A program made the position numbers and the translations under genes. Below are positions 1 to 64,000 of a stretch of DNA of 64,000 nucleotides, piece by piece. The stretch covers positions 160,001 through 224,000 of the forward strand of contig CAXXVD010000002.1 in the NCBI GenBank assembly GCA_963662335.2. Reading direction: 5' to 3'. The notes below the pieces were generated by a model. The model saw only the letters and a list, made by a program, of their open reading frames with translations, was not told the DNA's origin and did not search any database. The DNA comes from Chloroflexota bacterium. GTDB lineage: Bacteria > Chloroflexota > UBA11872 > VXOZ01. Each line of letters begins with the position of its first letter. The first letter of the stretch is position 1.

Positions 1-57
1 GCGGCGGACGCCGATGAGGCCGGCGCCGGGGCTGCACAGCGGCCTCTTTCCCAGTGA
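1..57 (+). CDS. 3' end of upstream gene (possibly rbfA, by synteny only)
   Basis: Frame 1 is open from the window edge to TGA 55-57, overlapping the GTG start of the DHH gene (GTGA coupling). rbfA-nrnA-truB-ribF is a common order. Confidence 0.3.
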   Translation, partial: AADADEAGAGAAQRPLSQ

Positions 58-1136
58 CGCAAACGCGCATATCCTCTGCGGCGCCGCCGGTGACGCAGCC
101 GGCGGCAATAGGCGACGCGGCGTGCGCCGGCGACTGCAAAGCGGCAATTCCCGCCGGCGAGTGGGAACGCGCCTGCGCGCTCGTGCTGGCTGCGCAGCGC
201 ATCGTCCTCACCACCCACGCCGGTCCCGACGGCGACGGCATCGGCAGCATGATCGGCCTCTACCTGGCTCTGCGCGCTCTGGGCAAGACGGCGGCGATGG
301 TGTGCGCCGACCCGGCGCCGCCAGACCTTGTCTTCCTGCCGGACGCAAGCCGGGTGCAGGTCGCTGACGCTCTCGACGGCCTTCCGCTTGACCCTGACCT
401 CATCATCGTCTGCGATGCCGCCAGCCTGCCGCGGCTCGGCGCGGTGTACGCCGGAAATCAGTCCCATTTTGCCGCCCTGCCGGTGCTCAACCTGGACCAC
501 CACCAGACGAATACCCGCTTTGGCGCGGTCAATCTGGTTGACACCACCGCCGCCGCCACGGCCGAGATTGCCCACGAGTTGCTGGAGCGGCTGCGCGTCC
601 TGCCCACGCCGGCCATCGCCACGGCGCTGATGACCGGCCTGGTTACCGACACGCTGGGCTTCCGCACGGACAGCGTAACGCCGCGCACGCTGGCTTTGGC
701 CGCGCATCTGCTGGAGCGCGGCGCGCCGCTCCACGACATCTGCTACCGCGTGTTTCACGCCACGCGCTACGAGAAACTCAAGATCTGGGGGTACGCCCTT
801 TCCAATCTGCAACGCACGGCGGACGGCCGCATCGCCTGGACGACGATTCCGCGCGAGGTACGCCTGGAAGTGGGCGCCAAGGAAAGCGACCTGTCGGGGC
901 TGGCCGCTCTCATCGAGGGCATCGCGGGCGCGGACATTCTCATCATCGCGTGGGATAAGCGGAAAGACCCAAACCGCACGCAAGTCTCGCTGCGCGCGCG
1001 TACGGTGAGCGCTGCCGCCGTCGCGCAGACACTGGGCGGCGGCGGACACGCCGGCGCGGCCGGCGCGCTCTTGCACGAACCGCTGGCTGTGGGACTGCGC
1101 AAAGCGCTTGAGGCGGCGCAGGCGCATCTCGAATAG
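54..1136 (+). CDS. nrnA: DHH-family phosphoesterase, bifunctional oligoribonuclease/PAP phosphatase NrnA
   Basis: Motifs HxxPDGDxxGS, LDHH, TDT.GF and DHHA1 GGGGH; lies directly upstream of truB. Confidence 0.88.
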   Translation: MTQTRISSAAPPVTQPAAIGDAACAGDCKAAIPAGEWERACALVLAAQRIVLTTHAGPDGDGIGSMIGLYLALRALGKTAAMVCADPAPPDLVFLPDASRVQVADALDGLPLDPDLIIVCDAASLPRLGAVYAGNQSHFAALPVLNLDHHQTNTRFGAVNLVDTTAAATAEIAHELLERLRVLPTPAIATALMTGLVTDTLGFRTDSVTPRTLALAAHLLERGAPLHDICYRVFHATRYEKLKIWGYALSNLQRTADGRIAWTTIPREVRLEVGAKESDLSGLAALIEGIAGADILIIAWDKRKDPNRTQVSLRARTVSAAAVAQTLGGGGHAGAAGALLHEPLAVGLRKALEAAQAHLE

Positions 1137-1160
1137 TCCGCGCGGCGTCAACACTGCACC

Positions 1161-2054
1161 ATGCGCCACGGCTTTCTCAACATTGCCAAACCTGCCGGTT
1201 GCACGTCCCACGACGTGGTGAACATCGTGCGCCGCCTCCTGGGACAGCGGCGCGTGGGGCACGCGGGCACCCTGGACCCACTGGCGCGCGGCGTGCTGGT
1301 ACTCGGCGTGGGACACGGCACGCGCTTGCTGGAATACCTGGCGGACACGCGCAAGACCTACCGCGCCACGGTGCTGCTCGGCCAAACTACCACCACCGAC
1401 GACCGCGCGGGCGACGTGCTGGAGGAACGCCCCGTAGACGTGGACGGAGCGGCCGTCCATGATGCTCTGGCGCGTTTTACCGGTACGATCGCGCAGGCGC
1501 CGCCCGCGTTCGCGGCGGTACACGTGCAGGGCGAGCGCGCCTACGTACGGGCGCGGCGCGGCGAGACTTTAACGCTCACGCCGCGGCCGGTGACGATCTT
1601 TCGTCTCGACCTCTTGGAGTGCGCGCCGCCGCGGCTTACCCTGGAGGTGAAGTGTTCCACGGGCACGTATGTTCGTGCCCTGGCGCGGGATTTAGGGGCG
1701 GCCCTCGGCTGTGGCGCGCATCTGGCGGCGCTGACGCGCACCCGCGTGGGAGCATTTTCGCTGGAGGACGCCGTGCCTCTCCCCCAACTGGAAGGCCGCG
1801 CGGCGGCCCACGGCTGGGACGACGTGCTGCTGCCGTTGGACTGGCCGCTGCGCCACTGGCCGGAACGCCGCTTGAGCGCAGAGGAAACGGCGCAGGTGAT
1901 GAACGGCGGGCGCGTCGCCGCCGCCGGCGCGGTGTGCCCGGGGCAATTCGCCCGCGCCTACGACCCGCAAGGACGCTTGCTCGCGGTGCTGCAAGCCGTG
2001 GACGCCGCGCCACCGCTCTGGCAGCCGGTGAAAGTCTTTCGCTATAATCCATGA
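1161..2054 (+). CDS. truB: tRNA pseudouridine(55) synthase TruB
   Basis: KPAGCTSHDVV, GHAGTLDPLA, CSTGTYVRALARD motifs. Confidence 0.97.
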   Translation: MRHGFLNIAKPAGCTSHDVVNIVRRLLGQRRVGHAGTLDPLARGVLVLGVGHGTRLLEYLADTRKTYRATVLLGQTTTTDDRAGDVLEERPVDVDGAAVHDALARFTGTIAQAPPAFAAVHVQGERAYVRARRGETLTLTPRPVTIFRLDLLECAPPRLTLEVKCSTGTYVRALARDLGAALGCGAHLAALTRTRVGAFSLEDAVPLPQLEGRAAAHGWDDVLLPLDWPLRHWPERRLSAEETAQVMNGGRVAAAGAVCPGQFARAYDPQGRLLAVLQAVDAAPPLWQPVKVFRYNP

Positions 2055-2131
2055 TAGTGAACGTGGTGACGGCAATTGCTCCGGCACGCGTGCTCCGCTG
2101 AACGAGGGCGACGGTAGCCCATGACGCAGAG

Positions 2132-2502
2132 GCGGGGGACAAGCCCCAATGTTGTCGCATTAACGTAGCGCGGGGGCTTGTCCCCCGCCGGAGCCATTGA
2201 ATCTGACACGGAAGAGAATTGACCTAACAGCCTCGCAGGTTACAAACCTGCGCTACCGGAGATTCTGAGCGCGAGTTTTGCTGTCTTTTTGTTTAATGCG
2301 ACAGCATTAGGGCTTGTCCCCCGCCGGAGCCATTGAATCTGACACGGAAGAGAATTGACCTAACAGCCTCGCAGGTTACAAACCTGCGCTACCAGAAGTA
2401 TCGGACGCGAGTTTTGCTGTCTTTCTGTTTAATGCGACAACATTAGGGGCAAGCCCCGCGCTAGCCCGTGGCGCAATGGCGGGGGACAAGCCCCCGCGCT
2501 AC
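2132..2502. repeat. Composite REP/MITE cluster: 136-bp tandem duplication (2174-2309, 2310-2445) plus inverted ends AATGTTGTCGCATTAA
   Basis: Two near-identical 136-bp units, each with REP-A and REP-C motifs. 32-bp inverted repeat 2132-2163 / 2293-2324 with 2 mismatches. Confidence 0.85.
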
Positions 2503-2562
2503 GTTTTGGCCTGCGGTGCGCCGGCGCGTCACGAGGACACACGCGCCGCTGCCATGCATCCG

Positions 2563-2585
2563 GTAGCGCAGGTTTGCAACCTGCG
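2563..2585 (+). repeat. REP family C (GTAGCGCAGGTTTG(C/T)AACCTGCG)
   Basis: GTAG-headed imperfect palindrome. Other copies at 2234-2256, 2370-2392, 19508-19530, 19554-19576, 19654-19676, 63644-63666. Confidence 0.85.
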
Positions 2586-2697
2586 CCGTATCGCAGTGTT
2601 GTTGGGGTAGCGCGCCGGCACAGTTGACCCGCAAGACGAAGAATTCGCACCGTTAGTCGCGTGATTATTCAGGCTGGGGCAAGGATAGGCAAGCGCA

Positions 2698-3675
2698 GTG
2701 GAGGTTTTTCGCCAAGACCCGGAGACTCTTGAGTCCCACCGTCCCACTGTGCTCACCATCGGCAAATTCGACGGCATTCACCGGGGGCACCGGCACGTGC
2801 TGGCGGCCGTGGCGGCGCGGGCGCGGGCGAACGGTTGGCAGTCCGCCGTCATCATCCTCTGGCCGCCGCCGCCGGAAGTGTTGCGGCCCGGCGCGCACAT
2901 ACCCCGCCTTTCCACCCTGGCCGAACGGGAGGCCGCCATTGCCGCCAGCGGCATCGACCTGCTCATCCTCTGGCCGTTCACCCTGGCGCTTTCCCGCCGC
3001 TCGCCCCGCGACTTCATGGAGATGCTGCGCCGCCGCCTGGACCTGCGCGTGCTCGTGATCGGCAGCGACTTCGCTCTGGGACACCGGCGCAGCGGCACAC
3101 CCGAGGTGCTGCAGGCGCTAGGCGGAGAACTGGGTTTTCAGGTAGACGTCGCGCCGCCCTACGTGCACCAGGGGCAGGCGGTGAGCAGTTCGCGCATTCG
3201 CGCGCACCTCGCCGCTGGCGAGGCGGCGCAGGCGGCGCGGCTGCTGGGACGCTGGCCGACGCTCACCGGCACGGTCGTGCGCGGCGCGGGACGCGGCCAG
3301 TCGCTCGGCTTTCCCACGGCCAATTTGCGCCTGGCTGAGCCGCTGGCCGTGCCCGCCCACGGCATCTACGCCACGTTTGCGGCGCTCGCCTCGCCCGATT
3401 CGCCCGAACCGGAGAGCGCCGCCGCGGCCCGGCCGGCGGTCACCAGCATCGGCGTGCGCCCGACGTTCGGCGACGCGAACGAACAGACCATCGAGACGTT
3501 CCTGCTGGACTTCGACGCCGACCTCTACGGCCAAACCCTGCGCCTGCACTTCGTGGCAAAACTCCGCGACGAGCTAAAGTTCGATTCCGCCGCGGCCCTG
3601 AGCGCGCAGATGGAGCGGGACGTCACCCACGCAGCCGCCGTGCTCGTCCAACACCCGCTGCCACAGCAAAGCTGA
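2698..3675 (+). CDS. ribF: Bifunctional riboflavin kinase/FAD synthetase RibF
   Basis: GKFDGIHRGH, SSSRIR, GFPTAN, GVRPTF motifs. Confidence 0.96.
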   Translation: MEVFRQDPETLESHRPTVLTIGKFDGIHRGHRHVLAAVAARARANGWQSAVIILWPPPPEVLRPGAHIPRLSTLAEREAAIAASGIDLLILWPFTLALSRRSPRDFMEMLRRRLDLRVLVIGSDFALGHRRSGTPEVLQALGGELGFQVDVAPPYVHQGQAVSSSRIRAHLAAGEAAQAARLLGRWPTLTGTVVRGAGRGQSLGFPTANLRLAEPLAVPAHGIYATFAALASPDSPEPESAAAARPAVTSIGVRPTFGDANEQTIETFLLDFDADLYGQTLRLHFVAKLRDELKFDSAAALSAQMERDVTHAAAVLVQHPLPQQS

Positions 3676-3745
3676 CCATAGTCCCTCCCGCGCCTCGCAA
3701 AGTGCGGAGGGCTAGCCGGATGCTCGCAAGCCAACGCCTCACGCT

Positions 3746-5698
3746 CTACTCCGGCTCTCCACCGGAAAACCGTTCGGGGTCTTGGAGGCCGGGCCCCCCT
3801 CTGCCGCCCCGTCCGCGGCCGCGGGCAAATGGCGGCATGGAGGGCCCACCATCGCCAACTTCGGCCGTAGCCGGTTCCGGCTCGGTGCGGAACTGGATGC
3901 TGTGCAGTTTGGCATAGAGGCCGCCTTGGGCCAGCAGTTCCTCGTGCGTGCCGGACTCGACGGCGCGGCCTTCGTCCAGCACCAGGATGCGGTCGGCGGC
4001 GCGCACGGTGGAGAGCCGGTGGGCAATGACGAAACTGGTGCGCCCCTGGCGCAGCGTGTTGAGCGCCTGCTGGATAAGCTCTTCCGACTGGGAATCCAGC
4101 GAAGAGGTGGCCTCGTCCAGGATGATGATGCGCGGGTTCTTGAGGAAGACGCGGGCGATGGCCACGCGCTGCTTTTCGCCGCCGGAGAGCCGGAAGCCGC
4201 GCTCGCCGACCACGGTCTCGTACTGCTCCGGCAGGCCCATGATGAAGTCGTGGATCTGCGCCGCCTTGGCCGCCTCGATCACGTCCGCTTCAGACGCTTC
4301 CGGGTTGGCGTAGAGCAGGTTCTCCCGCAGCGAGGTGTGGAACAGGAACGGTTCCTGCGTCACCACGCCCACGTGCCGCATGAGCGAGAGGTATTGCAGG
4401 TCGCGCAGGTCGTAGTCGTCCAGGCGCACCTGGCCGTTCACCGGGTCGTAGAGGCGTGGGATAAGGTAGGTGAGCGTGGTCTTGCCCGCGCCGCTGGGCC
4501 CGACCAAGGCGATCATCTCGCCCGGCTCGGCCGTAAACGTAATGCCCGCCAGCGCCCAGGCCGCCTCGTCGTTGTAGCGGAACCACACGTCCTCGAAGGC
4601 AATCCGCCCATCCACTTTGGCGACCTCCCGCGCGTCCGGCGTGTCGAAGATCTCCGGCTCCATGTCCAGGTAGCCAAAGATGCGGTCGAACAAGGCCATG
4701 GCGCCCTGCACGTCCACGTAGACGTTGGCCAACTGGGACGACGGCCCGTAGAGATTGCGCAGGAACGCGATGAAGGCGATGATCGTGCCGAGGGTCAATT
4801 CGCCTTGCATCACCTGGCGGCCGCCGAACCAGTAGATGGCCGCCGGGCCGATGGAGGCAAAGAGGCCCAGGAACATGAAGAACCAGCGGCCCACCATGGC
4901 TTGCTTGATGTTCAGGCGCAGCAGGTCCCGGCCGATGCCGCGGAAGCGCGTGTCTGCCCGCTGCTCGCCGGAAAACGTCCGCATGAGCAGGTAGCCGCTG
5001 ATGTTCATCATCTCGTGCAAGAAGGCGCTCAGGTCGGCCTGCTTCTCCTGCGTTTCCCGCGAGACCTGCCGCCGGTAGCGCCCCACGCGGCGGGTCGGCA
5101 GCACGAACGCCGGCGTGACGATGAGCGCAATGAGCGCCAGTTGCCAGTTCATGAGAAAGAGCACGATGATCGTGAACACTACGGTAAAGAAGTTCGTGAT
5201 GATCGAGATGACGGTGCCGGCGATGACGCTCTGCACGCCGGCCACGTCGTTGTTGATGCGGGAAATAATCTCGCCGCTGCGGGTCTTGGTGAAGAAGCGC
5301 AAGGACATGCGCTGCATGTGCCGGAAGAGTTGCTTGCGCAGGTCGTAGACGATGCGCTGGCCGACCAGGGCGTTCAGGTAGCTCTGCAAGACACCGATGA
5401 GGCCGGAGAGGAACGGCAAGGCGACCATGCCGAAGACGAGCAGGTTGAGCAGGCCGAAGTCTTTCTGCGGAATGGCGTCGTCGATGGCGCTGCGCATCAG
5501 CAACGGCGGAATGAGCCCCAACCCGGTCATTGCCAATACGCAAATGAGAATGACGATTTCGTGCGGCCAGTACGGCACGAGGTAGCCGAAGACGCGGCGC
5601 ACGCCGGCCGCCGTGAATTCCACCTTCGGTTGCTCTTCGCCAGACCGGTACGGGCGGTTCATGCCCCAGTGCCAGCCACCGCCGCCGCCGTACATCAT
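3746..5698 (-). CDS. ABC exporter, fused permease/ATPase (MsbA/MdlA-like)
   Basis: About six TM helices, then Walker A GPSGAGKT, signature LSGGEKQR, Walker B IIILDEATS. Start placed at MMYGGG (alternative 5725). Confidence 0.93.
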   Translation of the reverse strand: MMYGGGGGWHWGMNRPYRSGEEQPKVEFTAAGVRRVFGYLVPYWPHEIVILICVLAMTGLGLIPPLLMRSAIDDAIPQKDFGLLNLLVFGMVALPFLSGLIGVLQSYLNALVGQRIVYDLRKQLFRHMQRMSLRFFTKTRSGEIISRINNDVAGVQSVIAGTVISIITNFFTVVFTIIVLFLMNWQLALIALIVTPAFVLPTRRVGRYRRQVSRETQEKQADLSAFLHEMMNISGYLLMRTFSGEQRADTRFRGIGRDLLRLNIKQAMVGRWFFMFLGLFASIGPAAIYWFGGRQVMQGELTLGTIIAFIAFLRNLYGPSSQLANVYVDVQGAMALFDRIFGYLDMEPEIFDTPDAREVAKVDGRIAFEDVWFRYNDEAAWALAGITFTAEPGEMIALVGPSGAGKTTLTYLIPRLYDPVNGQVRLDDYDLRDLQYLSLMRHVGVVTQEPFLFHTSLRENLLYANPEASEADVIEAAKAAQIHDFIMGLPEQYETVVGERGFRLSGGEKQRVAIARVFLKNPRIIILDEATSSLDSQSEELIQQALNTLRQGRTSFVIAHRLSTVRAADRILVLDEGRAVESGTHEELLAQGGLYAKLHSIQFRTEPEPATAEVGDGGPSMPPFARGRGRGGRGGPGLQDPERFSGGEPE

Positions 5699-5931
5699 GT
5701 GCGTTGCTCCCTGTGCGTTCCGCAAGCGCGGGGGCGGGAGAACCGCCGTGCGCGCTTCTCTACTCTACGCTTCTCTCTATCTTAACCATTACGTGAATGT
5801 TGCACAACGACGCGGCTGCGGCGGACGCCAAGCGCGAAAGGGGAACGACTTCACGGCGGGAGCAGAATTTCGCGGTGGAGATCCGACATCGCTGCGGGAA
5901 CGCAATTGAGAGGTGGAACTGCAACTGCGCG

Positions 5932-5959
5932 GTAGGGGCACGACATGTCGTGCCCCTAC
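5932..5959. repeat. REP family B, perfect 28-bp palindrome GTAGGGGCACGACATGTCGTGCCCCTAC
   Basis: Identical copies at 5932-5959, 7291-7318 and 19710-19737. Confidence 0.92.
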
Positions 5960-6048
5960 CGCGGGAGCGATGCTTACCCCGTCAGGAGTCTCAGAACGTC
6001 ATTCCGAGCGCAGCGAGGAATCTAGGACCGTACCGTAACCAAGATCTC

Positions 6049-6414
6049 TCAGAATATGTCGCTTAATTTCTTACCGGAGTAGAAGACATTGACGACGACG
6101 ATCGCCGCCCAGACGAGGCCAACTCCCAAGACTCCGGCGCCGCCCTCGAGCACGATCCCCGTTGCCGGGATCGCGAAGATGAGCGAGCAAATGGGCACGG
6201 CGGGTGACACGCTTTTCGGTTTGACGTTCTGCAGGCGCGCTTCCACGCGGCGGTCGATCACGGCGTCGAGGCGCTCCATGAGCATGTCGGTCAACTCCTC
6301 GTTGTATTCCGCGCCGAGTTCCTGCCGCGCTGAGAGGATAGCGTCCAGTTCCTCCCGGGCGCCCTCCGCTTTTCCGCGCTCTTCTTTGCTTTGCCCTGCT
6401 ACGCTGCTGCTCAT
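6049..6414 (-). CDS. Small hypothetical membrane protein (paralog 1)
   Basis: 121 aa; charged helical N-half and two C-terminal hydrophobic helices; AGGA RBS; closely similar to 6541-6906. Confidence 0.8.
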   Translation of the reverse strand: MSSSVAGQSKEERGKAEGAREELDAILSARQELGAEYNEELTDMLMERLDAVIDRRVEARLQNVKPKSVSPAVPICSLIFAIPATGIVLEGGAGVLGVGLVWAAIVVVNVFYSGKKLSDIF

Positions 6415-6540
6415 GCTCGTTATCCTTCTTGTTCGATACCGTAGCGCTCGTCTTGGCGCTCATTCCGCTGACTGTCCACACCTTTCGTGCAACAGAGCCC
6501 TGGAGCGGATTCGGGGAATGCCGCGCTTGTGCCGGAACCG

Positions 6541-6906
6541 CTAGAAGATGTCGCCAATCTTCTTGCCGGAATAGAGGATATTGACGATGATCAAGGCGGC
6601 CCAGACGACGGCCACGCCCCGGAAGCCGAGCATACTCGCCGCGATCGCGGTCAAGGGAATCGCGAAGACAAGCGAACAAATCGGCACGGCGGGCGAAAGA
6701 GAGGCGGGTTTCGAGTCTTTCTGCAGGCGGGCCTCCACGCGGCGGTCGATGACGGCGTCCAGGCGCTCCATCAGCTTGTCGGCCAGTTCGTCGTTGTACT
6801 CCGCGCCGAGTTCCTGCCGCGCCGAGAGGATGGCGTCCAATTCTTCGCGGGCGCCGTCGGCTTCCCGCCGCTCTTCTTTACCGTGTTCCGCCTCGCTGCT
6901 GCTCAT
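6541..6906 (-). CDS. Small hypothetical membrane protein (paralog 2)
   Basis: 121 aa; shares GAREELDAILSARQELGAEYN..L...LMERLDAVIDRRVEARLQ with 6049-6414. Confidence 0.8.
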   Translation of the reverse strand: MSSSEAEHGKEERREADGAREELDAILSARQELGAEYNDELADKLMERLDAVIDRRVEARLQKDSKPASLSPAVPICSLVFAIPLTAIAASMLGFRGVAVVWAALIIVNILYSGKKIGDIF

Positions 6907-7199
6907 GTCTTGCTTCCTTTGCGGCTTGCTCTCGTATCCGACGCTCTTGCGCCCGTTCTAGGCCGCTCTCTTCAATTCTCTGAATGCAACACTTCAGTTA
7001 CGCCGTTCCTGCGTCTATTGTAGCAGAAAAGTAGAATCGGTATGTGCCAGTCTTAAACTTGTATATATCACACGCCGCTGCGCGTGGCAACAGGTGAGGC
7101 GATGCGCAACCGCTGCTGGCCGCTGGGGCGCCGTGCAAGACTGAGCCGCAATTCCCGGTTGGCAATTGGCCGGGCCAGGGATGAGCGCGGCCGGTTGTC

Positions 7200-7318
7200 T
7201 GTCATTCCGGCGGAAGCCGGAATCCAGGGCGGTCTCGCGGAAGATGGATACCCGCTTGCGCGGGTATGACGGACAGTGCGCGACGCGGCGGTAGGGGCAC
7301 GACATGTCGTGCCCCTAC
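7200..7318. repeat. REP cluster: inverted family E pair (GTCATTCCGGCGGAAGCCGGAATCCA type) plus family B
   Basis: 7200-7226 and ~7246-7270 are in inverted orientation. Other family E copies at 43090-43116, 52874-52900, 55671-55697, 61290-61316. Confidence 0.85.
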
Positions 7319-7388
7319 CGCCGCGTCGTCCTCCCAACGCGATGTTGTGCCCCTACCTACCGCGGGTATCCGCAGAGGCGTTGAACCG

Positions 7389-8396
7389 CTAGAGGGTCAC
7401 CACGCGGCTCGTGCGGCTGGCTTCGTAGGCGGCCAGGATAATGCGCAGGTTCATGAGGCCGTCCTGGGCGGTGGTGGGCACAGGCCCGTTGCCGTCCAGC
7501 GCGTCGCAGAAGGCGCTGAGGATGGGCGTGTAGCCGTCGGCCGTGCCGGGACCGGGCGCGGGGTATTCGCACTGCTCGCCCCGCCAGAGTTGGATAGGGC
7601 GCTGGGCGTCGCCGCCCAACACCAGCGAGCCTTGCGTGCCCTGGATCTCGCGGGCCGGTGTGCTCCTATCCGCGCCCCAGCCGTTCTGGATTGACGTAAT
7701 CGCGCCGTTCTCGTGGCGCAGGAGCGCGAGCGCGGTGTCTTCCACCTCGAAATCGCGGGCAAAGGTGCCCACCGCGCCGAACACCTCGCGCACCTCGGAC
7801 TGCATCACGTACCGCGCCAGGTAGATGCTGTGGTAGCCGTTGTCGAGCAGCGCGCCGCCGCCGCCGCGTCCGGCCTCCGCGCGCCAGGCCGGGTCATACG
7901 CCGCCGTGCCCAGGTAGTGATAGTTGCCGAAGCCCTCGTAGCGCATCAGGTAGGGGGAGCCAATCGCGCCGCCGCGCACGAGTTCCAGCACGCGGGCGGG
8001 CACGGGCTGGCGCGAATAATTGTGAATGAGCGAGAAGACGACGCCGGCCTGCTCCACGGCGGCGATCATCTCCAGCGCCTCGTCCTCGCGGGCGGCGATG
8101 GGCTTCTCCAGCAGGATGTTGAGTCCGGCCGCGGCCGCCGCCAACGTGGCCGGACGGTGCAGGTGGTGCGGCAGGCAGATGTCTACGAAGTCCATATCGT
8201 CACGGGCGAGCAGGTCGCGGAAATCCGCATAGCGCCCGTCCGCCGGCACCTTGAAGTGACCGCCCAACAGGTCGCGCCGCTCCGCCGCCGGGTCCGCCAC
8301 CGCAACCACGGTGATGCGGTCCGCCAGCTCTTGGTAGGCGCTCTGGTGCCCTCTGGCGGCAATCTGGCCGCAGCCGATGATGCCAACACGTTTCAT
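7389..8396 (-). CDS. Gfo/Idh/MocA-family oxidoreductase
   Basis: GIIGCGQIA Rossmann motif, EKP, GGGALLDNGYH. Confidence 0.92.
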   Translation of the reverse strand: MKRVGIIGCGQIAARGHQSAYQELADRITVVAVADPAAERRDLLGGHFKVPADGRYADFRDLLARDDMDFVDICLPHHLHRPATLAAAAAGLNILLEKPIAAREDEALEMIAAVEQAGVVFSLIHNYSRQPVPARVLELVRGGAIGSPYLMRYEGFGNYHYLGTAAYDPAWRAEAGRGGGGALLDNGYHSIYLARYVMQSEVREVFGAVGTFARDFEVEDTALALLRHENGAITSIQNGWGADRSTPAREIQGTQGSLVLGGDAQRPIQLWRGEQCEYPAPGPGTADGYTPILSAFCDALDGNGPVPTTAQDGLMNLRIILAAYEASRTSRVVTL

Positions 8397-8477
8397 GTCT
8401 TGATTTCCTTTACAGGTCCTGACTAGATCCTATCCACTTGAACCGGTTAGCGCACCACGTTGGTAAGTGCCTCCAGT

Positions 8478-9350
8478 GTAGCGCGGGGGCTTGTCCCCCG
8501 CTTCTTCGCTGGAACGCGCTACCAGAAGAACGCGAATCTCTCTTCGCGTTCGTTCGTGCTTCAGTAAACTCAGTTCTCCGTAGCGCGAGGGCTAGTTCTC
8601 CACAGGAATCCCGTAGCGCGGGGGCTTGTCCCCCGCCTCTTCTCCTGAGGAGGGTTAACTCTTGGCACTATTCGTCAAGCTCAAGCGCCAGGGAGCCGGA
8701 GAACGGGTAGTCTTGCCACCGCTTCACTATACCCTTTCGCACCGGGTTATCGAGCACATACCGTGCCACTTCGTATAGGCTTTCTTCTTCCCGGAGAAAG
8801 TGGTCCCAGAAGCTGACTTGCCAGATGCGGCCGGCCGCCCCGTGTTGCCAGGCGGCACGCTGCGCCAGATTCTTGTACTGGCCAACGAACGATATGATGT
8901 CGCAAGATGGCGACGGCCCTAGAACGATATGTACATGGTCGGGCATGGGACAGTATGCGTAGACTGGCGCGCCGGTCTTGCTAGCGCGTTCGCGCAGCAC
9001 GTCCGCCGCCGCTCGCGCGACCCTTGGGTTTGCGAATACTGCGCGCCGGGCACGAGTGCCAATTGTCACCGAGCAGATCATACCGAGTTGACCGTAGAGT
9101 TCCCGGTCAAGGCGGATACGTTTGTGGCGAAATTGACTCGCGAGGGTTTTTGAATTCATGGTCACTCTCTAGCGGGCCAGCGGGGGACAAGCCCCCGCGC
9201 TACGGGTGGGAACGGCCCTGCGGGGGACAAGCCCCCGCGCTACTCCTGAACCGTTGCGCCTTTGTACCGTCCGCCGCTTCGGCAGGCGGCGGGGGACAAG
9301 CCCCCGCGCTGCGGTGCGGACGATCTTGCGGGGACAAGCCGCCGCGCTAC
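8478..9350. mobile_element. REPtron: RAYT gene flanked by inverted clusters of REP family A (GTAGCGCGGGGGCTTGTCCCCCGC)
   Basis: Forward copies at 8478-8501, ~8580-8603 (degenerate), 8613-8636. Reverse copies at 9180-9203, 9220-9243, 9289-9312, 9328-9350. Confidence 0.88.
8668..9165 (-). CDS. rayT: REP-associated tyrosine transposase (RAYT / TnpA-REP, Y1 HUH family)
   Basis: HUH motif MPDHVH, WQ.SFWDH.LR, catalytic Tyr in RYVLDNPVRKG, terminal W..YPFS; flanked by GTAG REPs. Confidence 0.92.
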   Translation of the reverse strand: MTMNSKTLASQFRHKRIRLDRELYGQLGMICSVTIGTRARRAVFANPRVARAAADVLRERASKTGAPVYAYCPMPDHVHIVLGPSPSCDIISFVGQYKNLAQRAAWQHGAAGRIWQVSFWDHFLREEESLYEVARYVLDNPVRKGIVKRWQDYPFSGSLALELDE

Positions 9351-9363
9351 GGTAAGAGACCAA

Positions 9364-10212
9364 TTACCCCACTGTTAGGCCCAATTCTTGCTCCACGTAG
9401 GCCTTGTTCGTGGCCGCGCTGGCTTTGGGGGTGGAGCGGGAGCGGTCGAGTTCGATCATGAGCCAGCCGGTGTAGCCGCCGGCTTGCAGGGCCTGGACGC
9501 ACTCCTTCACGTGCACCACGCCGCTGCCGAGTTCCACGAAGTCGGGCAGGATGGCGGTAGCCGCGTCCGCGCCCTGGGCCGGAGCCGCCTGGGAGTCGGC
9601 AAAGGCCTGGGGATCCCAGTCTTTCAGGTGGACGTACCGCACGCGCTCGGCGTAGGCGCGCACCACTGCCAGTTCATCGCCGCCGCCCTTGCGCAGGTGG
9701 GCGGTGTCCGGGCAGAGGAAGACGTAGCGCGGATCGGTGGCGTCCATCATGAACGCAATCTCTTCCTCGGTTTCCACCGTGGTGGCGTAGTGCGGGTGGT
9801 AGCAGGCGAGCACACCGTAGTCCAGGCAGCGGCGGCCGATTTCGTTCATGCAGTGCGCCTGGTTGCGCAGGTCGTCGCGGCTGGGGCCGCCCGGCGCGCG
9901 GGAGCCGCCGCCCAGCACCAGGCGGTCCGCGCCGTTGGCGTGCAGAAACTGGGCAAATGCCGCGTTGCGGGCGATCATCTCGTCCATGCGGTGAGCCTCG
10001 TTCATGGGGCCGCCGCCGTAGACGGTGGCAAGTTGCAGGCCGCGCCGCGCGATTATGTCCTGAAACTCGCTCACCCTATCGCCGTAGTCGTCCACCACCG
10101 CGGCAAAGGTCTCGAATCCTTTGAACCCCAGCGCCGCAATCTCATCCAACGCCTGCGCGAAACCCTCCATGCCCCACGTAATCGTATGGTATCCGACGCG
10201 AATGTCTGTCAC
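9364..10212 (-). CDS. Sugar phosphate isomerase/epimerase (xylose isomerase-like TIM barrel, IolE-like)
   Basis: YHPH, DTAH, HLKD, GYTGWLMIELD motifs. Start moved to GTG 10212 behind GGGGAGAG. Confidence 0.85.
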   Translation of the reverse strand: MTDIRVGYHTITWGMEGFAQALDEIAALGFKGFETFAAVVDDYGDRVSEFQDIIARRGLQLATVYGGGPMNEAHRMDEMIARNAAFAQFLHANGADRLVLGGGSRAPGGPSRDDLRNQAHCMNEIGRRCLDYGVLACYHPHYATTVETEEEIAFMMDATDPRYVFLCPDTAHLRKGGGDELAVVRAYAERVRYVHLKDWDPQAFADSQAAPAQGADAATAILPDFVELGSGVVHVKECVQALQAGGYTGWLMIELDRSRSTPKASAATNKAYVEQELGLTVG

Positions 10213-10377
10213 GGCTGTTCTCTCCCCGGTTGTCTTCAAGCCAACGTCGGCGTGTATCTTGCCGCTCCGAAGCGTCCAGTGCCGACCTCGGCGCCAGTAT
10301 AGTCGCAGTGGATTGCCATGCGCGCCTTTCCGCTTGTGCTTCGACCGGCTCAGCACGAACGGATTGCTTTCGTCCCC

Positions 10378-11205
10378 TTATTCGCCAACCGCCATTTCCA
10401 CCACCGGCCGGCCGTCTTCTTCCACCCACACGCCGCAGGGGCCGCCGCGCTCGCTGTTGCCCAGGGCCGCCACGCTGCCGTCCATGCGCAGCACCGGGTG
10501 GTAGTACTTCGAGACCTTTTCCGCGCTGCCCATGATGTAGTGGCCGATCAGCGAGCGGCGGAAGCGGTCGGTGGTGCGATTGGGAAAGCTGCCGTGGATC
10601 AACTGACCGTTGAAGAAGAGCACGTCGCCGGCCTTCATCAGCACCGGCGCGGTCTGCACCTGTTCCGGCAGCGGCACGGTCACGTCGGTAAAGCTCTGGG
10701 CGGTATCGGCTTCCTCGGTGCAGAGTTCCGGCAGGGTGTGGCTGCCGGGCGCCACTTGCAGGCAGCCGTTGGCCTCGTCGCAGTCGTCGAGCGCCAGCCA
10801 GGCCGCCATGCACGTGCCGGGCTGCACCTGCAAGTAGAACTGATCCTGGTGCAGGGCCTGGCCGCGCGCGCCGGGCGGCTTGAAGTAGATCATGGTCTGC
10901 ACCGCGAACGGGTCCGCTCCCAGGAGGGTCGCCAGACCCTCCCGAAAGCGCGGGTCCAATATCCACCGCAAGCTCAGGTCGTCCCAGCGGTGCATGTGGA
11001 TCATACGGGGAAAGCGCTTCAAGGGGTCGGCCGCCGGGTCGCTGTCCGGCGCCGCGACGCCGGCGGAATCGCCTTTGTACGTCCCGTTTTGCCGCAGGTG
11101 CATGTAGTGCGCGGTGAGCGCCGCTACCTCGTCCGGCGGAAACAGGCCGCGCGCGATTGTGTAGCCGTCACGCTCGAAAGCGGCTTTGAATGCGTGGTCG
11201 AACAT
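10378..11205 (-). CDS. Phytanoyl-CoA dioxygenase (PhyH) family protein
   Basis: FERDGY, LHQD, WLALDD..EANGCL.VAPGSH, GDVLFFNG.LIHGS.PN...R. Start trimmed to ATG 11205. Confidence 0.9.
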   Translation of the reverse strand: MFDHAFKAAFERDGYTIARGLFPPDEVAALTAHYMHLRQNGTYKGDSAGVAAPDSDPAADPLKRFPRMIHMHRWDDLSLRWILDPRFREGLATLLGADPFAVQTMIYFKPPGARGQALHQDQFYLQVQPGTCMAAWLALDDCDEANGCLQVAPGSHTLPELCTEEADTAQSFTDVTVPLPEQVQTAPVLMKAGDVLFFNGQLIHGSFPNRTTDRFRRSLIGHYIMGSAEKVSKYYHPVLRMDGSVAALGNSERGGPCGVWVEEDGRPVVEMAVGE

Positions 11206-11385
11206 CGTCGTCTTCCTTCCGTTGCCGTGAGCGCAGTCGCCAATTGCCCACAGTGTACCGCAGACGATTTGGCGTGACCATGCCCGCGCGATTTCGCCGG
11301 TTGCGAGCGCTTTGCGCTGCGTGTAGCCGCGATAGGGCGTACAATAGTCGGGGACGAGTGGCAGCAGCGTAGGAGCGCGCGAGCG

Positions 11386-12585
11386 ATGGTAAGGCAACCT
11401 GACGAATTCCGCCTGGTGTGGGGCGACCTGCACGTGCATTCGTATTTTTCGGCGTGTTACTGGGGCGAGGAGACGCTGCCGGACGGCTTCGACGGCTCGC
11501 CGGCCGATTGCTACCGTTACGCCCGGGGCGTGGCGGGCATGGACTTTGGCGCGGTAACCGATCATACCTGGTCGGGCAGCGGCCGCATGTTGGTGGCGGA
11601 CGAGTGGGCGGAAATCCTGGAAGCCAACCGCCGGTATCACGAGCCGGAGCGGTTCGTGTCGATTCCCGCCTATGAGTGGAACGCGCCCAACGACCGGCAG
11701 TGGGGGCACCGCAACACCATCTTCAACCACGATGAGCCGCCTATTCTCAGCAGCGGTGAGGCGGTGACGGACCTTGCCCAACTCTGGGAACAGCTTGAGG
11801 GCTTGCCGTACGAGGCGCTCAGCATTCCGCACCACCTGGCCCGCGACCGCACGCCCTACGATTGGTCGCAGCACCACCCCCACTGGGAACCGGTGGTGGA
11901 GATTACCTCGCTCTGGGGCAACTACGAGTACCAGGGCAACCCCCACGAGTGCGACCCGAATTGGTCGCCCGGCGCCAGCGGCAGCTTCTTGCAGGACGGC
12001 CTGGCGCGGGCGCGGCAGGTGGGCGTGATCGGCGGCGGCGACAATCACACCGGCCACGCCGGCGGGCACTATTACGATTCGCAGCAACCGAACGCGGCGA
12101 AATCCAAACGCCTGGGGCGCCTGAGCCAACTGCGCATGAACGCCCTGGGCACCGGCCTCGGCGGGCTGTGGGTGACGGAGTTGACCCGCGACGGGATATT
12201 TGAAGCGCTGCGCGCCCGGCGCTGCATCGCGGCTTCCGGCCGCAAGATTGGGCTCTGGACCGAGACCAACGGCCTGCCCATGGGCGCGGAGGGGCCGCCG
12301 CTGGACGAGCGCCCGCGCACCATTGCCTACACCGTTTCCGGCAATGAGCGCATCAAGAACGTCACCCTGGTGCGCAACGGCGTGGACGTGAAGCGCTTCT
12401 ACGGCGACGACTACTACCACGAGGGTGTGTTCGAGGACACCGACCCGCTGGAAAGACTGCTCCGGATCTCTCCCAGCGCCAACGACGGCAACGGCACGGA
12501 CTGGGTCTACTACTACGTGCGCGCGGTGCAGGTGGACGGGCGCACGGCGTGGTCGAGCCCGGTGTGGTTTCCGCTTGGCGGCTGA
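11386..12585 (+). CDS. PHP-fold metallohydrolase (DUF3604 / CehA-McbA-like)
   Basis: WGDLHVHS, DFGAVTDH, GHRN, IPHH, GGGDNH, C-terminal YYYVR...AWSSPVW. Confidence 0.8.
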   Translation: MVRQPDEFRLVWGDLHVHSYFSACYWGEETLPDGFDGSPADCYRYARGVAGMDFGAVTDHTWSGSGRMLVADEWAEILEANRRYHEPERFVSIPAYEWNAPNDRQWGHRNTIFNHDEPPILSSGEAVTDLAQLWEQLEGLPYEALSIPHHLARDRTPYDWSQHHPHWEPVVEITSLWGNYEYQGNPHECDPNWSPGASGSFLQDGLARARQVGVIGGGDNHTGHAGGHYYDSQQPNAAKSKRLGRLSQLRMNALGTGLGGLWVTELTRDGIFEALRARRCIAASGRKIGLWTETNGLPMGAEGPPLDERPRTIAYTVSGNERIKNVTLVRNGVDVKRFYGDDYYHEGVFEDTDPLERLLRISPSANDGNGTDWVYYYVRAVQVDGRTAWSSPVWFPLGG

Positions 12586-12641
12586 ACGGACGAGTCCTAG
12601 CTGAGCGCCCGACCCTTACGGAGTGGCCTGCGCGCCCGCAC

Positions 12642-12704
12642 CCGTTCGCGCTGATCCTGTCGAAGCGTGAACGGGTGGGCACTTCGACGTGCTCAGTGCG
12701 AACG
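12642..12704. repeat. REP family F (CTTCGACAGGCTCAGCACGAACGG type), inverted pair
   Basis: Related copies at 10339-10362, ~15010-15118, ~15272-15296, ~57370-57401. Confidence 0.75.
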
Positions 12705-12834
12705 GCAAGAGCGCCGGTCATGTTTCCCGGCTTGATTTGTTGCGGCGAGTCGCGCAGCGTAGAATAGACACGACTCCCAAAGAGTGCAGACAAACGCGCC
12801 GAGCGGCGCGCTTACTGGGTGGAGAAACGCGCCG

Positions 12835-13569
12835 ATGGCCGAAACAACGCCAAGCGAACCGGAATCTACTGCCGCCTCGGTTTTTTCGCCGGTGCGCAGC
12901 TTGGTCATGCCGGCGCTGGACCTACCCGATCACTTCGCATTCGACACCAGACTGAAGATGGACGGCCAGGAGTTTCTCGCCCACTTGCCGGCGGACAGGA
13001 TTCCGGTCGCGTTCCTCGATCCGCAGTACCGCGGGCTGCTTGACAAGATGTCCTACGGCAACGAGGGCCGCACGAGAAATCGGGGCCGCTCCGCGCTCGC
13101 GCAGATGGACGAAGAGAAGATTGCCGCCTTCGTCCGCGGTATCGACCGCGCCCTGATGCCCAGCGGGCACCTCTTCCTCTGGATGGATAAATACCACCTC
13201 TGCACGGGGTTTTCGCATTGGCTCACGGAGACGAAACTCGCGGTGGTGGATTTGGTCACGTGGGACAAGGGCCGCATCGGCATGGGCTACCGCACCCGGC
13301 GCAAGAGCGAACACCTGGTCGTCTTGCAGAAGACGCCGCGCCGGGCCAAGGGCGTGTGGAAGATGCACGACATTCCGGACGTGTGGGCGGAAACAGTGCC
13401 GCGCGACGCGGTGACCCACCGCAAGCCGGTGGAACTGCAAGGGGCGCTGCTGGCGGCAGTGACAAATCCGGGAGACGTGGTGATCGACCCGGCGGCCGGC
13501 AGTTTCTCCGTGCTGGAGGCGTGCCGCCAACGCAACCGGGTCTTCCTGGGCTGCGACATCGAGGGTTAG
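12835..13569 (+). CDS. Orphan amino-DNA methyltransferase (N6A/N4C, beta-class order)
   Basis: Catalytic motif IV variant DPQY precedes HxKP and SAM-binding VIDPAAGS; no nuclease adjacent. Confidence 0.82.
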   Translation: MAETTPSEPESTAASVFSPVRSLVMPALDLPDHFAFDTRLKMDGQEFLAHLPADRIPVAFLDPQYRGLLDKMSYGNEGRTRNRGRSALAQMDEEKIAAFVRGIDRALMPSGHLFLWMDKYHLCTGFSHWLTETKLAVVDLVTWDKGRIGMGYRTRRKSEHLVVLQKTPRRAKGVWKMHDIPDVWAETVPRDAVTHRKPVELQGALLAAVTNPGDVVIDPAAGSFSVLEACRQRNRVFLGCDIEG

Positions 13570-13618
13570 TGGCGCGGCGCGCACAGTTCGCGCCGTACCG
13601 CAGGAGGTTCTCCGTAGC

Positions 13619-13795
13619 GTAGCGCGGGGGGCTTGTCCCCCGCCTGGGCGTTGTGCAGAATGGGTTGATGGTTAGCGCCTGTTCTGAAAGATTGGGCACA
13701 TTGAAAGGTAGTGACAACCTGTCTAAGGTAAGGCGAGCAGCTTGGCTTGAGAGGCACGCCTAGAGCTCTCCGTAGCGCGGGGGCTTGTCCCCCGC
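13619..13795 (+). repeat. Two direct REP-A copies with degenerate shared tails
   Basis: 13619-13643 and 13772-13795, each followed by CTGGG...GCCTGTTC. More REP-A at 15212-15235, 19800-19823, 22565-22586, 61389-61412. Confidence 0.85.
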
Positions 13796-13893
13796 CTGGG
13801 TATGGGAGAGAACAGGTTTCTTAGTGATGCCTGTTCGGATTGATGGGTTACACCTGCAAGCATCGACACTCTGCGTAATGTGAGGCGAATACT

Positions 13894-14925
13894 ATGAGCT
13901 CAGAATCCATCCGGGTAGGCATCGTTGGCGCGGGGGCGAACACGCGCGGCAAGCACATTCCCGGCTTGCAGGCCATAGAGGGCGTGGAGGTGGTGAGCGT
14001 TTGCAACCGCAGCCCGGCGTCCAGCGACCGCGCGGCGCGGGAATTCGGCATTCCCCAGACGTATGCGAACTGGAACGAACTGGTCGGCGCGCCGGACACC
14101 AACGCCATCGTCATCGGCACGTGGCCGTACCTGCACTGCCAGGCGACTTTGGCGGCGCTGGCGGCCGGCAAGCACGTGCTCTGCGAGGCGCGCATGGCGA
14201 TGAACGCGGCTGAGGCCCGCGAAATGTACGCCGCGGCGCAGGCCAATCCGCACTTGGTCGCGCAGATCGTGCCCTCCCCCATGACGCTGCGGGTGGACGC
14301 CACTATCAAGCGGCTGCTGGCAGAAGGCTACCTCGGCGACCTGCTGGCGATCGAGGTGCGCGTGGGCGGCGATTTCCTGGATGCCGCCGCGCCGCTCCAC
14401 TGGCGGCAGGACGCTGACCTGAGCGGCTTGAACATCATGAGCATGGGCATCTGGTACGAGGCGGTGCTGCGCTGGGTGGGCGAGGCTACCCGCGTGCAGG
14501 CCATGGGCAAGGTCTTTACGCGGCTCCGCGCGGACGAAACCGGCTCGCTGCGCGCCGTGCGCGTGCCGGAACACGTGGACGTGACGGCCGACATGGCCTG
14601 CGGCGCGCAATTGCACATGCAGGTCTCCGGCGTGACCGGCCTTGCCGGCGCGCCGGAAGCCTTTCTCTTTGGCAGTGAAGGCACGCTGCGCTTCTGCGAC
14701 AACCGGCTCTACGGCGGCAAACGCGGGGATGCGGCCCTGCGGGAGATTGCCATTTCAGATGAAGAGGCCGGCGGCTGGCGCGTGGAAGAGGAATTCGTGA
14801 ACGCCATTCGCGGCTTGGAGCCGGTGACGCACACCACGCCCGCAACCGGCGTGAAGTACATGGAGTTCACCGAGGCGGTGACGCGCAGCATCCAGACCAG
14901 TCGGGCGATTGCGCTGCCGCTGTAG
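13894..14925 (+). CDS. Gfo/Idh/MocA-family oxidoreductase
   Basis: RVGIVGAG, AGKHVLCEAR motifs. Confidence 0.9.
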   Translation: MSSESIRVGIVGAGANTRGKHIPGLQAIEGVEVVSVCNRSPASSDRAAREFGIPQTYANWNELVGAPDTNAIVIGTWPYLHCQATLAALAAGKHVLCEARMAMNAAEAREMYAAAQANPHLVAQIVPSPMTLRVDATIKRLLAEGYLGDLLAIEVRVGGDFLDAAAPLHWRQDADLSGLNIMSMGIWYEAVLRWVGEATRVQAMGKVFTRLRADETGSLRAVRVPEHVDVTADMACGAQLHMQVSGVTGLAGAPEAFLFGSEGTLRFCDNRLYGGKRGDAALREIAISDEEAGGWRVEEEFVNAIRGLEPVTHTTPATGVKYMEFTEAVTRSIQTSRAIALPL

Positions 14926-15359
14926 GGGTGAAGACGAACCCAATCTGCAGCGGGTTGCCATTCGTTCGCCCTACGCCCTTGTACTGCCCTCCGCCGGTCT
15001 TACACGCTTCCGTTCGCCCTGAGCTTGTCGAAGGGTGAACGAATGGTTGCCCGCTTCCTGCTCACTGGCGCTGAGCCTGCCTCGCCGTTCGTACTTCGAC
15101 AGGCTCAGCACGAACGGGGAAGCGGATTCGGCGCTAGCGGTTTGGCGACTCTGTGGGTGGCAGTGCGGGAGTCTTGGCGCGCAGGCTTGTCCCAAAGGCT
15201 GTCGTATTTACGTAGCGCGGGGGCTTGTCCCCCGCTCGTGGCTTCCGGCGCAAACTGCCGCCTAGCCCTGCGCTTCGACAGGCTCAGCGCGTACGGCTAG
15301 AGGCTTCCAAGGCAGAGCCGATTCCCACCCGAGGTTCTTGCGGTTGCAGGCAGCGCCTT

Positions 15360-16031
15360 TCACAGAATCCCGTGCCGCTCGAAGACCGTGCGCATCTTCT
15401 CACCCGCCGCAAGTTCGGCGCGCACGGTGTTTTCGCCCCGCACTTTCTCCTCGGCGGGCGCGAGCACTGCCTCAATCTTCTCGTGGGGAATGACAACGAC
15501 CCCGTCGTATTCGGCCAGGATATAGTCGCCGGGCCGCACCAGCACGCCGCCGCACGTTATCGGCGCGTTGTGGCCGATGGCCTCGGCGCGCCCGGCGGCG
15601 TCGGCGGCGCAAGCGGCCGCGGCAAAGACCGGATACGGCATCCCAATGATCTTGTCGGAATCCCGCACCGGGCCGTCGATCACCGCCCCGGCGGCGCCTC
15701 GTGCCTGGGCGCAGGTGGAGAAGAGTTCGCCCCACAGCGCGCACGGCGGCGCATCGCCCTGGGCGGCCACGTAGACCTCGCCCGGCAGCAGGCTGTCCAT
15801 GGCCTCGATCTCCATGGCGTGATATTCCTCCCGCGAGGGAATGCGCTCAGCCGGACGGAAGTGAATCGGATGGGCGCGGCCCACGATGCGCGCCTCAGGA
15901 TAGAGCGGCCGCACGCGCGGCGCCATCACCTGATGCCGCAAGCCCAGGGCATCGAGCGCGTCGGAGACCACGGCGACGTAGACGCGCCGCAGGCGTTCCA
16001 GATACGGGTCTTGGGGAGAGGCGGCGGACAT
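15360..16031 (-). CDS. RraA/HMG-CHA aldolase family protein
   Basis: VSDALD, WGEL, IDGPVRD, VRPGD.I...DGVVVIP motifs. Confidence 0.88.
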   Translation of the reverse strand: MSAASPQDPYLERLRRVYVAVVSDALDALGLRHQVMAPRVRPLYPEARIVGRAHPIHFRPAERIPSREEYHAMEIEAMDSLLPGEVYVAAQGDAPPCALWGELFSTCAQARGAAGAVIDGPVRDSDKIIGMPYPVFAAAACAADAAGRAEAIGHNAPITCGGVLVRPGDYILAEYDGVVVIPHEKIEAVLAPAEEKVRGENTVRAELAAGEKMRTVFERHGIL

Positions 16032-16069
16032 GGCGCGGCGCTCCTTTCGCTGTGGTGTGGCTGCGGACT

Positions 16070-17251
16070 TCACTGCTTGGTGTGCGCGCCGCCGTTTTCC
16101 CAGGCGCGCCAGTAGAGCGTCTCGATCTCCTGCGGCGTTGGTTGGCGGGGATTGCTGGCCATGTTGGGGTCTTTTGCGCCGTTGGCGACGAGTTGCGGCA
16201 GGGCGTGGGACAACTGCTCCTTGGTAACGCCGGCCGCGCGTAGGGAAGCGGGCAGTCCGGCCTGGGCGCGCAGGTCGGCAAGAGCGTTGACAAGAGCGGC
16301 AACGGAATCGGCGCCGTCCAGTCCCAGGCGCGCCGCCAACGCCGCGTACCGGTCTGCCGCGGCGGGCGCATTGAAAGCAACGACATGAGGCAAGAGCAGG
16401 GCGTTGGCGCGGCCATGGGAGATGCCGAACGCCGGTGTGAGTTGGTGGGAGAGCGCGTGGCAGAGGCCCAGGCCCGCGCGCATGGTGGCCCCGGCCATGG
16501 TCGCCGCCAGGTGCATCTCGGCCCGGGCCGGCGTGTTGCCCGCCGCCTGCACCGAAGCCGGCAGATGCGCCATGACCGCGGCAATGGCATCGCCTGCCAA
16601 CGCTTGGGTCAGCGCATGCGACTCCACACAGGCATACGACTCAACCGCGTGGGCCAGCGCGTCGTAGCCGGTGTCCGCCGCCACGTGGGACGGCATGGCG
16701 GCCGGCAGCGCCGGGTCGAGAATGGCGGCCTCGGGCGCGCCGGTGAAGAGGATGCGCTTGACCGGCGGTTGCGCACCGTTGTCCGTAATCACCGCGCCGC
16801 GCCCGACCTCCGAGCCGGTGCCGCTGGTGGAGGGAATGGCGATGCACCGCACCTGGCCGGTTACGCGCGGCGGCGGGTCGTAACCGGCGGCAACGAGTTC
16901 CGGCACGCTCACGCCGGGCGTCTCGCACGCGGCGCGCACCGCCTTGGTGACGTCCAGCGTTGAACCCCCGCCGACGCCGACAATCGTATCCGGCCCGAAC
17001 TCCGCAGCCGATTCCACGACCAACGCAACAAGCTCCTGCGAGGGGTCCGGCTCGATGGCGTCGAAGACCGCCGTTGCCGCGCCCGCCTGCCGCGCCAGCC
17101 CGCACAACCGCTCCGTGAAGCCCAGCGGCGTCATGGCCGGGTCCGCCACCACCAAGACCCGCTGGCCACAGAGGGTAGGCAAAACGTCAAGCGCGCCGTT
17201 CCCCAGGTGAATCTCGGTGGGAATTGAGAACGAACGGATTTCCACGAACAT
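16070..17251 (-). CDS. Iron-containing alcohol dehydrogenase
   Basis: GGGSTLD, PSTSGTGSE, DALAHAVE, HALSH, HG motifs; GAAGGAG RBS. Confidence 0.93.
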   Translation of the reverse strand: MFVEIRSFSIPTEIHLGNGALDVLPTLCGQRVLVVADPAMTPLGFTERLCGLARQAGAATAVFDAIEPDPSQELVALVVESAAEFGPDTIVGVGGGSTLDVTKAVRAACETPGVSVPELVAAGYDPPPRVTGQVRCIAIPSTSGTGSEVGRGAVITDNGAQPPVKRILFTGAPEAAILDPALPAAMPSHVAADTGYDALAHAVESYACVESHALTQALAGDAIAAVMAHLPASVQAAGNTPARAEMHLAATMAGATMRAGLGLCHALSHQLTPAFGISHGRANALLLPHVVAFNAPAAADRYAALAARLGLDGADSVAALVNALADLRAQAGLPASLRAAGVTKEQLSHALPQLVANGAKDPNMASNPRQPTPQEIETLYWRAWENGGAHTKQ

Positions 17252-17587
17252 GGCTCCTTCTGAGCTTAGCATTGACAGACCGAAGCAGACAGAACGAGAA
17301 TGCCAACGACCAGGATGACGGCTCTATACTGTCGCCATTCTACAGGAACGGCGGCATTGTACGCGCCTATCGGCTGTTCGGCACGTGCTTGACAGGTACG
17401 CACTTGCTTGTTGAGGCAAAGTAGGCATCTTCGCTGGTTCCAAGCAAGAGGTGTGGGCTTCACCGGTTGGCAGCTTTGCCTGGGTGTGTGGTCGGGAGGC
17501 TTCAGGGCGCGGAGCCTCGGTTCTCGATGACGAGGGTTGGCATCGTACTCATGCTGTTTGACGCGACTGAAGAGGAAGTGCGATAAT

Positions 17588-17612
17588 AATTCCTAGTAGT
17601 TAGCTAGGTATT
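17588..17612. promoter_or_regulatory. 25-bp inverted-repeat operator (Rrf2/IscR-like) upstream of the Rieske gene
   Basis: AATTCCTAG-N7-CTAGGTATT, one mismatch, in an AT-rich patch about 60 bp before the ATG. Confidence 0.55.
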
Positions 17613-17672
17613 AAATGTGTATCCCCTATGGCAGTCTCGAGGCTATCTTGCATCAATCGGAAAGGACGGACA

Positions 17673-19511
17673 ATGGCGACAACCGTACCGCAGCGTGCAC
17701 TGTCTGAGCCCGCCGCTGAGCAGAACGGCCTGCTGCGGGTCTCCACTCTCGCGGAATTGCAGGAGCGGGGCGTGGTGACGGTGGCGGGGCAGGGGCATAC
17801 GGTGGCCGTGTTCTGGCACAACGAGCGCGCGTACGCGGTGGACAACCGCTGTCCGCACATGGGATTTCCGTTGGCGCGGGGCATCTGCGAGGACGGCGTG
17901 CTGACCTGTTATTGGCACTACGCCCGTTTCGACCTGGATTCCGGCGGCGCGTTCGACATCTGGGCCGGCGACCTGCGCGCCTTTCCGGTGACCGTGCGCG
18001 ACGGCGTCGTGTGGGTGGACGTGCGCGAAACCCAGAGCGTCGACGAGCGCTACGCCCAGGAAGCGGCGCGGCTGGAGAAGGCCTTGGAGCAGGGCATCGC
18101 GCTGAACCAGGCCAAAGCCGTGCTCGCCATGCGGGACCTCAAACCGGCGGAGGCGACGAAGCGGATTGTGGCTACCACCGCCGGGTTCGGCCTGCTGCGG
18201 GGTTCCAGCCGCAACCCGGGCGGCTGGGGCGACGGCCTCACCATTCTCACGGCCATGGCGAACTTGCAACCGCACCTCTTGGCGGACGACCGGCCGCTCT
18301 CCCTCTATCACGGCACGCGCCGGGTGAGCGATGACGCTATGGGCCGCCAGGAGCGCATTCTGCTCGATCCGCTGCCGACAGAGGCAATTCCGCCGGCGCG
18401 GCTGAAGCGCTGGTTCCGGGAGTACGTGGAGGTGCGCGACGCCGACGCCGCCGAACGCACGCTGCGCACGGCGATCGCGGTCGGTTGGACGCCGCAGCGG
18501 TTGCTCGACATGCTGGCCGCCGCCGCCACCGACCACTACTACCGCGACTTCTCGCACGTCATGGACACGCTGGCCAAGGCCGCGGAACTGCTGGACATCA
18601 TCGGTTGGGAGTCGGCCGCGGACGTGCTGCCGGCGCTCACCAGCCAGTGGGCGCAGGCGAGCCGGGAAGAAGAACGGAACGCCTGGCTGCGACCCGAAAA
18701 CCTGGTGGCGCTGGTGGAAGCGGCCGTGCCGGAACTGGACACGGCGGTTGACCTGGCGGCGCGGCCCACGGGCGGCTGGGACGCTGACCTTGTCGATGCG
18801 CTGCTGGGCGAGGAGCCGGGGCGCAGTATCGACGCGCTCATGGCGGCGTTCCGCGCGGGTTTGTCCCTGGCCGACGCGGCGCAGGCGCTGGCGTATGCGT
18901 CGGCGCTGCGGCTCACGCGCTTCCCCACCAGCAACGAGTTCGGCGATTGGGATACGGCGCTTCACCACTTCACCTATTGCGCCTCGCTGGCCCAGGTGGC
19001 CAAGCGCGCGCCCTCGGTCGAGTTGGCGCGGGGCGTGCTGCACGGCGCGATGGTGGTCTACCAGGCGCGGTTCCTCAATATGCCCGCCGCGCGCCTGCCG
19101 GGGAATGAGGCGCTGGCGGCGCTGCCGTCCGAGCCTGCCGTCTTACAAGAGCAACTCCTGGCGTACTGCGAACGTCAGGGCGGCGTGGACGAGGCCGGGG
19201 CCGTAACCTACCGCTATCTCACCCTCGGCCACGACCCGGCGGCGCTAATCGGCACGCTGGGCCACGCGGTGCTCTGCGAAGACCCCAGCTTCCACGACTT
19301 CCAGATGCTGGAGGAAGGGGCGCGCTTGTCCCAAGACCTGGCGGCGGCCGGCCATGCCGACGCGTCGTACCAGACGCTGGTGGCGATTGCCCGCTGGCAG
19401 GCGGCCCACGCGCCCACCCGCCGCGCGACGACGCAGACGTACACCATTGCCCGCCGCCTGCACCGGGGCGAGGCGGTGTACGCCGACAACGGCGACGCGC
19501 GTTCCGGGTAG
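17673..19511 (+). CDS. Rieske [2Fe-2S] domain protein with long helical C-terminal region
   Basis: CPH...CYWH Rieske motif; AAGGA RBS before ATG 17673. Confidence 0.87.
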   Translation: MATTVPQRALSEPAAEQNGLLRVSTLAELQERGVVTVAGQGHTVAVFWHNERAYAVDNRCPHMGFPLARGICEDGVLTCYWHYARFDLDSGGAFDIWAGDLRAFPVTVRDGVVWVDVRETQSVDERYAQEAARLEKALEQGIALNQAKAVLAMRDLKPAEATKRIVATTAGFGLLRGSSRNPGGWGDGLTILTAMANLQPHLLADDRPLSLYHGTRRVSDDAMGRQERILLDPLPTEAIPPARLKRWFREYVEVRDADAAERTLRTAIAVGWTPQRLLDMLAAAATDHYYRDFSHVMDTLAKAAELLDIIGWESAADVLPALTSQWAQASREEERNAWLRPENLVALVEAAVPELDTAVDLAARPTGGWDADLVDALLGEEPGRSIDALMAAFRAGLSLADAAQALAYASALRLTRFPTSNEFGDWDTALHHFTYCASLAQVAKRAPSVELARGVLHGAMVVYQARFLNMPAARLPGNEALAALPSEPAVLQEQLLAYCERQGGVDEAGAVTYRYLTLGHDPAALIGTLGHAVLCEDPSFHDFQMLEEGARLSQDLAAAGHADASYQTLVAIARWQAAHAPTRRATTQTYTIARRLHRGEAVYADNGDARSG

Positions 19512-19953
19512 CGCAGGTTTGCAACCCGCGGTCGGCGGCGGCCCCAATTCAGGGTAGCGCAGGTTTGTAACCTGCGGGGGTTGGCAGTTCAAGCCTCGTT
19601 GCGTCCCGCCGTTGTGGCAATTTGCAGTCTGCGCTTTGTGCCGCGGGCGGGGACGCAGGTTACAAACCTGCGCTACCGGAAAGATGGCGGGCCGCGTAGG
19701 GTGTTTGGGGTAGGGGCACGACATGTCGTGCCCCTACCCCTTGTCGACAGATTGGGTAGAGGCGTCCTATTAACGCTTTGCCGCCTGACGCGCGAGGAGG
19801 CGGGGGACGAGCCCCCGCGCTACGGTAGGCGGAGACCGAAACTACAATTGTGGCGAGCAGGTAGGTTAGAATAGGTGAAGAGGAACGGGCCGGCGCAGGG
19901 CGCGGCTCCGCAACGACAGTAGACAACTTTTCGCCGCAAAGTGAGAGACAGGC

Positions 19954-21354
19954 ATGGCAGGCAAGACGCTGTTCGAGAAAGTTTGGGATAGTCACGTGGT
20001 GCACGAGGAGCCGGGCGGGCCGGCGCTGCTCTACGTCGACCTGCATCTGGTGCACGAAGTTACGTCGGCGCAGGCGTTCGAGGGGCTGCGGCTGAGCGGC
20101 CGCGGCGTGCGGCGGCCCGAGTTGACCGTGGCGACGGTGGACCACAACGTGCCCACCACGGAGCGTGGCGCGCCGATCGACGACGACATTTCGCGCCGCC
20201 AGATTGAGACGATGGAGCAAAACGCCGCGGAGTTCGGCCTGACGTTCTACGGCTACCGCAGTCCCAACCAGGGCATCGTGCACGTGATTGGGCCGGAACT
20301 GGGCTACACGCAACCCGGCAAGGTGATCGTCTGCGGCGATAGCCACACCTCGACTCACGGGGCGTTTGGGGCGTTCGCCCTGGGCATCGGCACCTCGGAA
20401 GTCGAGCACGTGCTGGCGACCCAGTGCCTGATACAGAAGCGGCCCAAGACCATGGAAGTGCGCGTGGACGGCGCGCTGCCTCAGGGCGTGACGGCGAAAG
20501 ACGTCATTCTTGGCATCATCGGGCGCATCGGCGTGGAAGGCGGCGTGGGCCACGTGATCGAGTACACCGGTGAGGCCATTCGCGCGCTCTCCATGGAAGG
20601 GCGCATGACGGTGTGCAACATGTCGATCGAGGGCGGCGCGCGGGCCGGCATGATCGCGCCCGACGAAAAGACCTTTGAGTACCTAAAAGGGCGCAAGTAC
20701 GCGCCGCAAGGGGAGAACTGGGATGCGGCGCTGGCCCACTGGCGCACGCTGGCGACCGACGCCGACGCCACGTATGACAGCGTGGTGCGGATCGACGCCG
20801 CGTCGCTCGCGCCGCACGTGACCTGGGGCACGAATCCCGGCCAGGTGGCGCCGGTCACCGGCGCGGTGCCCAATCCGGGCGATTTGGCCACGCCGGAAGA
20901 GCAGGCTACCGCGGAGCGCGCCCTGGCCTACATGGGACTGGAAGGCGGCACGCCCATCCAGGATATTGCCGTAGACCGGGTCTTTCTGGGCTCGTGCACC
21001 AACGCGCGGCTGGAAGACTTGCGCGCGGCGGCCGGCATCGTGCGCGGCAAGCGTGTGCATCCCGACGTGCGGGCGCTGGTGGTGCCCGGCTCCACGCTGC
21101 TCAAGCAGCAGGCGGAAACCGAGGGCCTCAACGAGGTCTTCCAGGCGGCGGGATTCGAGTGGCGCGAGGCCGGCTGCTCCATGTGCCTGGGCATGAACCC
21201 GGACATCCTGGCTCCCGGCGAGCGCTGCGCTTCCACCTCCAATCGCAACTTCGAGGGCCGCCAGGGCAAGGGCGGCCGCACGCATTTGGTTAGTCCGCAA
21301 ATGGCCGCCGCGGCGGCGATTGCGGGGCGGTTCGTGGACGTGCGGGAGTGGTGA
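19954..21354 (+). CDS. leuC: 3-isopropylmalate dehydratase large subunit
   Basis: [44 protein letters not shown]. Confidence 0.98.
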
Positions 21355-21412
21355 AGAACGAGGATGGCGGCATAGCAACACACCCCCAGCGGAGTGAAGG
21401 GAGGGCGAGACG

Positions 21413-21781
21413 GTGACAGTATTCGACACGCACAAGGCATTTGTAACGTTCACGGGCGCGGGATTTTCCGCTGAGCAGGCCCAGGCGTTGCTCGATGCGG
21501 GGCAAGAGGGTAGCGAAGCGCTGGCAACCAAGGCCGACCTGAAAGCGCAGGAGACGGCACTGCGCAGTGAAATGCAAGCGATGGAAAGGGCACTGCGGAA
21601 CGACTTGCAGGCAGTCGAGACCTCATTGAATAGTGAGATTCAAACTCTTAGGGCGGAGAGTAAGACCGACCTGCGTGACTTGGAGCAACGCATGACGATT
21701 CGGTTAGGCGCAATGCTCTTTACCGCGATAGGCTTGCAGGTTGCAGTTCTCGGACTTCTGCTCGTGTTGATTGCGCGCTAG
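21413..21781 (+). CDS. DUF1640/CCDC90-like coiled-coil protein with C-terminal membrane anchor
   Basis: FDTH head, GF..EQA, ATKADL, coiled coil, MTIRLGAML + TM helix; GGAGG RBS. Confidence 0.8.
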   Translation: MTVFDTHKAFVTFTGAGFSAEQAQALLDAGQEGSEALATKADLKAQETALRSEMQAMERALRNDLQAVETSLNSEIQTLRAESKTDLRDLEQRMTIRLGAMLFTAIGLQVAVLGLLLVLIAR

Positions 21782-21834
21782 ATATAATTGTGCTGAACCG
21801 TTCGCAGCGTTGTGAAAGGGGGAAAGAATCAGCC

Positions 21835-22443
21835 GTGGTACCATTTGTAACCCACACCGGCACGGTAGCGGCGCTTGACCGCGCCAACGTCGATACCGAC
21901 CAGATCATTCCCAAGCAGTTCCTCAAGCGCATCGAGCGCACGGGCTACGGGCCGTTCGCGTTCTTCGACTGGCGCTACTTCGAAGACGGCGCGACGCCCA
22001 ACCCGGACTTCGAGCTGAACGACGCGCGCTACGACGGCGCGACGGTTCTTGTCACGGGCCGGAATTTCGGCTGCGGCTCGTCGCGGGAACACGCGGCGTG
22101 GGCGCTGAAGGAGTACGGCTTCCTAGCCATCATCGCGCCCAGCTTTGCCGACATCTTCGCCAACAACGCCGTGGAAAACGGCATGTTGACCGTGGTCTTG
22201 CCGCCTGAGGACGTGGCGGAATTGACGCGGCGGGCGCAGACTATGGACGACTACCGGCTAACGGTGGACTTGGCAAACACGACCGTGCGGGACGACCACG
22301 GGTTTGCGGCCTCGTTCGCGGTTGATCCGACCGTCCAACACCGCCTGCTCAACGGCCTGGACGCGGTGGGTCTGACGTTGCAGCGCGAGGACGCCATCAC
22401 CGCGTTTGAAGGACAGCGCCCGGCCTGGCTCGCCGCTTCCTGA
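21835..22443 (+). CDS. leuD: 3-isopropylmalate dehydratase small subunit
   Basis: NVDTDQIIPKQFL, NFGCGSSREHA, SFADIF motifs. Confidence 0.97.
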   Translation: MVPFVTHTGTVAALDRANVDTDQIIPKQFLKRIERTGYGPFAFFDWRYFEDGATPNPDFELNDARYDGATVLVTGRNFGCGSSREHAAWALKEYGFLAIIAPSFADIFANNAVENGMLTVVLPPEDVAELTRRAQTMDDYRLTVDLANTTVRDDHGFAASFAVDPTVQHRLLNGLDAVGLTLQREDAITAFEGQRPAWLAAS

Positions 22444-22669
22444 GCGTGGATTGCGGCGTGTTGGCGCCAGTGCCGGTCATTTCCGGTCTGTGCCGGTTGG
22501 CTTTTCCCAATCGTTAACGAAACGGGACGAGGCCTCGCGCATGGTCCAAGCAGGAGACGAAGAAGCGGGGGACAAGCCCCCGCTACGGCTCTTCCGGCCA
22601 AGAGGTGCGGGAGGACACCCCCTGCGGCGGTTGGCGACGCAAGCGTATCGCTTGGTTGGCCTCTAGCTT

Positions 22670-23137
22670 CTACTCGGCAAAGTCGCCGAGTGTAGGCTGC
22701 TCCACGGCGATGTAGTCCCGGCAGGCCATGATGATCGAGGCCGAGCGGCTGCCGGCGTTGAATGAGATGCGTTCGTTCTCCAGCAGGGAGCGGTCGACGT
22801 AGGTGGGCAGCTCGAGGACGCTGCCAAAGGGCGGCACCGCGCCAACCGCCAGGCCGGTGCGCTCGCGGAGTTCGTCAGGCGCGATCATGCGCAGGTCTTT
22901 GACGCCAAAGGCGCGCTTGAACGCCCGCGTGCCCACGCGCTTGTGGGCGGGCACCACCGCCAACAGCAGCGCGCCGTCCGCCGCGAAGACCAGCGCCTTG
23001 GCCCCTTCTCGCAAGGGCGTGCCGCGCACGTCCGCCGCTTCCTGGCTGGTTGTGACCGGGGCGTGCTCTTTGAAACAGAATGAAACGTCGTGGTCGTGCA
23101 AGAGGCGCCGGATGCGTTCGACTACCGGACTCTGCAT
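22670..23137 (-). CDS. YbaK/ProXp-family aminoacyl-tRNA deacylase
   Basis: AKALV, GAVPPFG, FNAG motifs. Confidence 0.87.
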   Translation of the reverse strand: MQSPVVERIRRLLHDHDVSFCFKEHAPVTTSQEAADVRGTPLREGAKALVFAADGALLLAVVPAHKRVGTRAFKRAFGVKDLRMIAPDELRERTGLAVGAVPPFGSVLELPTYVDRSLLENERISFNAGSRSASIIMACRDYIAVEQPTLGDFAE

Positions 23138-23286
23138 TGCTCTGTGCCTTTACGCCACCGCGAGTGAAGGATTTTTCCTGGCTAAAGCCGGATAAGCGTG
23201 TAATATAGGATACACGGCCCGGCGCGCCGGTGTGAGCAAGAGCGAGCGAAATCGCACGAGCCGGAGCCTACCGGGGAGATGACGGC

Positions 23287-23895
23287 GTGAGACATGCGCG
23301 CATAGCGACGGTTGTTCTGACCATTGCCGTTGGGCTGCTGCTGGCGAGTTGCGCCGCGCAGAGTGCACTCCCGGACGCGGATACGCCTGTGCCCGCGCCT
23401 ACCGCTACCGTCCCAGCAGAAGTAACGCCCGTGCCCGCGCCTACTGCTACCGTCCCAGCAGAAGTAACGCCCGCGCCCGCGCCTACCGCTACCGTCCCAG
23501 CAGAAGTAACGCCCGTGCCCGCGCCTACCGCCACCGTCCCAGCAGAAGTAACGCCCGTGCCCGCGCCTACTGCTACCGATCCCGCCGAAGAAGTGCAATA
23601 CCCGCACGCCGACTGGCTGCGCGCGTGGGATGCGGCGCCGCCTCTTTCCCAAAGCGTGAGAGACAAGGCGGCGGGGCTGCTCGCCGAGCGTCTCGGCGTG
23701 GACGTCAAGGCGATCGCCTTTGTTGAATACAAAGCCTTGGAGTGGAATGACGCCAGTATCGGCTGCCCCCGGCCCGGCTACGCCTACGCGCAGGTCATAA
23801 CTCCCGGTTACGCGATCGCGTTTCGGGATCAAGCCCGGGCGCTACACTTCGTCAATACCAACCACGACGGCTCCCGCCTGGCCTACTGTCCGTGA
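23287..23895 (+). CDS. Lipoprotein with Pro/Thr-rich tandem repeats
   Basis: Lipobox LASC; (VPAPTATVPAEVTP) repeats; C-terminal W.DASIGCP.PG..YAQVITPGY domain. Confidence 0.8.
   Translation: MRHARIATVVLTIAVGLLLASCAAQSALPDADTPVPAPTATVPAEVTPVPAPTATVPAEVTPAPAPTATVPAEVTPVPAPTATVPAEVTPVPAPTATDPAEEVQYPHADWLRAWDAAPPLSQSVRDKAAGLLAERLGVDVKAIAFVEYKALEWNDASIGCPRPGYAYAQVITPGYAIAFRDQARALHFVNTNHDGSRLAYCP
23389..23595 (+). repeat. 42-bp coding tandem repeat, about 5 copies
   Basis: Units start at 23389, 23431, 23473, 23515, 23557. Confidence 0.93.
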
Positions 23896-23945
23896 TCGCT
23901 CGCGGGAATGCGGGAATTCACGAGGACATTGGTGTCGATGAACAT
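23883..23945 (-). pseudogene. Truncated PIN/VapC toxin remnant
   Basis: Reads MFIDTNVLVNSRIPASDHGQ*. The xIDTNVL PIN start lies 7 bp after the antitoxin-like gene. Confidence 0.65.
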
Positions 23946-23952
23946 GCGGGGA

Positions 23953-24360
23953 TTAGGGCCTATCGTCGTAGATGTCCTCTCGCCTAAGGCTCAATCCTTG
24001 CGGCCACGCTCCGGCGCGGTGGACGGGCCAGACCGCGTCGAGCGCGCGGGGGCGCATGGTTCCGGGGCGCTGCCGCCGCCTCAGCAGCAGCGTTTCAGAG
24101 TTCATGTCAACCTCAGCCGTCTCCCAGCCGGCGGCGCTCCAGGCAAGAGCCTGGCTGTGGCCGGCGCCAACGCTCCGGTTTGCCCACCACGGCCGGTGCA
24201 GCCGCGCCGACGCGGGCAGCGGAAAGCCCAAGATAGTCTCGATTTCGCCGAACGTTGCCCGCCACTCATCGGCGCGCAATCGGCACAGATGCGTGAATAG
24301 TCGCTGATACTTGCCGCGGATTGCGATTTCCCAATACTGCCGGTCTGCATGAATGTCCAT
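23953..24360 (-). CDS. Antitoxin-like protein (N-terminal 'F.EIE.ILG..LP.SA....WWAN' domain, C-terminal LRREDIY tail)
   Basis: GAGG RBS; tail typical of antitoxins that precede PIN toxins; adjacent PIN remnant. Confidence 0.65.
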   Translation of the reverse strand: MDIHADRQYWEIAIRGKYQRLFTHLCRLRADEWRATFGEIETILGFPLPASARLHRPWWANRSVGAGHSQALAWSAAGWETAEVDMNSETLLLRRRQRPGTMRPRALDAVWPVHRAGAWPQGLSLRREDIYDDRP

Positions 24361-24514
24361 GCTGGCCCCGCCTCTTGAGTCGCGGATTGGAAGGCCGAAC
24401 GCTCAGTTCCTATTTAGGCAGTGCGTGTGCCGCGCGCAATGAAGATGGGTAATGCAAGGGTCTTCTGGACGGGAGCAGGCCGGGGCGCGGCAGGCGGCGG
24501 CGCAGTCCACCGGC

Positions 24515-25273
24515 TTAGAGCAGGCCCGCGGTCAGGCCGCCGTCTATGTGAATCACTTGCCCCGTGATATACGACGCGGCGTCGCCGGTGAGGTACGAGA
24601 CGAGGGCGGCGATTTCTTCCGGCGTGCCGGCGCGTTTGATGGGCAGTTTCTGCATCAGGCGGTCCATCAGGTGCGGCGGAATGTCGTGGGTCAGGTCGGT
24701 GGGAATATAGCCGGGCGCGATGGCGTTCACCGTGATGCCCCGGCTGCCCATCTCCACGGCGGTGGAACGGGTGAGGGCGACCACGCCGGCCTTGGCGGCG
24801 GTGTAGTTCGCTTGGCCGGGATTGCCCACCAGCCAGCCGACCGACGTAATGTTGACAATGCGCCCCCAGCGCTGCGCCAGCATGGGACGCAAGGCGGCGC
24901 GGGTGCAGAGGAACGCGCCCCGCAGGTTGGTGTCGATTACCAGGTCCCAGTCCTCGTCGCGCATCTTGAGGACCAGAGTATCCTGGGTGATGCCGGCGTT
25001 GTTCACCAGCACGTGGAGGCGGCCGAACGTCTCCAGGGTGCGCGCGACAACGTCTTTCACCGCGCCGGCGTCCCGCACGTCGCCGCTGACGGCCAGCGCG
25101 CTGCCGCCCTGGCCTTGAATCTGGGCCACGGCCTCCAGCGCGGCCTCTTCGTTGACCTGGTAGTTGATGGCGACGTTCGCGCCCGCCGCGGCGAGATGCA
25201 GCGCGATGGTGCGCCCAATGCCGCGGGAGGCGCCGGTTACGAGGGCGGTCTTGCCGGCGAGATGTGGTTCCAT
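24515..25273 (-). CDS. fabG: 3-oxoacyl-ACP reductase (SDR)
   Basis: TGASRGIG, NNAGIT.D, GNPGQANYTAAK, APGYI.TD motifs. Confidence 0.88.
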   Translation of the reverse strand: MEPHLAGKTALVTGASRGIGRTIALHLAAAGANVAINYQVNEEAALEAVAQIQGQGGSALAVSGDVRDAGAVKDVVARTLETFGRLHVLVNNAGITQDTLVLKMRDEDWDLVIDTNLRGAFLCTRAALRPMLAQRWGRIVNITSVGWLVGNPGQANYTAAKAGVVALTRSTAVEMGSRGITVNAIAPGYIPTDLTHDIPPHLMDRLMQKLPIKRAGTPEEIAALVSYLTGDAASYITGQVIHIDGGLTAGLL

Positions 25274-25299
25274 GCGTTCTCGTGCCGCGCCGCCGGCTC

Positions 25300-26142
25300 T
25301 CACGTCTTCTCCGCGACCACTTGCAGCCAGTAGCGGGGCACCGTCTTCAGCTTCAACTCGCGTAGCGCTTCCCGGATGCCGTGCTTCAGCACCTCCGCGC
25401 CCACGTCCAGCGGCACGCTGGGCAGGACGCCCTCGATGAAGAGCGAATAGTCGCTGATGTCCTCCAGGCTTTCCTGGGTCATTTCGACCTGGCGGCACTC
25501 CAGGTGCGTCACGGTAAAGCCGTTTTCCCCCAGCAATTCCGCATACTGATCCGGCGAGAGCCAGCGCATGGCGGTGGTCTTGGCGTCCTTGACCACCTTG
25601 ATGGTGGGGTATTCGCGCCGCATCTGCTGCACCGCGCGCACGACCCACAGGCGGTTGGCCTTCTGGGTGATGGGCAAGTACGCGCCGTCGAAGAAGGTGG
25701 TGTTGAAGGCCACCACACCGCCGGGATTGAGCGACGCGCCAATCTCCTTGAAGACGGCGTGTTTATCTTCTATTAAATGGATGGCGTTGCAGAAGAAGAG
25801 CGCGTCGGCGGACGAGACCAACTGGGAGACGTTCTCGGCGCTGCCGTTGAGGAACTTTACCATGGCGTTGGCAACGCCCTGCCGCGCCTTGTCCAGCGCC
25901 AGAGGCGAAGGATCGATGCCGAGAATCTGCGCTTTCAGTCCGAGGCGCTGCACCTTGCCGAGGATGAGGCGGGTGATGGCGCCGGTGCCGCACCCGAGAT
26001 CGACGATGCGCCGCTGTACGTTGGGGTCCAGCCGCTCCAGGAAGCTGAGGGCGGACTCCACGAGGTCCGTGTTGGTTTCGCGGTAGAATTCGTGCCGCGC
26101 AAAGGGCTCGAAAGAGTGATCGGTTCTATCTGTCGTAGCCAT
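25300..26142 (-). CDS. Class I SAM-dependent methyltransferase
   Basis: VDLGCGTG, GIDPS, L.PGG motifs. Confidence 0.85.
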   Translation of the reverse strand: MATTDRTDHSFEPFARHEFYRETNTDLVESALSFLERLDPNVQRRIVDLGCGTGAITRLILGKVQRLGLKAQILGIDPSPLALDKARQGVANAMVKFLNGSAENVSQLVSSADALFFCNAIHLIEDKHAVFKEIGASLNPGGVVAFNTTFFDGAYLPITQKANRLWVVRAVQQMRREYPTIKVVKDAKTTAMRWLSPDQYAELLGENGFTVTHLECRQVEMTQESLEDISDYSLFIEGVLPSVPLDVGAEVLKHGIREALRELKLKTVPRYWLQVVAEKT

Positions 26143-26334
26143 AGCAGACCTTCCTCTTGCCGCTGCGCGCGCCTTTGCGGCGCAACGGCGCTGCCGGCAG
26201 GGTGTAGCGCCGCAGGCCGGCCCAAGGGCCGGGCGGCGTGTTTACATTATACGTGTTTTCTAGCAGGCGCGGCAGCCGCTTGCCTTGCCCTCTCCCCGGC
26301 AGACAGGGGCATTAACACTATAGTCGACTTCATT

Positions 26335-26442
26335 TGTCATTCCGAACGGAGCGCAGCGGAGAGTCGAACCCTGTTCGCGGAATCTAGAGCGCAGTCCTGC
26401 GAAATCAGCATCATTAGATTCCTCGCTGCGCTCGGAATGACA
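26335..26442. repeat. REP family D REPIN (TGTCATTC...GAATCT / AGATTCCTCGCTGCGCTCGGAATGACA)
   Basis: Inverted pair. Related elements at 5997-6023, ~29474-29560, 32018-32094, 33982-34058, 57462-57557. Confidence 0.87.
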
Positions 26443-26607
26443 TTTGCACGCGGCTGTCTGCCTCTCCCCAGGGAGACAGAGTTACTGCGAGCGGCAGACC
26501 GGCTTGGGACGCAATGCTACAATGGGCGGGCGGGCAGTCGCAAGTGCCGGCGAGACGGGCAGCTTGGGCGAGACGGGCGGCCCCGCTGGATCAAGGGGAA
26601 TGAAGCA

Positions 26608-27795
26608 ATGAAGATTCGCGCGGTAGAGGCGGCGCCGCTGGCGTGGCCGACGCCTCACGGTAAGGGAGAGCGTGTTTCCGACTACGGGGCGCACGATGAG
26701 GCCCACGCGGTGATCGTGCGGGTGGAAACCGACGACGGGCTGGCGGGACACGGCGAGGTGCATCCCGGCTACGGCTATACCCGGGGCGCGTGCCACACGC
26801 TCAAGGCGATCGTGGAGCACGAACTCGGCCCGGAGGTCATTGGCGAAGACCCTACGCGGCCGGAGTACGTCTGGGAGAAGATGTACAACGGCCCGCGCCT
26901 GGGCATTGCGCTCAGCTACGGCCAGAGCGCGCCGCGCATGGGACGCCGGGGCGTCACCGTCTGCGCCATGGGCGGCATTGATATGGCGCTCTGGGACATC
27001 TTTGGCCGGTCGCTGGGCGTGCCGATTCATAAACTGCTGGGAGGCGGCTACCGCGCGCGTTTGCCCACCTACGCCAGCGGCGGGCACGCGGCCGCGGACG
27101 GCGCCGGCGAAGAGGCGCTGGGCTACGTGGCCCAGGGTTTTCGCGCGGTCAAGATGCGCGTGGGCGCAATGGACGCGCCCCACGTCGTGCGGGACGGCAT
27201 TGCGCGCATTCGCGCCGTGCGCGAGGCGATTGGGCCTACCCGGCGGCTCATGCTCGACGCCCACGGTTCGCTCAATGAGTCCCAGGCGATTCGCCTGGCG
27301 CAGGCGGCGGAAGAATACGACATCGACTGGTTCGAGGAGCCGGTGAGCAGCGACAACTGGCGCGGCATGGGCCGGGTGCGGCAGGCTACGTCGATACCCA
27401 TTTCCACCGGCGAGAACGACTTCACCCACTTCGACTTCCGCGACATCATCGCGCATGAGGCGGCGGACATCCTGCAACCGGACCTGGCGGTGGTCGGCGG
27501 CTTTACGGCGGCGCGGCGCATCGGCACGCTGGCCCACGCCGCGAACCTGCAAGTCGCGCCCCACATCTGGGGCTCGGCGCTGCTCTTCTACGCCAGCCTG
27601 CAACTGGCGGCGGCGCTGCCCAATTGCCCCATCATCGAGTTTCGCCAGGGCGGCAATCCGCTCTTTACGGAATTGATCGCGCCGCCGCCCGCAATCGATA
27701 GCGAAGGCTGCGTGACAATTCCCAATGGGCCGGGCCTGGGCGTGGACATCGACCTGGAAGCGGCCAAGGGGAAGTTTCCTTTTGAGCGGACGTAG
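26608..27795 (+). CDS. Mandelate racemase/muconate lactonizing enzyme family (enolase superfamily)
   Basis: GIDMALWDI.G, KMR, LDAH, FEEP, TGEN, GPGLG. Start trimmed to ATG 26608. Confidence 0.92.
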   Translation: MKIRAVEAAPLAWPTPHGKGERVSDYGAHDEAHAVIVRVETDDGLAGHGEVHPGYGYTRGACHTLKAIVEHELGPEVIGEDPTRPEYVWEKMYNGPRLGIALSYGQSAPRMGRRGVTVCAMGGIDMALWDIFGRSLGVPIHKLLGGGYRARLPTYASGGHAAADGAGEEALGYVAQGFRAVKMRVGAMDAPHVVRDGIARIRAVREAIGPTRRLMLDAHGSLNESQAIRLAQAAEEYDIDWFEEPVSSDNWRGMGRVRQATSIPISTGENDFTHFDFRDIIAHEAADILQPDLAVVGGFTAARRIGTLAHAANLQVAPHIWGSALLFYASLQLAAALPNCPIIEFRQGGNPLFTELIAPPPAIDSEGCVTIPNGPGLGVDIDLEAAKGKFPFERT

Positions 27796-27854
27796 AGCGG
27801 GATTCGTTCCACTGCCACGGATTGCGCAAGGGTCACATAGAGAGGGAAGAAATC

Positions 27855-29300
27855 TTGGCAACGTTAACGGGCACGATACACGACGCGGCAACGGGCAGCC
27901 GCCTGGCGGCAAAGGTCTCGGTGCAGGCCAGTAGCGGACGCTTCCTGGCGCCGGAGGACAGCCTGGAGACCGTCGGCACCACCAATCCGTTCTTCTACGC
28001 CGACGGTACGTTCTCCCTGGAAGGCCCGTGCGGGCAGGCGGACGTGCGCGTAGAGCGGGGCACGGAGTACGCGCCCTTGGAGATGACGGTTGACCTCCCG
28101 CTGCACGGAACCGTAAACCTTGAATTGCCGCTGCAACGCTGGATCAGCCTGCCGAAGCAGGGGCTCTACCCGGGCAATACGCACATCCACTACCGTGAAT
28201 TTGAATCACGGCCCGAGGAGCGTCTGCGCTTCGACACCTCAGTGGAGGACCTTACGGTTACGATCGTCAGCGTCTTGCAGCGCGGTGAATTGGAATACGC
28301 CACCAACCGCTTTCCCGTGGGGGAAATGGAGCATCCGACCACGCCCGGCCACGTGCTGGACGTGGGTGAAGAGACGCGGCACAATAACTGGTCATACGGT
28401 ACCGGGTACGGCCACGTGATGCTGGTGCGGCTGCAGGAGCAGGTGGAACCGCTGAGCCGGGGCGTGCTGGTGGACGAGTCGGCGCCGGACTACCCCCCGC
28501 TGATTGACGCGTGCGCCGCGGCGCAGGAGCAGGGCGGGGTGACGATCTGGTGCCACAACGGCAAGGGGATGGAAGCGCCGATTGCCGCCGGTCTGGGGCG
28601 CTTGGACGCGGTCAATCTCTTCGATCCCTACTGGATGGACCCGGAGTACGACCTCTGGTACCATTTGCTCAATTGCGGATTTCAGTTGCCGGTGAGCACC
28701 GGTTCGGATTGGTTCGTGTGTTCGGCGAACCGGGTGTACGTGCAACTTGAGGATTCGTTCTCCTACGACACGTGGCTCGACGGCCTGAAGAGCGGGGCGA
28801 CGTTCATCACCAACGGGCCGTCGCTCACGTTGCGTGTGGCCGGCCAGTTGCCGGGGGCCGTGGTGGATCTGCGCGGCAGCCGGCGCAAGCAGGTCAACGC
28901 CTTCGTGCGTTGGCAGGCCCTGCGGCCGGTGCAGCGCATCGAGCTTGTCTGCAACGGCGAGGTGGTGGCGCGCGAGGAATACAGCGAGGGCCTGCGCGAG
29001 GGCGTGTTGCGCGCCCGCTTGGCCGTGCCCAACGATAGCTGGATCGCGGCCCGCTGCTGGGGACGCCAGCGCGATAGCTACGGCCACGCGCAATGGGCGC
29101 ACACCAGTCCGGTCTACGTGCAGTCCGGCGGCGCGAACCCGGCGACGAGGGGCTCGGCGGCCTTCTTCGTGGAAGAGATGGAGCACGCCATTGACTGGGT
29201 TGCAACCAAGGGCCGCTTCGAGCGCGACGAGCACCGGCAACGCATGGTGGAAATCTTCACCGCCGGCCGCGAGCAGTACGCGCGCCTGGCGCGGAGCTAA
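27855..29300 (+). CDS. CehA/McbA-family metallohydrolase
   Basis: GNTHIH, GH, WCH, TGSDW, TFITNGP, AHTSPVY motifs; TTG start inferred. Confidence 0.8.
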   Translation: MATLTGTIHDAATGSRLAAKVSVQASSGRFLAPEDSLETVGTTNPFFYADGTFSLEGPCGQADVRVERGTEYAPLEMTVDLPLHGTVNLELPLQRWISLPKQGLYPGNTHIHYREFESRPEERLRFDTSVEDLTVTIVSVLQRGELEYATNRFPVGEMEHPTTPGHVLDVGEETRHNNWSYGTGYGHVMLVRLQEQVEPLSRGVLVDESAPDYPPLIDACAAAQEQGGVTIWCHNGKGMEAPIAAGLGRLDAVNLFDPYWMDPEYDLWYHLLNCGFQLPVSTGSDWFVCSANRVYVQLEDSFSYDTWLDGLKSGATFITNGPSLTLRVAGQLPGAVVDLRGSRRKQVNAFVRWQALRPVQRIELVCNGEVVAREEYSEGLREGVLRARLAVPNDSWIAARCWGRQRDSYGHAQWAHTSPVYVQSGGANPATRGSAAFFVEEMEHAIDWVATKGRFERDEHRQRMVEIFTAGREQYARLARS

Positions 29301-29630
29301 GCCGCGCGGATATTTCGTCACGATTTCCGCGCAAGCCAAGCTCGACAAAACCTGCGCGGGGACTTTCGTCCCGTCAGCGCGTGCCTCCTCTCACTCTGGA
29401 AACCTCTCCATAACCCGCGCCGGCAGGCAAGCAGACTCCCTCTCCCTGGGAGAGGCTGGCAGGGGTATGTACATGTCATTCCGAGCGCAGCGTCGAACGA
29501 GGTTCGCGGAATCTAAAGACGCTGATTTTGCCGGGCTGTGCTTGAGATTCCTCACTGCGGTTGCGCAGCGGCGCGCTCCCGCGCTACTGTGCTAGTGAAC
29601 GCCTGCTGCAAGCAAAGGAAAGCCGCTGCC

Positions 29631-31910
29631 ATGGGTCAACTCGATACCGATTACGCCCGTTTGCCAGACACAGAAGCCCTCACCCGTGAAGGCGATATTG
29701 CCGCGCAGATGATCGCCGGCATTCATCGCTACCTGGACCGCGAACTGGACACCGCCGATAGTGAGGCTGAGAACGCCTTGCGCGCGCCGGCCGGGTCTGC
29801 CACCGCACTGGCGGAGCACGTCGCGGCAAAGCGGCGGGAATTCGCCCACAACATCGGCGTCATCGACGAACGCGCGCCGGTTTCCGCGTTGGAATTCGTG
29901 TGTTCAACCACGGATCCCTTTCGCGTCGCCGCCACCCGGCACTACGACGTGCACGCCATTCGCTGGCCCGTGCTGGACGGGGTGGAAGGCGAGGGCTTGC
30001 TGCTGCGCCCTAAGCGGCCGCCGATCGCCCACGTGATCGCCGTGCCGGACGCCGATTGGACGCCGGAGATGGTGGCCGGACTCGCGCCCGGCCTGGAACC
30101 GGCGCAGCAATTCGCCCGCCGCCTGGTGGAGCGCGGCTGCCAGGTGGTCGTGCCGCTGCTCATCGACCGCGACCACACCTTTTCCGGCAATCCGAAGATC
30201 CGCATGACCGACCAGCCCCACCGCGAGTTCATCTACCGCATGGCCTGCGAGATGGGCCGCCACGTCATCGGCTACGAAGTGCAGAAAATTCTGGCGCTGG
30301 TGGACTTCTTCTCGTCTCAGCCGGCGCTGGCAGCCGCGCCGGTGGCGGTGTTTGGCTACGGCGAGGGCGGCCTGCTGGCGCTCTACGGCGGCGCGCTGGA
30401 CGAGCGCATCGGCGCGGTGGGCGTGAGCGGCTACTTCCGCAACCGCCGCGCGCTCTGGCAAGAGCCGCTCTACCGCAACGTCTGGCGGCTGCTGCGCGGC
30501 TTCAGCGACGCGGAACTGGCGAGCATGATTGCGCCGCGCCCTCTGATTATAGAGGCAACTGCCGCGCCTACCGTGATCGGCTTGCCGCCCATTACAGATC
30601 TTGAACGCGTGCGCGGGCGGGTTGGCGCGCCCGGCAAGATCGAGCCCGCGCCGCTAGCGGAAGTCCAGGCCGAGGCTGCCCGCGCGCAACCGGCATACGC
30701 GGCGTGCGATGCCGCAGACCGGCTCGTGCTGGTGGTACCTCACACAGATGACCCCGGGCCCGGCTCGGCAGCGGCATTGGAAGCCCTGCTGCATGGCCTG
30801 GGTGTTAAGGCAGGAGACGAAGCACCGGCAAGCGCTCCCCAAGACGCCCGCACCCAATTTGACGCATCTGCCCGCATGCAACGGCAGTTCACCCAGATCG
30901 TCACCCACGTGCAACAGCGCCTCGAAGTGGCATGGCGCACGCGCGAGGACTATTGGTCTGAGGCAGACACGTCTTCGCTAGAGGCGTGGGAAGAGTCCGC
31001 CGCCATTTATAGAAAACGCTTCTGGGAAGACCTGATCGGCCGTTGTCCCGACCCCAGCCTGCCGTTCAACGCGCAGAGCCGCCCCTACGGCGAGAGCGAC
31101 CAATGGACTGGCTACGAGGTCACATTGGACGTGCATCCCGACGTCTTTACCCACGGCATCCTGCTGGTACCCAAGGACGTCAAGCCCGGCGAGCAACGGC
31201 CGGTGGTGGTCTGCCAACACGGCTTGGAAGGCCGGCCGGAGGACGTCATCAAGGAAGAAGAAGGCCCGTACCACGCCTTTGCCGCGCGCCTGGCCGAACG
31301 CGGCTACGTCACCTACGCGCCGCAGAATCCCTACATCGGCTACCACGAGTTCCGCACGCTCCAGCGCAAGGCCAATCCCCTGGGCTGGACGCTCTTCACG
31401 TTCGCCATCGCGCAGCACCAGCAGACGCTCGCCTGGCTCTCCGCGCTGCCGTGCGTAGACCCGGCGCGCATCGGCTTCTACGGCCTCTCCTACGGCGGCA
31501 AGGCGGCCATGCGCATTCCCACGGCGCTCACCCAGTACGCGCTTTCCATCTGCTCGGGCGATTTCAACGAGTGGGCGCGCAAGTGCGCGAGCACTGACTA
31601 TTTCTCCGGCTATATGTTCAACCACGAGTGGGAGATGCAGGAGTTCAACCTGGGGCAGACCTTCAACTACGCCGAAATGGCCTACCTGATGGCGCCGCGC
31701 CCCTTCATGGTGGAACGCGGCCACCGCGACGGCGTGGCGTCCGACGAATGGTGCGCCTACGAATACGCCCGCGTCCAACGCCGCTACGCCGACCTGAAGA
31801 TCCCCGAACGCGCCGCAATCTACTACTTCGACGGCGGCCACATGATCGAAAGCACCGGGACGTTTGCTTTCTTGGATAAGCACCTAAACTGGGAGCCGCG
31901 CAATGGCTAG
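29631..31910 (+). CDS. Two-domain alpha/beta-hydrolase (dienelactone hydrolase/acetyl xylan esterase-like)
   Basis: C-terminal domain has GLSYGG nucleophile elbow and FDGGH; N-terminal domain has degenerate GYGEGG. Confidence 0.78.
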   Translation: MGQLDTDYARLPDTEALTREGDIAAQMIAGIHRYLDRELDTADSEAENALRAPAGSATALAEHVAAKRREFAHNIGVIDERAPVSALEFVCSTTDPFRVAATRHYDVHAIRWPVLDGVEGEGLLLRPKRPPIAHVIAVPDADWTPEMVAGLAPGLEPAQQFARRLVERGCQVVVPLLIDRDHTFSGNPKIRMTDQPHREFIYRMACEMGRHVIGYEVQKILALVDFFSSQPALAAAPVAVFGYGEGGLLALYGGALDERIGAVGVSGYFRNRRALWQEPLYRNVWRLLRGFSDAELASMIAPRPLIIEATAAPTVIGLPPITDLERVRGRVGAPGKIEPAPLAEVQAEAARAQPAYAACDAADRLVLVVPHTDDPGPGSAAALEALLHGLGVKAGDEAPASAPQDARTQFDASARMQRQFTQIVTHVQQRLEVAWRTREDYWSEADTSSLEAWEESAAIYRKRFWEDLIGRCPDPSLPFNAQSRPYGESDQWTGYEVTLDVHPDVFTHGILLVPKDVKPGEQRPVVVCQHGLEGRPEDVIKEEEGPYHAFAARLAERGYVTYAPQNPYIGYHEFRTLQRKANPLGWTLFTFAIAQHQQTLAWLSALPCVDPARIGFYGLSYGGKAAMRIPTALTQYALSICSGDFNEWARKCASTDYFSGYMFNHEWEMQEFNLGQTFNYAEMAYLMAPRPFMVERGHRDGVASDEWCAYEYARVQRRYADLKIPERAAIYYFDGGHMIESTGTFAFLDKHLNWEPRNG

Positions 31911-32150
31911 CGGCGAAATGAGTAGGCTTGGACTTAGGCTATAGGCATTTGAATGCCAACATGAAGAGCCGCTACCCAATGTGAAGCTGCTCCTCCACGT
32001 AAAGTTGCTCCTCGACATGTCATTCTGAGGAGCGCAGCGACGAAGAATCTAGAGCGCGGGCAACCCTAGATTCCTCGCTGCGCTCGGATTGACATTGAGT
32101 GCGAACACACCCTCGTTGGGCGAGCCGCCCAACATCAGTTTCCGTCTAGG

Positions 32151-33908
32151 CTAAGCTCTCTCACTTTTCAGCGGCTTAGGCTTAACTCGGATAGTGTACT
32201 CGTTGCGGTAGGTGACGAGACCGGGGGGTGAGCGGGGGATGCGGCGGACGTAGCGGCGGCGGGTGACGTCTACTTCGGCGCTGGCGGATGCGCGCAGTTT
32301 GCTGTAGTAGGCGGCGATTTGGGCGGCCTGGTGGATGATTGCGTCCGGCACGTCGCGGCCGCCGGACCGGAGGACGGTATGCGCGCCGGGCACGTTGCGG
32401 GCGTGGAGCCAGAGGTCGTCGGCGTCGGCCAGGCGCAGGGCCGCGTCGTTCTGCGCGCCGCTGCGGCCCACCAACACCTGCACGCCGTCGAGCCAAAATG
32501 AGACCGGCTGCGCGCCTTCATCGGCAGCCTTGCCGCGCTTGCCTTTCCCGCGTTTACCTTGAGACTTCTTGCTCTTGCCGTCCTGACCGCCGCCAAGGAT
32601 GCCCAGTTCGCGCAGTTCGTCCCGCAGCGCGCGCACGTCGGTTGGGGTTTCCGCCGCTTCCAGCAGGGCCTCGGCTTGCTCGCAATACGCCTGTTCGTTC
32701 GCGACGCGCCGCAACAGTCCCGGCACCTCTGCCTGCGCCCGCTTCTTGCGCTTGTATGTGTCGAAGTACGTCTCGGCATTCGCGGGAACAGAAACCTGCG
32801 GGTCGATGCGAATCGTCTCGCCGTCAACCTGAATCTCGTGGCTGCCCGGCGCGGTGCTATACCCATAGGCCAGCACCAGGTCGCCCTTGCGCCGCCACTC
32901 CTCCGCGTCGGCGGCTTCCGCCTGCTGGCGTTCCAGGGCGCGCCGCCGCTGCCGGAGTTGGTCCATACGCTCCTGGAGCGCCGCCGCCAGCGGCTTCTGT
33001 CCTAGATCTTGCTTTTGGTGGCGCGGCGGCGCTTTGCCCTGCTCCTGGTAGAACGTCTCGATTGCCGCGCTCATCGAAACGCACGGCTCGCACTGCGGGA
33101 ATATGGTCAACGCATAGGGCGCGTAGGCGGCAAGCGCGCCGTCCGCGTCGCGCGCCAGGCACGGCGTGAGTTCCCCATCCGCGACCTGCGCAAACACGTC
33201 CCGCGCCGCGCCGAGCACGTCCGGCCAGTTTACGTCCGCCGCCGGCGTTTCGGCAGCGCCCGCCGCGCGAAAGACCGCCTCGCGCGCCAACAGCGGCCCG
33301 ATGCCGCTCGTCTGCCCCATCAGCAGCCGCCAGGCGGGTTGTTTCTTCTCGGACTGCGCCGCGGCTGCCAGCACCGCAGCCTGCGCCGCAAAGGGATCGG
33401 GACGCGCCAGCGGCGGCGGCGGCACGTAGGGCAATTTGGGCAGCACCTGCCGGTAGCGGTTGATGGCGGCGTCCACCCGCTTCAGGCTCTCCAGAATCAC
33501 GCCTTCCGCATCCACCAAGACCAGATTGCTCGTGCGCCCCATGATCTCGGCGATGAGCGTGGTCTCCACAATGTCGTCGTCCACCCGCGCGTGCAGGGTG
33601 AATTGCAGCACGCGCTCCCACGGCGGCTGCGCCACCGCCATGAGCCGCCCGTTGCGCGCGTACTTGCGCAGCAGGAGCAGCAGCGGGGTCACGCTGTCGT
33701 TGGCGCGCGCCGGCCGCTCGCGGGTGAGGTAGCAGTGGGGCGCTTGGGGCGCGGCGTCGATGACGAGCCACCACGTTTCGCCCCGGGCGTAGACCTCGAA
33801 AGCCACGGCCAGATTGCCCGGATGCAGCACGCGCTGGATGCGCCCGCCAACGAGCGTATCGGCAATTTCCCGGCGCAAGGCGGTGAGGGTGGCAACGTCG
33901 ATGGTCAA
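32151..33908 (-). CDS. rqcH: NFACT/FbpA-family ribosome quality-control factor RqcH
   Basis: LLLRKY, ERV, EIMGRTSN, NA..YF..YK, GRS..QND, WLHA..VPGAH, AAYYSK motifs. Confidence 0.9.
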   Translation of the reverse strand: MTIDVATLTALRREIADTLVGGRIQRVLHPGNLAVAFEVYARGETWWLVIDAAPQAPHCYLTRERPARANDSVTPLLLLLRKYARNGRLMAVAQPPWERVLQFTLHARVDDDIVETTLIAEIMGRTSNLVLVDAEGVILESLKRVDAAINRYRQVLPKLPYVPPPPLARPDPFAAQAAVLAAAAQSEKKQPAWRLLMGQTSGIGPLLAREAVFRAAGAAETPAADVNWPDVLGAARDVFAQVADGELTPCLARDADGALAAYAPYALTIFPQCEPCVSMSAAIETFYQEQGKAPPRHQKQDLGQKPLAAALQERMDQLRQRRRALERQQAEAADAEEWRRKGDLVLAYGYSTAPGSHEIQVDGETIRIDPQVSVPANAETYFDTYKRKKRAQAEVPGLLRRVANEQAYCEQAEALLEAAETPTDVRALRDELRELGILGGGQDGKSKKSQGKRGKGKRGKAADEGAQPVSFWLDGVQVLVGRSGAQNDAALRLADADDLWLHARNVPGAHTVLRSGGRDVPDAIIHQAAQIAAYYSKLRASASAEVDVTRRRYVRRIPRSPPGLVTYRNEYTIRVKPKPLKSERA

Positions 33909-34071
33909 GAGAATAATCCTTCGTCAAGCGGCCTTTCAGATTGTCATTCTGCGGAGCCCTTTGGCAACCGTCCTTTTAGATTGTCATTCTGAGGAGCGCA
34001 GCGACGAAGAATCTAGGGCGCGGGCATCCTTAGATTCCTCGCTCCGCACGGAATGACAGAATGGCGCGCGT

Positions 34072-34995
34072 TCACGCCACATTGGGCACAACGGAGGCGT
34101 AGATCTCGTCGTTCGTGGCGACCCAGCAGCCGCCGGGTTTTTCCAGCGCGTAGGGCAGCGCCGTTTCCAGCACGTCGCAGTGCGGATCGCGTACCGCCAG
34201 CACCGGCGGATGGAAGGTCATGGTGAACACCTGGCCGTTGGCGTGGGCGTGGTCGACGCCGTGCTTCAGCAGATCGATGAACTCCCAGCGGTCCAGGTCC
34301 AGGTAGCGGAAACCCCAGATGTCGGTAATGCCCGTGGGCGGCAGTTCCGGCAGGCCGTTGGGATAGCGGTAGGGCTGCAAGGAGTCGAGGCTCTCGCGCA
34401 TGGCCGCCCGCAAATCCGCCCGCGGCGGCCGCTTGCGCGTAGGATCGACCGGAAAGCGGTAGTGGGAAGAAGCGTAGCCGAACCCCTCTTCTTTCAATAA
34501 GCCCTGTACATCCGGCACATCGTGCAACCCGTCCACAAACCCGCCCGGCGTGCGAAAGCCGACCGGCGCCACGCCCAGCGTCGCGCGCATGGCGTCGCTG
34601 GTCTGCCGCAGTTCGTCGCGGATGCACGCCAGCGCCGAGCGTCCGTGCGCCCGCCACGGCGCGGCGGCGTACGTCACCTGCAACTGCGGAATCTCCCGCG
34701 CCCGCACGTTCACGTGGGAATAGGTGTGGTTGCCCAAGGCGTGACCGGCGTCCACGCTCTCCTTCAGGTAGTCCAGGTCGGGGTCTTCCAGCGCACTGCC
34801 CACCAGGAAGTAGTGCAGCTTAACGCCGTATTTCGCCGCCACCGCGTTCAGCTTGCGGATGTACTGCTTGCAGTCCGCGTCGATGGCCCCTTTGCGGTGG
34901 TCCCACACCGAGGTCCAGTAGGGGAAATTGGTGCACATCTCCACGTCGAACGTCAGGCTCAGACAGAATTGCGCGCCGTTGGGGTACATGGTCAT
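34072..34995 (-). CDS. Polysaccharide deacetylase family protein
   Basis: LTFDVE, GNHTYSH, GFRTPGG, FHP motifs. Confidence 0.82.
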   Translation of the reverse strand: MTMYPNGAQFCLSLTFDVEMCTNFPYWTSVWDHRKGAIDADCKQYIRKLNAVAAKYGVKLHYFLVGSALEDPDLDYLKESVDAGHALGNHTYSHVNVRAREIPQLQVTYAAAPWRAHGRSALACIRDELRQTSDAMRATLGVAPVGFRTPGGFVDGLHDVPDVQGLLKEEGFGYASSHYRFPVDPTRKRPPRADLRAAMRESLDSLQPYRYPNGLPELPPTGITDIWGFRYLDLDRWEFIDLLKHGVDHAHANGQVFTMTFHPPVLAVRDPHCDVLETALPYALEKPGGCWVATNDEIYASVVPNVA

Positions 34996-35001
34996 TCTCT
35001 C

Positions 35002-35823
35002 CTAGCGTGCCTTCTTCACCGTCACCACGACCGCAAATATCCCCGTTGCCACCAGCGCCATCGCGGGACCCGACGGCAGATTGTAGTGATACGAGAGATA
35101 GAGCCCCGCCACGGCCGAGACCGCGCCCAGTAGCGCGCCCGTGAGCATGGCTTTGGGAAAATTGCGCACCAGCAGGAGCGAGGTGGCGGCCGGCGTGATT
35201 AGCATGGCCAGCACCAGCACGATGCCCACCGCCTGGATCGCCAGCACGGTCACCACGGCCAGCAGCGCTAGGAGCAGGTAGTCCAGCGCCTGGGTCGGCA
35301 GGCCGATGACCGACGCGCCGGCCGGGTCGAAGCTGGCAAAGACCAGTTCCTTGTGGAGCAGGAAGAGAATTGCCAGCACCACGGCGGCCATGCCCCCGGT
35401 CAGGACCACGTCCTGGGTGGTCACGCCCAGCACCTGGCCCAGCAGGATGTCCTCCAGGCTCACCCGCAGGCCGCGCGTGAACGAGAGCATCACCACGCCC
35501 AGGGCGAAGAGTCCGGCAAAGAGGATGCCCACGGAGGTATCGGCGCTGACGCCGGCGCGCCGGATGAGGTAGCCGCTGAGCAGCGCCACTACTATGCCCA
35601 TGGGCATCGCGCCCAGGAAGGGATTGACGCCAATCACGAACGCCGCCACCATGCCGGGCAAGACGGAGTGGGCCAGCGCGTCGCCCATGAACCCCAGGCC
35701 CTTGGTGACCACGTACGCGCCCAGCATGGGGCACATCACCCCCACCAGCACCGAGACCACCAGCGCCCGCAGCATGAAGCCGTACTGGAACGGAGCAATG
35801 AAGATGTCTGCGAGGACATCCAC
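35002..35823 (-). CDS. Zn/Mn ABC transporter permease (ZnuB/MntB-like)
   Basis: GDALAHSVLPG, FDP, VGIVLV.AMLITPAA motifs. Confidence 0.92.
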   Translation of the reverse strand: MDVLADIFIAPFQYGFMLRALVVSVLVGVMCPMLGAYVVTKGLGFMGDALAHSVLPGMVAAFVIGVNPFLGAMPMGIVVALLSGYLIRRAGVSADTSVGILFAGLFALGVVMLSFTRGLRVSLEDILLGQVLGVTTQDVVLTGGMAAVVLAILFLLHKELVFASFDPAGASVIGLPTQALDYLLLALLAVVTVLAIQAVGIVLVLAMLITPAATSLLLVRNFPKAMLTGALLGAVSAVAGLYLSYHYNLPSGPAMALVATGIFAVVVTVKKAR

Positions 35824-36615
35824 TTAGTTTTGCTCGCTCTGGTACGCGCGGTAGATGTCCACCGAGCGGTACAACTCGTCCATGACGTCCGGCACGAGCA
35901 CCGCGTCGGTATGACCGCAGGCGACGACACTGCGGTTGAGGCAGAGGCAGTCGTCGGTCAGCCGGCGGATGTAGCTGATGTTGTGGGAGGCGAGCAGGAT
36001 GGTCTTGCCGGCGGCGCGCATCTCCTCCAGCACCAGGGTCATGACCTCCTGGGACGTGAAGTCCACGCCGCGAAAGGCTTCGTCCAGGATGAGCACGTCC
36101 ACGCCCTGGGCCAGAGCGCGGGCGACGAAGATGCGTTGCTGCTGCCCGCCGGAGAGTTCCGAAATGAGAGAGCCGCGCCGGTCCCACATCCAAACCTGGT
36201 TGAGGGCGTCCTCTACGGCTTGCCGGTCGGCGCGCCCCGGCCGGCGAAACCAGCCGATCTGCCGGGTGCGGCCCAGCATCACCATGTCGTAGACGGTCAT
36301 GGGCAGGCCCCAGTTGATGTTCTGCCGCTGGGGCACGAACGCGACCTGCCCGCGCGCTTCGCTGATCGACTTGCCGTTGATGCGCACCCGTCCCGCCCGG
36401 GCCTCGATGAGGCCGGTGAGCGTATTGAAGAGCGTGCTCTTGCCGGCGCCGTTGGGGCCGATCACGCCCATGATGCGGGCGCTCTGCGCGGAGAAGCTGA
36501 TGCCGTTCAGCACCTGGACCTCGCCGCGGTCCACGAAGAGGTCTTCCACCACCAGTGACGGCGACTGCGTCTCAGCGCCGGGGCCGGCTAGAGCCTCGTC
36601 ACCAGCAGTCGTCAT
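35824..36615 (-). CDS. Zn/Mn ABC transporter ATP-binding protein (ZnuC-like)
   Basis: GPNGAGKST, LSGGQQQR, ILDE motifs. Confidence 0.92.
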   Translation of the reverse strand: MTTAGDEALAGPGAETQSPSLVVEDLFVDRGEVQVLNGISFSAQSARIMGVIGPNGAGKSTLFNTLTGLIEARAGRVRINGKSISEARGQVAFVPQRQNINWGLPMTVYDMVMLGRTRQIGWFRRPGRADRQAVEDALNQVWMWDRRGSLISELSGGQQQRIFVARALAQGVDVLILDEAFRGVDFTSQEVMTLVLEEMRAAGKTILLASHNISYIRRLTDDCLCLNRSVVACGHTDAVLVPDVMDELYRSVDIYRAYQSEQN

Positions 36616-37850
36616 CGCAGCGCCTCGACGACCAGCTTGACGTTGTGCCGCGCCATTTCCAGATAGGTTTCCGCGCCGCTGCCTGCCGGCCCGAGGGAGT
36701 CCGGGTAGAGCCGCACCAGCGGCACGCCGGCCTCATTGGCCAGGGCGCTTGCCAGGCGCTCCAGCGCGAGCATCTCGCCAAAGACCGCCTTCACGTTGCG
36801 CTCCTTCATCAATTCGACCAGGTGCGCCAGGTGTTCGGCAGACGGCTCGGCGTCTTCGGCAACCGAGAGGATGATGCCCACCACCTCGAAACCGTACCGC
36901 ACGGCAAAGTAGCGGTAGTAGTCGTGGGAACTGATGAACAGCCGCTGTCCCTCCGGCACCGTGCTGACTTGCTCCAGCGTCCAGGCGTGGAGGGCCAGGA
37001 GTTCCGCGTTGTAGGCGGCGGCGTTGGCGCGGTATTCGTCGGCGTTGGCCGGATCGATTTCCGCGAAGCGAGCCGCAATCGCGTCGATGGCGATCACCAC
37101 GCGCAGCGGGTCGAACCAGAAGTGCGGGTCGTGCGCGCCGTGGTCGTGCCCGTGGTCGTCTTCCTCGTCGGCGTGGTCGTCGTCATCATCGGCATGGCCT
37201 TCGTCTTCGTCGTTGGCATGGCCGTTTTCTTCATCGTCGTGGTCGGCGTCTTCGTCGTCGGCGTGGCCGTTCTCTTCGTCGTCGTGGCCTTCGTCTTCAT
37301 CGGCATGTTCATCTTCGTCTTCGTCGTGGCCCTCGCCCTCCTCGTCGGCATGCTCTTCCTCATCATCGTCGTGGCCCTCTTCGTCCTCGTGGGCATGATC
37401 CTCTTCATCGTCGGCGTGGGCGTCTTCACTCTCCGGGTCGGGCAGGAGCGGGTCAACCAGGTCGCCCAGCGTCAGCACGAGCGACGGGTCCCGCGCCACG
37501 TTGCGCAGGAGTTCATCCAGCCAGAAGCCCTCCATGCCCAGGCCGACGGCAATGACCAGGTCTGCTTCCGCGATCTTGGCCGCGTCGCGGGGGCCGGGTT
37601 GAAAGCCGTGGGGGTCCACGTCGGTGGGAATGAGGCTTGTTACCGCCACGCGGTCGCCGCCGACCACGTGCGCCCAATCCGCCAGCACGTTCGTGACGGC
37701 GACAACGCGAAAGACCGGCGCGTCGGCGGGCGCGGGCCTTTCCTGCTCCGGTTCGTCGCCCCCGCACGCGGCGGCGGCAACGAGCACGAGCATCGCGAAC
37801 GACGCCCACGAGAATTGTACGATGCGCTTGAGAGACTTTGGCCTAATCAT
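36612..37850 (-). CDS. Zn/Mn ABC substrate-binding lipoprotein (ZnuA-like) with long His/Asp/Glu loop
   Basis: Lipobox AAAC; DPH, HDPHFWFDP, SHDYY.YF motifs; about 95-aa acidic His-rich insert. Confidence 0.9.
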   Translation of the reverse strand: MIRPKSLKRIVQFSWASFAMLVLVAAAACGGDEPEQERPAPADAPVFRVVAVTNVLADWAHVVGGDRVAVTSLIPTDVDPHGFQPGPRDAAKIAEADLVIAVGLGMEGFWLDELLRNVARDPSLVLTLGDLVDPLLPDPESEDAHADDEEDHAHEDEEGHDDDEEEHADEEGEGHDEDEDEHADEDEGHDDEENGHADDEDADHDDEENGHANDEDEGHADDDDDHADEEDDHGHDHGAHDPHFWFDPLRVVIAIDAIAARFAEIDPANADEYRANAAAYNAELLALHAWTLEQVSTVPEGQRLFISSHDYYRYFAVRYGFEVVGIILSVAEDAEPSAEHLAHLVELMKERNVKAVFGEMLALERLASALANEAGVPLVRLYPDSLGPAGSGAETYLEMARHNVKLVVEALR

Positions 37851-38003
37851 CGTGAAACTCCCTTGTTTCTCCACCGCAATGCTCGCGGTCACTGCTGCTG
37901 CTTGCAAGCGCCTACGTTCTGCCACTACGCCGCGCAAGCGCTACAACCCGCCGCGGCGACTTCGCCGTCCGCGTCGAAGCCGTCGTCTGTGACGAAGCCG
38001 GCC

Positions 38004-38822
38004 CTAGCGCCGGGCCGCCGCCACCGCCCGGCACGCCGCCATGAACTGCTCGTACCCGACCGTATCGCCCACGGCCTGTTGGAAGTACTTGAGCGCGGAG
38101 CGGGTCATCAGCCGCTCGGGGAACGTATCCGGGTACTCCACCGCCAGCGTCGCCTCGCGGATGAGGAAAACCTTGTAGCCATAGCCGAGCATAGGTTGGG
38201 TGGCGCCTGCCGAACCCAGGATGCACATGTTCGTGGCAAAGCCCGTATAGATGAGATTCTTGATGCCCTTGCCGCGGCAGATGCGGTCGAACTGGGCGCT
38301 GGTGAGTATCACCTGGTCGCCGGGTTCGGCGTCGCAGGACTGGATGATGCGCATCTGCTGCCAGCCGTCCCAATCGCGGTAGCCCGCGCCGTGGGAGCGG
38401 TCGGCGCGTTCCGCGTTCCAGCCCGGATTGGCCTCCGGCGGGCGCGCGGGGCCGGGCGGCGGGTTTGTGTCCTCATCTTCCAGCATGTGGTGGACGGAGT
38501 CGTACTTCATGGCGATGTTCCCCGGCTCCACGTGGAAGATCTGCATGCCGGCCGCCCGCGCCGCGTCAATCGCCGGGCGGATGTAGTTGTCGGCGATCCG
38601 CACGGATTCACCCTGGTTTTCCAGCGTGCCCATGTCCACGAAGTACCCCTCAGGGACTTCAGGCCCGTTCACGTCGCCCATGTTCCAAAGATGCAGCGCC
38701 ACGAAACCGGTCTCCGCCGGATTGAGGGTGAACTCTTCTTCTACCCACCCGGCGTCCTGCAAATTGGGCGTGGCCCAATGCGTGCCCAGTATCCGCAGCG
38801 CGACCGCTGTCTCGGTTGCCAT
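38004..38822 (-). CDS. Isochorismatase-like cysteine hydrolase
   Basis: AARAAG..IFH and LIYTGFATNMCI motifs; GGAGG RBS. Confidence 0.72.
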   Translation of the reverse strand: MATETAVALRILGTHWATPNLQDAGWVEEEFTLNPAETGFVALHLWNMGDVNGPEVPEGYFVDMGTLENQGESVRIADNYIRPAIDAARAAGMQIFHVEPGNIAMKYDSVHHMLEDEDTNPPPGPARPPEANPGWNAERADRSHGAGYRDWDGWQQMRIIQSCDAEPGDQVILTSAQFDRICRGKGIKNLIYTGFATNMCILGSAGATQPMLGYGYKVFLIREATLAVEYPDTFPERLMTRSALKYFQQAVGDTVGYEQFMAACRAVAAARR

Positions 38823-38907
38823 GATTTCCTTACCTCCGCAATTGCTGGGGAACGTCCTCAAAGGGTCATCAGAGTCGTCGGAAATGGAACTGCCCTTTGT
38901 GCGCGGC

Positions 38908-39351
38908 TCAGCGGAAGAGCACGATCAGGACGGCAAGGACACTGTTCGCCCCCACGACAAGCGCGCCAAGCCGCAGCGTCAAGCGCAGTTCCAAGTCTTT
39001 CATGTCGGCCTTGTGCGTTTGCGCCAGCGCTTCCAACCGCACTTCAACGTGCTGGAGGCGCAATTCCATCGCTCGCATTTCTGTTTGCGTTTTCTGGGCA
39101 AGGTCTTGGATTTCGGCTTGGGTCTTTTGCTCGAGGACCCGCAAATCGTCTTTGGTTGCAAACTCCCGCAAGTCGTCCTTGGTTGCAAGTTCCCGTAAGT
39201 CGTCCTTGGTGGCAAGTTCCCGCAAGTCGCCTTTGGTCGCAAGATCCTCGTGCGACTCGCCAACCGCGTCGACCACGGCCTCAGCCTTTGCTTCTTCGAA
39301 GCCGGCCGCCGTGAGGACCTTCACCGCCCTATGGGTATCGAATATCGCCAT
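38908..39351 (-). CDS. DUF1640/CCDC90-like coiled-coil protein with ATKDDLREL repeats
   Basis: FDTH head, GF.E.KAEA, four 9-aa repeats, LTLRLG + TM helix; GAGG RBS. Confidence 0.8.
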   Translation of the reverse strand: MAIFDTHRAVKVLTAAGFEEAKAEAVVDAVGESHEDLATKGDLRELATKDDLRELATKDDLREFATKDDLRVLEQKTQAEIQDLAQKTQTEMRAMELRLQHVEVRLEALAQTHKADMKDLELRLTLRLGALVVGANSVLAVLIVLFR

Positions 39352-39610
39352 TGGTCACCTCGCTCATGCCTGCGCGCGACCGCGTTCGCTCGCCTCTCCG
39401 AAACTCAGCGCCACTCGCACATTACGCCTATGATACAACAATTGAGCGCAGTCTATCGCAATACGTTAAGAAATCCTTTCTAGCGGCGCCGTCACGCCGC
39501 CCCCGGCTGCGTTAAATGCCAAGGGGGCACGAAGAATCGTGCCCCCTTGGCGCGGCGGCAGCGAGCAAATGCCGCCCCCGCCGCCAATTGCCGGTCGTTG
39601 CGCGTCTACC

Positions 39611-41005
39611 CTAGCAGAGGCAGCCGCCATCGCGCAGCGCGTTCTCGGCCACCCGCTGCATCTCTTCCTGGACTTCCTGGACCGTCTTGGTCTGTTGCTC
39701 CAAGGCTGCCCAGTTCTCGGACCAGGCCTTGTTGACGTCAGACTGCTGCACGACCTGGCGCTGCTCGACGCTGATCTCGGCAGCGTGCGCGTAGACTGCG
39801 GGGTCTTCGTAGTCATAGACCGTGAAGCCCTCGAAGTTCTTGTTCGCTACGTAGCGTCCGCCGCCCAGCGGCACGATGAAGCTCTGGCCTTCCTGGCTCA
39901 ACCAGAACTTATAGAAGTCCCAGGCGCTGTCCGGATGCGCCGACGAACTGGATATCCAATTCGCGTTGATGGACTGTACAACCTGGCGGCCGGCCGGGCC
40001 CTTCGGCAGCATTTCCATCTCCACCGTGAAGGGCTCGTCCTGGGACATGATCTTCTCTTGGATTGTGCGCGTGCCGTACGAACCCCAGGTGCGGGCCGCC
40101 AAGAGTTCTGTGTTGAAGTCCGGCGCCACGTCGTCCTCACTCGGGGCGCTGCGACTGCGCATGACGCGGTGCTTGGTCACCAGGTCCGCGGCAAACTGCG
40201 TGCCTTCGGCAAACTCCTGCGTCAGCATGGCCGGCGCGGAAAAGTCATCGTTCCACCAGGTTGCGCCCCACGCCATCAGGTGGATCCAGTGCCAGCCGAA
40301 TGAGTAGGAGGGCGTAAAGAAACCCCACTGCGTGATGTTATTGCCCTCTACCTTCGTCAGCTTCTTCGCGCCTTCCAGCGCGGTGTCCCAGGTCCACGTG
40401 CCCTCGGCTTCATGCTCCTTGGGCGTCTTGAGACCGGCCTCGGCGTAGAGATCGGCGTTGTACCAAACCTCTTTGCCGTTGGTGAACCAGGCAATACTGT
40501 ACACCTGGCCCTGGATGCGCTCCGTCGCCCAGATGTGGTAGTCGGCCTTGCTCACCTCCGGGTCCGCCGACAGGAACGGCTCCAGCGACTGGATCATCTC
40601 CGCCGTCGCGAACTGGCTGATATAGGAAAAGTGGCCGTAATAGACATCGAAGACGATGCCGCCGGCAAACGAAGCCACGGCCTTATCGATGAGTACGTTG
40701 AAACCGCCGGTAACCGGGTCCACCTTAAGGTCGACATCGGGGTTCTGCGCCCGGAATGTATCGAAGAGGCTGCCGAAGCTTTCATCCCACACCGCCTGCG
40801 TGGTGGTGTAATGGAGGTAATTCACCGTCTTCTGCTCGGCGGCCGCCGGGGCCTCGGTCGTCTTCTCTTCCTGTGGCGCATCCGCCGCGGCCGGCGCATC
40901 GCCGGCAGGAGCGGTCGTTGCCGCACCGCAGGCCGCCAGCAGCAGGCCGGTTCCGGCCACCGCGCTGCTGCCCAGCAACGTTCGTCGTGTCAACTCTCCA
41001 CGCAT
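39611..41005 (-). CDS. Extracellular solute-binding lipoprotein (sugar ABC type, Tat signal)
   Basis: TRRTLL twin-arginine signal, LAAC lipobox, YNADL..EAG, WTWD, PKGPAG. Confidence 0.85.
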   Translation of the reverse strand: MRGELTRRTLLGSSAVAGTGLLLAACGAATTAPAGDAPAAADAPQEEKTTEAPAAAEQKTVNYLHYTTTQAVWDESFGSLFDTFRAQNPDVDLKVDPVTGGFNVLIDKAVASFAGGIVFDVYYGHFSYISQFATAEMIQSLEPFLSADPEVSKADYHIWATERIQGQVYSIAWFTNGKEVWYNADLYAEAGLKTPKEHEAEGTWTWDTALEGAKKLTKVEGNNITQWGFFTPSYSFGWHWIHLMAWGATWWNDDFSAPAMLTQEFAEGTQFAADLVTKHRVMRSRSAPSEDDVAPDFNTELLAARTWGSYGTRTIQEKIMSQDEPFTVEMEMLPKGPAGRQVVQSINANWISSSSAHPDSAWDFYKFWLSQEGQSFIVPLGGGRYVANKNFEGFTVYDYEDPAVYAHAAEISVEQRQVVQQSDVNKAWSENWAALEQQTKTVQEVQEEMQRVAENALRDGGCLC

Positions 41006-41378
41006 GTTCTCTTCCTTCCTCGCTAGCTATCTCACCAGGGCAAGCCTACGGCATCTTCCGCCCGCGCCCTGCCCCTCGTCACTCTCCGGTTGTGCCAGGT
41101 TGATGCTCGTGCTCCGGCAGGCCGGGCGTTCTACGCCCCGCCGCCGGCCCAGCGGCCTGGCTGGCTGTTGAGCGCCTCGTATGCAACCCCCTCCCGATGG
41201 CGCTCGAACTACGCTACGCCCACCCACCACAACGGTGGTCTCTGCAGGCAGTTATAGCACGTTTCGGCAGCGCTGTCATCCGGCGGAGTCCAAGTGATTT
41301 CCCGCGCGCTCGCTTCTACGCGTTGGGGCGGCGCGCCGCCAGTCCGATCCGTAGCCGCCGCTGGGCTGTTCCTCACAC

Positions 41379-41407
41379 TTGACAGACGCCGGAGACCACT
41401 TTAAAAT
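41379..41407 (+). promoter_or_regulatory. Sigma70-type promoter
   Basis: TTGACA-17 bp-TAAAAT, about 80 bp upstream of the solute-binding protein gene, which has an AAGGAGG RBS. Confidence 0.75.
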
Positions 41408-41486
41408 CGGTGCTGCTATCAGGGGTGGCGCTGGCGCGCATTTGCAGCCAGTTGCTTGAATTGTCAAGAGCTAAGGAGGTAGCGCA

Positions 41487-42926
41487 ATGCTCGATAGCAC
41501 GTTGTCTCGACGTCGCCTACTCGCAGGTTCGGCCATGCTGGGGGCGTCGTCCATAGTCTTTGCCGCCTGCGGCGCCGGCGGAGCGCCGGCGGACTCGGCG
41601 GCGGAGCCGGAAGCCGCTGAGCCGGAACAGAAGGAAGCGGCACAGCCGCAGGAAGCCGAGAGCGTCAACATCGTCGCCTTTCTCAAGGTTCCCACGGAAC
41701 TTGAGACCGACTTCATGCAGAACATGGCCGAGCCGTATATCGCCGAGAACGAGGGCGTGAGCGTCGAGCTCGTCTCCCAGGTCGGCGGCACCGCGGACCG
41801 TGTGGCCAAGATCAAGACCATGCAGGCCGGCGGCATTCCGCCGGACATCTCCGAGTTCCCCCGCCGCGCGTTTGCGCAGGTGATGCAGGACCTCGCCCAG
41901 AACATGGACGACCTGGTCAAGGCCCGCGGCCTGGACCTGAGCGTCTACAATCCCAATCTCCTCGAGCGCGACGCCATGTTCCAGGGGCAGGTCTACCTGC
42001 TGCCCATGGGCCACGGCGGCAACGCCCATGTGGTTATGATCAACCCCAACTACTTTGAGGCGGCGGGGCTTGACTATCCGTCAGCAGACGTGGCGAATTC
42101 CTGGACCTGGGACGAGTGGCTGGACGTGATGGTCAAGCTGCGCAAGTTCGAGGGCGACCAGGTGAGCCAGTGGGCGATGGGCAACCACGCGCACGACTGG
42201 TGCTCCTGGCAACTGCTCTGGGGCGATGAGTGTAGCTGGGTTTCGCAGGACCTGACCACGGCCACCTGTGACTCCGAGGCCATGATCGACTGCTACACGA
42301 GTTTCTTCGACCTGATCCACAAGCACAAGGTGATTCCGCCGCAGGCCGACCGCAACAACACCTACTTCGGCGGCCAGAATCCCTTCCTGAGCGGTCAGGT
42401 GCCCTTGATGATCTCGGCCCCGCGCAGTCTGCCCCTCACCTACGCCGACAAGGCGCTGGAGCAGGGCGTGGACTTCGTGATGGCGCCCATGCCGCGCGTG
42501 GTGCGCTCGACGCCGGACGCCAACCAGCATAAGCTCGGTTTGGTCTACGGCAGCGAGAAGCGCGAAGCGGCGTTCGACTACATGGCCTGGCTGCTGCACG
42601 AAGGCCGCCTCGGCAAGTTCGTGCGCCGGATCCCGGCCTGGATTCCCGAGATCGAGCCGTTCATCAACGAAGCCTTCCAGGGCTACAGCAACCCGCGCAT
42701 TTCCGTTGCGCAGGATGCCCTCGCCACCGCCGTCCCGCAGTGGAACGTCGGCTCCTTGCCCACCAGCGGCCAGGTGACGACCCTGCTGAACGACCTGGGC
42801 GACAAGAAGCTCTGGACCGGTGAGCAGGATGCGGCCACCTTCTTGAAGGAAATCCAGCCCACCATGCAGGCAATCGTGGACGACGGCCTCAAGATCATCC
42901 GCGAGAAGCTCGGCAACTGGCCGTAG
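41487..42926 (+). CDS. Extracellular solute-binding lipoprotein (Tat signal)
   Basis: SRRRLL, FAAC lipobox, PPDI, FEAAGL.YP...WTWDE. Confidence 0.85.
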   Translation: MLDSTLSRRRLLAGSAMLGASSIVFAACGAGGAPADSAAEPEAAEPEQKEAAQPQEAESVNIVAFLKVPTELETDFMQNMAEPYIAENEGVSVELVSQVGGTADRVAKIKTMQAGGIPPDISEFPRRAFAQVMQDLAQNMDDLVKARGLDLSVYNPNLLERDAMFQGQVYLLPMGHGGNAHVVMINPNYFEAAGLDYPSADVANSWTWDEWLDVMVKLRKFEGDQVSQWAMGNHAHDWCSWQLLWGDECSWVSQDLTTATCDSEAMIDCYTSFFDLIHKHKVIPPQADRNNTYFGGQNPFLSGQVPLMISAPRSLPLTYADKALEQGVDFVMAPMPRVVRSTPDANQHKLGLVYGSEKREAAFDYMAWLLHEGRLGKFVRRIPAWIPEIEPFINEAFQGYSNPRISVAQDALATAVPQWNVGSLPTSGQVTTLLNDLGDKKLWTGEQDAATFLKEIQPTMQAIVDDGLKIIREKLGNWP

Positions 42927-43241
42927 AGCGACGGCATTTCCCGAGCCGCTGTCTGTAACGTACACGGCAGCGCCTCGTCAGCCTCGCGGGGAACACACGG
43001 TCGCGGACCTTAACCGGTCCGCGACCGTGTACGCGTTAATGGCCGCGCGAACCGGAGCGCGCTTCCGCCGTGAGACCTTTGCGTGCCTCCGTCATTCCGG
43101 CGAAAGCCGGAATCCAGAGGCGCATTTACAGCCAAGAATAAAGGTCTCCTCCGTGCGGCACGCGGTTTTCCTGCGCGCGGGAAACAACGAGACACTGCAA
43201 GCGCGTTGCCATGGCGGCGCGCGCCGCTTCCGCGTGAGCGC

Positions 43242-43520
43242 TTAGGCGAGTTCCAGCCGCTGGGGGCGGCTCTTGGGCACGCGCGCGACTTCGCCGCGGG
43301 CTTCCAAGTCGAGCTTCACCGTGGTCACGTACCAGGAGATCGAACCGGCAAAACTACCCTCCAGCTTCCGCCCCGCCTCCTCTACCAATTCGGTAAACGT
43401 CAACGTGCCGTGCGCTTGCAGCGCCTGCCGGATCGCCGCCCGCACGGTTTCGTACTTCCGCTTGTCGATGTTCACCCCGGCCTTGCCCGCGGGATGCAGC
43501 GTCATGATCTTCTCCGCCAT
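43242..43520 (-). CDS. Small conserved hypothetical protein (winged-helix-like)
   Basis: 92 aa with LHPAGKAGVNI and GSISWYVTTVKLDLEARG, resembling a DUF6958-type family (from memory). Confidence 0.65.
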   Translation of the reverse strand: MAEKIMTLHPAGKAGVNIDKRKYETVRAAIRQALQAHGTLTFTELVEEAGRKLEGSFAGSISWYVTTVKLDLEARGEVARVPKSRPQRLELA

Positions 43521-43770
43521 CGCCCTATCTTAGCTCCTACGTCAAATGAGTATTCGATGCCCGACGCAGTGTCGCCAGCGTCTCCCTTGGCGGCTGCCGC
43601 AAGAGACACACACCCGTGAATCTGGTAGAGTAGAATACAGCATTGTGCTCCTCTTTTTATCACGTTAAGGGCGCGGCGCCGCCCGCCGCGCCGCTGGCGC
43701 AGCCGTTGCCATGGGGCAGTTCCCAATGGTCTGGCGGCGGCGCGCCGTCTAGCGGCGCGAGGAGTCACGA

Positions 43771-45129
43771 GTGAGCGGACCGCAAGCAACCCAACAAGCG
43801 GGCAACCCTCTATCGCGTCGCCAACTTCTCCTTAGCAGCGCCCTGCTGGCCGCCGCATGCAACCGCAGCCAGACGTTCGGCACTGACGGACAGCCGCTTG
43901 TCCTGCGCCTCGTCCACTGGGGCTACGAGACGGACCTGATCCGCCACAATCTGGAACGCTTCGCCACGCAGTACGCCGGCTTGCGCGTGGCGCCCGAGGC
44001 CGTCGACGGGGATTACCGCGACGCCGTCAGCCGCTCGCTCCATGCGGGACAGCCCATCGACGCCGCCTACGTGCGCGAGACGGACCTCGCGGCCTGGGTG
44101 GAAGCCGGTTGGCTCGAGCCGCTCGACGGCTACGGCGGCTTCGACCGGCTGCGCGCGGCCATGGTTCCCCAGGCGGCCGACGGCATCCGCTGCAAAGGGG
44201 AAACCTACGGCTTGCCGTACTTTACGGAGTGCGCGCTTTGGGTCTATGACGAGGCCATACTCCACCAGGCCGGCATCACGCTGCCGCCCCAGACGTGGAA
44301 CGAGGTGACGCAGCAGGCGCTCGAGATCAAGCGGCTCGGCATCGTGGAACACCCAATCCGGCTCACCTACCGCTTTCACACCAGCACCAATATAGACTGG
44401 TGGTCGATGGTCTACGCCCGCGGCGGCAGCTTCTTCGACGAAAACCTGAACCCCGTGTTCCATCTTCCCGGCTCCGCCGCCGAACAGACGCTAGGCTGGC
44501 TCTTGGAGGGCATTCACACCACTGCCATCATCCATCCCAACGTCCTCGACAGCAGCTATGGCGCCGCGCTGCGCAATCCCACCGCGTTTACAATCCAGCC
44601 CGGGTACAACTTTCTCTTCGCAAACCGGCAAGAGGGCGCCGGCGCCCCGGGTTCGCGCCGCGCCGCGCTCTTTCCCGGCAACGATCCCTCGCAGAGCGGC
44701 TCGGTAATGTGGACGCGGCTCTACGCGCTGCCCAGGACGAGCGGCAAGAAAGACGCCGCCTGGGAACTCCTGCGGTACCTGGGAGGGCAGGATCGCGAGG
44801 AGCGCTTCTATACGCCGCTCTTCTGGTTCGTGAACCGCTCGCTGGGCAGCGCGTATGAAGCGCTCTACACGGACCCGCAAGTGCAGTCTCTCGCCGCGGA
44901 GCGCGGCCTCGATCTGCAAGTGTACCTGGAGCAGCGCCGGGTGGCCCGCACGCACGAGGCCCGCGAGGTCCCGTGGTTCAGACAGTGGGAACACTACGCG
45001 CAGCTTGAGGTCCAACGCGCGCTGCTGCGGCAGATTCCGCCGCGCGCGGCGCTGGAACGCATGGCCGAAACCTTCTACGCCCTGCGTCTGGAGTGGAGCA
45101 ACGTGACGAGCGGCGCGTCATCCCAGTAG
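43771..45129 (+). CDS. Extracellular solute-binding lipoprotein (Tat signal)
   Basis: SRRQLL, AAAC lipobox, YGLPY, PQTWNE, AAWELLRYL. Confidence 0.83.
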   Translation: MSGPQATQQAGNPLSRRQLLLSSALLAAACNRSQTFGTDGQPLVLRLVHWGYETDLIRHNLERFATQYAGLRVAPEAVDGDYRDAVSRSLHAGQPIDAAYVRETDLAAWVEAGWLEPLDGYGGFDRLRAAMVPQAADGIRCKGETYGLPYFTECALWVYDEAILHQAGITLPPQTWNEVTQQALEIKRLGIVEHPIRLTYRFHTSTNIDWWSMVYARGGSFFDENLNPVFHLPGSAAEQTLGWLLEGIHTTAIIHPNVLDSSYGAALRNPTAFTIQPGYNFLFANRQEGAGAPGSRRAALFPGNDPSQSGSVMWTRLYALPRTSGKKDAAWELLRYLGGQDREERFYTPLFWFVNRSLGSAYEALYTDPQVQSLAAERGLDLQVYLEQRRVARTHEAREVPWFRQWEHYAQLEVQRALLRQIPPRAALERMAETFYALRLEWSNVTSGASSQ

Positions 45130-45176
45130 CGCGAGCCTGCCGCGGCCCCGTGCCCTTCCGGATGACGAACCGCGCC

Positions 45177-45217
45177 AAAAAACAGAAGAGCGCTACGACC
45201 GGATACGTCGTAGCGCT
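45177..45217 (-). terminator. Intrinsic terminator downstream of rpsO
   Basis: 11-bp stem AGCGCTACGAC/GTCGTAGCGCT, followed on the minus strand by a T-rich tail ending TTTTTT. Confidence 0.6.
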
Positions 45218-45267
45218 TCAGTGCGCCGCAGGCGGCACAGCGCGTCCGCGATGGCGGAAGCTACCGC

Positions 45268-45534
45268 CTAGCCGCGCAGGCCAAGCTCCGCTATGACCGC
45301 GCGGTACCGCTCCGGATCGCGGCGGTGCAGATAGCGCATAAGCCGCCGCCGCTGCCCCACCAGCTTGAGCAGCCCCATTTCCGAGTGCTTGTCGTTCTTG
45401 TGCTCGCCCATGTGGGTCGAAATCTGCTGGATGCGCTCCGTTAGCAACGCGATCTGCACCGCGGACGAACCGCTGTCGTTCGCCCCCCGGCCAAACTGCG
45501 CTATGATCTCTTGCTTCCGTTCTGTCGTCAGCAC
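45268..45534 (-). CDS. rpsO: 30S ribosomal protein S15
   Basis: DSGS.AVQIALLT.RI, H..DKHS..GLLKLVGQRRRL..YL, LGLR. Confidence 0.97.
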   Translation of the reverse strand: MLTTERKQEIIAQFGRGANDSGSSAVQIALLTERIQQISTHMGEHKNDKHSEMGLLKLVGQRRRLMRYLHRRDPERYRAVIAELGLRG

Positions 45535-45729
45535 GCCGTTTCTACCTCATCCTACTTCCGCGCCCGCAGGCGACAATTCGTACTCCTATATTCGCACGTT
45601 ACGTAGTCCGCGCGCAACTATGCGGGGCGCAGCGTACGGGACACGGGCTCTATGGGTCTTTCTTCTACTGGCGCGCGATCCACTGCCTGCGCCCGTCTAC
45701 GAACAGGCGGCGTATACGTTCCGGAATCG

Positions 45730-46209
45730 CTATTGCTCAATGCTAGGCGCGGGCACATCGCTGGGATCCACGCGAATGCGTACGTCAGGGATAATCTCCT
45801 GCGGCTTGAAAATCACCCGGTAGTGATACTCGCTTACGTCTGCCGCGTCTACTTGCTCCGCGACATAGGTAACGTTATCGGAAAGGCCGAGGAAGTGCTT
45901 CTTGTACGCATTCTCGCCGGTCTTGCACGTCACCTCGAGTTGCCCGCGTGCGCGCCCTCCCGAACCCCAGTCTTCATGGATTGAGCAGCGCCCCTCGATG
46001 ACCAGCATAAAGCTGTCCGTGATGCCATTGTAGAACACGATGCGGCGCTCTATCTCGAAGTTGTCGGCGGCAGTCGAGAGGTTGCGGGATGCGGTGGTAG
46101 CGGCGCTAGAGCATGCCACCAATAGCAAGAGTGCAATCGTCGTTAGCCCTAGTTCCAGCTTTGGCACGCGCCTCTTTCCCTTTCGCTCCGATGACCGTTT
46201 CTCCGCCAC
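45730..46209 (-). CDS. Lipoprotein of a family usually seen in phages/prophages
   Basis: Lipobox LVAC; ASRNLS.AADNFEI.RRIVFYNGITD, EGRCSI, YKKHFLGLSDNVTY, HYRVIFKP. Start uncertain. Confidence 0.7.
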   Translation of the reverse strand: MAEKRSSERKGKRRVPKLELGLTTIALLLLVACSSAATTASRNLSTAADNFEIERRIVFYNGITDSFMLVIEGRCSIHEDWGSGGRARGQLEVTCKTGENAYKKHFLGLSDNVTYVAEQVDAADVSEYHYRVIFKPQEIIPDVRIRVDPSDVPAPSIEQ

Positions 46210-46585
46210 TCTTCGCCCCTATCGTAGCCGATCAGTTTGTCCCTGGACAATGCCACTGCCGACTGTCGGACCAAGGCCGTTGCGGATTGCCTCACTCTTG
46301 AATTGCTCTTCTGTCGAGGATTCCCGTCGCCGCCGGCCTTGATCGGCCTTAGGCCAAACCGCATGTTCCAGGCGGCGGAACGGCGGCGGTCCGCGGCAAG
46401 GCGTTAGCGGTACTCACGGCGCCAGGGAACTACCACTCATGGGGCCGCTGCCCATCGCTTGTTGGTCTCAGGACGCCGCGACGGCGTGCGCGGGCTTTCG
46501 CCAGCGGGGTCTCGCGGGCGTTGCCGAGTCAGTGTAGAGGTTCACCGTCGTCCTGGGCGGACACAATGCACTATAGCTTTTAAGC

Positions 46586-46719
46586 GTTTGACAGCAGGTT
46601 CGTCGGGCGTGATTGCAGGAAGGACGTTAAAGTGGGACGAGGACTGGAAAACGCTGGTGTGAAACCAGGCGGGGGGTTGGAAGGATGCTGCAAGGACTAT
46701 GACGAACCTGCAGCCAAAC
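46586..46719. ncRNA. Candidate structured small RNA (long hairpin with large bubble)
   Basis: Nested stems GTTTGACAGCAGGTTCGTC/GACGAACCTGCAGCCAAAC, TTGCAG/CTGCAA and CGCTGGT/ACCAGGCG. Extended -10 TGCTATACT just upstream on the minus strand. Confidence 0.5.
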
Positions 46720-46958
46720 AAGAACAGTATAGCACACCTGCCGCCGGGGCACAATCGCCGGTAGCCGCCAGTGGCGCTCTCGCGGCATGGGTGTACCACC
46801 CGGCGCGCTCTCGCCAACCGCGGGCGAGACCAGCGCATCCCATTGACGCGGCGTGTTTTCGGCACGTAGACTGGGAGTAGAACTCTGCCCGCGCGGCCAC
46901 GCGCAGCAGCCATGCGCGGCCCCGGCGCACAACCCGCGCCTGATAGAGCGACAACGCC

Positions 46959-49595
<2,637 letters not shown>

Positions 49596-49611
49596 CACCA
49601 CCCACTACACA

Positions 49612-50784
49612 ATGGCTACGACAAAGCTGCTAACCGACGACGCGCGCCGCATCGCCCTCTACTGGCTGGCGGAAGCCGTGCCAAACTGTCAGTCCCAAGG
49701 CGTATCGGTCGGGCTGCCGGAGTGGGACGATCGGCTGCGGGTGTGGCGCGTCGCCATCATCGCGGCTGACGCTCCCGACCGTCCTTTGGGTGAGGTGCGC
49801 GTCGACTCGGCCGGCGCTATTTGCTTCAATTCCCCGCCTGAGATAGTCACGCAGCGATTGCGGGAATCCCGGAAATCGAAACGGAAAGCAAACCCCAAGA
49901 AGAGCAGCGCCCCGATTGCCTTTGCCCCCATTCCAAACAAGGTAATTCTGGGTGATTGCCGCACCGTGTTGGATGGGTTTCCGCCGGATAGCGTTCAGCT
50001 TGTCTTTACGTCGCCGCCATACCTCAATGCCAAGCCCGAATACTCGGAATACGTGGATTACCGCTCGTACCTCGACTTCCTTGGGGAAGCATTCGCCGCG
50101 TGCCACAGCGTACTCTCCGAAGGCAGGTTTCTGGTAGTCAACGTTTCGCCCGTGTTGCTGAAGCGAACCTCGCGCAGCACCGCCAGCAAGCGCCTGCCGA
50201 TACCCTTTGACCTGCATCCCATTCTGGACGGCATCGGCTTCGAATTCATCGACGACATCATCTGGCGCAAGCCGGAGGGCGCCGGCTGGCATCTTGGCAG
50301 AGGCAGAAGATTCGCCGCCGACCGGCAGCCATTGCAGTACAAGCCCGTGACGGTCACCGAAAACGTCTTGGTCTACCGCAAGCGGACGTCCCGCCTCATC
50401 GACTGGAACCTGCGCAATCATCCGGACCCGGGCCAGGTAGATCGCTCCCGCATTCTGGGTGAATATGACCGGACGAACGTGTGGGACATCACGCCGGCAA
50501 GCCATGCCGCCCACCCGGCGGTCTTTCCCGATGAGCTTGCGCGGCGCGTCATACGCTACTACTCATTCGAAGGCGACAGCGTCTTGGACCCGTTCGCGGG
50601 CATCGGCACCGTGGGCCGCGCGGCGTCCCAGTTGGCAAGACGATTCGTGCTCATTGAAAAACGCAGCGACTACTTCGAAATCATCAGGCAGGAGTTGGGC
50701 GCAACGTCTATGTTTGGGTCCCAGGCGGATTTTGACGACCTGGAGTACTTCTGGAGCGCGGATCATGGCCCCGGAACTCTATAA
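49612..50784 (+). CDS. N4-cytosine DNA methyltransferase, M.CfrBI-like (beta class)
   Basis: TSPPY, GRGRRFAADR.PLQYK, HPAVFP, LDPFAGIGT motifs. Confidence 0.88.
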   Translation: MATTKLLTDDARRIALYWLAEAVPNCQSQGVSVGLPEWDDRLRVWRVAIIAADAPDRPLGEVRVDSAGAICFNSPPEIVTQRLRESRKSKRKANPKKSSAPIAFAPIPNKVILGDCRTVLDGFPPDSVQLVFTSPPYLNAKPEYSEYVDYRSYLDFLGEAFAACHSVLSEGRFLVVNVSPVLLKRTSRSTASKRLPIPFDLHPILDGIGFEFIDDIIWRKPEGAGWHLGRGRRFAADRQPLQYKPVTVTENVLVYRKRTSRLIDWNLRNHPDPGQVDRSRILGEYDRTNVWDITPASHAAHPAVFPDELARRVIRYYSFEGDSVLDPFAGIGTVGRAASQLARRFVLIEKRSDYFEIIRQELGATSMFGSQADFDDLEYFWSADHGPGTL

Positions 50785-51649
50785 CTTGAACGCGCCGGAG
50801 GGCCTGCGCGCTATTGTCACGGCTCTGTTTTGCGGCTATAACTACCGGCTTTACACCGAAGGCGAGACTCGTCACGTCCTGCTGGAAACCTACAGCGAGT
50901 TGAACGCCATTCGGCAGCGCCTCCCCGCCCACGCCGGCTACGACGAGTGGTTAGAGGCCGTTGCGGACGAACTGGATAAGAACCCGGGTTCTCTGGGGTG
51001 GTGGCTGGTTGGCTTGACGAACAAGACGGCCAACAACCTGGGTTTGCAGCGGAGCGATCGCCTGGACTACCTGGCGGAAGTACTTGCGCACATTCGCTCT
51101 TTCGTTGCGGATTCCGCCGCTCCGCACTCTTTCTCCGATGCCGTAGTCATGCTGTGGGCCGGGGCCGCCACGCTCACCATTCGCGGTTCGCGGAAATCGA
51201 GGCTTGGCAAAATCCTCGAAGGCTCATTCTTGCGCGCCGGCCTTAGCTTGCTGGGACTGCGTGAAGGGGAAGACTTTTGGCTCAATATGCAGCGGGATGC
51301 GGAGGTCCTGCGCGAAGTCGATGCGGAAATCGCCAGCCGCCGCGGGCGCATTAGGGTAGAAGTGGGGCTGATCGAACGCGGGAATCAGGAAGTCATCGAA
51401 GACAAAATCAACCGCGTTGGGCGCGGCGGCATCGTTATATTCGACCAGATCGGCCCCCGCTCCACCATCCACGGCACGGCCGCGGCGCAGCAGGTGTGTC
51501 TCATACAAATCAGAAACAGCCGCCCTCTGTCGGCGCTGCACGATTATCTAGCGGACAAGACAGAGAAAGCCGTCAACGAGCCTCCGGCGGACACGGCAGA
51601 CATTGAAACTGCCGTGAGCGCGTTGCCGGATGCCCTTTTCACAGCATAG
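50765..51649 (+). CDS. Type II restriction endonuclease, CfrBI-family-like
   Basis: TLTIRGS.KS..GK..E, RE.DA, EVGLIERGN.E..EDK motifs; overlaps the 3' end of the methyltransferase. Confidence 0.72.
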   Translation: MAPELYNLNAPEGLRAIVTALFCGYNYRLYTEGETRHVLLETYSELNAIRQRLPAHAGYDEWLEAVADELDKNPGSLGWWLVGLTNKTANNLGLQRSDRLDYLAEVLAHIRSFVADSAAPHSFSDAVVMLWAGAATLTIRGSRKSRLGKILEGSFLRAGLSLLGLREGEDFWLNMQRDAEVLREVDAEIASRRGRIRVEVGLIERGNQEVIEDKINRVGRGGIVIFDQIGPRSTIHGTAAAQQVCLIQIRNSRPLSALHDYLADKTEKAVNEPPADTADIETAVSALPDALFTA

Positions 51650-51661
51650 CGAGGGACTTTC

Positions 51662-52453
51662 GTGATCTTCGATGCCCACTGCTATCTCGGCCACAATCCT
51701 ATTTGGGAAGTCCAGGGCTTGCCCGCCACCATGCGGGGCGCGGACATGATTGGCTACATGGAGCGCGGCGGGGTAGCGCGGGCGTTGTGCGCGCCGCCGG
51801 GGGCGGGAACCGGCGACCACTTCGCCGCCGACCACGAGCGCATCGCGCAGGCGATTGCCGATTATCCAAACCGCATCTACGGCTGCGCGCGCGTCAAGCC
51901 CACGCGGGGGGCAATCGCCGTTGACGAAATGCGCCACTGGCTGCAAGAGCGCGGCTTCCGCGCGGTCAAGTTCAACACCGTCGACGCCTCCCTCGGCGGC
52001 ACGGGCACGTACCCGCTCGCCGACCGGGCGCTCATGGGGCCGGTCTTGGAAGCCATCGCGCCGCTTAACGCGCCGGTCATGATCCACACCGGCGAGGAAC
52101 ACGGCCACACCTGCACCCCGGCGCTGGTGGCCGACCTGGCCCTGGACTTCCCCCGCGTCACCTTCATCATGGCCCACGCCGGCGTGCCGGGCTTCCAGCA
52201 CGAGGTCATCCCGTTCATGCGGCGCGCGCCGAATACGGTGGCCGACCTGGCCGGCGTGCTGCGCCCCAGCATCGTGCAGAGCCTGGTGGACGGCGTCGGC
52301 GCCGAGCGCGTCCTCAACGCCACCAACGCCCCCCACATGCCCATCGAGTTCGGCCCCCAACTCATCCAACGCCACTGCCGCAAGCTCACCGCCGCGCAAA
52401 GAGAGCTTATTCTATGGGGGAATGCAATGCGATTGCTGCGCGTGGCTAGGTAG
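51662..52453 (+). CDS. Amidohydrolase_2 family metal-dependent hydrolase
   Basis: FDAHC, GFRAVK, IHTG, AHAG, ILWGNA.RLL motifs. Confidence 0.85.
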   Translation: MIFDAHCYLGHNPIWEVQGLPATMRGADMIGYMERGGVARALCAPPGAGTGDHFAADHERIAQAIADYPNRIYGCARVKPTRGAIAVDEMRHWLQERGFRAVKFNTVDASLGGTGTYPLADRALMGPVLEAIAPLNAPVMIHTGEEHGHTCTPALVADLALDFPRVTFIMAHAGVPGFQHEVIPFMRRAPNTVADLAGVLRPSIVQSLVDGVGAERVLNATNAPHMPIEFGPQLIQRHCRKLTAAQRELILWGNAMRLLRVAR

Positions 52454-54980
52454 ACGGGTGTCGCTCCAATAAAAAGAGGAGGCGACGACCGTCCACCAGT
52501 TCGACCCGGCTATTCTGCACTTCTCGCTGCGCATCCTTTGAAAACGTCCCATTGGTCACTACGACCGCGTTCGTGGCATCCGGTGTATTGCTGAGAACAC
52601 CGGCAAGTTGACGTACAACTGGTACACCAACGACACTTTCGCCCTTGGTATGCTTGCATTGGATAAGTCGCTTCTCCCGAGCCCCAATCATCTGTCGCTC
52701 TGCGACAACATCCACGCCTCCGTCACGACTATCGCGGGTCTTGTCTGCCCGATAGCCCATTCGCTGATAGAGCCGAGCAACGAGTTCCTCAAATTCATAT
52801 GGACTAAGCCCCCGGAGTCTTCGTTGGTCCCAAGTACCCGACCAAGAGAGTTGGTGTGGCGCGCTCGTGCCTCTGTCATTCCCGCGCAAGCGGGAATCCA
52901 TCTTCTCTTGGCGGGCATACTGATCCGGTAGCGGCAGATCCAATGCCTCAATCAAATCCTCCAAGGTGAGGCTCTCTTCAACCTTCTCGTGCACCTTACT
53001 AGGGTCATCCACATACGCCTGAAAGAGCGCCTTTTTCTCTTGGAGTTTCTGATATATCCATTGCTCAACAGTGTTGAGGGTGAAGAGTGATGTAAAGAAG
53101 ACATCCTTCTCTTGGTTCTTGCGGAGCGCACGTCCTAACGCTTGCTTGTGCGTAGCTGGATTCCACCAGTGATCGAAAAGAACAACATGGTTTGCTACCT
53201 GCAGGTTAAGGCCAACACCTCCAGCTTTAAGTCCCATCAACAGAACCCTGTAACGAGAGTCATGTTCAAACAGTTTCAGCAACTCCTCACGCCTTCTGGT
53301 GCTAAGCCCGCCATGGTAAGTGTCCAATACTGGGAAGTCGTTCTGCAGTCTATCCTTGAGATCCGGAAGAGAGACGTTCGGGTATTGCGAGAACACCAAT
53401 ATCTTGTCTTCAGGCGCAATCTCACGGAGGTGCTCGACCAGAAAGTCTGCCTTTGCACTGCTGCCCGTCTCCGGGTCAAAGTTACAAAGTTGCTTCAGTT
53501 TCTGAATTAGCGCAAGTAAGTGCACTCGCGCCCTATTCTCATCTACTTCACCAAGCACCCGCTGCGCCTCGGAGCGAGAAGCATCATATGCACTCCTGTA
53601 GGCTCTGCCCTGTTCGGGTGTGAGTTCCAACCACCGCTCAACCTCAACAGGCTCTGGGAGATCAAGGACGCCTATCTGCCGCCGCAGCATGACAGGTTGC
53701 ATGAGCTTCTCCTTCTGCTCAGGAGTGAGCCAGTGCTCCCAGCGGGGCAACGCGGCGACAATCGCCTTGACCTGCGCCTTCGTCAATGCGTCGACGGCGA
53801 TAAGGCGCAGAATGCTAATCAGATCATCGATTTTGGTTTCAAGAGGCGTCCCGGTTAGCGCCCAACACCGTTTACGCGGCAAACCGTGCAGCGCCCCTGT
53901 TGTCTTTGCTCCGGGGTTCTTGACTTTCGCAGCTTCATCTAAAATGACGAGGTCGAATTCCGCCAACTGCTGTACAGCCGCCAGGTCCCCTCTTAGCGTC
54001 TCATACGAAACAATCCACACGTGCGCCGGCGCATTCCACTGTTGCTGCCTCTGCACCTTAGGCCCTTCGACCACCTGAATTCGCACTTCGCGCTGCGCCC
54101 AAAGTTCCCACTCTCTTAGCCAGTTTCGAAGTAAAGACTTTGGCGCAACAACCAAGACTCGGGTAACAACTGCCTTTCGGAATAGGAGGCGCGCCGCCAC
54201 GATTGCTTGCGCAGTCTTGCCCAGACCCATTTCATCCGCTAGCAACGCGCCACGCCGCTCCACAAGGAATTGAATGCCCTGAAACTGATGCGGCATGAGC
54301 GGCTCATCGCTGGGGAGTGGGAATATGCCCTTAAGGGTCTTTGGGTCAAGCGGCGGCTGCAAGTAGAGCCACAGGAGTTCAAGCAGGTCCGCTATTGAAA
54401 CACCTCTCTCACTTTTCGGCAGTTTCTTCTGCTTGGCGGCCCGTTCACGGCGGCAGGAGTCACAGGCACCCCGTGGCAAGCCGTGCTTGCAGGCGCCAGA
54501 AGCGATGACTGCTCCCGTGGGAAGTAAGGGAGGGTGATCTTCAAGAGCATCGTCGGAGTCCGTTCTCCCGTATACTCTTGGTCTAGCGCCCAAGAGATCG
54601 GTCATGTCCCAGATGATTGGAAGTGCAAATGTAGTAACATTCAGAAGGGCTGCAAGCGCATCGCAAACTTCAACGTCCATCCCTATGTCCACGTCAAAGT
54701 GCAGCGCACTCGCTACACCGAAGTGTGCTGGAACCCTGTGGACGCTTGCGCCCGCCAAAGTCAGATCGTCGCTGCTGTTAGGCGTCACCAGCAGTGGGAA
54801 ATCTACTGCCTGCGAGGAGTGTGGCTCCAACTTTCGCGCGGTGTGGTGGGGAAAGACCGTGTAGACTTTGTCCAACGCACTGGGAGCAAGACCAGCGTCA
54901 AGCCGTTCAACCTCTCGTACCGGCGGCACTGAGAACGGCGCAGCCCGTTTAGCGGCATTGAGGCGAAGACTTCCCAACAA
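52446..54980 (-). CDS. SNF2-family helicase fused to C-terminal Mrr-like restriction endonuclease domain
   Basis: LADEMGLGKT, LDEAA, LTGTP, GGVGLNL, WWNPA...QALGRA; then LSPYEFEELVA, DGGVDV, IQCKH, VVTNG.FS. N-terminal CKH..CxxC. Confidence 0.9.
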   Translation of the reverse strand: MLGSLRLNAAKRAAPFSVPPVREVERLDAGLAPSALDKVYTVFPHHTARKLEPHSSQAVDFPLLVTPNSSDDLTLAGASVHRVPAHFGVASALHFDVDIGMDVEVCDALAALLNVTTFALPIIWDMTDLLGARPRVYGRTDSDDALEDHPPLLPTGAVIASGACKHGLPRGACDSCRRERAAKQKKLPKSERGVSIADLLELLWLYLQPPLDPKTLKGIFPLPSDEPLMPHQFQGIQFLVERRGALLADEMGLGKTAQAIVAARLLFRKAVVTRVLVVAPKSLLRNWLREWELWAQREVRIQVVEGPKVQRQQQWNAPAHVWIVSYETLRGDLAAVQQLAEFDLVILDEAAKVKNPGAKTTGALHGLPRKRCWALTGTPLETKIDDLISILRLIAVDALTKAQVKAIVAALPRWEHWLTPEQKEKLMQPVMLRRQIGVLDLPEPVEVERWLELTPEQGRAYRSAYDASRSEAQRVLGEVDENRARVHLLALIQKLKQLCNFDPETGSSAKADFLVEHLREIAPEDKILVFSQYPNVSLPDLKDRLQNDFPVLDTYHGGLSTRRREELLKLFEHDSRYRVLLMGLKAGGVGLNLQVANHVVLFDHWWNPATHKQALGRALRKNQEKDVFFTSLFTLNTVEQWIYQKLQEKKALFQAYVDDPSKVHEKVEESLTLEDLIEALDLPLPDQYARQEKMDSRLRGNDRGTSAPHQLSWSGTWDQRRLRGLSPYEFEELVARLYQRMGYRADKTRDSRDGGVDVVAERQMIGAREKRLIQCKHTKGESVVGVPVVRQLAGVLSNTPDATNAVVVTNGTFSKDAQREVQNSRVELVDGRRLLFLLERHPST

Positions 54981-54994
54981 AGCAACTCTCCCTG

Positions 54995-55543
54995 TTAGCG
55001 AAAGCGTTCGTCCTGAATCTGTAGCACGTCCACTGCATTCTTGATCCGTTGAAATGGCTCCAAGAGATCAAGGCTATCACCTAGGTGTCGAATGAATTCT
55101 GCCGCTTCACGAGCGTCTTCCGTGTATTGAGGATCAGTCTCCAGTGATACCGGTTGAGTTCGCTTCGACTCTACCGAGACGCCGGACGATTCACCGCCGA
55201 CCGAGAGTGTTTCACCGACCCGGCGGAGAAATATGACAGGGCAGTTGTCCGCATCCCGCAACTCTACGAGAAAGGGTTTGTCAACTAAGTATATCTCCGG
55301 ATTGGCTTCGACCTGGCCCAACAGCGGCCTACCGATTATGTCAATTCCAATGTGGGGTTCAAGCGAATCTCCATAGAGCACACGCTGCACCTGCGAGGGC
55401 TTCACGGGCTCCGTCACGCGGAACTCCTGCGGCACGCCCCGTTCATCCGTAATGAGCACCGCACCCAATCTCCCTCCTTCTTTGTTGATGGTGAGCAGCG
55501 TAAGAAATCCTATCGCTAGCTCTCGCCCATTCCCGTCAGCCAT
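54995..55543 (-). CDS. Conserved hypothetical protein, operonic with the SNF2-Mrr gene
   Basis: AAGGAG RBS; 14-bp gap to SNF2; motifs G.VLITD..G.P.EF..T.PVKP...Q..LYG..L and DLLEPF.RI. Confidence 0.75.
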   Translation of the reverse strand: MADGNGRELAIGFLTLLTINKEGGRLGAVLITDERGVPQEFRVTEPVKPSQVQRVLYGDSLEPHIGIDIIGRPLLGQVEANPEIYLVDKPFLVELRDADNCPVIFLRRVGETLSVGGESSGVSVESKRTQPVSLETDPQYTEDAREAAEFIRHLGDSLDLLEPFQRIKNAVDVLQIQDERFR

Positions 55544-55766
55544 CAGTATTCTCCTTTTAGACGTTCACAACTACCGTAACGGTAAAGTATTCAGGGACTG
55601 GCAAGCAAGCACACCGAATTGCTAGTTTGTCCGTCTTGCCAACTGTTCAGTTCGCAGCGTAGGGTAAAGATGGATTCCGGCTTTCGCCGGAATGACGAAC
55701 AGGCTGCAGCGAGTACCAATTGACGTAAATGACGACTTTGCCAGGATGGTTGCGGCAAGAGCAGAC

Positions 55767-57356
55767 ATGACTCCTACCTACGACGCCATCATCATCGGCG
55801 CGGGGCACAATGGGCTGGTCGCGGCCGGGTATCTTGTCCGGGCGGGGTGGAAGGTGCTGGTGCTGGAACGCAGGCCGCTTGTGGGCGGGGCGTGCGTGAC
55901 CGAGGAGGTGTTTCCCGGCTACCGGGTTTCCACGTGTTCGTATCTGGTGAGCCTGCTGCAGGAGAAGGTGGCGCGGGAGCTTGAGTTGGCGCGCTATGGG
56001 TACAAGGTATTTCCCAAGGACCCGGCGTACTTTGCGCCGTATCCGGACGGCCGCCACATGTTCATGTACCAGGACATGGCGCGCACCCAGCGGGAAATCG
56101 CGAAGTTCTCGGCGCGCGACGCGGAACGCTATCCTGATTACGAAGCGTACATCGAGCGTATCGCGACTCTCGTCGAGCCGCTCATGCTCCAGCCGCCGCC
56201 CCAATTCCCGCCGCAACGGTTGAGCGACTGGCTGGAGCCTCTGCGGGCGGGACGCGCGCTCATGGCGCTTGACACTACCCAGTTGGCCGACGCCGCCAAG
56301 CTCATGACGCGCAGCGTGCAGTCCGTGCTGGACGAGTGGTTCGAATCCGACGCGCTCAAGGTGGCGCTGGCAACCGACGGCGTGATCGGCACGAACGGCG
56401 GCCCGCGGACGCCCGGCACGGCCTACGTGCTGCTGCATCATGTGATGGGCGGCGTGGGGGGCGTGCGCGGCTTGTGGGGCTTCGCGGCCGGCGGCATGGG
56501 GGCGATTACCCAGGCGCTGGCGGCCTCGGCCCAGGCCCACGGCGCGGAGATCAAGACCGAAGCGCCGGTGGCAATGGTGCTCACGCGCGGCGGCGCCGCG
56601 ACCGGCGTGGTTTTGGAAAACGGCGACGAGTACGCCGCAAAGGTCGTCATCTCCAACGCCGACCCCAAGCGCACGTTCTTGAGTCTCGTAGAGCGCAGCG
56701 CACTGCCGGCGGAATTCGTCGCGCAGATCGAGTCGTACCAGTGCGAGGGGTCGTCGTTCAAGCTCAATCTCGCCTTGAACGAGTTGCCGGACTACACGGC
56801 CTTTCCCGGCGCGGCGCTCGGCCCGCAGCACCGGGGCACCACGCACATCTGCCCGGACCTGGACTACCTGGAGCGCGCCTGGGACGACGCCAAATACGGC
56901 ATGCCCTCGGAGCGCCCGCTGCTGGAAATCACCATTCCCACGGCCTATGACTCTTCGCTTGCGCCCCCCGGCAAGCACGTCATGGGCGTCTTTGTGCAAT
57001 ATGCGCCCTATCGCTTGCGGGAACCGCTGCGCTGGGAGGACGAAAAGGAGCGCTTCGTGCAGCGCGTCATCGACATCCTGGCGGCCTACGCCCCCAACCT
57101 GCCCGGCGCCATCGAACACGTGCACGCCCTCTCGCCGCTGGACCTGGAGCGGGAGTACGGCCTCACCGGCGGCAACATCTTCCACGGGGAACTGAGCCTG
57201 GACCAGCTCTTCTTCCTGCGCCCGGCGCTGGGTTGGGCGCGCTACGCCACGCCGCTGCGCAACCTCTACCTCTGCGGTTCGGGGACGCATCCCGGCGGCG
57301 GCGTCACCGGCGCGCCGGGGCACAATGCGGCACTGGAGATTCTACGGCAGCATTGA
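55767..57356 (+). CDS. Phytoene dehydrogenase-like FAD-dependent oxidoreductase (PYROXD2-like)
   Basis: IIGAGHNGL, LERR..VGGA, GGNIFHGE, LCGSGTHPGGGVTGAPG motifs. Confidence 0.9.
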   Translation: MTPTYDAIIIGAGHNGLVAAGYLVRAGWKVLVLERRPLVGGACVTEEVFPGYRVSTCSYLVSLLQEKVARELELARYGYKVFPKDPAYFAPYPDGRHMFMYQDMARTQREIAKFSARDAERYPDYEAYIERIATLVEPLMLQPPPQFPPQRLSDWLEPLRAGRALMALDTTQLADAAKLMTRSVQSVLDEWFESDALKVALATDGVIGTNGGPRTPGTAYVLLHHVMGGVGGVRGLWGFAAGGMGAITQALAASAQAHGAEIKTEAPVAMVLTRGGAATGVVLENGDEYAAKVVISNADPKRTFLSLVERSALPAEFVAQIESYQCEGSSFKLNLALNELPDYTAFPGAALGPQHRGTTHICPDLDYLERAWDDAKYGMPSERPLLEITIPTAYDSSLAPPGKHVMGVFVQYAPYRLREPLRWEDEKERFVQRVIDILAAYAPNLPGAIEHVHALSPLDLEREYGLTGGNIFHGELSLDQLFFLRPALGWARYATPLRNLYLCGSGTHPGGGVTGAPGHNAALEILRQH

Positions 57357-57653
57357 GCGCGTCGTCTTCCGTTCATCCTTCGACAGGCTCAAGGCGAACG
57401 GCAGGCGCCCTTCTTGCCAAGATTGAATTTGCCAAACCCCAACTGTCATTCTGCTCCTAACTGTCATTCTGAGGAGCGCAGCGACGAAGAATCTAGAGTC
57501 CGGGAGTCACGTAGATTCCTCGCTGCGCTCGGAATGACAACTGCGCTCGGAATGACAAGAATCGCTGCCTGCAAAGACTACAGGCCTCAGTCTACAAACT
57601 CCGGACGGAGCGCGTGCGGGTTGGCGGGCCTGCCGCCCTCCAGACCGGGCGGC

Positions 57654-57682
57654 TTGTTTACCCTCGCGTTAACTGCTATCAT
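57654..57682 (+). promoter_or_regulatory. Putative rpoB promoter
   Basis: TTGTTT-17 bp-TATCAT with extended -10 TGn. Confidence 0.5.
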
Positions 57683-57750
57683 ACAAGTAGTGTACCGTGG
57701 CGCAATAGTCGCTGCGGACAGTGCCCCCAGCCCAGAGAGGATTTGACACT

Positions 57751-60700
57751 ATGGCCATCAGCGGTAACGCATTGCATGATTCCGCCCGGAGCGCACCGGC
57801 TTCGTCCGGAGAACTTGAGCAGCGCAACTACGGCAAATTGCCGGAAATCTTACCGCTACCGGATCTCATCGAATTGCAGATGCGTTCGTTTCGCTGGTTC
57901 CAGACCGAAGGCCTGCGCGAGGTTTTTGCCGAGATTTCCCCGATTGAGGACTTCACCGGCAAGAACTTCGAACTGAGTTTCGAACTGCCGGAGTACCCGT
58001 TCGACCGGCCGCCCTATGACGAGAACGAGTGCCGCAAGCGCGACCTCACCTACCAGTCGCCGCTGCGCGTGCGCGCCAAACTCCTCATCAAGCAGACCGG
58101 CGAAATCAAGGAAATGACCGTCTTCATGGGCGACTTTCCGCTCATGAGCACCTCCGGCACGTTCATCTACAACGGCACCGAGCGCGTGGTCGTCAGCCAG
58201 TTGGTGCGCTCGCCCGGCGTCTACTTCACGCGCAAGGAAGACCCGTCCGGCAGCCGCTTCTTGTACAACGCCAAGCTCATTCCCAATCGCGGCGCGTGGC
58301 TGGAGTTCGAAACCAGCGCGAAGGACATCCTGACGGTGAAAGTGGACAAGCGCCGCACCATTCCGGTAACGGCGCTGCTGCGGGCGGCGGGCTACGGCAC
58401 CGACAGCGAACTCTACGAACTCTTCCAAGAAGTGGACACCAACCCGGAACATCCGTACATCGCCACCACCATCGGCGGGCAGGACGGCGCGCAGCGGCGC
58501 GACCCGTCTACCAGCCACGAAAGCGGCTTGCGCGAGGTCTACAAGCGCATCCGCCCCGGCGATCCGGTCACGCTGGACAACGCCAAGAACCTGATCGAGT
58601 CCACCTTCTTCAACAGCCGCCGCTACGACCTGGGCCGGGTGGGCCGCTACAAGCTGAACAAGCGGCTGCAGATGCCCGAGCCGCCGGAGGTGCGCACCCT
58701 CACGCCGGAAGACCTGGCCTACATCGTGCGCACGCTCATCGAACTGAACAATTCTCAAGCGCCCGACGACGACATCGACCATCTGGGCAACCGGCGGGTG
58801 CGCGCCGTGGGCGAACTCTTGCAGAACCAGTTCCGCATCGGCCTGCTGCGCATGGAGCGCGTGATCAAGGAGCGCATGACGCTGCAAGACCCGGCCACCG
58901 TGACGCCGGCGGCCCTCATCAACACCCGGCCGGTGGTCGCCGCCGTGCGCGAGTTCTTTGGCGGCAGCCAGCTTTCGCAGTTCATGGACCAGACTAACCC
59001 GCTTTCGGAGCTTGGGCACAAGCGGCGGCTCTCGGCCATGGGGCCGGGCGGCCTCTCCCGCGACCGCGCCGGCTTCGACGTGCGCGACGTGCACTACTCC
59101 CACTACGGGCGCATCTGCCCGATCGAGACGCCGGAAGGCCCGAACATCGGCCTCATCGGCAGCCTGGCCACCTACGGCCGCGTGAACGACTACGGCTTCA
59201 TCGAGACGCCGTACCGGCGCGTCGTGCAGTCGCTCACCTTCGCGGGCGACGGCGCGGACCTCATCGGCCACACCGTTTCCGCGGACGTTGCGCATGAGGA
59301 CACCGTGCTCGTGCCGGCCGGCGCCGTGATTACGAAGAAAGAGACGGCGGCCCTGAAGCGCGCCGGGCTGGCAGGAACCGAAATTGCCGTCCGTCCCTTT
59401 GCCAGCATGAGCGACGACGGCGTGGAATACCTCTCCGCGGACGAAGAAGACAAGTACATCGTCTCCCAGGCGAACGCCCGGGTGAACGCGGTTGGCGAGT
59501 TCGAGGAGGAACGGGTAGCGTGCCGCTCCGGCGGCCAATTCCTGCAAGAGACGCCCGCCAACATCAACTTCATGGACGTCTCGCCCAAGCAGATCGTCAG
59601 CGTGCCCACCTCGCTCATTCCGTTTTTGGAGCACGACGACGCCAACCGCGCCTTGATGGGCGCCAACATGCAGCGGCAGGCGGTGCCCCTGCTCACGCCG
59701 GAAGCGCCGCTGGTGGCCACCGGCATGGAGTGGAAAGCGGCGGAAGATTCCGGCCAGGTGCTCTGCGCCGCCGTGGACGGCATCGTCAGCAGCGCCACGG
59801 CCCGCGAAATCCGCCTCTTGGGCGACGACGGCGAGGAACACGTCTACCCGCTCAAGAAGTTCCAGCGGACGAACGCCGCCACCTGCTTCAACCAGCGCGC
59901 CATCGTGCGCAAGGGCGAACAGGTCAAGCAAGGGCAGCCCCTGGCCGATAGCTCCAGCACCGACAACGGGCAACTGGCGCTGGGGCAGAACGTGCTCTGC
60001 GCCTTCATGTTCTGGGAGGGCAGCAACTACGAGGACGCCATCATCATCAGCGACCGGGTGGTGCAGAACGACCTCTTTACCTCCGTGCACGTGGAGAAGT
60101 ACGAGTGCGAGGCCCGCGACACCAAGTTGGGGCCCGAGGAGATTACGCGCGACATTCCCAACGTGGCCGAAGAGGCGCTGCGCAACCTGGACGATAGCGG
60201 CGTCATCTACGTGGGCGCGGAAGTGCATCCCGACGACATCCTGGTCGGCAAGGTCACGCCCAAGGGCGAGACCGACCTGACCGGCGAGGACCGCCTGCTG
60301 CGCGCCATCTTCGGCAAGGACGCCCGCGACGTGAAAGACACCTCCAAGCGCATGCCGGCCGGCGAGCACGGCAAGATCGTGGACGTGCAGACGTTCGAGA
60401 AAGACAAAGGCGACGAACTGCCCAGCGGCGTCAACGAGATGGTGCGCGTCTCGGTGGCCTCCAAGCGCAAGCTCATGGCCGGCGACAAGATGGCCGGCCG
60501 CCACGGCAACAAGGGCGTGGTGGCGCGCATCATGGCGGTGGAGGACATGCCCCATCTGGCCGACGGCACGCCGGTGGACATCGTCCTCAGCCCGCTCGGC
60601 GCGCCCTCGCGCATGAACCTCGGCCAGATTCTGGAGGCGCACCTGGGCTGGGCCGCCAGCGAACTCGGCTTCCAGGCGGTGGTGCCGGTCTTCGATAGCG

Positions 60701-61251
60701 CCGCCGAAGCCGAAATCGAGGAAGTGCTGGAAGAGGCAGACTTGCCCAACGACGGCAAAGACGTCCTCTACGACGGCCGCAGCGGCGAACCGTTCGACCA
60801 GGAAATCACCGTGGGCTGGGTCTACATGCTCAAGCTCGCCCACCTGGTGGAGAACAAAGTCCACGCGCGCTCCACCGGCCCCTACTCGCTCATCACGCAG
60901 CAGCCCCTGGGCGGCAAGGCCCAGTTCGGCGGCCAGCGCTTTGGCGAGATGGAGGTCTGGGCGCTGGAAGCCTACGGCGCCGCCTATACCTTGCAAGAGA
61001 TGCTCACGGTCAAGTCCGACGACGTGCACGGGCGCGTCAAGACCTACGAAGCGATCGTGAAAGGGGAAGAGGTGCTCCAGCCCGGCATACCGGAGTCGTT
61101 CAAGGTGCTGGTAAAAGAACTCCAGAGCCTGGCGCTGGCGGTCGAGGTGCTGAACGAGAATGAGGAAGAGATCCACTTCCCCGACGAGAGCGAAGCGGAC
61201 GGCATGTCCGACTTGGGCATCAACCTGCAAGGCCGGGAGCATCACGAATAG
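57751..61251 (+). CDS. rpoB: DNA-directed RNA polymerase beta subunit
   Basis: [52 protein letters not shown]. Confidence 0.99.
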
Positions 61252-61536
61252 CGCGGCCATCCCGCGGGCGGCAGCTACGACCATCTCTCCGTCTTTCCCG
61301 CGAAAGCGGGAATCCATCAACCTGCCGCAGCAAGCCCGCCCCGTACACGCAATCCGGTAACGCGGGGGCTCATCTCCCGCCCAATCCCGTAGCGCGGGGG
61401 CTTGTCCCCCGCTCTTCCAAGAACGACGACGAATATCGGTGCGACGACTTCTTTTGCAACCCGCCGGCGCGTATCCGGCGGGTGCCGCACAGTAGCGCAG
61501 GCGTGAAGCCTGCGGCCACAGGAGGCGCAATAGACT

Positions 61537-64000
<2,464 letters not shown>

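Follow-up and report, generated by a model that had tools for sequence, protein, structure and literature searches.

The 64,000-nt stretch of Chloroflexota DNA analysed here (contig CAXXVD010000002.1, positions 160,001 to 224,000; hereafter the window) carries two adjacent genes that the earlier note had put forward as an undescribed defence module, and the question is what this gene pair does for its host. Both ORFs lie on the minus strand. The upstream gene (54995..55543) starts with ATG and encodes a 182-aa protein, called the partner below; the second one (52446..54980), separated from it by 14 nt, starts with TTG and encodes an 844-aa fusion of an SNF2 ATPase with an Mrr nuclease. Shine-Dalgarno-like sequences (AGGAG and GGGAG) precede the starts, in agreement with the tight linkage and individual ribosome-binding sites described before, and the TTG start is supported by the three closest relatives, which start at the same residue. 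The GC3 values of the pair (0.58 and 0.59) are the lowest two among 38 selected window ORFs of at least 150 aa, most of which fall at 0.80-0.90, and the more AT-rich codon use of the pair is thus confirmed.

Sequence analysis of the large protein recognized the Pfam domains SNF2-rel_dom (residues 231-500), Helicase_C (510-621) and Mrr_cat (723-835), with 1z63 as the best solved relative (E 1e-47). The ATPase motifs are intact (Walker A K255, Walker B D348-E349, motif VI R617 and R620), as are E731, D757, Q774 and K776 of the Mrr-type restriction endonuclease domain (52476..52814, minus strand; Mrr_cat E 5.9e-30). A putative zinc knuckle, CxHG-x5-CxxC (C164-C176; 54453..54491, minus strand), coincides with the CKH-x6-CxxC motif of the earlier note, so that this motif, the full SNF2 ATPase and the D...QCK nuclease signature were all found again. 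Of the 24 best N-terminal homologues, chosen with that very region as the query, 23 carry the knuckle motif; among the 67 SNF2 proteins from the GTDB loci only 2 do, both of Chloroflexota. The Pro-rich arm that precedes it (residues 1-163; 54492..54980, minus strand) matched no Pfam family at E 0.5 and, folded alone with a 21-row alignment, stayed below pLDDT 50; this arm is a candidate partner-binding region. The linker between helicase and Mrr domain contains, in frame, a palindromic repeat of the host (52875..52900, by repeat-family pattern match), which had previously been overlooked. Eight matches to this pattern occur within the window, and over 30 nt the linker repeat shows 90% complementarity to the one at 55667-55696. 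Its copy number and sequence differ among the four closest relatives, and in none of five close relatives do the insertions disrupt the reading frame.

The pair is flanked directly by an amidohydrolase gene and an FAD oxidoreductase gene, and the window copy sits outside any defence island. The type II restriction-modification (R-M) pair said to lie one gene away is indeed there, beyond the amidohydrolase gene (49612..51649, plus strand), as context outside the module: it consists of a methyltransferase (49612-50784; PADLOC 365.6 bits) and a CfrBI-like restriction endonuclease (50768-51649), with GC3 of 0.75 and 0.72, and no R-M-like recurring cluster was present among the 90 largest neighbour clusters listed for 80 partner loci. 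CCWWGG, the CfrBI recognition sequence, shows no depletion in the window, with 67 occurrences against 65.7 expected, and the count is therefore uninformative on R-M activity. Since neither Rfam families nor tRNA were found in the window, no integration site was identified. The palindrome TACCGT-A-ACGGTA does exist (55572..55584, 29-41 nt upstream of the partner ATG), but the significance attached to it fell away: the window holds 133 perfect palindromes with 6-bp arms and 0-3 nt spacers, approximately one per 480 nt, and no dyad shared upstream of 117 homologues rose clearly above shuffled sequences (best 7/79, shuffle maximum 6). In the latter comparison no conserved upstream dyad emerged, whether LexA-like or of the TACCGT-A-ACGGTA type, and the palindrome is probably due to chance.

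As for the small protein, its AF2 model (pLDDT 93.4) superimposed on Bacillus subtilis endonuclease V (EndoV) with Z 13.1 and rmsd 3.5 over 166 aligned residues (VIA). EndoV structures scored Z 11-13 against the partner, PIWI domains forming a second tier at Z 9.3, and a Foldseek search with the same model also returned EndoV as the leading match (E 3e-5); the RNase H/endonuclease V-like fold suggested from the letters alone is hereby corroborated. Searched singly and as a profile, the family had no counterpart in Pfam, PADLOC, NCBIfam or PDB sequences, none of 146 members matched the EndoV Pfam family at E 0.1, and the ESM Atlas returned just unnamed Planctomycetota-rich clusters. The homologues comprise 1402 representatives at 50% identity. 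The catalytic set of Escherichia coli Nfi, D/E/D/(D or H), is D35, E82, D103 and D206. In a profile alignment with a probability of only 6%, D103 corresponds to partner D88 (Asp in 28 of 146 members) and D206 to K168; D35, located visually with the help of the structural ranges, corresponds to T15, where most members have S, T, A or G, and the register of E82 is ambiguous. Judged from this weak 6%-probability alignment together with the structural ranges, conserved acidic residues appear to be lacking at the positions that match D35 and D206, and no clade shows the full set. The same 6%-probability alignment pairs the KP-x-x-x-V-D strand and the E-P-x-x-R motif of the partner with Nfi; the PYIP wedge motif is missing from the family consensus. 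On this sequence evidence the partner is probably a catalytically inactive pseudo-nuclease devoid of the full EndoV catalytic set. Among Planctomycetia partners, an acidic residue occupies position 68 in 58/58 and position 88 in 47/58, which would leave room for residual metal binding. The net charge of the partner is acidic in every clade (mean -4 to -10).

In a sample of 80 GTDB partner loci, an SNF2 gene follows the partner on the same strand in 67; in the other 13 it was not seen, 8 of them being cut by a contig end within 1127 nt and 5 truly lacking it. This linkage covers at least six phyla, and tree distances of the two proteins correlate over 66 pairs (r 0.74; none of 999 permutations as high), a correlation which partly reflects shared host ancestry. 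With 50 of the 67 linked loci in Planctomycetia, the partner does accompany this SNF2 subfamily, as the earlier note proposed, and predominantly so in Planctomycetes. The eggNOG row of Plim_0367, the Planctopirus partner, indicates members in Thermotogae, Aquificae and Synergistia. A tblastn search of 72,556 plasmids and 50,697 phages gave no match to the partner, and none to the SNF2 protein was seen in the plasmids at E 1e-60, and a literature search reaching a minority of subscription papers found no description of the pair. The 67 linked loci fall into three regimes: sporadic (10), Planctomycetia (50) and Ignavibacteria (7).

The sporadic copies, which the window copy resembles, are the defence-like ones. 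Their SNF2 C-termini comprise an intact Mrr in four loci (L055, L059, L063, L073), a split Mrr in L064, a PNP domain in L026 that matches PADLOC effector models, a helical domain in L048, no such domain in two loci and one broken gene. Such a variation between nuclease, PNP and helical C-termini is typical of conflict systems; PNP and Mrr are described as effectors (PMC7159879). SNF2 GC3 lies below that of the neighbours in all eight measurable sporadic loci (median -0.125). By hand assignment of neighbour classes, six of ten sporadic loci have defence- or TA-type neighbours and four lack a defence-specific one; the former include a type I MTase directly downstream, AbiEii with a weak EVE match, HEPN-MNT, YhcG with PLD-SNF2, SocA/Panacea, and Uma2 with an MkoA-like helicase.

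The 50 Planctomycetia loci have no nuclease domain, native codon use (SNF2 GC3 minus neighbours +0.04 in 48 loci) and housekeeping neighbours, and their SNF2 tree tracks host orders for the most part. PADLOC models applied to 133 nearest neighbours, mostly from Planctomycetia loci, gave eight hits, all of generic folds (kinase, FtsH/AAA, ABC, UvrD, SAM methyltransferase). The motif T(A/C)AAG(T/C)(C/T)-N15/16-CGAT is found upstream in 50 of 81 Planctomycetia-group loci, compared with 0 on the antisense strand, a shuffle mean of 0.41 and 0/36 other loci. It resembles promoters of E. coli FliA and Clostridium difficile SigD (PMC4183435 Table 2; PMC3865298 Table 3), and its spacer (TAAAG/TCAAG ... 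CCGAT) is 15-16 nt versus 14 in the E. coli flgK site. Judging by this motif, the Planctomycetia copies are likely under sigma28-family control. Because a protein search with Planctomycetales partners gave no named Planctopirus entry among the best 120 of 2815 matches, the pair of that organism was identified by synteny and five exact gene-length matches, as Plim_0367 (partner) and Plim_0368 (SNF2). In one published transposon screen these genes received 1 and 12 insertions, respectively, and both appear in the essential-gene figure, which also includes the COG1191 sigma factor Plim_1142 (sigma28-family) and sigma54. Upstream of the window operon there was no strict or loose match to the sigma28-like or sigma54-like motif, the best matrix score being 5.1, compared with at least 14.2 for true sites.

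In Ignavibacteria the ATPase and nuclease motifs are lost in 7/7 loci and the partner is strongly conserved; nine of the 13 Ignavibacteria-group loci have a sigma54-like site upstream, against a mean of 0.06 in shuffled sequences. The partner stands without SNF2 in five loci: it adjoins fliA or flhA in L001, L061, L071 and L099, and has non-flagellar surroundings in L046 (Fusobacteriales). For the proteins of 219 and 291 aa following SNF2-less partners, tblastn gave no match in other loci; that they resemble the SNF2 arm is a mere impression.

Considering these regimes, defence cannot be the sole role of the family. As a general description the defence module proposed initially is not supported, 50 of the 67 linked loci having no nuclease, native codon use and a housekeeping context, but it stays plausible for the nuclease-bearing, low-GC window copy. 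We regard the pair as one two-subunit DNA machine, of which the window copy is an armed, horizontally acquired version that most likely cuts invading DNA, a reading in which our confidence is evenly balanced. The EndoV-fold pseudo-nuclease would bind the SNF2 protein, probably via the unstructured N-terminal arm of the latter, and may guide the motor to places where the nucleic acid is distorted, for example by a bubble, a mismatch, a branch or an RNA-DNA hybrid; the SNF2 ATPase would then translocate on duplex DNA, and the exchangeable C-terminal domain would set any output. In the window copy, ATP-driven translocation would license cleavage by Mrr, most likely of invading phage or plasmid DNA, with restriction or abortive infection as the outcome; in Planctomycetia, a nuclease-free version of the core would do a native, apparently essential job. 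Complex modelling weakly supports the partner-SNF2 binding: the score was 0.47 against 0.02 for the best control. Solved complexes attain the mark for this score in 116 of 157 cases and mismatched pairs in 2 of 215, though at 0.60 or under just 18 of those solved complexes do so but both mismatches. One of three runs scored 0.00 and no interface came back, contact agreement being at least 0% and partner pLDDT at least 72.

The Planctomycetia and Ignavibacteria data can also be taken to mean that the complex serves in all its hosts as a housekeeping remodeller of the chromosome or of transcription, within a sigma28/sigma54 programme (flagellar, cell-cycle). The partner would then be an adaptor for a transcription bubble, an R-loop or a promoter complex, and the Mrr of the window copy a repair-type incision domain or an accessory. 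The sigma28-like (50/81) and sigma54-like (9/13) promoters, the fliA/flhA surroundings of four SNF2-less partners, the joint presence of Plim_0367/0368, Plim_1142 and sigma54 in the essential-gene figure, and the largely host-matching Planctomycetia SNF2 tree all favour this explanation. However, the window copy has neither promoter motif, shows foreign codon use and belongs to the grade with swapping C-termini, while the promoter spacer exceeds that of E. coli by 1-2 nt and L046 is non-flagellar; we hold this explanation for possible yet somewhat doubtful.

It is unlikely that the pair is an addiction or toxin-antitoxin module, with SNF2-Mrr as a toxic nuclease and the partner as an inhibitor released on infection or loss, since the would-be toxin Plim_0368 scores as essential too, and the partner is conserved in Ignavibacteria despite motif loss and exists without SNF2 in five loci. 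The order of genes (small upstream, large enzyme downstream), an acidic partner compatible with DNA mimicry or blocking, and the essential score of Plim_0367 would nevertheless suit such a module. Very improbable, in our estimation, is that the pair is an orphan from a system already known, be it ZorD-like or type IV Mrr, or a passenger in decay, and that the linkage is incidental: the best PADLOC hit, ZorD1 at 218 bits, the host repeat inside the gene and the frameshifted look of L024, L034 and L064 might suggest it, yet NCBIfam ZorD gives 148 against 1500, no Zor model appears among 190 neighbours, the repeat insertions are in frame in 5/5 relatives, and the partner-SNF2 linkage over at least six phyla already largely refutes it.

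A bolder and rather tentative reading is that of a hitherto unrecognized bacterial remodelling complex, composed of an SNF2 motor and a pseudo-EndoV subunit for targeting, that would be essential and sigma28-family-controlled in budding Planctomycetia, a sigma54-controlled, ATPase-dead scaffold in Ignavibacteria, and an effector-swapping anti-phage system elsewhere, the window included. In Planctomycetia, the complex may link the state of the chromosome or of transcription with the flagellated-daughter programme. If true, one core would move between immunity and an essential cell-cycle function. Planctopirus limnophila is a genetically tractable bacterium with FtsZ-independent division and numerous essential genes of unknown function; to two of its uncharacterised, essential-scoring genes the present analysis assigns a fold and a partner as well as a likely sigma factor. 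This opens to direct test the roles of essential planctomycete-restricted genes and of bacterial SNF2 proteins outside RapA. The pair is also a candidate anti-phage module that PADLOC 2.0, NCBIfam and Pfam do not include, and an example of one module with both defence-like and housekeeping forms.

Compared with known systems, the pair fell below the cut-off of every one tested in the PADLOC and NCBIfam runs, and its standing outside named systems, as presumed initially, was upheld. The nearest one is Zorya type I, whose ZorD shares the SNF2 ATPase with a C-terminal Mrr-like nuclease (ZorD1 as best PADLOC match, E 4e-65, residues 228-842; NCBIfam ZorD 148.4 against its cut-off), whereas the window SNF2 has a different N-terminus (unstructured arm and zinc knuckle) and an EndoV-fold partner; no zorA, zorB or zorC stands beside the pair, and no Zor hit was among the best five per protein listed for the 190 neighbours. 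SNF2-family motors likewise serve in defence in DISARM (DrmD, 82.8 versus an NCBIfam cut-off of 950), BREX (BrxHI/II), Dpd (DpdE, 61.3 versus 500) and Hachiman-type HmaA, the partner genes of which are absent from the window neighbourhood. The dsDNA-translocase core is common to RapA/HepA, SsoRad54-like and SWIM-SNF2 proteins (RapA model 64.3 bits against a cut-off of 576; no SWIM zinc finger match in either protein), from which the pair differs by its dedicated EndoV-fold partner and alternative-sigma promoters. The Mrr catalytic domain keeps the E, D, QxK signature of type IV Mrr, but is fused to SNF2 and has no match to the Mrr N-terminal domain. The partner shares its fold with EndoV, the DUF99-like 2qh9 and the UvrC RNase H domain, while it differs from EndoV in having no Pfam match, apparently no conserved catalytic Asp and no PYIP in its consensus, and in its linkage to SNF2. 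With a partner of only 182 aa, nearer to EndoV and with no room for MID, and with an SNF2 helicase instead of DinG, the pair still recalls the theme of pPIWI-RE, in which an RNase H-fold sensor is combined with an SF2 helicase and a restriction-type nuclease.

In the window, the two linked genes proposed in the earlier note were recovered on the minus strand as ORFs of 182 aa (55543-54995; hereafter the partner) and 844 aa (54980-52446; SNF2-Mrr), spaced by the claimed 14 nt and each preceded by a Shine-Dalgarno-like site. Their GC content at third codon positions (GC3, low values of which were taken as foreign codon use), 0.58 and 0.59, is the lowest among 38 selected ORFs of at least 150 aa, in agreement with the AT-rich codon usage described there. 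In the larger protein the expected Cys motif (CxHG-x5-CxxC) is present, the SNF2 ATPase is complete and the Mrr domain retains E731, D757, Q774 and K776; the type II restriction-modification pair said to lie one gene away was found there as a type II methyltransferase and a CfrBI-like restriction endonuclease. The palindrome reported upstream of the operon exists, but palindromes of the same kind occur 133 times in the window. A host palindromic repeat, similar to the coding-sequence palindromic elements of other bacteria, lies in frame within the helicase-Mrr linker of the SNF2 gene (52875-52900), being one of 8 pattern matches in the window (the others near 5998, 7201, 26415, 34031, 43091, 55671 and 57512); in close relatives of SNF2-Mrr the linker copies differ and their number is variable. 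Codon use makes the SNF2 gene look foreign, yet it has been resident in its lineage for long enough to acquire host repeats. One relative, 82% identical to the partner, is labelled Chloroflexota.

The 3' ends of the SNF2 gene and of a convergent amidohydrolase gene share 8 nt (52446-52453), and the minus strand has a predicted terminator-like hairpin (52497-52481) inside the coding end of the SNF2 gene. Elsewhere in the window, a 159-aa gene between rpsO and secA (45730-46209; GC3 0.71) matches Pfam Phage_VG64 (E 1.6e-51), with no further phage genes seen near it, and there are a tandem pair of 121-aa paralogous ORFs (6052-6414 and 6544-6906) and two dispersed coiled-coil-like paralogous ORFs alike at their N-termini (21413-21778 and 38911-39351).

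The partner had no match in Pfam, PADLOC, NCBIfam or PDB sequences, and its family comprises 1402 representatives at 50% identity. A confident structure model built from 146 sequences (pLDDT 93.4) bore out the proposed RNase H/endonuclease V-like fold, with endonuclease V (EndoV) as the best match (Foldseek E 3e-5; Z 13.1, rmsd 3.5, 166 aligned residues) and PIWI, NurA-like and UvrC RNase H domains ranking below it (Z 8.7-9.3). In a weak profile alignment (probability 6%) with E. coli EndoV, Nfi, in which D103 and D206 are catalytic residues, D88 of the partner falls on D103, K168 on D206 and the conserved E162-P-F-x-R166 on the EPTR motif. Asp is found at position 88 in 28 of the 146 sequences, and most Planctomycetia partners have acidic residues at both 68 and 88. 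The position of the first-strand Asp of EndoV, judged from structural ranges and by visual comparison, holds a small residue, and the full EndoV catalytic set is present in no partner clade. We read the partner as a probable pseudo-nuclease.

To sample the family, GTDB genomes were searched with a degenerate pattern for its conserved core, which matched at least 120 loci, 80 of them with flanks; the sample is motif-biased and incomplete, and all 120 listed loci also matched the family profile. The claim that the partner travels with SNF2 held: among the matches listed, an SNF2 gene lies downstream on the same strand in 67 of the 80 loci with flanks, a small ORF intervening in two of them (gaps of 713 and 808 nt), while in 8 of the rest the contig stops within 1127 nt and in 5 no SNF2 occurs over at least 6.5 kb downstream. 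Distances in the partner and SNF2 trees are correlated (r 0.74 for 66 pairs; 0 of 999 permutations as high), partly owing to shared host ancestry. The predicted partner-SNF2 complex scored 0.47 against 0.02 for the best control (runs of 0.00, 0.59 and 0.47, with contact agreement of at least 0% and partner pLDDT of at least 72). Of 157 solved complexes, 116 attain the mark applied, as do 2 of 215 mismatched pairs, though at scores up to 0.60 just 18 of the 157 and both mismatches do so; the model weakly suggests that the two proteins may bind. SNF2 residues 1-163 were of low confidence when modelled singly.

The 67 SNF2-linked loci comprise 50 of the Planctomycetia clade, 7 Ignavibacteria-like and 10 sporadic ones; the truncated L003 and broken L024 were excluded from the SNF2 tree and motif table. 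Sporadic hosts are Chloroflexota, Cyanobacteriota, Spirosoma, Brocadiia, one Pirellulales bin and one Acidobacteriota bin, and their SNF2 C-termini vary: four carry an intact Mrr domain, one a split Mrr, one a PNP domain and one a helical region, two have no C-terminal domain, and one gene is broken. Their SNF2 GC3 is lower than that of neighbours in 8 of 8 measurable loci, and 6 of the 10 have neighbours of defence or toxin-antitoxin type by our reading of Pfam and PADLOC matches. The window copy shares these traits; its SNF2, with the closest relative, is sister to the Planctomycetia clade (SH-aLRT 91, unstarred), and its partner clusters with Chloroflexota copies. Both trees were built without an outgroup and so give no direction of change between defence and housekeeping forms. 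In Fischerella (L026:8440-11904), where the SNF2 has a PNP domain, a 184-aa membrane-like protein comes next and a SocA/Panacea antitoxin gene lies upstream, an arrangement that looks like a signalling-type conflict system.

All 50 Planctomycetia-clade SNF2s are without a nuclease, their ATPase motifs are near-intact (exceptions being L057, with DD in Walker B, and the frameshifted L034), their GC3 is native (+0.04, n=48) and their tree mostly follows host orders. The neighbours scanned (133 of 152 de-duplicated nearest ones) serve metabolism and housekeeping; PADLOC models matched 8 of them, all through generic folds. In the Ignavibacteria-like SNF2s the ATPase motifs are lost (7/7) and the C-terminus is degenerate and nuclease-sized; their partners keep short branches. 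A fourth partner clade (support 99) has no SNF2: its members adjoin fliA in L001, L061 and L099, lie inside a fliR-flhB-flhA-flhF cluster in L071 and in a non-flagellar context in L046, and are cut in L029; two Thermoguttaceae loci likewise have no adjacent SNF2. In L071 (7920-9112) and L061 (164-1566) the partners are followed by proteins of 219 and 291 aa of no known family, within or beside flagellar operons. In 22 Planctomycetia loci, mostly Pirellulales (e.g., L058:7184-7663), a divergent gene immediately upstream of the partner encodes a conserved helical protein of roughly 155 aa, for which there is no convincing Pfam match. An Alcaligenaceae-binned contig (L002) holds a Gemmatales-type pair whose partner forms the end of a 777-aa ORF; this may reflect mis-binning of the contig or a fusion.

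Upstream of Planctomycetia partners, a motif search brought out T(A/C)AAGTC, and a CCGAT box 15-16 nt downstream of it appeared without selection for it. Of 81 upstream regions (79 titled Planctomycetota, L002 and L018), 50 contain the strict bipartite pattern, against none antisense and 0.41 on average after shuffling (maximum 3), an excess of about a hundredfold even for a pattern fitted to the sequences it was counted in; it occurs 43 further times in 784,074 nt of Planctomycetia-group loci and is missing from all 36 other loci, the window among them. It resembles FliA/SigD promoters (PMC4183435, Table 2; PMC3865298, Table 3). The spacer is 1-2 nt longer than in the E. coli FliA promoter. 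In 9 of 13 Ignavibacteria-group loci, 2 of the 9 near-identical, a site resembling the sigma54 consensus was found (shuffle mean 0.06). A related form appears in PMC3847290.

The text of a Planctopirus limnophila TraDIS study (PMC10632474) describes its Fig. S3 as essential genes, which include Plim_0367 (unknown function; eggNOG row Planctomycetia 0.9, Thermotogae 0.76, Synergistia 0.33, Aquificae 0.23), Plim_0368 (SNF2) and Plim_0369 (PAPS reductase). Plim_0367 and Plim_0368 were taken as partner and SNF2 by synteny and gene length, not sequence. The gene order matches L065 (APP1/COG4850 gene, unknown gene, partner, SNF2, convergent PAPS reductase), and the insertion-index denominators, with indices read as fractions (1133, 2210, 509, 2024 and 791), agree exactly with the spans of the L065 genes, in three cases directly and in two via an alternative start codon, 2024 being one of several allowed multiples. 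Plim_0367 received 1 insertion and Plim_0368 12 (PMC10632474); the three low-insertion genes form a single 3.4-kb run between the well-hit Plim_0366 (0.154) and Plim_0370 (0.039), and partner-gene insertions may be polar on the SNF2 gene. Caution is also called for because the essential list is large (17.8% of genes) and takes in a flagellar P-ring gene. The figure also holds a second SNF2 (Plim_3539), a COG1191 sigma factor (Plim_1142, index 0.0013; a sigma28-family factor and only putatively FliA), sigma54 (Plim_0695) and the said P-ring gene (Plim_1168), the listing of all four as essential being unusual among bacteria.

The most economical model for the pair is a two-subunit translocase, in which the pseudo-EndoV partner would bind SNF2 and recognise a distorted duplex, as EndoV does, the SNF2 motor would translocate, and an optional C-terminal domain would supply the output, in the window copy an intact Mrr nuclease. 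Foreign DNA is the likeliest target of that copy, with about an even chance of being the true one. The defence role proposed for the module stands as the likeliest for the nuclease-bearing window copy, but is not supported for the Planctomycetia copies, which are nuclease-free, native in GC3 and set among housekeeping genes. The chief rival, by which every copy would serve a housekeeping role in transcription or on the chromosome, we consider rather doubtful. An antitoxin role for the partner is improbable, as the partner and SNF2 genes both score as essential and the partner persists beside dead or missing SNF2s; that the SNF2 is an orphan or decaying ZorD is very improbable, fitting poorly with its linkage to the partner.

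Among known systems, ZorD has an architecture like that of SNF2-Mrr, and pPIWI-RE is akin to the translocase-like pair in theme. Membership tests failed for Zorya, DISARM, Dpd, RapA and EndoV, in keeping with the earlier note, where the pair was not recognised as a named system. A literature search, mostly outside subscription papers, returned no description of it, and passages of PMC7159879, PMC3710099, PMC11958385 and PMC12283558 contain no mention of it. The pair is a real, apparently unnamed module of the helicase-nuclease kind, of interest mainly in linking a defence-like mobile form to a native, apparently essential, alternative-sigma-controlled one.
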